Below, piece by piece: positions 1 to 64,000 of a stretch of DNA of 64,000 nucleotides. Numbering within the stretch: position 1 is the stretch's first letter; each line of letters begins with the position of its first letter. The position numbers and the translations under genes are program-made. The notes under the pieces are model-generated. The model searched no databases and was not told where the DNA came from. It saw only the letters and a list, made by a program, of their open reading frames with translations. Source of the DNA: Tubulanus polymorphus (lineage: Eukaryota > Animalia > Nemertea); NCBI RefSeq assembly GCF_964204645.1, contig NC_134025.1, positions 7,378,001 through 7,442,000 on the forward strand. Direction: 5' to 3'.

Positions 1-705
1 CAATGATGTATTAGGCAAACTTGTGCCAATTCCTAAATCCAAACCGTTACCAGCAAAAGCTTGTCCAAGTGTAGAAATAGTCGCGGTTGGTGGATTCAGT
101 GTTTTTCTCTTTCTTGGGTGCCCCTCCTCTGGTATCATGTCTGGAGGCAATTCATTACCTTAAGAAATACAATTCATTTTTTGAATTCATATTCCATTTC
201 ATACAAATCGTATCCAAAAAATTATTAACTCACCATGTTGTGCTCTGTGTTCAGCCAATTTAGCATCCAACATATTACAGATTTTGTCTCCTGTAGAAAT
301 TTTTTGATAACAATCATGGCAAAGAAATTGATGATATTAATTGTACATGCGATTGACTATTTGGAAAACTTACCAAAGAATTTCAGGTGCTTGCAATCTT
401 TCCCAGATGGCAAGTAGAGGGGATACTTTTGTAAGTTGCTCAGGGCCTGAAATTAGAGAAAAACACTTTTTTGGTACAGTTCCCTGGGAACATTCCAGTT
501 TAGCCAATAGTTCAAATAACTGAAAAAGCAATAATATCATCAAAGAAATCATTACCTTGGCATAAGTGTATTGAATTTTGCTTCCAGCATCAGCCGCTTC
601 ATCTCTCCACTCTTGCAACCATTGACAAAAAAGTGGATTCGGACAATCAACCCTTTTTTTCTTCCTTTTTCCAATTAACTGTGATGGACTGTATGTTACG
701 CTCAT
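1..705 (-). CDS. MUS81: Crossover junction endonuclease MUS81, 5' exons only (gene continues beyond the left edge)
   Basis: Manual splicing of exons 705-556, 446-374, ~291-235 and ~158-1 gives MSVTYSPSQLIGKRKKKRVDCPNPLFCQWLQEWRDEA...YAK/ALSNLQKYPLYLPSGKDCKHLKFFG/DKICNMLDAKL. This matches the MUS81 N-terminal HhH region (CPNPLF..WL.EWRDEA; L..YPL.L.SGK). Confidence 0.92.
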
Positions 706-929
706 CTTGCCCTCGGGGTCATTTATAGCTGAAAAGGTACAATATTATAGGCCTAATGGGATGCGGATGGTAAAATCAAAATGCTTTTTAAAAAGAACAC
801 ATTCAAGCTCTCTTCTCTTCTTCTTCCGATATCTGTCAACATCAACTGGTTGATGAAACACAGTGTATAGGTGTGCGCAAATAAATATATACAGACATTA
901 CTAATAAATTTAGTATTAATATAATAATT

Positions 930-1020
930 GGCTCGTTGGCGAGTTTATACAATAGTGTGAGTCTGGCCTGTCTTCTTCTTTCCTGTAGTGACTGCCAATA
1001 CTCTCTATACTCCACTCCAG
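930..1020 (-). mobile_element. Short relic of a non-LTR retrotransposon ORF2 C-terminus in the MUS81 5'-UTR intron
   Basis: Translation WQSLQERRRQARLTLLYK resembles the W.SL..RR...RL..LYK motif that ends CR1/L2-type ORF2 proteins. No RT domain remains. Confidence 0.55.
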
Positions 1021-1199
1021 AGCAGAGGGAGCATAGCTGGCCCATATTACATAACAAACGATATTGATAAACATATAACTTTTTCGAGTCACATTTTCCA
1101 TTATATGCACAGTAAATTTTCAATCTTACCTCTTGACTACAAAACTGATGTCATGGATTCATTAGTGATGAAAAATCTCTTCACATTTCCCACCAATAA

Positions 1200-1418
1200 T
1201 CTGTAGTAATCGACGGTAGTTGAGCGAGGGACTCGTATAACGCATTTAACAGTTAGTTTTGTTCAAAAACTGAAGAACCATGCTCGAGCCGGCGTTGAAC
1301 TTCTCGCGTCTGGTCTGCACCCAAAATTGACATTACTTCATTACTTCCGGGTTTCTGTCAAATTTGTTTATACTTTTTTCATAAATCCGCGATTCCATCG
1401 AATAATTCCTAGTAAAGC
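1200..1418. promoter_or_regulatory. Bidirectional promoter region, MUS81 / BBS1
   Basis: A minus-strand donor (AG|GTAAG) near 1128 implies a MUS81 non-coding exon, and the BBS1 ATG is at 1419. Between them is a short CpG-richer island with an ETS-like ACTTCCGG at ~1343. Confidence 0.55.
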
Positions 1419-4400
1419 ATGTCGGAGACAGCGGGCAGTAAGCAGAGCCTGATGACCAGTACCGAAGAGAGTGAATCGATTAAAAGGTGACCCACTGAAA
1501 ATCTGAAACGAACTAACTTAGGCCTAAAAAAACAAGAAAGTGTAGATTCAATTCAATTCATACTTTATTGCCCCTTTATAAAAACATTGCAGGTATAAAG
1601 GTGCCAATTCTACATCAAAAAAAGTCAGAGAAATCAAAGGCACATTGCAAACATTATCAAAATCTCAGGATGAAGTACATTAAATGAAAATTCCGGTATT
1701 ACCCGACATTCTAGTGAGAAAAAAGAAAACAGGCTATTGGCGCATTGATGGACAGATACATACAAATATAGCCAGGGTATTGAAGCGAGCTTTAGAAAAA
1801 ACTATTGCTGTTTATTTATTATTACATTTGTGCTATGTACAATAACGAATTCAAGTTAATTTTATTCATTCGATTTTAAGTCTGCTGGGGTCAGTTCCAT
1901 AGTCATGGCTTAAAATTAAGACCAATTTAAGACCATCTTAGTTCTATAACCAATCTAATAACTTAAGACCAGTCTTAAAATTTAAGAATGAGGAACCTGC
2001 CTTGATGATGATTCTTCTATTTTCAGTCATGAAGGCAATAAGAAATGGCTGAATGCTTATTACGATCCGGTGTCATCATTGTATACATTTACTCAATGTA
2101 TAGCATTAACGGATATATCAGGTGATGGTGAATCTAAACTTGTCATCGCCGATTTGGGTTCTGGATCATTTGATATGAAGCTCAAAGTTTATAAAGGTAT
2201 TACCACCAGGGCCATACTTAGCATTTTAATTTTAATGGGCAGAGAAACCCAAAGGGCAGTATTCAAAAATCTCTGGGGGAGCAACTGCCCCCTGCTAGAT
2301 ACAGCCCTGTCTGCAGAATAAACTGTTGATATTCGATGTTGGCTATTGATTTTTTGAGGATTATGATCATGAAGGGTTTATTGTTTATTTCGAGTTCTGC
2401 CATTTTTGTGGCTGTATTTTAGGTACCACCCTTGTATCAGAAAATGCTCTAATCGATTTGCCTACCGGAGTAGTAACATTTTATATGGATACAAATGAAC
2501 CGAGAACTCCAGGTGAGTAAAGATGAACTGGGAGCATCATCTCCCGTTGATTTAATTTGTAGATAAAACTTCCCAAATTTTAACAATTATGATTGAGCTT
2601 AAATACTTCAGACATAATTTTTGATTGAGATTTACATGGTGAAAAAAACCCAACCAACAGTCAGTTGTTATATTTAGGAAAGCCAGTTTAAAAGGAACAC
2701 TTGTCAATACTATGTGTTCTAAAAATCATTTCAAAATGTTTATATGCAATCATCTTTCAGCTGTTGCCGTTGCCTCTGGTCCATTTATTTATGTGTACAA
2801 AAACTTGCGTCCATACTTCAAATTTACGCTCCCCACTCTAGAAGTGAATCAAGTTGAACAAGATGTCTGGAATCAAGCCAAGGAGGTACAACTCGTAATC
2901 AATAGCTGGCTGAATGTTTTTTTTTTTTCGAAAAGTTTGTTGACCATTTTCTGATTCCAATCTTATCTTGATTTTAGGGAGAAATTGATGTGACAATTTT
3001 ACGTGATATGTTGGATGGAATGAGGTTTGTAGACTCCATACCGGTTTTAACTCAGTATGATTATTTCCATTGTGAATGGGGGTATATATTTTCATCACTT
3101 GATATATGTACAGGTGTGACGGTGCTAGGTTAACAACTAGATCACTGAAATTTCTGCAACTTGAACCACATGAACTTGAGTCATTCGCAAATGCACATAA
3201 GATAGCAACACTTAAAAGACAGGTAACTGAATGGTTTGGATTTTGATTGAGAATACTTTGTAATCGAATAGAGCAAGACATTTTAATTTCAGTAAGGTCT
3301 GGTATTATTCGATACTTCTATCAACTTTTTGTTTTTGTAGACTGTGATTACGTGTTTATCTACAATGAACAAGTCTATGGCTGAGGATGATGCGATCAGT
3401 TGCCTTATTTTAGGTACGGAGGATAGCGCCATCTACGTGCTTGATCCTGAAGCATTCACTGTTCTCGCAACTGTAAGTATCCATCCATAGAAAAAAGAAT
3501 TTCTAATGAAGCATTATATTAAAGGGTGTATAATGTTGATGTGTTTTCAGATGTCGTTGCCCAGTATACCGGTATTTCTCAGTGTGTCCGGTATTTACGA
3601 TGTTGAATTCAGATTAATCGTTGCTTGTCGTAATGGAGGAATTTATACATTCAAAAGGTAGGCCTACAAAAATAGAGTTTTTGTATGATGTGTGAGTAAT
3701 GTACAGAATCAAATGAACTATTGTATATTTTATAGAGGAAGTAAAACGGGTAAACTGTGTATTGAACTGGATTCACACCCAGTTGGTCTTGTCAAGTATG
3801 GTAAAAATTTTATTGTTGGCTGCATGGATCAAACACTTAAGTGTTTCACTACAAAGGTAGGCCTAATACATTTACGCACATTTGTTAGATCTCAATCTCC
3901 ATCATTTCCATAATTTCCATCAGTTGATCGAATGAATCTATAACGTTATTCATGTAATATGCCTCATATTAGGGAAAGAAATTGTGGACTGTGAAATTAG
4001 GAGCAAACATTATGACCATAGAATGCATGGATTATAAACCGAAGGGTTTGAAAGCTGTGTTAGTAGCATTGGATAACTGTGAAGTGCACATTTATAAAGA
4101 CAAATATCTAGTCAACACAATCAAAACAGAAGATGTTGTGACCGGTTTAAAGTTTGGCAAGTTTGGCAGAGAAGATGGTACAATGATTATGACAACTAAA
4201 GGTAGTTTTAGCTTGAAAATACAGAGTTATTTTTGAGAAACTATAATCGTACTGATCTAACGGTAATGTCTTTGTAGGCGGTGGGTTGATCGTGAAGATC
4301 TTGAAACGAACAGCAACATTTGAAGAAAAAGATATCTGTTCAGGACCACCGGTGTCACAGAGCATCAAACTGAATGTACCAAAGAAAACAAAATTATTCG

Positions 4401-5403
4401 TCGATCAAACGATGAGAGAACGAGAAAATGCTGTTGGTAGGTTTCAAATGTGTATGAACAATCTAATTCTCTAATCTTTGTCTCACAGTTCATATGCATA
4501 CTTTTTCAGCAATGCATCGAGCATTTCAACATGATTTGTACCGATTACGATTGAATACTGCGCGCGGATATGTGAAAGCTCTCGAAACTAGTAATACTCC
4601 AATATCGACAGATGCTGCTGAACCGCTCAAATTAAGCGCTCAGGTACTTCAGCAGATTCATTGAATATTACATATTATTCAATTTAATTTGAAAACGTAG
4701 TTTATGTTATTGAGGGAATTTTCCTGCCTTTCAGGTTCAAGGTATTGGTCCTTCGTTTAAGCTGACAGTCAACCTGCAAAATACGTCGTTAAATATTCCA
4801 TCCATGCATCTACTGATCACATTTCAGTGCGACGATAAATTGTACAACATTCTCAAACCTAACATTTCTGTAAGTTATATGACTCCCATATGGTCAGACT
4901 AGTTGGCTTCTGGTTGATCCAAATATGATAGTATGAGAGTATTTCTGTTGTTTCATAGGTTCCAATGTTAGTGCCAGGATTGAGTTATGCATTTCAAACA
5001 TTTATTGAGTGTCTCAGCGATAAAGGCATTTCAGATGCTATAAAGGTACGTACAAATTTCTTTAATCAATATTCTTCCTCTCAGAACTGGGCCATTTATC
5101 TACAAACCCACTTTCTTTGTGAACTATGAGCCTTTTTATCATTTCTCAAGTAGTGATAAAAAATGTCAGATGATTTCTTACTGGCTTATATCACTAGAAA
5201 AGATAAACTTCATGTCGATTAAAAAGGTCATAATCTGTGACACATTTAATTTCAGTTTTGTTGAATCACCAGCTATGTTAAGTCCCTGAAAGGTTGCTTA
5301 TTCATTTTCATTTCAGGTCTTCGTTTTACGTCAAGGCAAAAGCGTCCCTATTATAACTGCAGTAATTAATATGCCAGTTAGTGAAAGTATTGTGGTTGTG
5401 TAA
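1419..5403 (+). CDS. BBS1: Bardet-Biedl syndrome 1 protein (BBSome subunit), multi-exon, complete
   Basis: Exons encode [109 protein letters not shown] and C-terminal [16 protein letters not shown] at 1419, TAA at 5401-5403, canonical splice sites. Confidence 0.96.
1548..1612 (-). mobile_element. 3' tail of a LINE-like element in BBS1 intron 1
   Basis: On the minus strand, AATAAA is followed by a (TGAAT)n microsatellite tail, the typical end of CR1/L2-type elements. Confidence 0.45.
1887..2001. mobile_element. MITE of a family with GG(G/A)(T/C)CAGTT(C/G)C ends (PIF/Harbinger-like), copy 1
   Basis: ggggtcagttcc...ggaacctgcc inverted termini with internal TTAAGACC repeats. Related copies at 7938, 22286, 51431 and ~62216. 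Confidence 0.6.
2207..2309. mobile_element. Small hAT-like MITE in a BBS1 intron
   Basis: CAGGGC...GCCCTG termini and an internal GGGGG/CCCCC palindrome. Confidence 0.5.
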
Positions 5404-5722
5404 TAACTTTTAAATACAATATGTATTCAAAAACCGTCCAGAAAGATTATGAATCTCCAAATCTCTACAATACACTTTGGATTGAAGATTATTCTATTTT
5501 CAGTAACAGTGTTTTAAAAAACCTTATCCGTCCTCTCATTTGCAAGATCATGTTGATGTGTACTATGTGGTGAGGAAAGAGTTGTTTATCATATCATTTT
5601 GTTAGCATTCTTGAATAAAGTTGTATCTATTGCACTGAACTTTTATTGTACAGAATAATGCATATTTGTGTATAAAGAGACTTAGATCTCCGTTATAACG
5701 AATGAAAAGTTGTTTTGTAAAG

Positions 5723-5848
5723 CAGGGTCCCTACGACTCCTTGATTCCTTGAAAAACTTCATCTTAACCAAAAATGTTTTTCAAGGTCCTTGGATATCCT
5801 TGAATTTGAGCAAACTGCCCAAAAGTCCTTGAAAGCTCCTTGAATTTT
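5723..5848. repeat. hAT-like MITE fragment with tandem (T)CCTTGAA units
   Basis: Starts CAGGGT and has about six irregularly spaced CCTTG(A/G) units plus one inverted copy. Confidence 0.55.
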
Positions 5849-6196
5849 GAGAAATTAGCAATTAGAAAATATTTAGGTTTTATGCCTAGTTATTACCGGA
5901 TATACAATAGTTATTAGTGGATATACAAACAGATTCCACTGAATTAAATGGTTAACCGAGATAAAACCGTACTGATTTAGAAGGAGTCTACAGTAATTGG
6001 GATATGAAAATGATGCCGACACTCCTCGAAATTTGAAATTTTCCTTTGAATTCTGCAATGATCTGTTAAGATAGACGGATTGACAATAAATGTGAATTAA
6101 TTTGTAAACCTAAGTACCGGTATTCTGAGTTTTTTGGTCGAAACGGAAATCTTTGAAGGGCTTTATTTGTTAAAGCACAGTTTAGAAGAAAATAGT

Positions 6197-6243
6197 GATA
6201 AGGAAACATCTTATCAGTGGTCATGTGCTGTCTAGGTATAAAA
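6197..6243 (+). promoter_or_regulatory. Core promoter of the ependymin-related gene: paired GATA sites, M-box, TATA box
   Basis: GATAAG at 6197, CTTATC at 6210, GTCATGTG at 6220-6227 and TATAAAA at 6237-6243, about 65 nt upstream of the ATG. Confidence 0.55.
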
Positions 6244-6305
6244 CGACTGTTCCGGGTCGTTCCAGGTGTCTTTGAATAATTCTTATCAAGAAGACTGTCG
6301 TTAAC

Positions 6306-7600
6306 ATGCATGTCCTGATATATCTAGCAGGATTTCTGGCCTTCGCTGCTGCCCAGGCTCCAAAACCTTGTGGTAAGACGATATTTCTATCGATCTAATA
6401 TTAAAAAACATCGTTTGTGTGTACTGTGCATAGAAAAAGGCGTGGATAAATATTCAAACCAATTTAAACATATTTTCAAATGTAGAGAATTCTGGTTTCT
6501 AAACTATTCGAGAATAAGAAGAAAATATAAAAACGTTACAAAATAAAATAACCTTTTGGATTTTAATATGTAATCATCGTAAGTTTGCATCATTTGTATT
6601 TGTTTCACTTTCATTTGTTTCACTTTATACATAGATGCACCAGTTCGAATGGAAGCAAAAATCATTACAGTAAGTATATTGATATATTCTAAAGTAGTCT
6701 GAATACCAGTCGTTGTTACCGGTTCCCAACAACCGTAGAACGACGGCTAGGTTCTAGACTAATTCTAAAGCAATTAGAATGACACCTGACAGAACGAATC
6801 ACGTGAATAAGAAGATTGAATTATTTTTTAGTTGGACCTAAGTAAAAAGTTCGAATCACGTGCCCGTTACACCTATGACGCGGTGTACCGCCGTGAAAGG
6901 ATCGTTGATGAAGTTAATATCGTCGACAAGAAAGAATACTACGATATTATTCGTCTGCACGATGTCGTAAGTTTTTGCTTCGAAGTTCACAATCTGATAT
7001 ATAATTTCGAACCGATATTGAGATTCCGTTACCATTATAGACTTAATTGTTAAATTACTTTCCAGGGCAAGGAATATCGCCTGAATTTGAAGACCAAAAT
7101 TTGTCAAACTGTACCGATTACTACTCCATGGAGGGCTATTGAAATTCCACGCAATGCCACGAATTACGGTGAAGCATTTATTGGATCGTCATCGTCGTTT
7201 GCTGATGGAGTTTTAGTGCAAATCTGGGGCGGAGATACCCCTGAAGGTACGATAGATAGATAGATACAAATTGAGATTAAGAGTATTCGCGAAGTATATG
7301 CTATTTATTTTCCTTACCATATAGAATAATGTTATTGTTATCAATTTTTCTGTAGGCCGTTATTTAGGAGTATGGACTCTGAAAGATTGTATTCCAATTC
7401 ATGACACCTTTATTAGCAAACGTTTTGGGCTTATTCAAACCAGGTAAGAGCTTGTGCGTGATATTTGAGTGTATTACGAAAATATCTTATTGTAGTTAAG
7501 AATAAGGTTATTGTTTATTTTCTCAAATTTCAGTTTGTTTGATGTTGTGCTTGGAATCGTAGATCCAAACGTTTTCATACCACCGAAGGAATGTCATTAG
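6306..7600 (+). CDS. Ependymin-related protein (EPDR/MERP family), secreted or lysosomal, 6 exons
   Basis: Signal peptide MHVLIYLAGFLAFAAAQAPKPC, then DAPVRMEAKII, YTYDAVYRRERIVDE...YYDIIRLHD, GKEYRLNLKTKIC...PWRAIEIPRNATNYGEAFIGS, GVWTLKDCIP and LFDVVLGIVDPNVFIPPKEC*. Shows the ependymin cysteine pattern and the DP.VF.PP..C end. Confidence 0.92.
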
Positions 7601-7937
7601 GGAGAATGAATTTATTTTGCGACGTCAAGGCCAAGCATTTTCAGCACTGCGGGTACAAGGCGCTAGGTTGTGGCAGTTGATGATTGGAATATGTTAAACT
7701 TCGAGATTCCGATTCTATTGGTTAATGTAGAAAATAAATCAATTTGCAATACTTTAGTTTCTTTTCTGAATCTTCGTTTTGAATGATCAATTCGCCACTC
7801 CAATTCGCTGGAACGAAATTCGATCGAAATGGGTTCACGGGAAATTCTCTAAGTAGGTCTATCTGTTTAAAGAATTAAGGATCGTCATCTAAACTATTGT
7901 TAATCGAAACAAAAAATGTATCCTAATTATAGTTCTT

Positions 7938-8048
7938 GGACCAGTTCCACAGTTCCGAGTTAAGATTTGACTCTGAGTTAACTCATTGAAAATGATCTAA
8001 AAGTTTAACTCGGCGTTAACTCTAACTCACAACTGTGGAACCGAGTCC
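7938..8048. mobile_element. MITE, Harbinger-like family copy 2
   Basis: ggaccagttccacagtt...aactgtggaaccgagtcc inverted termini with internal GAGTTA/TAACTC repeats. Confidence 0.65.
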
Positions 8049-8124
8049 TAAATATGTCAATAAACCGAGCGGGACAACTGCTCTTTTTTATGTTTGATTC
8101 CCGAGTACGGACCACAGGGACTTG

Positions 8125-9730
8125 TCACAGTGAATGAATACAACCAGTATCAATGGCCAACACCCCCCCCCCCCATGTTCCAGTCGTCGTCGGCGTCGTC
8201 GTCGTCGTCATTTTTGTACACGACTAGTTAAAAATGTTGATATCAATAATCTATCATTTCGAGTTTAGATTTTAAAGAATAATAAAGTTATCTATATATA
8301 GTTAATAAGTTCTAATAGTTTTTTAGAGAAAGACTTGAGATTAGTTATTCATACTCAAGTTATCTAAATAAGTTTTTCTCAGTTATTTCCACATTGATAA
8401 AAAAATGTGATATCAATATTTAGATATAGCATGAATATTATAAATTAAGTGTCGTTTTTGATATTTTGTTCTGTTCCGGTACACATCCATGCTGTAGTTG
8501 GGTTCCACTTTTCTTCTTGACATGCTGTTGTTGCTAATCGGATCCCGTTGCAGGTTCGGTCCTTTTTAATTTTATGTAATTCTCTACGCATTGAACCCGA
8601 TCATTTACATTGGTAAATATCACTCTTATTGGACGTGGTCTCGTTTGATTTTCATTGCCAATTCTTCTGATGTCTCTTAATTAAGTTGACTGCACCAAGT
8701 TTAATGATACCATTTAAAAATCTTTCCACCCGAGAAGTGTCGTCACAAAGTAATCTTATTATCTGATTCAGGTATGTTATATATGATAATGTGTGACCGT
8801 CTCTCATCATTGGAAGAGCTATTTGAAACACTGATTTCCTCAGTCCATGTTTGTGTTGAAGTGTTAAATCCAGCTTCCATTTTATGGGGAGATTTCTTGA
8901 AGACCATATTTTCACTCTCAATCTGCTTAATAATTTGAAAGAATATCGAGATTTTTTAAGTTCGTATATCCAATAGTCTACTATGGGTCTCAATTTTTGC
9001 TCTGATGTCAGCTATGCATTTATTTGTTTTATAGCTTTCTTTTGCAGAAACTTCTTGTATTTTGGTAATCCGGGATTCTAAAATTTCTATAGCGTTAAAG
9101 AATATTTCTCCATCTCTTGAAATTTCTGCTCAGTTTTAAAATCAGTCAAACATCGACTTCACAGATATTTTACCGGCAGATTCTCTGCATTTTCAGCTGC
9201 GTTGGAGCCGTTATTACGATCTCTTTTTTTCAAAATTAAACAGACGGTTACATTTAGAACATGGTACAAAGTTTCCCCATTCATCATCTTCTTCTAGTGT
9301 TGAATCAAAATCACTGTCCAGTTCTGCTAGACTCTCAGCAAACTTCAGAGCTCCTTCATGAATTTGCCCTATTTTGTCACAGCCCTTTACCTCAGTTGCC
9401 ATGGTTTCCCTTGCCTGAAGTGGTTGCTGACTGGTGGTTGCTAAGTTGCTTGGATGATTTCCCACAGATTTCACTTTTTAATCACTCATAGATTTTCTTA
9501 GGGAAGATCGTAGTTGTTGTAGCAATATTGAAAAGAATCCCTGTGTATTATTTAACATTTTCAGATAGATGGCAGGAAGATGTTGTTTCTGTTAAATATG
9601 TAGAAGTTACATGGAGTTTAGATGTTCATTCTTCCTTCCATCCCTATGGGCACGTATCGGACAAAAACACTTTTTCATTCAGGGACACTGGGGTTGGTCA
9701 TTGATACTGGTTTTATTCTTCGGACCGTGA
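8125..9730 (-). mobile_element. ~1.6 kb TIR-bounded element carrying a decayed LINE-ORF1-like sequence
   Basis: Imperfect inverted termini: tcacagtgaatgaatacaaccagtatcaatggccaac versus the reverse-complemented right end tcacggtccgaagaataaaaccagtatcaatgaccaac. Flanks are ACTTG and ACTTA. Minus-strand relics CSKCNRLF...YL*SRC (PHD-like) and RDIRRIGNENQTRPRPIRVIF (ORF1-like), with many stops and frameshifts. Confidence 0.6.
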
Positions 9731-10275
9731 ACTTATCAAAAGATACCATGCATGTACAGCGATACTGGAGAATCAGTACGATAACTTAGAAATATTGTTT
9801 TGCATTCTATTGACTAAGTGTAAGTGCACGCTCCCCGCCAACCACGCAGCAAACAGTTAAATATGGGACTCGAACCCGTCAGCTCGGTTCAACGCGACTC
9901 TGGCACGTCAGATGACAGTTTGAAACTTATTTCTCAAGGTCGTCGACAAAATTATTATTTCCGCTAGTTTTTTAAAATTATTATCTCATTATTAAATTAC
10001 TTGAAACAGGAAGGACCAAAATTGGTGAATCGATTACCGTCTTATAATAAGGTCACTTCTCTGAAAGGTACTTTGACGTCATTTACCAACTCGATTAGAG
10101 AATATCGGGCGCAACTTGTTTTGTTAATCTTGTCGTCGTTTCTTTTATTAGTTACCCACGGCCACCACCCACACAGGGCCAGGCTGAGGGGGTCTAATTA
10201 AGATAACTACAGACACGTTTTTGCCAGTATTAGACCTTCATACACAAATCGAGCAAGTTTGCTGAGCCTCAGCAA

Positions 10276-11614
10276 AGACCAAAGTGCCCGGTCATCCTTA
10301 TTACCGAGATGACGTATTTTACCGAGATCAACCGAGATGAAATGAAATATATAGGCCTAACATATTTATTTATTCCTTATCGATTTTAACACTTGAAATC
10401 ATATTATATCAGTAATTAATACCCGCTGGAGTCATATTTTACATATTTTGTCGGATATTTTTGTAGAAAAATAACTTTTAGCTTTACCGAGATGAGATCG
10501 TCGATCAATCAAATTCAATGAAATTTTATTGCTAACCGAGATTACGTATTTGAAGTCAAATTTTTTTTACAAAATATCCGGAAAAATATTACTCTAGAAG
10601 GTATTTATTACTGATATAATATGATTTCAAATGTTAAAATCGATAAGGATTAAATCAATATGTTATGTTTCATTTCATCTCGGTTGATCTCGGTTCATCT
10701 CAGTAAATTACGTCATCTCGGTAATTAGTCAGTAACCTGTCTGTGGTTTAGTTTCACGATCGGATATTTTCACAAACCACAGTCAGGAATGGGAACGTCA
10801 TTTTTGTATGAAATCTTCGTCAGCCAATTTGACTGACGAGTAATTTGCCTGGCATTTCATTGTCTCTTAAGATATCCGTCTAATTTTTGTTGTAATCGAC
10901 GCACAACAGATTCGTAGTTTGTCTGATACCTATAACACCTCACCTGACGATCTTAATCCATGTGCAAATCGGCCGTAAAGTGAGAGTACATTTCCGTGGG
11001 TCAACAGCTGCCATTTTGAAAATTACTGTAGGTGCTAGCACCTGTGGACTGAGGCGAGGACAACAGCACAAACTAACAAAGCGAAACGACGAAATTGAAA
11101 AAAATTAAGAAATCAACACTTATTCACATTTTTCTTTTACCAGAATTTATTATTTCATTATTTATTATGGAAAACATGAAGATTTGAAATATAAGTTGGA
11201 AAACCAGCAAAAATAAAAATTGTCGTTTCGTCTTGGAAGTTTTATATAAATCCTTGTAGGTCCCCTTGTCTTATCATGCCACATGTGCAATTCAGAGAAA
11301 TGGCGGCCAATGGCGAAATTGGTGGAGAAATTAATTAATTTCTCAAAATAATGTTGATTAATCACTCGAAACATACATAAAATTTGATTATTTCGAAAGG
11401 TACCTGTGTTAGTTTGTGAATTAAGCCATTAATTGTGGACTGAAGTGAATAGAAAGTATATTTTTGAAGTGTTACTTTTTTCAACCGTGTTTTGGTCCTT
11501 GTCATCCCTAACGTTGGTATAAGCCCATCCGATTATAAAAAGCTTACCACCAACGATTAGGTAACTAACAACTCGGTAATAAGGATGACCCCTTCGCAGG
11601 TTGCACTTTGGTCT
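10276..11614. mobile_element. Non-autonomous DNA transposon, Kolobok-like (AG...CT ends, TTAA at right flank)
   Basis: Left end agaccaaagtgc..ggtcatccttattaccgag is inverted at the right end as ctcggtaataaggatgacc..gcactttggtct|TTAA. No coding capacity. Confidence 0.6.
10300..10725. repeat. Long fold-back palindrome (~170-nt arms) rich in ACCGAGAT units
   Basis: 10300-~10480 is reverse-complemented at ~10550-10725, e.g. ccttatcgattttaacacttgaaatcatattatatcagtaat versus attactgatataatatgatttcaaatgttaaaatcgataagg. Confidence 0.85.
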
Positions 11615-11949
11615 TTAATCTTGGGTCATTTGAGTGATGTACTTCTAGAAGTACATCAATGATCACTCAACCATTTGCTATAATAATTCAATTCTTTAGA
11701 CTTTATAGGCCTAACTGCTCTATCTTATCTGATGAACTTTTTGCTTATTTCCACACTCTCTCAACAGGGACTCAGAAATATGAAAGCACCTTCCCACTGC
11801 CTTACCCCAAATCCCCCACAAAAAATTTTCAGTGCTTATGATCCTAGCGTCCGAGAACCCCTAATAGTGCGAGTACCGGTACTTCGCCTATTAGGCCCCT
11901 CCCTATTTCGAGGCGCCCCACGCCTCTCTTTATAACATGGAAAATGTAA

Positions 11950-12085
11950 AACTTTCTGCCTATTTCCCTTTCTAGTATGATTTTCCTTTCACTCCTCTTC
12001 CCAATATTTCCTCAATATTTTTTCTTTCTCTTTACACTAATGATTGTGCTTTCTAATTCTATGGTAAACTTGAACTTGAACTTGT
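11950..12085 (+). mobile_element. Probable LINE 3' end
   Basis: Pyrimidine-rich tract ending in an (AACTTG)3 tail. Confidence 0.35.
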
Positions 12086-12256
12086 TAAAGAAGTTGTTAT
12101 AGTAATCCACTCCTCTTGGCACGTAAATTACTTCTTAATTAATTTTTGTCACTTCTTAATAGGTAATTTTCTTGTAGGTAGAGAGTAGAGCGCCCGGAAA
12201 CAGAACTGAACAAAGGAGAGTAACGCAAGACTGCTGCATTTATCTAGAAAATAGTG

Positions 12257-13255
12257 ATGGCATTCTTTTTAAAAAAAAGATTTGCTCGAAATTTGAAGAA
12301 TCCTCAGAACACTATTATTGGATCATATGTAAAAGTAAGCATTCTTGATGTTTTATCTTTGGAAAGACTTAAGGTACATAACTATCTTCTATTACATCCT
12401 ACTAGAATATTCCACTAACAAAATTGGATATATTTGGTAATTTCGTCTGATCCAAATCTCCTATTTTAGAAAAAGCTTATTGAATGGAATTCACACCTTG
12501 AAGAAAATGCAGTGAAACTCTGTCGCCTTGAACCGCATCAAAATGTTTTAGAAGTTGGCTTTGGTCCAGGGATTGGAATTAAAAAAGCTCTAGAGTATTT
12601 GAAAGGTTAGTTAAGATATCAGTCTTTAGTTGCACAGTATCTTATTGAATCTGCTTAGTGTATTATGTACTAGAAATCTCAAACTTCTCGCAACTCTAAA
12701 TCAAGATACCGGAATTCGATTGTCTTATCTTGGTAGAAATTCAACTGTCTCAACAAAACTACTTCCAAATTTCTCCAACTTCACCTTTCAGATGGAACTG
12801 GTAAAATGTATGGGATAGAAACATCGAAACACATGATAGAAGAGTGTAAGGAAAGATTTAAGAATGAAATATTTGATGATAAACTTGTGCTGTTAGAAAC
12901 ATCCGTTCACAATATTCCTTGTAATGATAATTTCTTTGATCGCGTGTTTCATGTCGATTCATTTCATTATTGGCCGAATCTGGACGGCGGAATGCACGAA
13001 CTGTATCGTGTAATGAAACCACACAGTTACATGGTCGTTCCAATCGATTTGGAGCGCGTTAAAAAACTTTCTGCTCAGAAGCTACTTCGTAATTGTAACA
13101 GTCCAGATTTCTACACATTGAAGTATAGCCTCGAACGACAAGGGTTCGTTGATATAAAAACTGATAAATTTTGGGATGCTAAGAAGCAAGAGAGTTTTTA
13201 TGTTTTATTTGCTAGAACGAACAAAATTGAAGAGAACCCACTAGTAATTAGTTGA
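12257..13255 (+). CDS. Class I SAM-dependent methyltransferase (Methyltransf_11, YdaC-like), 3 exons
   Basis: Exons ~12257-12334, ~12470-12605 and ~12792-13255 give MAFFLKKRFARNLKNPQNTIIG...VLEVGFGPGIGI (motif I), MYGIETSKHM, IPCNDNFFDRVFHVDSFHYW and ELYRVMKP. Confidence 0.85.
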
Positions 13256-13564
13256 TGGTTTCCCAATTTAGTATGTTGTACATTTTTGTCTAGTCTTTAA
13301 TAAATATAATTGTGATAAATAATGAATCTTGTTTTTTTTAATGAATGTTTCCAAGTAGATATTTTGTCAGTTGACTGACTCATTTCTAGTTTCTAGTAAT
13401 AACGACCAACTTCAATCCAATTTAAGACCCACACACATAAATGGCTGAAGATTTAAAAACGTTAGTATGGCGTTTAAGTGAGGTACCGGTATATAAGTTA
13501 TTGTGGGTTTTCGTTTCGGTCCATAAGCTGTGCATTGAATCGTATCAGGTTGTGCCGAGGCGCA

Positions 13565-13591
13565 TCATGTGACGAGTAACGCTATATATAG
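13565..13591 (+). promoter_or_regulatory. CD63 core promoter: M-box/CLEAR element and TATA box
   Basis: TCATGTGAC at 13565-13573, followed by TATATATA at ~13583, about 200 nt upstream of the ATG. Confidence 0.6.
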
Positions 13592-13627
13592 AGCCTAACA
13601 CTGCATGTACTGACACGCGCTCAGGAC

Positions 13628-13659
13628 TCACACACCACACACACACACTAACACACACA
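13628..13659 (+). repeat. Imperfect (CA)n microsatellite in the CD63 5' region
   Basis: cacacaccacacacacacactaacacacacag. Confidence 0.8.
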
Positions 13660-13785
13660 GTTCTCGCACACTGCCGTTGAATAACGTTGTAGTGGAAGGC
13701 TCGCCATATTTTCGCCTATAGGATATTTCGGATATATATTTCTTCAATTATTGTCGTAGCAGAGGAGCATTGAAAACATACTAAA

Positions 13786-15866
13786 ATGGTTGAGGGTGGC
13801 ATGAAATGTGTCAAATTCTTGTTATTTGCGTTCAATTTACTATTTTTTGTAAGTATTTTTCTACGCACTTTCCATTTAACATATTTGTTATGTGAGGTGT
13901 TCTCACAGTAGTGGATATCTCGTCTCTATGCAAACTTATGCCTGCAATGTATGTGTTTGAAATTAAGTTAGGCCTATTATGTAATACGGGCGTCAGCAAA
14001 TGTAAGGGTGACGAAAAATTGTGTATCAGCGTAACTGTTATTCTGTCTTCCTTGTTGCATCATCCCAAGAGGTCACAACTGGGTAAGAGTATCGATAAAC
14101 TTACCCGGCTGTTGATGAAGTGCCCAATAGCTTTCAGCGAATTACCTGTGCTTTCCTGTGAGTAACACCCTTGTAGCCTCCAGGGCATCCTTTTATTGGT
14201 GAGCTGTCAAACCTCACCTATTGCAGGGGACCCTTCCCATAGCGATGAGCTTACATCCATGTGATAGACTCGAGCTGTTGGTGGGGTGTTTTGCCCTGGT
14301 ACCACCACAGAAGTTGAATTTGTCGTGTCCTGGAGGATGTAACCCAGTGTGGAAACTTTTTTTACGGCATCGCCATAGAAATGCCAAGTTGTGACGATGT
14401 AGGTGGTTGCAAATCTTAGAATCGCAAGGACATCACCAAAACCCTTTTCAGGTGTTACGTGGCATATTCATGATATCATCATCATTCTGTGATTTATCCC
14501 TATTTTTCAGCTGGCTGGTTTAGGTTTGATCATCGCTGGTGCAATCATTCAAAGCAAATTCTCCGAGTTTTTAAAATTCTTTGAGGAAACATCATTTAAT
14601 TCGGTAGCAGTTTTACTCATCGTTCTTGGATGTATTGTTTTTATCATTGGATTCTTTGGATGTTGTGGAGCTGTCAAAGAAAACTACTGCATGGTTATGA
14701 CGGTAAGTGAAAGCCTGAGACAAGGCATGCATGATATCAGAATCAAAGTGCCATTGTGAATTTTTAATCGAAATTGAGTAAACCACAATATTGTATTTGA
14801 TTTGGTTGAATCTGATGCATTTGCAGTTTGCCGTATTGATGGGACTTATTTTCATCATTGAAATTGGTGCTGGGATCGCCGCCTTTGTAATGAAGAGCAA
14901 TGTTGAAAAACAAGTCCGCAAAGGGATGAGTGACACTCTTGGTCAGTACTGGAAGAATCCGAGTGTTAAAAAAACCTGGGATGGAGTTCAAAAGACTGTA
15001 AGTGAATATTGAATAGATGTTGTATCCGTCGGCAACTTGGAAATCATTGTCATTGCGCTCACTCTTTTTCAGTTCAAATGCTGCGGCGTTGATGGACCTA
15101 AGGACTGGAAAAAGACCAATGGTACTACCACTGGTAATATCCCTGTTTCATGTTGTAAAACAAACACAAATGATCCAAAATGTGTGGAAACAGCAAATAA
15201 TGTCTACACGAGTGTAAGTTTTCTAACAATAGAATAGACCGGCTTGATCCAGATTTTGGTATCTGATCCATATGTATGTGTACAGTCAAATTATGTAAGC
15301 TTCGGTCTGAGAGAAATATGTTACCCATATACTGGATCGATTTCATGGTCCCAGCGGGTTGTATTGTAGTACCATTGTATTGCAAATTTCAACAAAGGAA
15401 CCATGAGTGGGGGTGACTAGTTTCATAGGCTAGGCAAAGTTAGTCCTCTAATATCCTAGAACTAGTTAAATTCATAGCCAAAAATATTTTGTGTTATCAA
15501 TGTTATGATATGCTGAATCCTTCTCTGAATCTGAAGAAACCAAGTCCTTGCTGTAGTTATTTCGTGGTATTTGTGACTTATTTCTTTTCATGTGATTTCA
15601 TCTTCTGGATTTATTGTAGGGCTGCGTTAAGGGATTCAAAGACTGGGTTGAAGATAATATTTATATCGTGGCTGGAGTTGGTGTCGGTTTAGCTTTCGTC
15701 CAGGTATGATCAATGCTTAATGCTCTAGATTTCAAAATCTATATTGAAAATTTCTGAGCTGGCTCCATTTACTGATGAATTTACGTTTTTCATTATCTAG
15801 GTAATTGGTGTTATATTTGCTTGTTGCCTGGCACGATCTATCAAGAAAGAATATGAGGTTGTGTAA
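13786..15866 (+). CDS. CD63: Tetraspanin, CD63 type, 6 coding exons
   Basis: MVEGGMKCVKFLLFAFNLLFF start, TM2-GFFGCCGAVKENYCM, IEIGAGIAAFV, large loop with FKCCG and PVSCC, and C-terminal IKKEYEVV* (YxxPhi lysosomal signal like CD63 GYEVM). Confidence 0.9.
14047..14430 (+). ncRNA. Candidate structured RNA of unknown class in CD63 intron 1
   Basis: At least six nested helices are readable by eye, and the mismatches are G-U on the + strand. More GC-rich than the flanks. No known family motif recognised. Confidence 0.4.
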
Positions 15867-17702
15867 GCGCTGTGACGTGAACTTGGCGTATATCAGTGAG
15901 GATGTTACCAAACTACGCATAGATATGACATTTTCCATAAGATAATATACATAAGCAAGGTTGGATGATTATTATCTAGTTGTTTTTGTCTGGCTGAAAA
16001 CCAACTGCTTTCATTAGAAATCATAGTTAATAACATTTAAGGAATGGATATAATACTATTGGATGGTGATGGTGCTTTGTGCTCAGTACCGGCGAGGAAA
16101 TATTCAAATCGTCTAGTTTTTAGATTCAGCTCTTCCATTTAAACCGTGGTGCCTTTATCCGAGTGGCTATGATGCGAGCATTGTGTAGTTTATATTTATG
16201 TAATAATAACTTAAAGCCCCCAATTATATATTTCTTATTCCATAAACTTCTGAAAAAAAAATTCTGAATATGTTGGTCATAGATTGATGATTTGACCCCA
16301 CTTAGTGACCCATCTGGGCATTCACTACATTTTGCTCAACTGAACTTGTAAAATAAAAGAGACTAACTCGATTGTTCTGACCTGATGTTCTGAGAATAAC
16401 ATTCGAGTCCTCAGTCAACCTTTGACCCTATAAACGTACTTAGCAGAAATCCGTAGAACAAACTTTCTTTTAACCAGTTATGGGACATTCTTCCTAAATC
16501 TATAAGAGATTTTTGCATAGATTATATTTTTTATGTCTGTTACTATTGACAAAAATCTTCCAATTTCTGTTGTGTTATTGTAGTTTAATATACATATATA
16601 AAGAATCAATCATTGTGTGTTTATGAGAAAAGTCTATAAGTTAGTAATATCTATAGCTGGTATACGGATCTATGCTGTTATACATGTACTCTGTAAAATC
16701 AAGAGTAGTTCATTATATATGAATCATGTGTATAATTAGAAAACATTCGAAACTTAGTTTTTCATAGCAATATGCCTGTCAATTTTAAAGGGTGGTCACT
16801 CGCTTGTTATGTTGGTAATGAGAACATGTCTGGGGCATGACCTATGACTGACAACTTGGATACCATGTATTATTTGCTTTGCATTTAGCATATGGTCTAT
16901 TCGTTATTGAAAGGTCTAAATCTTTGCTCTGGTGCACCTATTATCAACTTCAATATGGTTTATTTTGTAGGCCTTTATGCTAAAATGAATGGAAAGGATT
17001 AAATTATTGCAATAAAAATGAAAATTTGTATAAACTAGATTCATGTTAGGACACATCTTTTGTTGATAGTCGAATATCTGTGATATATATTGACTTATTT
17101 CCTCAATTTGTATTCTGTTTGTCATGTGATATTCTAAAAAAACAGCTGATAAAATAGTTTATCAAAAATAACTCCAATGACTAGGGAGTGGTCACCTCTT
17201 TTTGTCCAGTTTGTGAAGATATATGCTAGCAAATGAAATGCTATTGCTGAGTATATTGCCACAGTTAACAGTCGAAAGACTTTGAAATATATATATTTTG
17301 AGAAATATAGAAAGCACATAGAATCTGTATATAAAATTTATTGGAAACTGGTGCATTTTGGCGACTAGTCCAGTTGTGTGGTACCATCATCCATTTGTAC
17401 TTAATTAAAACTATTATAAATCAGTTGCATGGAATTGAATTAAAAGTAGAAAAAGATCAAAGTAATAATAACGATAATGTTGAGCTAAATCAATATACAT
17501 TATATATTTATATATTCTGTAATTGTTCATGTGTAATATATTTCTGGAGATCTCTTATCTAAAAAGAAATAAATATATCTTTCTATGTGTATTTATGAAG
17601 TTTGTGTGTAATTATTATTGAAGCAGTAAGTCTATTTCAGATTTTGTTGGAATCTGCATGTTCTACTTAGGAGGTCTTGCTATATTATGGAAAAAGCGTA
17701 TA

Positions 17703-17961
17703 CAGTAGAACTCGCTTTATTTCTGATGACCAGGGACTGTCCAGATTTCTTGAATTAGTCTCACAGTCAAGTGTTGCATGATTTTTCAAAAATTTCTTCG
17801 ACTCAATCTTGGGTCATTTGACAAATATGTGAAGTAAAAATTATATGAGAATTCAGTCAGATGAAAACCTGTCACAATTCCTTTAAGTAAATCCGAATTA
17901 TGAATAATAGTTTACATGGTTCCAGGTGAAATGGACCAAACATTTCATCCAAATTCTACTG
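17703..17961. mobile_element. Tc1/mariner (pogo/Tigger-like) MITE
   Basis: TA|CAGTAGAA...TTCTACTG|TA termini with TA target duplication. Confidence 0.65.
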
Positions 17962-20073
17962 TATTTTGGCGGTGGAGGCTTTGAAATTTACGAAAATATT
18001 TATAACCGTTGGTTAAGCGTGTCCTGAATTATTCGTGATACCTGGATCCAGGTTTGTCTTGTATACTGCATGTAGTAAGCCTTTCAAGATGCAGGAATCA
18101 TTTGATAGTGAGTTCTTTATGATGTGATACAGTTGCGCGGGCTGACCAGGGAGGTTGGAGTGAATCTGTCTGGACCTTTTCCATTCATTGAACATCCGTT
18201 GGTGAAATGGTTACATAATTACTGTTCAAGCAGTAATGCCATGTACATACAAGTTGTGTTCTCTCATTCAGATCTATATTGCCAGCTTTATTCACAATAT
18301 TTTTAAGGGAAAAATATATGGTATCTAGATAAATTCAAACCATAGCCTGCCTATATTTTAGGTCAATATGTATGTTCACTCGTGCGGTATTAGCTTTGTG
18401 TTTACGATTGATTACTGTCTGACATGTTTTCAACTATGTTCTTTCAAGAGTAAAAACTTATATTCTCTAAGAAAGTGGCGACTGTGATCTATTAGTACTT
18501 ATTGTAGTTCGAGATATTTATAGAAATTACAGGAACTGTTCTTGCGTAAATTGTTACGCTTTCCAAAAAATAACATTGGTCTCATAAGATCATACATAGC
18601 AAATAACAAGCTAAATACAAGTTAATTCGGTAATCAGTCTTTGAATGTGTTCTTTCTAACTTATAGAATCAGAAAATTAGATCTGCAAAGTTGTCAGATC
18701 CTCCCGTATTGCCTAGTAGTCACAATGTTCATTTAAATATCAGCATTGAATAAATAGCTCTGTTATGCTTCAGTGAACTAACTAATCCTTCAACCAAATT
18801 AAGGCAAAATAACCTGTGATAACCTGTGAAATAAATGACAACTTTAATGATCAATTATTCTGAATGATTACATGTACAATGTATGGTATTTTTGGTAGTT
18901 CAAGCAATGAACTGAATGTTATCTTCCTGGTTTAGACTAATAATCATGTGCTAAGCCAACAAAAATCGACATGACAAAGCGTAGAAAAAATCAGCATTTT
19001 TTTTTAAATGTGCCTTTCAAATTTAACCACATCGGACTTCTTCATGGCAAACAGCATTAAAAACATCTGTTACAGATTCTATTACTGAATACTAAACCTA
19101 CTCAGATGGTAGCCAATATAATATTGAATTAGTAGGGAATGGCTTGCTACACAATTACAGCCATTTACTCAAGTTAATTGTCATATGTTCCATAGCTAAT
19201 GAAGAAATGGGCTGGGTTAATCATGTCATATGCTTACATACATACATCAACCATTTTCATGTCCTATGTTAGGCAGAGTTAGGCAGAATTGAGAGGTCAT
19301 TTATCGACACAACTGCAAATTGTATGTTTTGTCAACTAATTAACAGCCTCTGACAAAGTACTATGTATGTTCTACAAATATAACTAGAAATTTATACTGG
19401 TTTACTCCAAATCTAGATGTATAGTGTTTTTATAAGCAGAAACTTCAAATCAGATCATCGGGTTTTAATGAAAAGCTCCATGATGAGTGTGTAAATATAG
19501 CACTTTGGAGTGAAGTGATCTTCAAATGTAGGTTTAAAACTGAGGACACTCAATATATATGTCTCTAGTACTAAATGTACTATCAAATACTTCATAAATG
19601 TACACGTACTATCAGGTTGAAGGTAACCATTGGTAAAATATATATTTAGAAATGACAATTATATGGCACATCGCTCCACTGAATGACAGCTGACACCACC
19701 TGATCCACCACCTACGCTCCATTAGTCAACTGGAACTTTCCACAAACAGCAACTAAAAAACCCACCAAACGCCAACTGATCTAACTAGAAATAAATAAAA
19801 CCGGTAATTGTTCGTACATTTAGTTTATTTCAGAACGAATGATTACAAATTGTTGTATTCTGCTACAAACGAATCATGATTTTGATATAAACAGTGGCAG
19901 CGATGGAGACAAATAAAAAATAACGACATAACAATCAACATTGTCTCGTAGGTTATATTTCTGAATCAATCATTATTAGGCTCTTAAAAATATTTGCAGT
20001 GTCTTTTAAATCTTGCAAATTATCATCATCACAATGATATCATGGACGGAATTTTTTGGACATTTGCATTTGT

Positions 20074-28122
<8,049 letters not shown>

Positions 28123-28401
28123 TGTGCTGAAAAAAATATGATCTATGTGAAAATGATAGTTTAGAAAATATATTTCGACCGTCTATCATTAGAAATCAAA
28201 CAGTCTGGCCTACTCGTTGTTGAGATTTTCTTGTCCCCAAATGCTTGTCATAGGCAATCAATACTTGATATTCATACATAGTAATTAAGTTAATTGAGAA
28301 AAAGATACAGATTATGACATACCTTCTGGTCTTGTGGTTATTTACTTATGTGTATTGTAGATTGTCAAAAACCAATTAGCAGACAGCTGGTAGTTGATAT
28401 A

Positions 28402-28415
28402 ATAACCTAGGCAAC
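28402..28415 (-). promoter_or_regulatory. RFX X-box upstream of ARMC4/ODAD2
   Basis: The minus strand reads GTTGCCTAGGTTAT, close to the X-box consensus GTTNCCATGGNAAC. It lies just upstream of a probable non-coding first exon (donor near 28322) and is flanked by CCAAT boxes. Confidence 0.6.
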
Positions 28416-29013
28416 GCTAATTGGTTCCGAAGCGCCCTCTAACTATTCAACTATTTTCATTATCAAAAATAATTCAGCATTATCAATCCCTATTTTATGA
28501 AATCTTACAAAAAACACATTTTTCGTTCTCATCAGAAATTATATTTTTTTAGAAAAATCTTATAACAAAAATTATGCGCTGAATGAAGGTCACAGAGTAG
28601 AAGGTCGTCTTGCATAGTTTCGCGGAGACTCAGTTTCCGCAAATCAAATAAATTAAAAGTCTCAAAAATTGTTTATCTTCTTGTTTGTAAGTAACATTCA
28701 GCCCTTTATACTAAAAACATGATTGTATAATTTTGTAGTTTGCGCTGAGTTTTCTATATGGAAGTCTAAATTTGGCCATATTTGCTTCGAAACATTAACT
28801 TTGTTGAGATCAAAATAGTCTCGGGGAAAACCGTCGGTGTTCGGTTCAGTTGTATAATAATGTTTTTAAATACAGTTGTATAATTTGTTAGTGTAAATTC
28901 ACGATTACTCATTTGTCACTGATCTATCACAAGGTTTGAGCTAGCCTAATTATGGAACTAATACTATTTAATGAATGAATTCGTTTGCAATATGTAATGT
29001 ATTTATTTGCAGG

Positions 29014-29190
29014 ATGGAATCACAGGTAGGAGCTGTGAAACACTATTGGCGATTATTCAGACGAAAATTAGGATTTGCGTCAATCCTCTTCCCAACGTTT
29101 GTTGTTTGGGCAATCTACGCTGACTACACTCGAACGCAGAGGTTCAAAGCTTTGAAATCGCAAGAAAATATTGCTGAACCAAGCGTTTAA
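29014..29190 (+). CDS. Uncharacterised 58-aa single-pass membrane microprotein (upstream cistron of the NDUFB1 transcript)
   Basis: MESQVGAVKHYWRLFRRKLGFASILFPTFVVWAIYADYTRTQRFKALKSQENIAEPSV*. Basic amphipathic N-terminus and one hydrophobic segment. Lies wholly within an exon with acceptor TTTGCAG (29012) and donor GTAAGC (29203). Confidence 0.65.
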   Translation: MESQVGAVKHYWRLFRRKLGFASILFPTFVVWAIYADYTRTQRFKALKSQENIAEPSV

Positions 29191-29377
29191 AACTTAAAGA
29201 CAGTAAGCGATCGTATAAAGCTGTTATTATTATTATTAGGAGTCATATATCTCTGGTTCTTCTGTCATTCCCTCTGCATTTATTTTCCCTAAAAAAATAA
29301 AGCAAGAGGGCTTTTTATAGCCAAGATAATCCTTTTCTTAATCCTGTTTTATACAAATCCTCTTCTCATAGGTCAAA

Positions 29378-29560
29378 ATGGTTCGTAGTGCGATGCTCAC
29401 AAACTGGAAGCAGAAATATCTGCCGATGTTGATCCCATTTGTGTTCGCTTATTTTGGACATTTGCACGAAAAGAGAAGCGATGAAAGCATGAGTCTGTTT
29501 CGAAATAAAAGTCAGTTATACGGCGGAAAAGTCCTACCACCTGGAGAGAAAGCTTGGTGA
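29378..29560 (+). CDS. NDUFB1: NADH dehydrogenase 1 beta subcomplex subunit 1 (MNLL)
   Basis: 60 aa with one TM segment, followed by KRSDESMSLFRNKSQLYG..LPPGEKAW, matching the NDUFB1 motif RKSDERLTAFRNKSML...LQPSEEVTW. Strong CAAAATGG start context. Confidence 0.85.
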   Translation: MVRSAMLTNWKQKYLPMLIPFVFAYFGHLHEKRSDESMSLFRNKSQLYGGKVLPPGEKAW

Positions 29561-29959
29561 ACTAGAATAGTAGAATGCTGGTCCGTAGCGTAAAGTAATT
29601 TCCGATGAAGCTGTGTGTTATGATTAGTTTTATTGTTTAAATATTCATGAAAAAAATACAATGTAAAACGTTTTGAAAACTAAACTTTAAATGTGTAGTT
29701 ATTAAATATTTCTCAACTCTTGGTTAGTTTTGATGTCGGTAGCTTGTTAAGGAGCTCATATTCAACACAAAATGATATTTCTTACAATAAATAATGTAAA
29801 AACATAAATCAGGGAATTCAAGTTTGGTCACCTCGAGAATCTTGTTGCATCTGTAGGAACTAACCAGTTTTAAGGAAGCAAGTCCATTTAGTTCATCCTG
29901 GAATTTTCTGGAGGGAGCAAGGAATTCACACATCAATACTTAATAATTGGCGCTATTTT

Positions 29960-32900
29960 TCACCTCATACCAAGTATCTGATGACTTTTCGTTGTCGCTT
30001 CTTTTTCTACACTCCTCAATTCTAAAGCTCGTGATTTAGCTCTCTGTAAACGGGCTTTCAATTCTGAGTGTTTATAGTTCGAGTATGCCTGCCGGCACAA
30101 TTTTCCGTTCTCGTCAAAGTGCACTTTCTTTTTCGGCGACATTTCATCTTTACGAGCTTTTGTCATACAAGACGGTGGTAATATTTCATAGAATGGGGAA
30201 CCTGAGAAATAAAAGACACAAATTACATGAGAAAGTGATTACAATTCAGTCTACTCGAATGCTCTGCAAGTCTCACAATGACTTCCGACACCTTTTCACG
30301 AAATCACTGATGGCACGCATTTATTTATGACTTTTGCGTTAGGATCATGGCTTTGGCTCTGAAGGGTTATGCTATTGGGTTCAAACCCCATATAAAATCA
30401 ACCTGTCATTGATGAACAGCATTGTGCTTTGAATTTAAAAATTAAACAATATGCCATTTATTTTAGTAAATGCTTTATTTATGAAAAGACAAAAAGTATA
30501 AATATAAGTTCAAATATTTAGGTAATACCACCATGATTACATGGTTCTGATTTGCAGGCAAAAATATGTAAAAATTTAAACTTCGTAGTTTGAGGTAGAC
30601 GGAGTTCATTGAAACATCACAATCAGGTTGATTCATAGTTCATAGACAACTGACTGTCCAATTTAGTTGAAGAATAAAACCCACAATTGAAGAATAATTG
30701 AGAGTTAAAGAGGCCAACTCAAATGCGATGACCCATTTTCAAAAATGAAATTTTTGAAAATGGCTCAGAATTTGAGTTGAAAGATCAAAATCCTCTTACA
30801 GTTCTTCTTTGAGGGTTTCATCTGTCAAGCGTAGAGGTATCTAATCGGGGATCACAAACACAACCTGCTGGGCTGTGTACTTAGCAACATAGAGTGCACA
30901 CCACTCACTCAGAGGAAAAATATAAGTAAAATTTTGGCGGTATCAAGTCGTAATCATTCGTGCAGTCCAATATAAAATGAAAATAATAGCTAAAGAAACT
31001 TTACAGTTTAGCGCAAAATGCATATTATATGCACTGGAGGAATGATCAGTGATATATTACACTTATATTCATCACAGTAACTGATGAGCAATTAGGACGG
31101 AGAATGAAGAGTATCAATTATTGATGTTTATATTGCCGAGTGGTGTTCGAGGAAGTGGAGTCACGGCTGCAAATTTTTTATCTCTTGCAGCCCCTGCTGG
31201 CGGTTGATATTCCTTCGGGTTCGATATTTTTCTCTGCATCAAAGGCGTACGAAAATTCGGCGAACCACTGTAAACATGTTTACCGGTGGCAGTTTTTCCA
31301 GTACCTGTTGAAGTTGGTTGTATCGTAGGCGATCGTTTTGGTTGAGTGTATTTAGAAGTGACATCCTTAGACAATATACGTTGTTCACGTCTAAAATTTA
31401 AAAATCAGTTTCAACTGTTAATTGCTTTCCAGACAAAAGTGACCATGTGATTCAATTGAAAAAAATAACAACAATACCAAGTTGTAAAACTAATAGACGA
31501 TTTTGACATTTCGACTCAATGTACCAGTAATGAGCCATTAAAGTGCATTTGAGTCAAAATCCTCTTATATTTTTTTTCCTATTCAGCTATTCAGGGGCTT
31601 TCAAAACTCTGATATCTGATACAGTAATGATTAGACTGTGTATCACTTTGGACCACCCATAGACAACTTACTTCTTAACTTTTTCTTCGAATGTCTTTTC
31701 TCTCAATTCCAATTGTTTCAGTCGAGCTGGAAATGAATTGACAATACATTGTATAATTGATATTTCGTTAAAATTGTAATTCAAAATTTGTATTGTGAAT
31801 ATCAAGCACTTACATTCGATATCCTGTTCTTTCGTAAGCAGTTGTCTTTCCTTGCGTTTTATATCCTCTTCTTTTCGAGCCAACCGATCCTCCCACTCTT
31901 TCAACTTAGTTGACTTTTCATCGACGCTGTCACCCGACCCAGACAATTTACTGTGTGGTTTTTCCGGTGAAGAGAGGAGCAGAACTTGAGGATGTTTTGC
32001 TAGAATCTCAATGGACGGACGACGGTCTTCCTGCCAGGGAAAGAATTTCAAATAAAGTAAGATACCTCACATTTACTAATGCATTCACTGATATCCATCG
32101 GTTTATTAAATACTCACTTCAACTTGAAGCATTCTCACAATAACTTCTTGAAGTTCATCTGGGTAAATGGCAGGAATTCGAGCAAATTTCCCTGCTCGAA
32201 TTTTGATAGCTAAATCTTTCTGATTATTGGCGGTAAATGGTGGGTGAAGCGCGCAAAGCTCGTAGATCAGACACCCCAGTGACCAAATATCTGATTTTTC
32301 ATTGTACTGTGAATAATTCATTTGTTCCTAAAACAAACAAATAAGTGCTGATTAGTAGATGCATTCTTAATTCAACATCAGTCATATCAAAGACGATATT
32401 CCTTACTGGAGACATGTAATAGGGAGTTCCGACAAACGTTTTGGCGAAACTTGTCTCATGGTGTAAAACTCGAGCGAGGCCAAAATCGCCTAATTTTACA
32501 TTTTTATTCGCGTCGAGGAATACATTTGCCGGTTTCAGATCTCTGTGTAGAACAGCTTGACCGCCAGTACGACGATGACAGATCTTTAACGCCGACACAA
32601 CCTGAGCAAAAATCTTCCACACAAATGCCGCCTCCAATCTTTGCCTATTAAAACAGAACATGAATTTCAGGGGTTGCTTTTACACTGCCTACATATCAAT
32701 TGCTGTACATAAACCACGGAACACATACTTCTCTTTTTTTGCTCTCTGAATCAGGCTGGAAAGATCCCCTCCTTGACAATATTCCATGATTATATACAAA
32801 GACGTGCGTACGCGATCGATAATGCGATCGTAGTAGCGCACAATGTTTTGATGCTTCAGCTCACGAAGCAAATTCACCTCAGAAACCAACAGCTGTTTTT

Positions 32901-33131
32901 CTGCCTCGGACATACAGCCATAGTCCAACTGCTTCCACACTAAGACCTTTGAGAGAAGGAACATTTGTCAGAAATGTATTTCATACAAAATTAGGCCTTT
33001 TTTGATAACGGTTACATTTTTAACCATCTTCCTACCTTTCCATCCTTTTTTCTTTTGATTTTTTTACACGTTCCATAAGACCCAGATCCAATTGAATACA
33101 GAACTTCATAATCATCTAACGTTGACGGCAT
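29960..33131 (-). CDS. NEK2: Serine/threonine kinase NEK2
   Basis: MPSTLDDYEVLYSIGSGSYGTC, LVSEVNLLRELKHQNIVRYYDRIID, HRDLKPANVFLD, KLGDFGLARVLHHETSFAKTFVGTPYYMSP, a coiled coil, the KKVHF PP1 site and a terminal QILGMR* MR tail. Confidence 0.96.
30715..30779. repeat. Near-perfect 65-bp hairpin (MITE-like) in the last NEK2 intron; related sequence at ~31500-31568
   Basis: caactcaaat..ccattttcaaaaat-gaa-atttttgaaaatgg..atttgagttg. Both sites are followed by TCAAAATCCTCTTA. Confidence 0.6.
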
Positions 33132-33640
33132 CTAAATAAGAAACAAAGAAAACTTTTTATAACTTTTGGGGTTAAAACTTATATAGGCCTATGCACCAGG
33201 CCTGGGCCAAGAGAAATAAATAACAATTAACATAACATGAAAAAACCCTTCCTGCCTAACCGTGAACCCCCTGTCCCTGGCCTAGTAACATCTTACTGTT
33301 TATACCCTACCAACCACAAAGAAAAGACTGTTTTTGAAATCATTCGTATTGGTGAAAGAGCGTTTAGATTGCCGGATAATCACAATGGCAAAATATCCAC
33401 TTTATACTTTCGTATTGGCTTCGAAATTAAATTTGAATTTGATTGGAATTTTTTGTGACTGTGATGGATGATGATTACGACATTATGGCATTCATTCAAA
33501 TGACTTTTAGACAGGTGTACCTTTTGAATTAAACAAATGCAACGTAACTTTCATTCATCGAAATGTTCCTTTTCAGCAGCAGCCGAGGATTTATTGCTTG
33601 AAGTGTACCAAACGCGTTGTGTTTCGTGTTTGACAACAAA

Positions 33641-33780
33641 TTCAAAGTAGCCGCCGCACCTTTGTATCGTAAGATTTGATTGGCTAACGGCGTCTGCAAT
33701 CCAATCAGTAAGGACGACTTTCATTGGTTAGCCCAATGAATCTGATATTTTGACGATCATGTGATAATTCAAAATGGCTG
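33641..33780. promoter_or_regulatory. Bidirectional NEK2 / ZFYVE26 promoter: CDE-CHR, four CCAAT boxes, M-box, YY1-like site
   Basis: Minus strand GGCGG-CTAC-TTTGAA at 33655-33641. ATTGG/CCAAT at 33679, 33701, 33723 and 33733. TCATGTGA at 33757-33764. AAAATGGCT at ~33771. Confidence 0.7.
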
Positions 33781-33908
33781 CGCCCATGAAACACTGAAAA
33801 AATAAAAGAATGTATGGAATATGGCCCTATTACATACTTAATTCAGTAATTTATGACATTTTCTTTCTACGCGAGTAAAATCAGTAAACTCAACAACGAA
33901 GTGAAAGT

Positions 33909-36900
33909 ATGGAGTTACATGGAAAAAAGTTCTTCAGTAACCAGGAAGAGATGAACGCACTGAATTTATTTAAACATTTTTGTAATAATTTGTATTTGGG
34001 TCAGTGGGAAATTGCAGCAACCTGCATTCACCAGCTGCATCATGCAAAATTGGATTTGAATATACATGACTTACTGAAAGATCTTATACAAAATCCTGTG
34101 GGTGCAAGGTAAATTCAATTCGACATGGTGAATCCGAAATTAAATCGATTGCTATTTCTAAATAGGTAGAAATATCACAATTAGTTGGTGGTTTAAAATA
34201 TGAAAATTTTTTTCAGCCTGAAAACTGCCAGTATTCAAACTCCTTATCATTTAGCATGGTTATGCTTACAAGTAACTCTAGGGCGCACATTGCAATATGA
34301 AGTAAGTTCGAGGAAACTTGAAGAAATTGTAGTAATAAGAGTTGGGTCCTATACACAACCTGATTAGGATTACCAGGTATATTCTTGTTTTCTAGGATGA
34401 ATGGCAACAAAAGTGGAAGGAAATGATTGAGTTTAATATTTTACTTATTGATGTCTGTAATGGGGTAGGCGCTGATATCGTTGAGGTAGGTTTTGATAAG
34501 ACGAATTATGGTTTAATCTAAGTTTACTAAAAAGTTTAAACATGTTTGCTTTATTTTAGGACCTGTACCTTTATCATAAAGCATCCCTTGAAGATGGCTG
34601 TGTCAAATCGACAAATTTGGAATTGCAGGACTGTACAAAAAATTATCTTGGGGACAAACTCTATGAGTACCCAGAAATTGGTAATTTAATTGTTACATCA
34701 CTGACGGACAAAGATAATCAACTATATGTTTGTTCCTTCATCAACTGTTTACAGAGGATTATCACTAACTTAGCTGCTGACAAAGAGAATGAATTCCTAT
34801 GCAAAAAATTGTACGAAGTTCTGACATTATTTGATCCTGGCTATGAATGTGATGGAGTAGAGCAGATTTTCAAATCTTTGCTCAACTTAATGAAATCTGA
34901 AAAATCCCGATTATCGATACCAGCAGTTTATTCAGCGCTTTCTGGAAGACAAAATCAGTATCTTATCGAATTGTATGTGAAGTTAGAATACGAACAAAAT
35001 TTATCGTCAATATCGACTGGGGCATTAGTGTCTGAATTGGGCTTTGACAGTGGTGCATTACTGTCAGATAGTGAGAAGAGCATTTGTCGTCTTCTTATGT
35101 GGCATGATAAGGCAGAAATGTGGAAGAATATATTCATTCATTGCTTTAGACATAATGAGAATTTCCTGGAAGTTGTTTTAGTAAGTATTGCATAGAGATC
35201 TCTTTCATGAAGTATACTTAGAAATGATTTATTTATTAACCTTTGATTCAACTTTCAATAGAATGCTGCATTTTCTCTGATCAAAGCTGGAGAATATGAA
35301 CAATTAAAGGGACTTTTCAAACAACAGGAGATTGTTGTGTTAAAGCCGATGGTGCTTTTGCTAGGATGGAATTACTGTTTCAGCTGTACTCATGCAAAAA
35401 ATTTGTTGCAAGTGCTTTGGGACAGTGAGGTATGGTAGGAGTCTTTTCTTACAGATTTTTTTTTTTTAATGGTAAATGGGTGGGAATTGGTGTTAAACTA
35501 GTGCTTTCTTTTCAGAATTCAGATGGAAGTAAATTACTAGGCCAAGCCTGTAAAAAGCTTATATACCAAGTAGATTTAGTGCAGTGGTGTTTGGAAAAAG
35601 CTCGGTATGTATCGGTACCTCTATATTTTGTGTGGAAATGTACCTGAAGCTCAAACAAACCTGTTAAAATATCTTTCACTGAAACTAATCTTTTCTGATA
35701 CTGGAAATAATTTTAGGCCTTTGTTAGTTGCATCTGGTGCACCGACAACTCGACATGATAGGGCAACAGAAATGTTTCAAGGTCTTGAAACACATTCACT
35801 CCTTTATGTGTTACATCACGCTACACAACTTTCATCACTTGAACCTTCAGAGGTATTGGATATCCTACAAAAAAGACCTCTGTCAAATGAATGTGCTGTT
35901 GGTAAGTGATGGAAAAAGCTCTATCGCTGTTGAAGGTAACTTAATTGTTCACATCTTCCTATGATTCATGTTAGTATGTAAGCAATAATTCTTTGAATTT
36001 TAGTTTGTCAGAGTAAGCTTCCTCAGCCAAAATCTGTACGCTTTGAAGAGATCACGACAGAACCACTGATGAAACAACCTCTTTGTCTGGAACAGGAACG
36101 AGATATATCTATCTTTTATAGTTACTGTGCTATGAAATGTTTCATGGATGCTGTATATTTCTGTGTGGACAGTGCAAACATGAATTTACAACAGCGCAAA
36201 TCTGATCTTGAGCAAAACGATGGAAATTCCAACGAGGCAGACGATTGCCAATCCATTTACCAACGAATGGTGATTGAGAAAATAAATTCTGGCAAACAAT
36301 ACCTATCAAAAATATACCCAATCACTTATAGAGTGGAAATTCTTGAAAATATATTTTCATTACTTTTTGTTACTCATGAAGACATTCAAGAAATTGCTTT
36401 CATGCCACATTCAGATAGCGAAAACGATTTGTTTGATCATGATGATGTACCGAGTAAGGCTCCTAGTTTAGAGCTATCACTGCAGTCTGCAGACATCAGT
36501 GTAACAGGAACACAAGACATGTCTGAAGGTCCAATTCAGCAAAATGAGATTGAAGATATAATAGATAGGCTCAGCACACTGAAACAGAGAAATAGTCTAC
36601 CTGAGATAAACCAGGAGCTCATTACCAGTCTAGGATCTGATTGTAGTAGTATTCGTTATGATGAACCATTTATAGAGGCAAACCAGGAGGCTCCACAAAG
36701 TATGGAAAATGCAGAAGAAATGCTGATTGCCGCTGAACCAACACGAAAGATAAGCTCTTTTGGATTTTATAGCATAACGAAACGAGGTTTAAAAGATATA
36801 TCAGGATCAGAAGCAAAGGTCTCACAATCCGGAGAACTGAGTACTGCAAGCACAACAACAAGTTGCCTTAGTAAATTAGGGTTTGTCGCTAATGATTATG

Positions 36901-39900
36901 TTGTTCGTGACGTTTTAGCAGCTTTAAAAGATTGCGCAATCGAAGCAGGTGGGGCGAAGTTTGGCTTGTTACAGACTGACAGTTGTGAAACTCGTAAAAC
37001 TGTGATGAAATCTGATGTTGAAAAGGAGCTGAGCAAGCACATGAAATGTGCAATTTCAGAGGAAGAACTACAGTCAAGGACAAGTCAGTTTACTCAGTAT
37101 GTAAGTGAGGCGTTGTGGAGATTTCAACTAATCATTGGTGATGACCCAGTTGTCGCTCAGCCAGAAAAAGTTCATTCTGATTTCTTGGCAAGTCGTAGAA
37201 ATCAAAGCTTCAGTGATGATGACCATGGTACATACATTCATATTCATAGTTATACATAAACATTGATATACTTAGTATGTGTCAAATAGTATCATTTCAA
37301 TTCCAGATTTATGGAATGAATCTTATGAATATGACACCAATACCACAAGCAGACGCAAATTAAGGAAGGCTGAAAATGAAAAATCATGTGGAGAAAAAGG
37401 TGAGTTCATGTATATCTATGGTTTGTATATTGCCTTGTTCTGTATAGGCTTATAAAATTCTGATCCATTTCAGTTCGAGGAAGTTCAATGTCAGGACGAG
37501 ATAGTGAATCTCAGAATCCAGACTTTGTATCAACAACGAATAGAAGACCAAAGAAAAGACGTCAAAGTCCAGCTAGTTCAAAATGTTCCAATAAAAGACA
37601 GGGAGTAATTTCAAAGATGTTGGCATCTAAAGAAACGTTGTTGAACATGTGTCTTCGAAGAGGGCACTTTGCACAAGCAAATCAAGTTATTAAGGTACAT
37701 TGCTGTATGATGTATTACTATAAATTCCATGTGTATTTCTATTCAGAATGAATTTATATTACATAAAAATGTATATTTATTTTCAGTTTTTCAGTATGGA
37801 TGATGTATCCCAGGCAAAAGAAATGGAATTTGCAGTCCAGTACCAAGGAGCTGTACGACGTCTACAAGCAATGGACTCACGAAGACGACAAACTTCTCCA
37901 GCTGTATTTACTAAAACTCGTCCTGCTGTGACTAAAATCAATCTTCAAGCCATCAGAACTGTAGCAGCTGCTGCTGAGGCTTCAACATTAATTGGAAGTA
38001 TTGCAGATGAAGTACTCAGTAGTTCATCACTTCCAATAATCCCTGATTCTGCACTTTCAAAGTTAGAAAACCAAAGCACAAATTCTGAGTTCCAGATTCA
38101 TATCAATCCTGAACACATACCAGCTATGATAGTGTTAGATTTGGCTACTACTGCTTGCCGAACGTGGGATGCATGTGAAAGCTTACTTGACTTGGCATAT
38201 AAACGTTTACCAGAAAAACATCTCGCTCCTTGCGCAATATCTAGTGATGTAAAAAAACCACGAATTACTGAAAGCACTATCATAGGAACTGGAGGTTTTC
38301 TTTCCGAAATGCGGAGTGTCATTGCAATAGGAAACTGTGAAAGTTCAATTGTTAATATGGAAACATGGAAGAATCTTGCTAAATGCAATTTGAACTTTTT
38401 GATGACAAATGTTGTAGTTCCTCTAAATGTGGACAATTGCCAGACATATATTGCAGCTCTAGTTGATATAGAGAGATCTTTGATACATGTCAATAAAGCA
38501 TTGAAAGATGTGGATAAGATAACGGATCAGGTTTTCATCGAAACTGTAAATAAAAAAGGTCAGAAACAAAAACCATCACCAACTGATCGTCCAATTGTGC
38601 ATATTGCCATCAAGCGTATGATGCAGGTACTTGAAAAATATGTTGATTCAAATGGTATCTTGCGTTACTTTGAAAGGTAAGAAATCAGAATCTTGCACAA
38701 CCCTGTAACCTTGAAACTACTGGTATTCTACTTTGGTCATGATTAGCTTCTTTCTGTTCTATTTCATAGTGCACCATTTGATGAGGAGACTGGATCCATG
38801 AATTTCATCCAGAGTTTATATGATCATGTGAAAGTTCTAGCATTCTTAGAAGCTGAATGCCAAACTAGACCTAAAGGTACTGAATATCTTCCTAATTATT
38901 GCATTTATTTTATAGCCAAATTTTAAATGGTAGGATTTCCATCAAACAAATAAGTTTGTACATTGACTTCAACAAAGCACATATACTTTCAGAAACTATT
39001 CTTCAACCATACAATTACTTCCGGATGCTCAATGATTCACCTACTACTATTCTCGGCAAATTGATGTTTGTCAGAAAAATCTCACCGTACAAGTAAGATT
39101 TTTGTTGACCCTTTTGAATAACCAAAAGCAGAAAGCTAAGTGTTCTATTGTCTAATCTGTGTTTTCACATGTGGTTTTTGTCAATTCATAGGTTAGAAAA
39201 GGTTGCCCAGAAGCTTAACCTCAACTTGACCAAAATAATTGTAAACAGTTGCTGTCCTGACATTCCATGTAAGGTTCCACATCCTAAAAAACTACCTCGC
39301 GTTTGTTATGGAAAGATAATACTGAATAGCTGTGATGAATGGAATGGTATAGCTAGACATCCCGAAGTTGTTGTGAGAGAGCTATTGACAAAACTGATTA
39401 CAGTTATGAAAGGTAAATTGATTTTCAGTGAATGTCAATAGATTTTTAGTTTTTGGTGAATGTTTTATTATGAAGATCTCGTGTCAATCAATTCAATTTT
39501 AGCTGAAGCAATGAAGGCAAACTGCAATTGTTTGTTTGATAAAACCGTCGCAAAGATGTTGTTACAAAGCAATGAAGTTTGGGATGTATTGTATGCGACT
39601 GCTGAGCTTTCATTTGTCGATCTTAGAGATCTTCAAGATAATAAACAGAAGAAATGCTTCTACAGCAATCTCCTTAATCTCATCAATATTCACACATTCC
39701 TGTATCAGATCGAACAAGAAAATCTAAAAGTAAGTTGTGCATGCGTTTCTTTGTTTATTCCATTGAATTCAACGACCATACATGAGTAAGTCTATCATGA
39801 TGGCATTTTTAGTTGATATTGATTTTCTTCTTTAGAAGAATGAGACATTCAGAATCCTTGATAAGCTCATGGTAATGAATAATGTGTCATATTGCGTTGG

Positions 39901-42900
39901 ACAGCTTGGTTGTATCAGGTAAATCCGTACATGGTACATTTTATAAAATCAGGTGGAATTCATAATTTCAATGCACTGTAGATGATTGATGTCATCATTA
40001 CGTTTTCAGTCAGTTTGAACTGAAGTTTCTGATATGCAGAGAAGGTTTATTGCCTCCTGGATGCATGGATAAAATACTTCCAGATCGATTACATCGTAAG
40101 TACAAAACTTCTTACCATTGTATAATTGCTTGATAGTTATTTTCTTGGGGTTTACATCAAAGAGAGTATTTACACTTATCATTTTGAATCTAGGTTTGGA
40201 TCCGATTGACCCATGGGCAAAATATGCTCCTCCTGCCGAACCAAGATTGCTCTTTGTGACGACTAGTTGTAGTGTGTCATCACCACCTGTTCAGGTAATC
40301 CTAGAATGGTATTGTACTAAAAATTAAAGAAATTCAAATTTAGAAAAATTTGAAATTAATCAGACTGTGATATTTTGTAGGTTTTGACACCGGAATTGGT
40401 CAGAAATCAATTAGAAACAGCAATGAGGTCATATTTAGAAAGTAATGTGACAATAGATGAAGAAATGGGTCAGGTATGTTTGTTTATTCATACTATAGAT
40501 ATCCTCTCTATTTCACCCTCATTCAATGATGGAACTTCTTTTCTTTTGCAGGTGATTTTACCACAAATGCTCGTTTGGTATCGTTATGATTTTGTGGGTG
40601 AGAAAGGAGATCAGTATGTTGCTGATTACGAAGGGTTGATTAACTTTGTTGTAGCGCACACTAGTACTGAATTCAATGAACCACTGAAACGTCTAATCGA
40701 TCTTGATCAAGTCCATGAATACAGTGAAAACATAGGTAATATTTAGCATGCATCTTCTAACAGTTTTGGTATAGAAGTGCATTTTTCATAACCATTGATC
40801 TGACTAAATTCATATAAATCCATTTATATTTTATTGTGCAGATAAATCTGGTAAAAAGGAATTACCATTCAAGGTCAAAGTTGAGCCATACAGATATGAT
40901 AATTGTATCTTCTTTGCATCAGAAAGCAGAGAACCGGTCGTGCAATTGAAGGCTCACCGCAGATCTTTTTCATTACCAGCAAACATTAATAATGATGAAG
41001 ACGAAAATTCAAAACCACAAACAAAAATAATAGCAGATACAGCAGAAGTCTATAATTTGCGGGCAGTTACCTTGGAATATTTAAAAGCCAAGTCAGCTCT
41101 CGTTGCTACTTTGATAAGCCTTGTTTGTTCTGATGAAATTGATGACATTGAAGATCAAATGGATGAAACATTTTTTGATAGTCAAAGCAGTGAAGACAGC
41201 GAGCAATTGCGGAAAGGCATATTTTCTAGACAGAGGACAAGTTCAGATATGAGTATCGTGGATGTTAGAAGTTATCGTTATCAGAGGGTCGTTGATGACT
41301 TCCCATCATTGCACCAGTATTTACTAACATTTATAGTTCCAATCGCTGCTGCCCAAAATGGAGAAATTCTTCAAAGCTCGGATCCGGTGTTGAAACTTTT
41401 GAGTGCATCAATTGATAAATCTGTGCGCGAATCAATGTTTTGTATGCATAATAGTGAGACGTTTGAATCTGATCTAGAATCAACTATTAATGGTCTGATC
41501 AAAATCATGAATTGGGACTTGATTATATGCGTTATAAATTCCATACCACTCATAACCATGCAGAAGAATCCGCACTGGTTGAAGATTAAAGATTTCGCCA
41601 TCTGTTGTGTGGTATCAAGTGACATCAAACGAAAAGAAGATATATGGCACTATTTGCAGCAAATATCAGATTGTGCAGTTCAAACTAGAGCAGTCTTGGG
41701 AACATTAAAGTTTTGGCCTGTTAGAGTGTGCATTGATTTATTGAATATGTGTAGATCTTTACCTGGTCTGGCAGATGATCTGCGAGATGTTGTTAATCAG
41801 AAATTATCTAGCATGATTGTATATCAAAAGGTAAGAGAATAAGTCATTCTTTCAGCTATAATACTGGTACTGGTATTTTGAGCATAGGATTAAAATCTTT
41901 CTCTTTAAACTGTAGATAACTGTATGTGCAAAGAGTCGACAAATTAAGATATCTGTCCAGCAATCAAGAAGTCTTGACCCGGATGATGGAATCATGTCAA
42001 GTCTAAATGTAGGTGAACTCGAACAACTGTTAACATGGCAGAGCATCGTTTCTGTATCCAGTGAGACACCAGAGAAAATCATTGATGTATTGTCTCGATC
42101 TAAAGAATTTGCCATAGCAAGAAAGTGGGCTCAAATACACAATATTTCAATGGAATTTTGTCAGACAATTGAGGAAAATTGCATTTTAAATTTGTTAGAA
42201 GAAAACGAACCTGATGTTCTAACAGTTTGTAAATCCTTGGAAGACCTTATGAAAAAGGATCCTGAAATGACTAACAGGTTGTGTGAAAATCTACTCCTGA
42301 GGTTCAAGTATGAAAGAAGCATACTGCTTGTAGCTCAATTTGTTCTGAAATATCTTCAACCAATGCTTACCCAGAAGAGGACTGAGGAACTTAATCTGCT
42401 TTGTCTTGGTGCAAAGGTTTGTACATCTACATGTGGTGAGACATGTTTATCTGAATCTGTGAAAGTACATGTTACATGTGGACATGTATATTTTTTGTTA
42501 CAGGCGCTGCAAGCTTTGCCAGATATTCATAAATCTGATTATCATCATCTGGTGACATCTCCTACTTTACTTTTTGAACAGTTGTTGATGAATATGAGGG
42601 TATAGTATAATTCATCCATGGGTTTTACACTCATGTATCTACTCTTGCTGTCATTACTCTCACGTTTTCTAACCTTGTTCTAAACATGCATTTTAGGTTG
42701 AATGGGCTGCTAAGGCACTTCAACTGATAAAACCGGATTTAGGATTGATACACGAGTGTGAACTATCAGAGTTTGACAATGTAGTTATAGTCTACAGCAC
42801 AAAAGCCTTAGAATTTTCAGTCATTCAAGCCACAGGTTTGTAGAAATGAAAAATACTTATCTGTTCAGTAAAAACAATATTGCTTCGCAATGTCCATGCG

Positions 42901-45900
42901 TGTTAGTATAATTCATCTTTATGTTATATTATTCTTAGATGAGGATATCAAACAGAGAATGTTCGAAAGTACAACAACCAGTTCAATTCAAAACTTAGAC
43001 CTAGCTACAGATACCTCACCATCTAAACTTAGAAGAAAAAGCTTTGGTAAGATTAGTAAAAATTAACCTCATGATATCTTAAGAGTGTAGATTTTGGCAC
43101 AGTTTTTCATTTGGCACACTTTTTTAGCCCCGAGACGAGCATCAGTTGCAGTGGCTGCATTTTCTGTCAGCCCAAGCAGTTACAGTAAAAATGATTCACC
43201 ATTAACACGATACCTTCAGTCAACCCCCATTCCATTTGTTATGCCGCCTGAGCCACCACCAAAAAGTAAATGGGTTCCTGATGCTTCCGTTGCTGAGTGT
43301 ATGGTTTGCCAGCAGGAAAGATTCAGTATGGTATGTTAATTTCCTAAGGCTAAATTTATCAGATTCTTAAGGAGAATGGTACTACAATGTACTTACTATC
43401 AATTCATTTAATTATTAGTTTAACCGACGTCATCATTGTCGCCGCTGTGGTCGTGTAGTTTGCGCATCTTGTTCATCAAGAACCACAATGATTAGAGGCA
43501 TATCTGCTCGCACTTGTGATGATTGCTATGAACAGATCTTCAAACCAAGGTGAACAAGAGTATCTATAAAGAAAATATCATTCAGAATTGTATCAACGTT
43601 AGAGTGATTTTTCTTTGTTTTTTAGGCCAGAATTGACTGATTCAGAAATTTTACAACAGAAGTTAAAGGAAAGATTATCTGGTAAGGCAAGTGAGTCAGT
43701 AGATCAAACATTGAAATGGGGGAATCAGTTTGGTTTCCTTGTACAAGCATCCTCATTTATTATTTCAGGTAACACACTGAGTCCCGTTGGATCTGTAGGG
43801 ACGACTCCACCTGCATTTGGGTCAATATCTGGTAGAAGTTCTGACAGTGTCTCACTAAATCTGCTCGCTGGAGGAGATATGACTTGGAAACTTGATACAG
43901 ATGAAAGTTTCAATACCACTTTGAGAGAGGAATTTTACTATGAACAGGTAGGTTTACATTCTTTTAATGTATTACCGGTATGATATGCCATTCATTAAAC
44001 AATGTCCACCTACATTTTTCTCGTATATGTTTAGGCACCTAGCACATCACTATGCATTTCTCTGCTACAACTGCATAGTGATCCAAATGAATGTGGTCAA
44101 CATATGTTAAAACTTTGTGATGACTTGTCTAAAATGCTCAAGCCAATTGCCCCTGGTGTGGCCAACCCTGAAGTAGATTACACCCTAGTTATAAGGTAGA
44201 CCTTGTGCAATCTTTTATGTTTCTGCTTATTTACAACCCTATTAAACTATTAGCTCAGTAAAACCTACATAACTAAATGTTTTACAGCATGATGAAATAC
44301 TTGCTTTTCAATGCTAAACTGAAGTTCATGGAGTGCAATGATAGTAGTGGTTTGGATCAGTGCGAACAATTCAAGGGAAAGGTTGATCTAGTCAGTCTAC
44401 TCGTGTCTGCCAACTGCCAAGATATTCCATCCATCCTTGAATTGACTAAGATGGATGCCGTTCGGTAAATTCTCTCATAGCTAAAAACTTATTATTCTCT
44501 ATCTGTTACATAATTATGAAAAATTTATATATTTCTAATCCAGGCGTCTCAGAGATCGCCTCATAGAAGACGAAAGGTTGAGTTTAGCTATGGAAGTTTC
44601 AATGAAATATGGAATCGATCCAATAGGTGTATGGGTAGCGTGGGGAAAAGCTTGTCTCAAAATGGGAGATTATCCTACAGCAAGAGCAAAGTTTGCCAGA
44701 TGTTTAAAAGTAAATTTTACATTTTATCATTTGTCCCTGTTTTGCAGTTCATATCTTCTCACAACTGTGAATTGATCTTTATTGTGGTGAATTCCTTTTC
44801 AGGTACCAAATGATCGTCATTCTAATCAAATGCCTAGTAAACTATTGTGTGATATTGTGGATATGATTGGAAACCAACGTCATCAAGCTGGTGGTAAAAA
44901 GGCATTCATGGCTCAGTTGAAATCGTTTAAAGATCTTGTTGCACAGCCACCTCGACTGTATACTGGAGATATGATTTTAGATGATGTACAGTTTGACGAA
45001 TGCTTACACTATCTTAAAACATATGGCAATTACTTAGCCCTGGTTGATTTTCTAAGGAGACATGGATATCTGCAGAAAGCACTTTCATTCATTTTAGAAA
45101 AGGTTTTTATGCTGTCTTAAAACTATAAGTATCAGCTAAATGTGTAATAACATATAATTTACGAAAAATCATGAATCTCTCTAATCTATATTTCAGAAAT
45201 GTTCTGGGGAAATATTCATTGATGGAATACTCAATCCATGTATGAAATCTGGACACCTCAATAACCTTCTGGACCAAATGGTTATGATTGATGTGAGCTT
45301 GGATAAATGGCACACATACTTGAATACGAGTTGCAAGTATCTTTACAAGATGAAGTTTACCAATGTTCTTTATGAATTTCAAGTATTCATGAAGGTACAT
45401 TTATGATATAAGCTTACATTTAGCGAATCCTCAAAAAATATAGTTTTCTATGTTTTCTTAATAATTTTCTTTTAATTTTCATTATTATTTACAGGATTAC
45501 TTCAGGGCTGCGATGACTTGCATCAATACGTTCTATGAAAAAGGTGCCAAATCATACACAGATCTTTTGCACAGAACCAATCACCTGATCACGGCTAAAC
45601 AGCACATGGAAGCGTATCTAGCTATGAATACAGGGAGCAGTGGTAAAGCAGTTGCAGGTTTTACTTCATCGCCATCAATAGTTTGCAGACATGAAACCCC
45701 TGCACGACTTAAACAATCATTAGATGAAGTTACTAAGTAAGTTTGAATTATATGCATTGAGCTATTTATAAGTAAGTTTCCTAATCGTTGGTGGTAAGCT
45801 TTTATAATCAGATGGGCTTGTGGTTTGTGTGTGAAAATATCCGACTAAACCACAGACAGGTTACTGACTAACTATTTATCTTTATGATATAGATACATCG

Positions 45901-47224
45901 AGACAATCAATTACCAGATAGAAATCACTAAATTTCTTCAACGACATGAGGTCAGAAATTATGATCCATATGCTGCCTCTAACTCTCCGTCCTCAATGCC
46001 AGTACCCACACTATTTGGAAATAGTAAAATGAAAGGTGCCTTAGTTATAAAGGTAAGTAGATATTTCAATTTTGATGCTGGAGGTAAAGATCTGCATCTT
46101 TGCTTAAAACCTTCAAGTAAATATCCGGTAGAAAATATTTGTATGTACCTAATATCCGAGTTACTTATATACGGTACTCATATAGGTATTGGTGTCTGGT
46201 GAAAATATTACTGAGTCATTCAAAATTGCTGTTGATGTGATAACTGTAAGTACTACCGGTATTGTATTTTGAAGTATTCATTTATTTTTTATGATCAACT
46301 GTGGATACTTATGTTTTCTTTAGAAATACAAGCTCAATGCTCCACTGCTTTTTACACAAGTTTGTCGGAATTATGTGAAAGATCGCAACATACAAAAGAT
46401 GCATTCACTCCTCAAATTAATTCAAAAAACTGATCTTTGCGTTGATCAGGATTTGGATGAAATTATATGGGCCATTTTACGTGTATTGGTTGATGATGGC
46501 AATGAGGTACAGTAGATTCTTGACTTGAATTATCAGAGGTATGTAACAAGTTTAACAGTGTAGAATTAACACAGAAAGCTTTTTATTTCATTATTCTTAG
46601 GGACGAGAAATCGAAAGCTTGATCAAATTAATTAAAGATGATGCTAATAAGGTATGTATGTCACTGTGTTATGCTTTATTTTTCTGGTAAAATTCTATTA
46701 TTCAATTCATCGTCTGTAGAAAGATCACTGTGACTATCCGACATATCTGAATGGCATGTATCTGTGTATTACGGCTAGCGCCGCTCTTCTGGCGCTGACG
46801 TCATATCCGGTAAATGGAAACAGTACATGACGGAATGGAAGAATTCGCTATTAAAATACCTTTTTAATCGAATTCATTCAATTTTCAATTAAGATTGCAA
46901 TCCCTATGAGAAATGTGACCATAGACCAACGATATGTGACTAAAAACTGGGGTTCTTAGGAAAAGTTGTCACATGTCCTTTTTAAAAGTTTACGAATGTA
47001 CAATGTACCTACCACGATTTATCTTTTTTAGGATAATGTTCATTTCTTCTGATTTACAGATTAAAGCTCTCATATTGTGCGGAAAATTAAAGGACGCTTA
47101 CCTTTACGCTGTTAAAAAGGGATCTGTGGATGATGTAAAAACGATAGCTAGTGTAGCGGCGCAGAAAGGACAAATGGCTGTGAAAAAAATTTGTGAGAGT
47201 TGGTTGCAACAGCAGCAAAGATAA
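33909..47224 (+). CDS. ZFYVE26: Zinc finger FYVE domain-containing protein 26 (spastizin, SPG15), ~35-40 exons
   Basis: N-terminal LFKHFCNNLYLGQWEIAATCI, IYPITYRVEILENIFSLLF, PTLLFEQLLMNMRVEW, FYVE finger WVPD..CMVC..FSMFNRRHHCRRCGRVVCASCS..RTCDDC, LREEFYYEQAPSTSLCISLL, MKDYFRAAMTCI and C-terminal ALILCGKLKDAYLYAVK...ICESWL. Confidence 0.95.
45820..45874 (-). repeat. Dispersed repeat copy matching 10725-10780
   Basis: The reverse complement tagtcagtaacctgtctgtggtttagt..cggatattttcaca..aaaccac is nearly identical to 10726-10780. Confidence 0.8.
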
Positions 47225-48935
47225 GACTTGGTCTAGTAGAGTTATAGTAGTAGTCTAGTAGTATTATAACATGGTGCTTAACAGGATACCTCTATAATGG
47301 CAACTTTAACTGAACATATTTAAGGTTAAGGAGCTGCAAGAATCCACTGCTTCAAAAAATCTTTATTCCACGTACCATTAGCTGATTAACGAATTTTTGG
47401 TTACCATATCCGGTTGATAAACAGGGTGCAACAAAATGCTTTAGAAATTTTCGAAATTAACCAAATTCATAGGTCACTACGACCAGTTTGACTGGTAGAC
47501 TGATATTAATCTCAGTATTTCAGAGTTGATGAGCAAAATAGTTGATGATTTAACCATTTATAAATAGGTTCGTCTCGAAAGTGATGGATATTTTTGTACG
47601 ACTGAAACTTCTAATTTGGTTTTATATGTAGTGATTAATATCCTGTTTTTATTGTCTAATCAGGGGAAAATGTTAAACGATGTTCTGTATAATGTTGAAA
47701 AATGGCTCATCTAGTTGCAATAATTGTACGACGCAATATATATTTTAGTTTTGTCAACTGTTAGTATTTCCAATTATTGTACCAATTGTTTCTTCTAATT
47801 TCAAGTTTAAGAATAATAAAATGTATACAGTAATTGTATCTGTGTTAGGTTTTTTAAAATGAAGGTCTTGTTAGTAGTCAATTAAGGCTGATTTCGATTA
47901 TGCACAATTGAAGTTGTACTAGCCATGGCAAAACGATTTATGACCGATCCTTCAAACTGAGAAAACCAGTGTTGAGCTCTTGACTGAACCTTCAGACTTG
48001 TACCAAGGAAAATCCACCGATAGCATGAAATGCAAAAAACTAATCATTTTCAACACTTTTGAGAATTTATTAACTCAAAAAATAAATTACATGCTATAAC
48101 TAGTCAACAAAAACCCCAAAATACATGAAAAACAAAACGAATGCTTTGCTTTCTGTAGAAACAAGCGTGATCATTTAGTTTCGAAATCACTCAATGACAA
48201 TGATTGACACACATCGCATATAGAAATACTGAATTCGAAACATAATTTGACAATAAGATTACATCTGAAGAATCGATTAATCTCTTGGATGCATTAACAA
48301 ACTGGAGAGCAGTAAAATTCTAACCTTAAAATGCATTAGTCATTTCATTTTATCAGTTGGTACAGTATTTTCCACTCTTTACAGGCATAAAAATTCAGAA
48401 TATTAAAAGTGATAGAGATTAAAATCAATGACACCTGCTTGATATTATTGCTATTCATTACATGACAATTCATTGTAAATACATGAATCAAAGAACACTG
48501 AAAAGCAGTGCGAATTAAAAAGATATTTAATTATCCTATTTATTTGAAAGACAAAACAATGTACGAGTTGGTAATCTTTTATCAGTATACAGGGTAGTAA
48601 GGTAGGTGTATTTTGCTTAAAAACAGGCATGAGCTTAGAAGTGAATTGCTTGAAGTAATTTTTACCCCAAGAGCAGCAGAAATTGTGGTACCAGTATCTA
48701 AGAATCCAACCATAATCAGCTCTTATACCTTAATGTTGACATTTAAGCTTGTTTCATGGGAAACATTTAAAATTCAGAATCTACTACTCTAAGGATAGAG
48801 ACACATGATCTTGCTAGAAAAATATAATGAACTAAGGTGTAAAATTCATAAAAACAATCAATACACACGTGCACACTGACGGTCTAAGATTATCGAATTA
48901 TAAAATCTCACATAAACAAGCGGAGTTTATAAAAC

Positions 48936-51900
48936 TCAACGTAGAACTACGTTATCAATAGGAAACGTCCGTAATACATGACCCATTCCTTTGGTTTGTC
49001 CTTCTCGTAAGAGGAGTCGCGCTCCGGGTTTCAGATACTCCGGTTGTTTAATGAAACGGAACTGGATCGTAGCCTGCTGGTTCGTTTGTAACGATGACTA
49101 GGAAGAAAAATTAGACAAAAACGTTTTAAGTTATAATTCAAAATAGTTCGGTAAATTCAAACATTTAAAAATATCAGTAGTGTATGTATGAGTTTTAAAT
49201 TGTAAACCAGCATTTTTAATTATGATAAGTGGTACAACATAAGTACATGTAAAAGAGTTGCAACTTATCTATGTACCGTAAAGCGAAATTGACCAGGGAA
49301 TTACGCACCTTATCCATTTTTTCTATAATAGCTGTTTGACGTATATTGCCACAATGTATAGTGGCCTGGAAACCTTTACATATATAATTGGAATGAAACA
49401 GTAGGACAAGCTCTGCCTCAAATGTCATACAAGATGTCGGCTTCATTTCTGGACTCAACAACACCATACCCTTAAAAATTGAAATAAAGTGAATTTTTAA
49501 ACTGCATCTCATAATTTATCACAACGTCACTGAATATAATAACATACTTTTCGAGGTATGATGTTCCCGATATCTCCGACGGCGACGGCACAAGATTGAC
49601 CAGCCTGCACGACACGACATGGCAGACGATTCCGATGAATACTGTGAACGGACACGGTATGAAAACTGCCATCATCCGTCGGACCTAACAACAAATCATC
49701 CTTCTCTCTGATCATTCCCTTCGCGAGTGTACCTCCGAGGACCGTACCAACAAACGGTATACTGTACACTTCATCGACCTAATATACACAAAAGAATCAA
49801 CTACATAAAGAGTTAAATCATTGCAACCGCAGGCAATTATAGATTATACCGTACATCACATTGTACCTGATGTTCAGTGAGCTCGTTAATCAGTTGCTCC
49901 CGCTCAGATGGATTTTGTAACGGCGGTAACGCGTTCAAAAACATTCGTATGAGATCCATATTCCTTCCTGTTACGCAGGATATAATAAATATCGGCGTTA
50001 CCCTAAAAAACACACAGAACACTCAGACAATAGTAAACTTTAGGTTGGTATTACAAAATGATCGAAGAGAGTTAGAACGCATTCCATTTTTGGTTAAGCA
50101 AAGGTGAAGGGATAATTTGAACTTACTTATCAGTGCTGAATGACGAAGCCGCTGTGATAGCATCGTCTTCAGTTTTAATAGTGAACGGTACTCTCTTACA
50201 GCCCGGTGCTTTAAGCAACCGTTCCAACTGCTCAACTGTGCGGTTAATGCCACTCGCGCGACACATGTCAATCTTATTGATAACAACGAATACGGGAACA
50301 CCGAGCGCGATCGCAAATCCGAGATGTTCTTTCGTCGTGCCAACTGAAAGCGAAATTAAATCTGCGAAATAAGCTCCGCATGACTTAAACGCAGCAACAT
50401 AAGAATTACGGTACTGACCTAATCCAGTATTCGCGCTGACTACTAACATAGCAAAGTGAGGTAAATAGCCTGTCAACCCAAATATTGTCGTCTTCAAATA
50501 TTTCTGATGACCAGCAAGATCAATAAGAGTGATAAGTTTAGTCGATCGATCACAGATTTCTTCAGCATCCTCACAATTACTGTAGTTCACAACCTGAAAT
50601 AATGACAAGTTCAAAGACCATAGGCAAGTATATCATGGGTACTACTGAGCCTAGTAATAAATGCATAATAACAGTTAAAGGGAATATCCAAACACACGCA
50701 CAGTGGAACCCCATTATTACTACCTCAGATATAATGACTAGAAACCTAGAATTGCATCCCAAATAGGACAATTTCAATAATTTCATACTGGATATGATGA
50801 TCAGTTATAACTAACAGGTTTTCTAGTCCACTGAAGTTCGTTGTAACGAGGTTCCACTGTAGTTATTTCAATGATCTCTTATCACCTAGAAAAATGATTA
50901 CCTCTCCTTTACTGGTAAAACCCATAATTTCATGGCTAATACTCGATGTGCGACCGGATTGTATTTCGTGAAGATGTCGAAACAGGTTGAGCCTCGCTCG
51001 TCCACGACCGTTATCCAGTTCACCTTGAGTCAATACACCGAGTACGGTACTCTTACCAGCATCAACGTTTCCCAAAACGGCCAATCTCAAATCAATAAAC
51101 TAGAAAATACAATATAGTTACAGTTACAACTATTACATCAAAGCATCACGTTTTCATCTAGTGCATATATATAATGCATAGATCTGCCATCATAAATCTT
51201 GAGATAAAGACTTTGCTGTCATATTTACCTGCTGATCATCGGGAACTTTTCTAATGAGAACCTCTGATGCTCTGCGTTTTCTTTGATGATGACGTCCGGG
51301 TTCCGGCGGATCAACAACTCTCTCACGCAAAACCTTCATCGATGCTCCTAGTCTTATACCAGAAAAGAGAAAAAAAAATAACAAATGGGCTTTAGCAATA
51401 AGATCATCAGGTAGATTACCGCAAAATCAGAGGCCAGTTGCTCAGTGGTTGGTTAAAGATAACCAACGGATAAATACCATAGTAACAATGAACTTTTAAT
51501 TGTCACTATGTCAACTATCCACTAATTAACCAACTTATGAGCTACTAACCACTGATGTGTAGGACTTTTTTTGTACCTGTCCGCCATTCTATTCAGAGTT
51601 TGTAGTGATGCATCCAAATCTTCATCATTTAAACCAGTCAACATTCCACAGTCCTCAACCCCTATTTCATAAATTGCTTCACCTTTTCCTTCCTGAAGAC
51701 GCCATTTCATCTGAGTGACCAAATGTTCAAATCGACTATCAGAAGGATTTAGTAACTTCAACTGTGTAAAAGAGAACAAGAATCTAGTGATATGCCATCA
51801 ATGAATTCAGCAGATATTCTCAGTTAAAAATTTGCAGCTATCATTCAAAGCTCACCTTATACTCAACATTACCCTCTTCTACCTACAATAAGAGAGGAAA

Positions 51901-52283
51901 CAGAGTTAAGTTTCTAATTAGATATTTTAGATTTTAATGCAATGATACTGACAGATTGTGATGGTACTACCGCCACCAGTAAAAAAAGAAGCCAGGGTCT
52001 CCAGGTCCAGAGGCAGATACTCATCTCTGCTGGCAGGAGAAAAAGTAGTTGATAAGCGATATACCTCAGGAGGGAGAGTCGCTGGCATCTCTGTCTCGAG
52101 TGATGAACTACTGCTACGCTGATCGTCTCCATTTTTCTGCCCGGCGACTGGAATTCGGGCCCTGGCCACAGAATCGTTATTGACATCGAAGAGGGTAGAA
52201 GCAGCCACTGGCAAGTGGGGCTGTTCTTCGATTTCGTCCTCGTCATCATCGCAATCACCGAATAAACCGACTAAGTGGGCCAT
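48936..52283 (-). CDS. GTPBP2: GTP-binding protein 2 (translational GTPase, ribosome rescue)
   Basis: [50 protein letters not shown] (GTPBP2-type N-terminus; 27-nt microexon at 51882-51856), G1 [34 protein letters not shown] and C-terminal [15 protein letters not shown] at 48938-48936. Confidence 0.95.
50701..50859. mobile_element. pogo/Tigger-like MITE in a GTPBP2 intron
   Basis: CAGTGGAACC...GGTTCCACTG|TA termini. Confidence 0.7.
51431..51545. mobile_element. MITE, Harbinger-like family copy 4
   Basis: ggccagttgctca..gttggttaa...ttaaccaac..tgagc palindromic structure. Confidence 0.55.
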
Positions 52284-52600
52284 AATTGCCACAACTTCAG
52301 TTTTCCAAACCTTATCCAAGCATCAGCTATACTGAATGATGCATTGATTGCGCAAACCGAGTTTAAATACGTTCGGTTTGAAAGTGAATTGCAACGTCAA
52401 ATAGCCATATTTCATCACTAAGCAAAAAGCAGTATGTTGAGTGAGCTGCTGATATATAAATCGTGGAATAAACCACTCTAGCCCTTTACTTTTCATATAT
52501 CATATTATCAAAATGGCATAAAAAGCTGTCCGATTAAGAATAAAATATTGAACTATAAGTTTGATTAAAGAAATCTGATATTTTATAAGTTAAACTGCTA

Positions 52601-52654
52601 GGAGTCGAACCTAATCAATACAGTGCCGGAGAATCAAATAGTAGGTTCGAATCC
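52601..52654. promoter_or_regulatory. Pair of divergent Pol III B-box motifs without a tRNA (ETC-like site)
   Basis: GGTTCGACTCC on the minus strand (52611-52601) and GGTTCGAATCC on the plus strand (52644-52654). No A box or cloverleaf. Confidence 0.45.
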
Positions 52655-52972
52655 CTTAATTCCCCATGCCGTATAACTGCTGTCTGCCACATTACTAGCG
52701 GTGCGACTATTCCGAGATGTTCATGGGAATGAAATAAAACAGAAATCGTACGAAAATAAAAACAATTTATTGACCGACAAGAAAATCAAGTGTTTGAAAT
52801 TTTCCAACAAGAAATGAGAGTATACATGGGATTGATTCCAGACTCAGTCTGCACATCATGGTTCACAGTATTTCATCACTGAATCGAATATATCTTAGCA
52901 ATCATTGGCTCGCAGTCGAGGATACATCTATAGGGCCTAGTATGTCCACACATATAATATCTTAACACTGGG

Positions 52973-54743
52973 TCAAGTGTCTTCATCATCTTTTTGCATT
53001 TGTTCTATCAGACGCTTTCTTTCTTCAGCTTGTCTCATCCTCATCAGGACTATACTCTCAAAATCTCTATTTTCACTTGCCTGAAATTTGAAATTCCAAA
53101 TCAAGTATATACAATTGCATCACTTTTAAGCTTGTTCAGGCCAAACACATAAAGTACTTTTACCTGAGATTTAGCTACTGTTGGCGAATCTGATTCTGGA
53201 GTATCTGATTTTTGCATTTGTTTAGGTTTACCGGAGAGCCAGGTTATAGTCAATGGACATTCTGGATTTCCTATTTCATACTGTTGTGCCATAGTCTATG
53301 TAGAAAAGAAATAAAACTTGACTAGAGATCAGGCAGTTCAGCATTACTAAGAAAATCAAGACAGAATATAGAAATAAATACTCACAGCTGCCTGTGATGA
53401 CTTGAATTCTACTATACCACTTCCTTTCTTTTTGCTTGAAACCAATAGATTTAATACTTCACCATACTGCAAATAAAAAGTAAGACACATTCTAGTTTTT
53501 TCTTTGACACGCAACTCAATGAAACCATTTTGATATCAACCTCACTACCTTTTTAAATGCATCCATCAGATAATCATAAGTATATCCAGCATTGCTTTCA
53601 TCTGATTTCTTTACTTTCCATTTTATTCTCAGTTTTGGACTAACGTCTTGAATATCATCTACATTGATCATCAAACAGAACTAACGTTAGGTCAAGGTTT
53701 ATTGAGTTTCTGGCGGAGATGATTTATTTAACTTAATAGATTTCACCTGTATCTTCTTCGTTCGCAGTAGTTTCATATTTTTTCTTCATTTCTTCTCTTA
53801 ATCGATTTTGTTCTTCTCGAAGAATGCGGGAGCCTTCTTTTTGTAGACGTTCAATCTATGAATGATATCAATTTTATATTGTGAATTAAATTTGCTAAGG
53901 GTTCCTATGACCGTTTTGATAAAATTCTAAAGGAAAACACTTAGGCCTAACCTCTTTTTGAAGTGATTCCGCAGGGGACAACTTTGACGCAACTTCTCTT
54001 TGCTGTTGAAAGGCATTTTCCCGTGCTATAAGATCTTCTTTTAACTTTTTCCTTTTTGAATCAAGTTCCTGATGTCGCAGAGCAGCAGCTTTCTTTGCTG
54101 ATAATGCCTTATCATAAGCTGCCTGATAATAATGGAACAGTAACGTAATATATTGAATGAACTCTAAAACTACTCCTACTAGATATGGATTCATGTAAAC
54201 GGAGCAAAAAACTTACACGTGCTGCAGCGTCAGTTAAGATTTCTAATGCCTTTGATAATTCATGAAAGAGTTCAACTAAAAAACAAATTGGCTATTAGTT
54301 ATAATTATGAACAATTGACAAAAGAAATCCTCCACATCAATCGCCAAACACTGTCACTAACAGTTGATTCAAATCACAGGTAATTCGTTTCATATCTACC
54401 TGCTTTAGGATCTGGATTCTTATCTGGATGGCATTTCAGTGCCTTTTTTCGATAAGCTTTCACAATCTAAAAGTAAAATAAACTGTTAGTTTCAGGCAGG
54501 TTTGGAAAAAGATAGGATTAAACCCGGAAGTGATTACTGGGTTTCCCCAAGAGTCCAACCGGAATTATTTACGATTTTGTAAATATGAGTACATTGTTCT
54601 CCAAATCGATACAAACTTGAGCTGCACTAATGATGCTTGATCAAGGCATTGCACAAACAATGGATTACACTAACCTCCTTTTCAACAGCGTCTTCTTTCA
54701 CCCCTAAAATATCATATAAATCTAACTTCGTTATATCCGCCAT
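52973..54743 (-). CDS. DNAJC17: DnaJ homolog subfamily C member 17 (J domain + RRM)
   Basis: [15 protein letters not shown]...[70 protein letters not shown]...[18 protein letters not shown] and C-terminal [24 protein letters not shown]. Confidence 0.95.
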
Positions 54744-54979
54744 TTCCGCACTTGTCCGCACTAAATCGCGGTCTGTGACTGTGAGTGTGGATATGAAATA
54801 GCGGTGGGTCCAATTCGAGTCAAATGTGAAAATGAATTTCATCTAGAGGGACCTAATTGTGAAATTTCCTCCATACATTTATTTCGCCTTGCCTTGGGTT
54901 TTTACTAACAAATTAAAAAATCATTTCCTGTTGTTTAACCTAGGAAAAAATAAAATATGAATTGAAATTGGAATAGTTT

Positions 54980-55035
54980 TGAGCGTCTGCTACCGGCGCT
55001 AGATGGCGTTCAATGTAGCGTGCTGACGTGTGCGT
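54980..55035. promoter_or_regulatory. Bidirectional DNAJC17 / TANGO1 promoter with CTCF-like and CREB3/XBP1-like motifs
   Basis: GCGCTAGATGGCG at 54996-55008 and TGACGTG at 55024-55030. The two ATGs are only ~310 nt apart. Confidence 0.5.
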
Positions 55036-55056
55036 GCGTCAGTTAGTGCAACCGCT

Positions 55057-58000
55057 ATGGATCCAAAGATCGGATTTTGGACGCCGATTTATCTATTTAT
55101 TTGCCTGTTTATAAACAGATCGGTGGAGATTTCAGATCTTAGACGATGTGGCAATAAACAATGTACAGGTAAAATGAAATTACGGTGCCATACACACTTT
55201 CTGTACGAGCAAAAAAGTGGCCGACTCAGAAATAAATCTAAGTAAATTCACTTTATTTAATTTTCTACTGGTTTTTCAGTCGTTTGTGACTTAATCTAAT
55301 GTTTCAAAATCTACTCTCAAAAATATTAGTTGAATAAATGTACGATAATTATCACAACATAATTTCATTTCCTCGCCCGGTACATGAGCGCGATATGTCG
55401 ATGACATTGGCCGCCTTCAACAAGCAAGCCTTGTTCGCTTGGCCCAACCCAGCCCGCTACTCTAGCCCTACGGACATGTGGAAATCCAGTTTATATGATA
55501 ATGAGAAAAATTATATCCATTTTCCATGTGAAAACCTTGTTTACATCCTTCATTAGCGCTATCAAGAAATGTGAAATGTGAGGGATATTGATCAGACAAT
55601 TTTTTTTAACGTATCGTTAAACTATTCTATTTGTTATAGCTGTGATATCATTAGGAAGGGCTGTGATGGATCTCGATTCTCCTGATCCTGATATGCTAAA
55701 CTTCATCCAAGGCAATGTTGTCCGTATATATAGTAAACATGCCGGAAGTGAGAGACACTTTTGGGGAGGAGAGGTATGCCATTCCAATGTTTCCTTTCAA
55801 AAATTCGAACCCATTTTGTTGTTAGTAGCATTCTACCATTTGCCATTTGTTTTTTCTAGGTTAATAATAAGCATGGTTATTTTCCGAAAACATTTGTTAA
55901 AGAATTTAAAGTGTTTATCAGTCATCCACAACATGTTGTTCCAACTGGGGTAAGTTAAATTGGAATAAGATGTCGTTTGTTGGCATCCTGAAATCAATTG
56001 AATTGACGATTCATACTTTTCAATATTTCAGATTAATGATGCTAATGTAGATGCTGATCCAACCGAAGTTCAAGGTAAGATTTTCATTTATCAGTCATTT
56101 CTCTTTTCTAGCCATTACTAGTATTTTAAAATTTGCTAATATATTCTTATTAATGTATCAATCAATAGATTCAATTTCTCACTTTCAGAGGAACCTAAAG
56201 CTGTGAGTAACAAGAAAAGATATCTAAAAGAATGTACTAGTAGATTGAATACATGTATACCTGCAAAAACAAAATCAAAAATATATATTACCGGTATGTA
56301 TTTGCGCTGTGCATTTTAAAAGCCCAACACCTATTTTCATCTACTGACAGGTTTACCTTGAAACGGATGAGACCGAAATAAAGCCTGGCTCAACTGGAAT
56401 TATTAATATGGATCAAACTGTTAAAAAAGACTCTGATAAAGAAGAGGCTACGAACAAACAACCAGCCAAAAGTGCTAAAGCTGAGGAACCACCTGTTGCT
56501 CCATCAGCTCACGTGAAAGTACAAGCTTCAAGCCCTGATAAAACTGCGACTAGTTCGAATACTGAAGTTGATCCCACAGAGATGGGTGAAGATGAAAGCA
56601 AAACACCAGATCCAACTGAGATAAAATCAGGTAAAAAAAACTTGATGTATTCAAACCGAAAAGAAATTAAACCAATTTTATAAAAAAACATTCTAACAGT
56701 ATTTTATACATTGACACTGTCACAGGAAAAGATGAGGTAAAGACTGATTCTGCTGCACCTAATGACGTGACTAAGAAGGTGAAAATTTGATTGCTCATTG
56801 AAACATTTGAAGGCAGCCTTTGAGCATATATTCTTAAACCTAGTCTATGTTTGTATTCAGGAATCTCAAACTGAGGCGAAAAAAGTTGCAGAAAAAGTTC
56901 AAGATAAAAAAACTGAAGATGAAGAAAAAGACCCTACAGAACTTGATCCTACAGAGATGCCTGATTCGTCTGAAGAAGCAGCACCTCAAAAACCTGAAAA
57001 GGAAGAAAAATCTCAGAAACTGGAAGAGCCAAAGGTGAAAGTAGAAACAAATGAGAAACTTGATGGAATCACCAAAAATATCGTTGATGAACCTAAAGTT
57101 GAAGTAGTTAAGGAAACTAAAATACCAACTGATGTTGATCCAACTGAACAGAAAGAAGAGAAAGTCGTAGGGAAAACCGCTCCAATTGTTGAGAAGAAAG
57201 ATGTTGCATCAAAACAAGAAGCTGCAAATCCTGATGTTAACGGTGAGAAGAAATCTGTTGAGACCTCAAGCCCTGCAACTGCAAAGACTTCAACTATAGA
57301 TGACTCACAAAAATCAACAAAAAGTGAACAAGATAAAGAAACTAAGGATAAAAGTAATGAAGAACCCAAGAAAACTGAGGTAGATCCAACTGAAACCGAT
57401 GATGCAACCTCAACAGAAAAAGCAGAGTCTGTCTTGCCACAACAAACTACCGGTACTGTAGATGACATGGCCAAGGAAGCTTCTATGCCTGAAAGGAGTA
57501 AAATTGATCCAGATCCTCATCAAACTGATTCGCCAGTAAAGGAAGCCAGTGATGGTACAGAAGCTGTAAAACCAAAGGGAGAATGGCGTTTACGTAAAAA
57601 GGTTCGGGTGGCTCCTATAGAGGAAAAGAAAGAAGAGAAAAGTGACGTGAAACCTGTTGATGATAGTGAGAAGTCAGTTGTACCGGATGTAAAAGAAGCA
57701 ATTAATAATGTAACTGCTGAAAAACCTAGAGATGAATTACATCAAAACCTACCACAGCAATCTACAGATGAGAAGAAAGAGACAAACAGTGAAGTCAAAC
57801 CTTCTAATGATGCTCATGAAGAAAAGTCTGCCGACCCTGTTGGGAGTGATGATGAAAAAGAAACCAAGCCTAAAGGTGAATGGAGATTACGCAAAAAAGT
57901 TCGACAGCCTGATGAAGAGAAAAGTGAAGTAAAACATACTGTCAATCTAAAAGAAGGTATCTATTATGCTTTTTGATATGCCGGTATTGGCCTAAGTTCT

Positions 58001-61000
58001 CATTGGTCATCATAATCTAAAATGTCGTGTAGGTGTTCCTGATCTTTCCGACGAGAAAATGAAAGAAATTGCTCGCCAAAAGTTTTTACGTCGACGACAG
58101 CAAAGTTCAGAAGTTATCAATAATCTCTCAACTGAACCAATCGATAGTAGTGGTGAGTGTTTCATTTGAAAAACTGCAACCCTGCTAGTAGATTTGGAAA
58201 ATATTATTGGATACCAGTATAGATAATTGGACAAAATTGTGACTGATTTCAGAGACCAAAGACGAACCTGAAAAAAGTTCAAACGTAGAATTAACAAGTT
58301 CACAAGTGCAAGAAATTACACCTACAGTTGCAGCTTCAGAATCTGCAAGCCCATCTAGTTCGGCCCCAGTGGAGACTTCAGAACATATAAAGCCTACCCC
58401 CACTTCTGCATCTATCATATCTACAGCTATCACCGACGAATTATCAACTACTTCTGTCATCAAGCAGACTGAGTCAGCTACTGTTGAAATGATTCAATCA
58501 TCACTTACACCCGATATAGCTGAAATGTCTTCCGAATCGGCATCAATAGCTGAATCAACTCCAGAGGTTGAAATTTCTGTCGTCTCATCGTCAGTGGTTG
58601 TGGCACCGTCTAGTGTGGAAAGTTCTCTAAATATAGTTGAACCATCAGCATCTGTTCAAGCAGCTACATCGCCTGATGTTAGCCTATTTTCATCAAAAGT
58701 TGAACAACCTCCTCCAACACAAACAGAAGGTAGACCTATTTATAATGTTTTGGTAGATTTATTAGAAATTAGTCTCTTTTTTGGAATTTTGTATCTTAGA
58801 ATGCATAGTAAAACATAATTTGGCAGAATTATAGCAAGCTGATAATCCAAAAGCCTCTTGAATTATTTGGGTATAAACACTTGATGAATGTCAGTGACTG
58901 TATTTAAAGTGATCTATGGAAAACTTAAAGCTTTGTGCTTTCTTCTGAGCTTTTCGTTTTGCATTATGAAAGCTTGATCTAATATCTATTGCACTATTAA
59001 CCTACAGGCTGCTACTATCTGTCGTTCTTTATTGGAATATCTACTAAATTTCTGTCCTTGGTGAGCTTGTAGAGCTACCTGATTCTTTGTTCTTAGTTTA
59101 ACATTTACATTTAGAAATAAGCACGATTTACAGTAGTTCCTTAGTATAAACAACCATATATTTCTCGAATTACTTACCTCAAGGAAAAGTTCAATTTCTA
59201 ACCCACCCTTTTAGGCTGAGAAACATAATTCAGTATATGAACCCCTGACAAGGTGGTGGTGTTTCTTTCTAATGACCTTTTTGCGGGTTTCAGGTTCAGT
59301 TCAGAATGAAACCACTTCAGTACAAACTGGTATGCCTGGTTTTGGACTCGATACAAACAGTCCGTATCATACGGCAGATTTCGTTAGTCGTAGCCTGCTA
59401 CAGGATGGTAGTAAACCAGTCCAACCTGTTACTGAACAAACGGAACAGAAATTCAATGATGGTAGGCATATAATGTGTGTCTGTCTGATCCTCATATCAA
59501 AATACAGTACAGTTTGATGATTACTTTTATCTAAGGTTGGGTGTTGTTTTTCATTATCGTACCAGGACAAGTAAAAACTCCTACCTTAGAGGCCCTCAAG
59601 AAATATCTTGAGGGCCTCATTAACCCTACACATGCTTAGATTCGCTATATTTTACCGATCATCAAATTTCATCTTTGTCCTCTTTAACTTCACGCACACT
59701 GCTAGGCATTATTCATGCTGTTGAAAAACAATTATTGAATATAGACCTGTGTTCTGTTTTCTCTCGATAATTAGGACAGACTTCTAGCATGGTAACAGAT
59801 AAACAGGCTGATGTACCATCAGAAACTCCTGTTAAAGAACCTGAATCACAGGATATCACTGATGAGCAGAAATCTGAGCCAAATCAGGCAACCGACGTGC
59901 CTACAATGAGTGAGAGTGAACCTGCACCGAGCGAAGGAGAAAAGAAGTCAGGTACATGTACATACTTACACGCCTTACAGTGAACCTCCCTTTGCTCAAC
60001 ATGACCAACTCGGTCTTTTGACTAATTGGTCAAAAACGAAATCATTTTTCTGATTACCTTATGTCCTAGTTAGGTGCGGTTTGCTAGTTACCCGGCAGTA
60101 CTAATCATTCACATACATAAACTAATATCTTACTGATTTACAGCTGTTCCAACCGAGACTCCTAAAGATGATGTAAAAGTCAAAATTTCGCATCCTCAAC
60201 CGCCAAAAGTTACTAACGATCAACCAGCAGCAACGGGATCAGCGGGTGGAAATAAAGTTTTAGCGTTAGGAGTCCGATTAACAGATCCAGTTTTGCAAGT
60301 GATTATTGATCAGGTTAGTATAATAATAAAAATTATAAAGCTGATATAATGATGTATTTTATCTCATGCAACCATTAAGTTAATTCTTTTTGTTTTGTTA
60401 TGTTTTCTCAAGATACCAGATGGATTTCATCATATGTTGGACAACGATATGCTGGGGTTACCACCAAAGCACACATTATTTATATATATAGTCACTTCAA
60501 TACTGGTTTTACTTTTTACGTGTTGTTTCTTCTGTTCAATATGTGGTGGGGTAAGTAAACATAGTCATTATTTCCCAATGGAAGATACATGTAGCTGGTA
60601 TATTGATATACACGTGGTTATTGTTATTGTTACAGAATAAATCGGACAAGGTACTGAAAAAGTTAGAAAGCAGAGTACGGGCTTTAGATGAACAAATCTT
60701 CGTTACTTCGAGAGAAAAGGACAACTTTGAAGAACAGTGGAAGTTATCTGAAAACAAGGTATGTAATTTAGCCAGCGATTATAGATGAGCGATATGAAAC
60801 CTCGATGTATGAATTATTAATTGCTCCGTTTTAAGGCAAAGAAAGCTGAGGATAAACTGAAATCACACGAAGATTCAAAAACACGTTTACTGCTTGATCT
60901 TCAAAACTTTAAAGTAAGAATCTCGTTCACTAGAGAACCGGTATTTCAATGCTGTTCAGTTCAAATCTCTATATCTCTATTGATCTGTTTTCGTTCAAGT

Positions 61001-63866
61001 TGCACAACAGCGCTTTACAGAAACAAGTCAGCTCTTTGGAGAAGTCTAATCAGGAGAAAACTACTCAACTAGAATTACTGTGTCAGGAATCGGGGGGCAA
61101 AGAAGAACAGGTAAGAATTAAAACAAAAGGTTTTCTTTCATTTTCTTGGGTGGATTGTTTTTCGTTTTTTACTCAAAATCATGATGCCTAATCTTTTCCT
61201 GTGTCCAGATTTTGAGTGCTCAACACCAGTTGTTGCAAGTTGAAGAAACCACTGCATCGTTGCAGATGCAGCTATCGCAGGTGAGAATTGAAGTTAAGTG
61301 CCGCCATTATTCGCTTCTCGGCTGAAGAAAATTAAATGATTTTACAAAATCGTTTCGTTGTTTAGATGCAAGTATCTTTGCAAGACAAAACAACTTTAGT
61401 GGAATCATTAGAAGGACAATTGGAAGCTTTGAATGAAGAGTTGGAAGTTGTTAATCAAAGCAAACAACAATTATTGCAACAGAATGACGGTTGGGAGGAG
61501 AGGTAAGATTTTTGAAAAAATCCACAAATTCATATTACATTTACCATTTCGTTCTAATTTTATATAATTAAACTTTTAGAGTTACTGATCTTGAAGAGCA
61601 GTTATCTAGTCAGTGCAGTCAACAGAAAGAGTTACAAGAACAAGTTTCATTTAAAGAAAATGAAATTGAGGTGAGTTGAATGATATTGATACAAGCAGAT
61701 ACGTAATTTTCATGTACTGTACTGCCAATGTTTACCGAATGAAAAATAAATGCCATAAATCAGAGTTGATTCATAATTTCTATTGTAGGTGCTTCGAGAT
61801 TGTTTTCTGCAACTTAAAGCATTTGAAAGTCAAAGCGAAGACGGAGAGGATGGCGGCGAAGAGGGAGGAGAAGGAGGTAAGAATTGTAGAAATTGGAATT
61901 TTAGTGTAAAATTATTCTCAGCTGATAACCTCTTATTTCATTCCTGTCTTACAGATTCGGGAAATCCATCAGTAAAAGAGAAATTACAGGCTATGATGGA
62001 TGTATCAAGGGTAAGGACTCATTTTTCTATCGAGAACCAATCCATGTAACTGCCATTGGTTTGTGTATGATACGCGAAGTATAATGAATCATGATTTTGA
62101 TTGTAGGTGAATGCTATCCTTAAATCAGTTGAGGAGGATAAAACATCATTACATCAACGACTTATCATAGAACAGGAGTCTCGTAAAGAATTAGAAGGTT
62201 AGAAATGAATACCATTGGATCCAGTTCCATAGTCATAGTTGAAAGATTAAACTTATTCAAATAGATCTGTGAACTTGAATGAAATGAAAAAACGTTGATG
62301 TAAATGTTACCTGCAGTATTGGCTTATTGTTGCACGATGATTTGTAGATCAAATTGAAAAATTGAAATCCGAGGTTCAAACTTTACAAGAAGGTCACCAT
62401 CAGGCAGATAAACAAAGTCAAGAGTCGATGACTAAATTATCCGTATTATCAACATACTTTAAAGAGAAAGAAATGCAGCTTCAAAGGTATGTTTCCACTG
62501 AAGTGTGATTAGATACATTCATATTAGTTATGAGATAGTGAGGAAGATTATGTAATTTTCATTTAACCAGAGAGCTCGGAGAGCAGCAGGCCTTACGTAA
62601 ACAGACAGAAGGCAAAGCCAGTTTTTCAGATAGTAGATGTGAAGAATTAGAGACAGAAATGTCAATGTATAGGTGAGTTGAATATTAATTTACTGAAGTT
62701 TAACAATTCCCAATAACCACTGTTATTTGATTGATTAACTTATTAGAGGAATCAATTCTTCTATTTAATAGACAGCAGATTGAAGATCTTCAAAAAGAGA
62801 TATCCAATGTAGAAAGAGATTTTAGAATGCAGGTATACGAATACTGAATTAACACCATTGAACGATATGTGTATTAAAATGTTTAATTATCATTTGCTTA
62901 TTCAATGCTTACAACCTCTTTTAAGATATCGGTTCAAGAGAAAAAAGCACATGAGAATTGGGTAGGTTTATATAATCATTTCTACATTCCGTTCGTAGGT
63001 GTGGATATTACTCGATACTGTAATATAATCTTGCTATGATATTTTTTCTTCAGCTTACAGCGCGAGAAGCTGAACGGAAACTCAAAGAAGCTGAACAGAA
63101 TAACACTCTTCTTCGACAAAAGTAAGTTAATTTTGTATGGACATAATAGTATTTGCTCTAGAAAGTAAGCGCGATAAACTATGGGACTGACTCGTGTATT
63201 TCAGGCTTTCCGAGGTTGAAAATCGTAATCACTACGATGGAGTGATTCGACCATTGCCAACAAGGCCCTTACCACCTCCTGGTATGATGAATGGTCCACC
63301 ACCTCCACTACCTCTTGGAGATAGACCTATATCGAGGTCGTCTGGCATGCCCCCTTCACCTTTAATGAGGTAAATAACGATCATACTGACCAAAGAAATG
63401 ATTATCTTTACTTAATACTCTACTTATTGTATACCGGTTACAATTATTTTCAGAGATGCTGAGGTTGTGTCACCTCCGTTTGATAGGATGCCTCCTCCAC
63501 CTCTTGATCGACGACCATTCCTTCCCCCTGACCGGCCATTACCTCCTCGTGGACCTCCGCCTCCGTTAGACAGGCGGCCATATCCTCATCCAGACGGGCG
63601 ATCACCTCCTCTGATCGACCGACGACCATCTATGGACCGCCGGTCGCCGCCCCCTCCATTAGATCGACGACCGATGTCATCAATTGATCGTCGATCTCCG
63701 CCTCCTCCGATGGACCGACGTTTTAGCGACAGACGAAGTCCGCCTCCATATCGACACGCTCCGGATCCACGGATGGCGCCGCCTGGGGTTAGTCCGGTGC
63801 CGTACATGCCCCCTCAAGGTCCTCCACCACGAGGTCCACCTCCACACAGAAGAGATCTTGATCGAG
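55057..63866 (+). CDS. MIA3: Transport and Golgi organization protein 1 (TANGO1/MIA3 family), 3' end beyond the window
   Basis: Signal peptide, then the MIA-SH3 domain ISDLRRCGNKQC...LNFIQG.VVRIYSKHAG..FWGGEVNNKHGYFPKTFVKE. Long acidic and Ser/Thr-rich lumenal region, TM segment TLFIYIVTSILVLLFTCCFF, coiled coils with KLSVLSTYFKEKEMQLQRELG and QEKKAHENWLTAREAER, and a proline-rich tail. Includes a 14-nt microexon at 56189-56202. Confidence 0.93.
55335..55525. mobile_element. Possible degenerate MITE with a GC-rich core in TANGO1 intron 1
   Basis: Weak inverted ends (aaatgtacgataatt / aattatatccattt) around a GC-rich ~110-nt core. Confidence 0.35.
63480..63760 (+). repeat. Coding tandem repeat DRR(S/P)PPP in the TANGO1 proline-rich domain
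   Basis: About ten DR/DRR units such as DRRPFLPP, DRRSPPPPL and DRRSPPPY. Confidence 0.8.
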
Positions 63867-64000
63867 GTAAGTTGAAAAATTTCATTAATATGTCTTTAGT
63901 GGGAGGTTTATAGTGATACACTGGTTATTGTATAATCTATGTTGTTTGTCTGGTGTGGATGGTATAAATGATAAAAGTCCTGTGTTGTGTATTATATGTT

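What the first reader, a model, noticed from the sequence alone, without database searches (positions are those of the whole stretch)
28620..29560. Bicistronic mRNA: unknown 58-aa membrane microprotein upstream of NDUFB1, with leaky-scanning design
Seen: a non-coding exon ending at 28686 (GTAAGT donor), exon 29013-29202 holding a complete 58-codon ORF, and an exon from 29372 holding complete NDUFB1. After splicing, the first stop is only 18 nt from the NDUFB1 ATG. The upstream ATG has a weak context (TTG-ATG, pyrimidine at -3) while NDUFB1 has the optimal CAAA-ATG-G. There is no other ATG in any frame in the ~190 nt between them. The peptide (basic amphipathic N-terminus, one TM, IYADYTRTQRFK) looks like a mitochondrial inner-membrane microprotein, but I cannot assign a family. 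Known: bicistronic pairs of small mitochondrial proteins exist in animals (Drosophila sloth1/sloth2 = SMIM4/C12orf73). Inference: an unnamed complex I partner or assembly factor co-translated with NDUFB1.
Basis: partly seen in the sequence, partly recalled or inferred. Interest (0 to 1): 0.8.

Follow-up and report, generated by a model that had tools for sequence, protein, structure and literature searches.

The report
Known micropeptide–NDUFB1 two-gene mRNA
One spliced message carries a conserved 58-residue peptide gene just ahead of the respiratory complex I subunit NDUFB1, likely read by leaky scanning; the pairing is real but was already described in flies and ticks in 2008, and what the peptide does is still unknown.

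Summary
Spliced contigs from two studies show the junction that joins the 58-codon ORF (29014-29190) to NDUFB1 (29378-29560), and one 528-nt contig carries all three exons. It is not an unknown system: the peptide is the orthologue of the conserved uORF peptide that Hayden & Bosco (2008) described ahead of Drosophila CG18624/NDUFB1 and traced to ticks, and that FlyBase annotates as the dicistronic gene CG45089 (54 aa, 21 nt spacer). This scan also reported the pair on two other genomes. Added here: 47 homologues including a snail protein; NDUFB1 downstream in 11 of 26 related loci; purifying selection (median dN/dS 0.21); T at -3 of the first ATG in 26 of 26 loci; and 1 methionine in 2007 core residues of the family. 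These point to leaky scanning, not readthrough. The 'complex I partner' idea is unproven: two fly complex I structures contain no fly-specific subunit. Weak sequence hints make the peptide a possible ancient paralogue of NDUFB1, but a profile-profile test did not confirm that. Verdict: new member of a known dicistronic locus, function still open.

The parts
28583..28686 (+). Non-coding first exon (5' end not mapped; 28583 is only where the longest contig begins)
   Evidence: Contigs of X3 (from 28583) and X4 (from 28605) end at 28686 and join 29013
28687..29012 (+). Intron 1, 326 nt, GT..AG
   Evidence: Joint 28686>29013 in X3 and X4
29013..29202 (+). Exon 2, holding the whole upstream ORF
   Evidence: Covered end to end by spliced contigs of X3 and X5, in two overlapping contigs by X4
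29014..29190 (+). ORF1: 58-aa peptide, orthologue of Drosophila CG45089 (the CG18624 conserved-peptide uORF); basic N-terminus, one hydrophobic stretch at residues 19-35, conserved P-x6-I-Y-x-D-x3-T-x3-K motif
   Evidence: 47 homologues; invariant P27 I34 D37 T41 K45; same motif in the published fly and tick peptides; hydropathy; single-helix model, pLDDT 78
29203..29371 (+). Intron 2, 169 nt, GT..AG; its removal leaves an 18-nt spacer between ORF1 stop and NDUFB1 start
   Evidence: Joint 29202>29372 in X3, X4, X5; spacer computed
29372..29611 (+). Exon 3 (3' end not mapped; contigs reach 29605 and 29611)
29378..29560 (+). ORF2: NDUFB1 (complex I MNLL subunit), 60 aa
   Evidence: PF08040 E 2.5e-8; PDB NDUFB1 chains E 1.6e-5 and up

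Best explanation
This is the orthologue of the known CG45089-NDUFB1 dicistronic locus: one spliced mRNA carries both ORFs, ribosomes likely start at the sub-optimal first ATG part of the time and otherwise scan on to NDUFB1, and the first product is likely a single-pass mitochondrial inner-membrane peptide that would help assemble, rather than stay in, the respiratory chain. Shown: the spliced exon chain, the identity of NDUFB1, homology to the published arthropod peptide, conserved linkage, purifying selection, AUG avoidance. Inferred: translation of ORF1 in this organism (about 0.9), leaky scanning as the route to NDUFB1 (about 0.8), mitochondrial inner-membrane location (about 0.65), a role in complex I membrane-arm assembly in particular (about 0.3).
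For: Transcript. Orthology: over the 21-residue core the window peptide matches a published tick uORF peptide at 17 positions and the fly peptide at 10, by my count from the supplement text, and all five invariant family residues are present in the fly peptide; FlyBase lists CG45089 (54 aa) and CG18624 as dicistronic with 21 nt between stop and start. Linkage: NDUFB1 lies downstream on the same strand in 11 of 26 related loci, and 24 of 26 have a donor-like AG|GT 4-13 nt after the ORF1 stop, as here. Coding: dN/dS below 1 in 69 of 69 unsaturated pairs out of 120, median 0.21; the 2008 paper gives Ka/Ks 0.11. Leaky scanning: T at -3 of the ORF1 ATG in 26 of 26 loci, A at -3 of the NDUFB1 ATG after predicted splicing in 10 of 10 scored and in L026; 1 Met in 2007 core residues of 49 homologues against 21 in 681 for 11 NDUFB1 sequences; out-of-frame ATGs 8 seen against 20 expected in 18 sequences; in L026 the predicted spliced ORF1 overlaps the NDUFB1 start in another frame. 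These are the marks used for leaky scanning in sloth1/sloth2 and algal bicistrons. Membrane/mitochondrial: hydrophobic residues 19-35 after a +4 N-terminus; the named look-alikes in the Atlas are small mitochondrial inner-membrane proteins.
Against: No ribosome, proteomic or localisation data were seen; contigs are not single molecules. Most of the 26 loci look like one clade of close relatives, so the counts overstate independence; the A at -3 of NDUFB1 partly follows from the splice consensus. 15 of 26 loci show no NDUFB1 in the DNA held (194-3000 nt downstream), which short contigs can explain but which I could not resolve. ORF1's ATG here has a favourable G at +4. 5 of the 16 cleanly bounded ORF1 sequences' ATG counts are non-zero in total (4 sequences). 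In flies a splice variant gives monocistronic NDUFB1, so coupling is not obligatory there. Both fly complex I structures assign all 29 accessory subunits to mammalian counterparts, so the peptide is not a stable part of mature fly complex I. Short spacers also suit reinitiation.
Confidence: 0.6

Rival explanations
1. ORF1 is a cis-acting conserved-peptide uORF: its nascent peptide stalls or slows the ribosome to tune NDUFB1 output, and the released peptide has no job of its own.
For: Published as a CPuORF; invariant residues cluster in the C-terminal half of the core; always upstream of NDUFB1 where both are seen.
Against: The conserved motif ends 3 to about 25 residues before a stop whose position and tail vary freely, whereas stalling peptides usually fix their distance to the stop (own knowledge); it has a full membrane-length hydrophobic helix; the start looks built to be bypassed.
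Confidence: 0.15
2. The peptide works in mitochondria but on another complex (III, IV or V) or in import; the shared mRNA only co-regulates two small mitochondrial proteins.
For: Weak matches to complex III subunit QCR8/UcrQ are as strong as those to NDUFB1: 5 of 37 members, best E 0.021; best PDB profile hit E 0.39. Fly complex I has no extra subunit. Many dicistronic partners are unrelated in function.
Against: All these matches are below family cut-offs and cover only the C-terminal half of UcrQ; no tool gave a significant match to any named subunit.
Confidence: 0.2
3. The two in-frame ORFs are made as one fusion by stop-codon readthrough, or NDUFB1 is made by reinitiation after ORF1.
For: In this window the ORFs share a frame with no second stop in the 18-nt spacer; the fly spacer of 21 nt is also a multiple of three; spacers are short.
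Against: Predicted spacers in related loci are 5, 7, 11 (five loci), 13, 14 and 4-or-12 nt, mostly out of frame, and L026 overlaps out of frame; the stop is TAA; reinitiation would not need Met to be avoided along the whole ORF.
Confidence: 0.05

Closest known systems
Drosophila CG45089-CG18624 (ND-MNLL/NDUFB1) dicistronic locus; CPuORF of Hayden & Bosco 2008 (PMC2276209); FlyBase list in PMC4528330 File S1
   Same: Homologous upstream peptide (54 vs 58 aa), same order, same downstream gene, short spacer (21 vs 18 nt), purifying selection.
   Different: Another animal; the fly has a monocistronic NDUFB1 splice variant, while no skipping joint was seen here in 6 runs. The paper passages I read do not test the translation mechanism or the peptide's function.
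Drosophila sloth1/sloth2 (SMIM4/C12orf73), PMC9681215
   Same: Two small single-helix proteins on one mRNA, weak first and strong second start context, few nucleotides between them; leaky scanning shown there by reporters.
   Different: Different protein families (UPF0640 clusters score only 0.81-0.86 in the Atlas); sloth peptides act on complex III and are experimentally characterised.
NDUFB1/MNLL family (PF08040)
   Same: Similar length, one helix near the N-terminus, colinear weak matches (P and Y-x-D in register; residues 16-45 onto profile 6-35).
   Different: Below the family cut-off (15 bits at best vs 27); lacks the conserved C-terminal F-x-N/D-K-S-x-L...W part; profile-profile test not significant.

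Membership tests
CG45089-type uORF/NDUFB1 dicistronic locus | Upstream peptide homologous to the published CG18624 uORF peptides | tested here: met
   Compared by eye with the supplement text: 17 of 21 core positions identical to a tick peptide, 10 of 21 to the fly; all five invariant residues present. No E-value was computed against the published sequences.
CG45089-type uORF/NDUFB1 dicistronic locus | Downstream ORF is NDUFB1 | tested here: met
   PF08040 above cut-off; PDB
CG45089-type uORF/NDUFB1 dicistronic locus | Both ORFs on one spliced transcript, non-fused | tested here: met
   Junction 29202>29372 in three runs of two studies; one contig with all three exons. Contigs, not single long reads.
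CG45089-type uORF/NDUFB1 dicistronic locus | Purifying selection on the upstream peptide | tested here: met
   Median dN/dS 0.21 over 69 unsaturated pairs of 120 among 16 sequences; for the window against the other 15, pS 0.59-0.96 vs pN 0.33-0.45
Leaky-scanning bicistron (sloth1/sloth2 type) | Sub-optimal first start, better second start | tested here: met
   T vs A at -3 here and in related loci; G at +4 softens it here
Leaky-scanning bicistron (sloth1/sloth2 type) | AUG depletion ahead of ORF2 | tested here: met
   1 Met in 2007 residues; 8 vs 20 out-of-frame ATGs; sequences are related, so not independent
Leaky-scanning bicistron (sloth1/sloth2 type) | ORF2 output falls when the ORF1 context is strengthened | not testable with these tools
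   Needs a reporter assay
NDUFB1 (PF08040) paralogue | Significant sequence or profile similarity to NDUFB1 | tested here: inconclusive
   Weak hints; hhalign probability 0.3%, 21 of 60 shuffles score as high, against a shallow 11-sequence NDUFB1 alignment
Complex I accessory subunit | Present in purified mature complex I | not testable with these tools
   Not testable for this organism; in fly structures no fly-specific subunit is reported (passages)
QCR8/UQCRQ (PF02939) | Match above the family cut-off over the whole domain | tested here: not met
   Best 15.2 bits vs cut-off 25.2, C-terminal half only

The most novel reading that the evidence does not exclude
The upstream peptide is an ancient tandem duplicate of NDUFB1 that kept the membrane helix, lost the C-terminal arm, and acts as a placeholder or chaperone at the NDUFB1 site of the complex I membrane arm during assembly; leaky scanning on the shared mRNA has fixed the ratio of placeholder to subunit across protostome animals.
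Probability: 0.15. Interest if true: 0.65.

Novelty: new member of a known kind. Interest (0 to 1): 0.27.

Why it matters
The locus itself is known, so discovery value is low. What is useful: it shows that a peptide first seen as an arthropod uORF belongs to a wider animal family (a snail homologue, a nematode-labelled cluster), keeps its place ahead of NDUFB1, and carries a strong family-wide signature of leaky scanning. That makes CG45089 a well-motivated, still uncharacterised candidate for a mitochondrial assembly factor that can be tested directly in flies.

Tried and rejected
Single-sequence word searches found nothing for ORF1 or for this NDUFB1; that reflects the word filter, since HMMER and a profile found many relatives. 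P0005, 1 of the 13 hits, is a repeat protein without the motif and was dropped. DUF6614 (E 0.0024, below cut-off, 1 of 37 members) and ZDHHC20 (E 0.014) are treated as chance helix matches. Fold searches were uninformative for a single helix: no Foldseek match, only generic coiled coils at Z under 6. Complex prediction of ORF1 with NDUFB1 gave no answer (score 0.00, alignments not used, controls not run). No run was on record as RNA in the listing; X3, X4 and X5 are taken as transcript-derived from their spliced joints. No genome is held for the window or the loci, so the organism and the linkage in the snail were not established. NDUFC1, missing from fly complex I, was considered as an identity; it did not appear among the 4 PDB sequences matched at E up to 10. 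Readthrough fusion was rejected as a conserved mechanism by frame changes. Literature searches: 'CG45089' 0 papers; 'NDUFB1'+'bicistronic' 7 papers and 'NDUFB1'+'uORF'+'microprotein'+'mitochondrial' 1 paper, none on this locus by title and abstract start; one search likewise. These cover open-access main texts only, not supplements.

Full report
Observation. The window holds a 58-codon ORF at 29014-29190 and a 60-codon ORF at 29378-29560 on the + strand. The second is NDUFB1: PF08040 at E 2.5e-8, above the curated cut-off, and all 13 PDB hits are NDUFB1. Of six public runs that hold the stretch, three show spliced joints: 28686>29013 in X3 and X4 (one sample) and 29202>29372 in X3, X4 and X5 (two studies), both GT..AG. 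One 528-nt contig of X3 runs through all three exons; a contig of X5 at depth 2290 runs from 29013 across the second joint without a break. X1 carries the introns. No joint that skips exon 2 was listed, though contigs drop rare forms and are not single molecules. After splicing the stop is 18 nt from the NDUFB1 ATG, the contexts are ttgATGg and aaaATGg, and the 192 nt between the starts hold no ATG.

What it is. HMMER over the 50%-identity library gave 13 hits, 12 with the motif; a profile gave 47 among 1402 candidates, one named as a Nucella lapillus (snail) hypothetical protein. In 37 aligned sequences P27, I34, D37, T41 and K45 are invariant. No Pfam family is reached. The FlyBase table of polycistronic genes (PMC4528330; supplement rows and main-text passages seen; one supplement file not searchable) lists CG45089, 54 aa, dicistronic only, 21 nt ahead of CG18624, and calls the two unrelated. 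Hayden & Bosco 2008 (PMC2276209; passages and parts of supplement 2 seen) report this uORF with Ka/Ks 0.11 and trace the pair to ticks. Their peptides carry the same motif; by my count the window's 21-residue core matches one tick peptide at 17 positions and the fly at 10. So this is an orthologue of a described locus. Two earlier notes of this scan reached the same view on other genomes; I saw them after finding the papers.

Related loci. A scan with a 12-sequence alignment gave 26 loci from 37 pattern matches. NDUFB1 lies downstream on the same strand in 11 of 26; the other 15 hold 194-3000 nt downstream and show none, and introns of about 2.5 kb in L018 and L019 show that truncation can explain this. 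In 24 of 26 a donor-like site follows the ORF1 stop by 4-13 nt. dN/dS is below 1 in all 69 unsaturated pairs of 120 among 16 sequences, median 0.21, against 0.28 for NDUFB1 (19 of 55 pairs). Most loci resemble each other closely; L004, L017 and L024 are the more distant ones, so the independent lineages are few.

Mechanism of translation. The base at -3 of the ORF1 ATG is T in 26 of 26 loci (uncertain for L004, where an acceptor may abut the ATG), and A at the NDUFB1 ATG in 10 of 10 scored after predicted splicing, the latter partly a by-product of the splice consensus. Methionine is nearly absent from the family core: 1 in 2007 residues of 49 of the 51 proteins held, against 21 in 681 for NDUFB1, where 11 of 11 have at least one. 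Out-of-frame ATGs number 8 against 20 expected in 18 non-redundant sequences, or 5 against 16 without the two whose unspliced tails run into the intron. Predicted spacers are mostly not multiples of three, and in L026 the predicted spliced ORF1 ends beyond the NDUFB1 start in another frame. Readthrough fusion is therefore not the conserved mechanism, and leaky scanning fits best: these are the features reported for sloth1/sloth2 (PMC9681215, passages) and algal bicistrons (PMC11892635, passages), the latter noting that AUG depletion near the stop also fits reinitiation. This step is inferred, not shown.

Function of the peptide. It has a basic N-terminus, one hydrophobic stretch at 19-35 and folds as one helix. 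Its named look-alikes in the Atlas are small mitochondrial inner-membrane proteins, led by NDUFB1 clusters at 0.89-0.90, behind an unnamed nematode-labelled cluster at 0.92-0.94 whose phylum is known for 4 members. Two fly complex I structures assign all 29 accessory subunits to mammalian counterparts and one states that none is unique to the fly (PMC9977279, PMC10036122; passages), so a stable-subunit role is unlikely there. An assembly or regulatory role in the inner membrane is my best guess, at modest odds.

Paralogy lead. The family profile matched only 4 of 177635 PDB sequences at E up to 10: one QCR8 (0.39) and three NDUFB1 (0.87-1.8), the latter in register over the helix. Two of 37 members hit PF08040 (best E 0.02) and five hit UcrQ (best 0.021). 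Against this, hhalign with an 11-sequence NDUFB1 alignment from the loci gave probability 0.3%, and 21 of 60 column shuffles scored as high. The hint is worth a deeper test but is not established.

Verdict. Real, well supported, already described as a locus; new here are a further member, a wider range for the peptide, and a quantified leaky-scanning signature. The organism was not identified, so I cannot say that this window itself extends the pair beyond arthropods. No paper naming CG45089 was found in the library's main texts; supplements of proteomic or ribosome-profiling papers, which I could not search across, may hold data on it.

Noticed in passing
window 27138-28323 and further left, - strand: A spliced gene runs head-to-head with this locus, its first exon within about 300 nt of exon 1 (joints in X3, X4, X5), which suggests a shared bidirectional promoter. 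ARM repeats at 20243-20752; the label ODAD2/ARMC4 is recalled, not from a call.
   Followed up: partly
window 29650-30199 and 31303 onward, - strand: A convergent spliced transcript reaches 29650 (X5), close to the NDUFB1 3' end; candidate + strand poly(A) signals at 29701 and 29786 would overlap it. A kinase exon lies at 32302-32679; NEK2-like is recalled.
   Followed up: no
window 29013: The deepest spliced contig (X5, depth 2290) begins exactly at the exon 2 acceptor, which may mean more than one upstream exon or leader joins there.
   Followed up: no
L026:196-372 joined to 998 onward: ORF1 has lost its stop before the intron and, if spliced as predicted, overlaps the NDUFB1 start out of frame; L002 looks similar but its NDUFB1 exon is not held.
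   Followed up: partly
window 29223 and 29361: Run X1 differs from the window by small insertions in intron 2 (3 and 4 nt) and two substitutions further right, i.e. allelic or assembly variation outside the ORFs.
   Followed up: no
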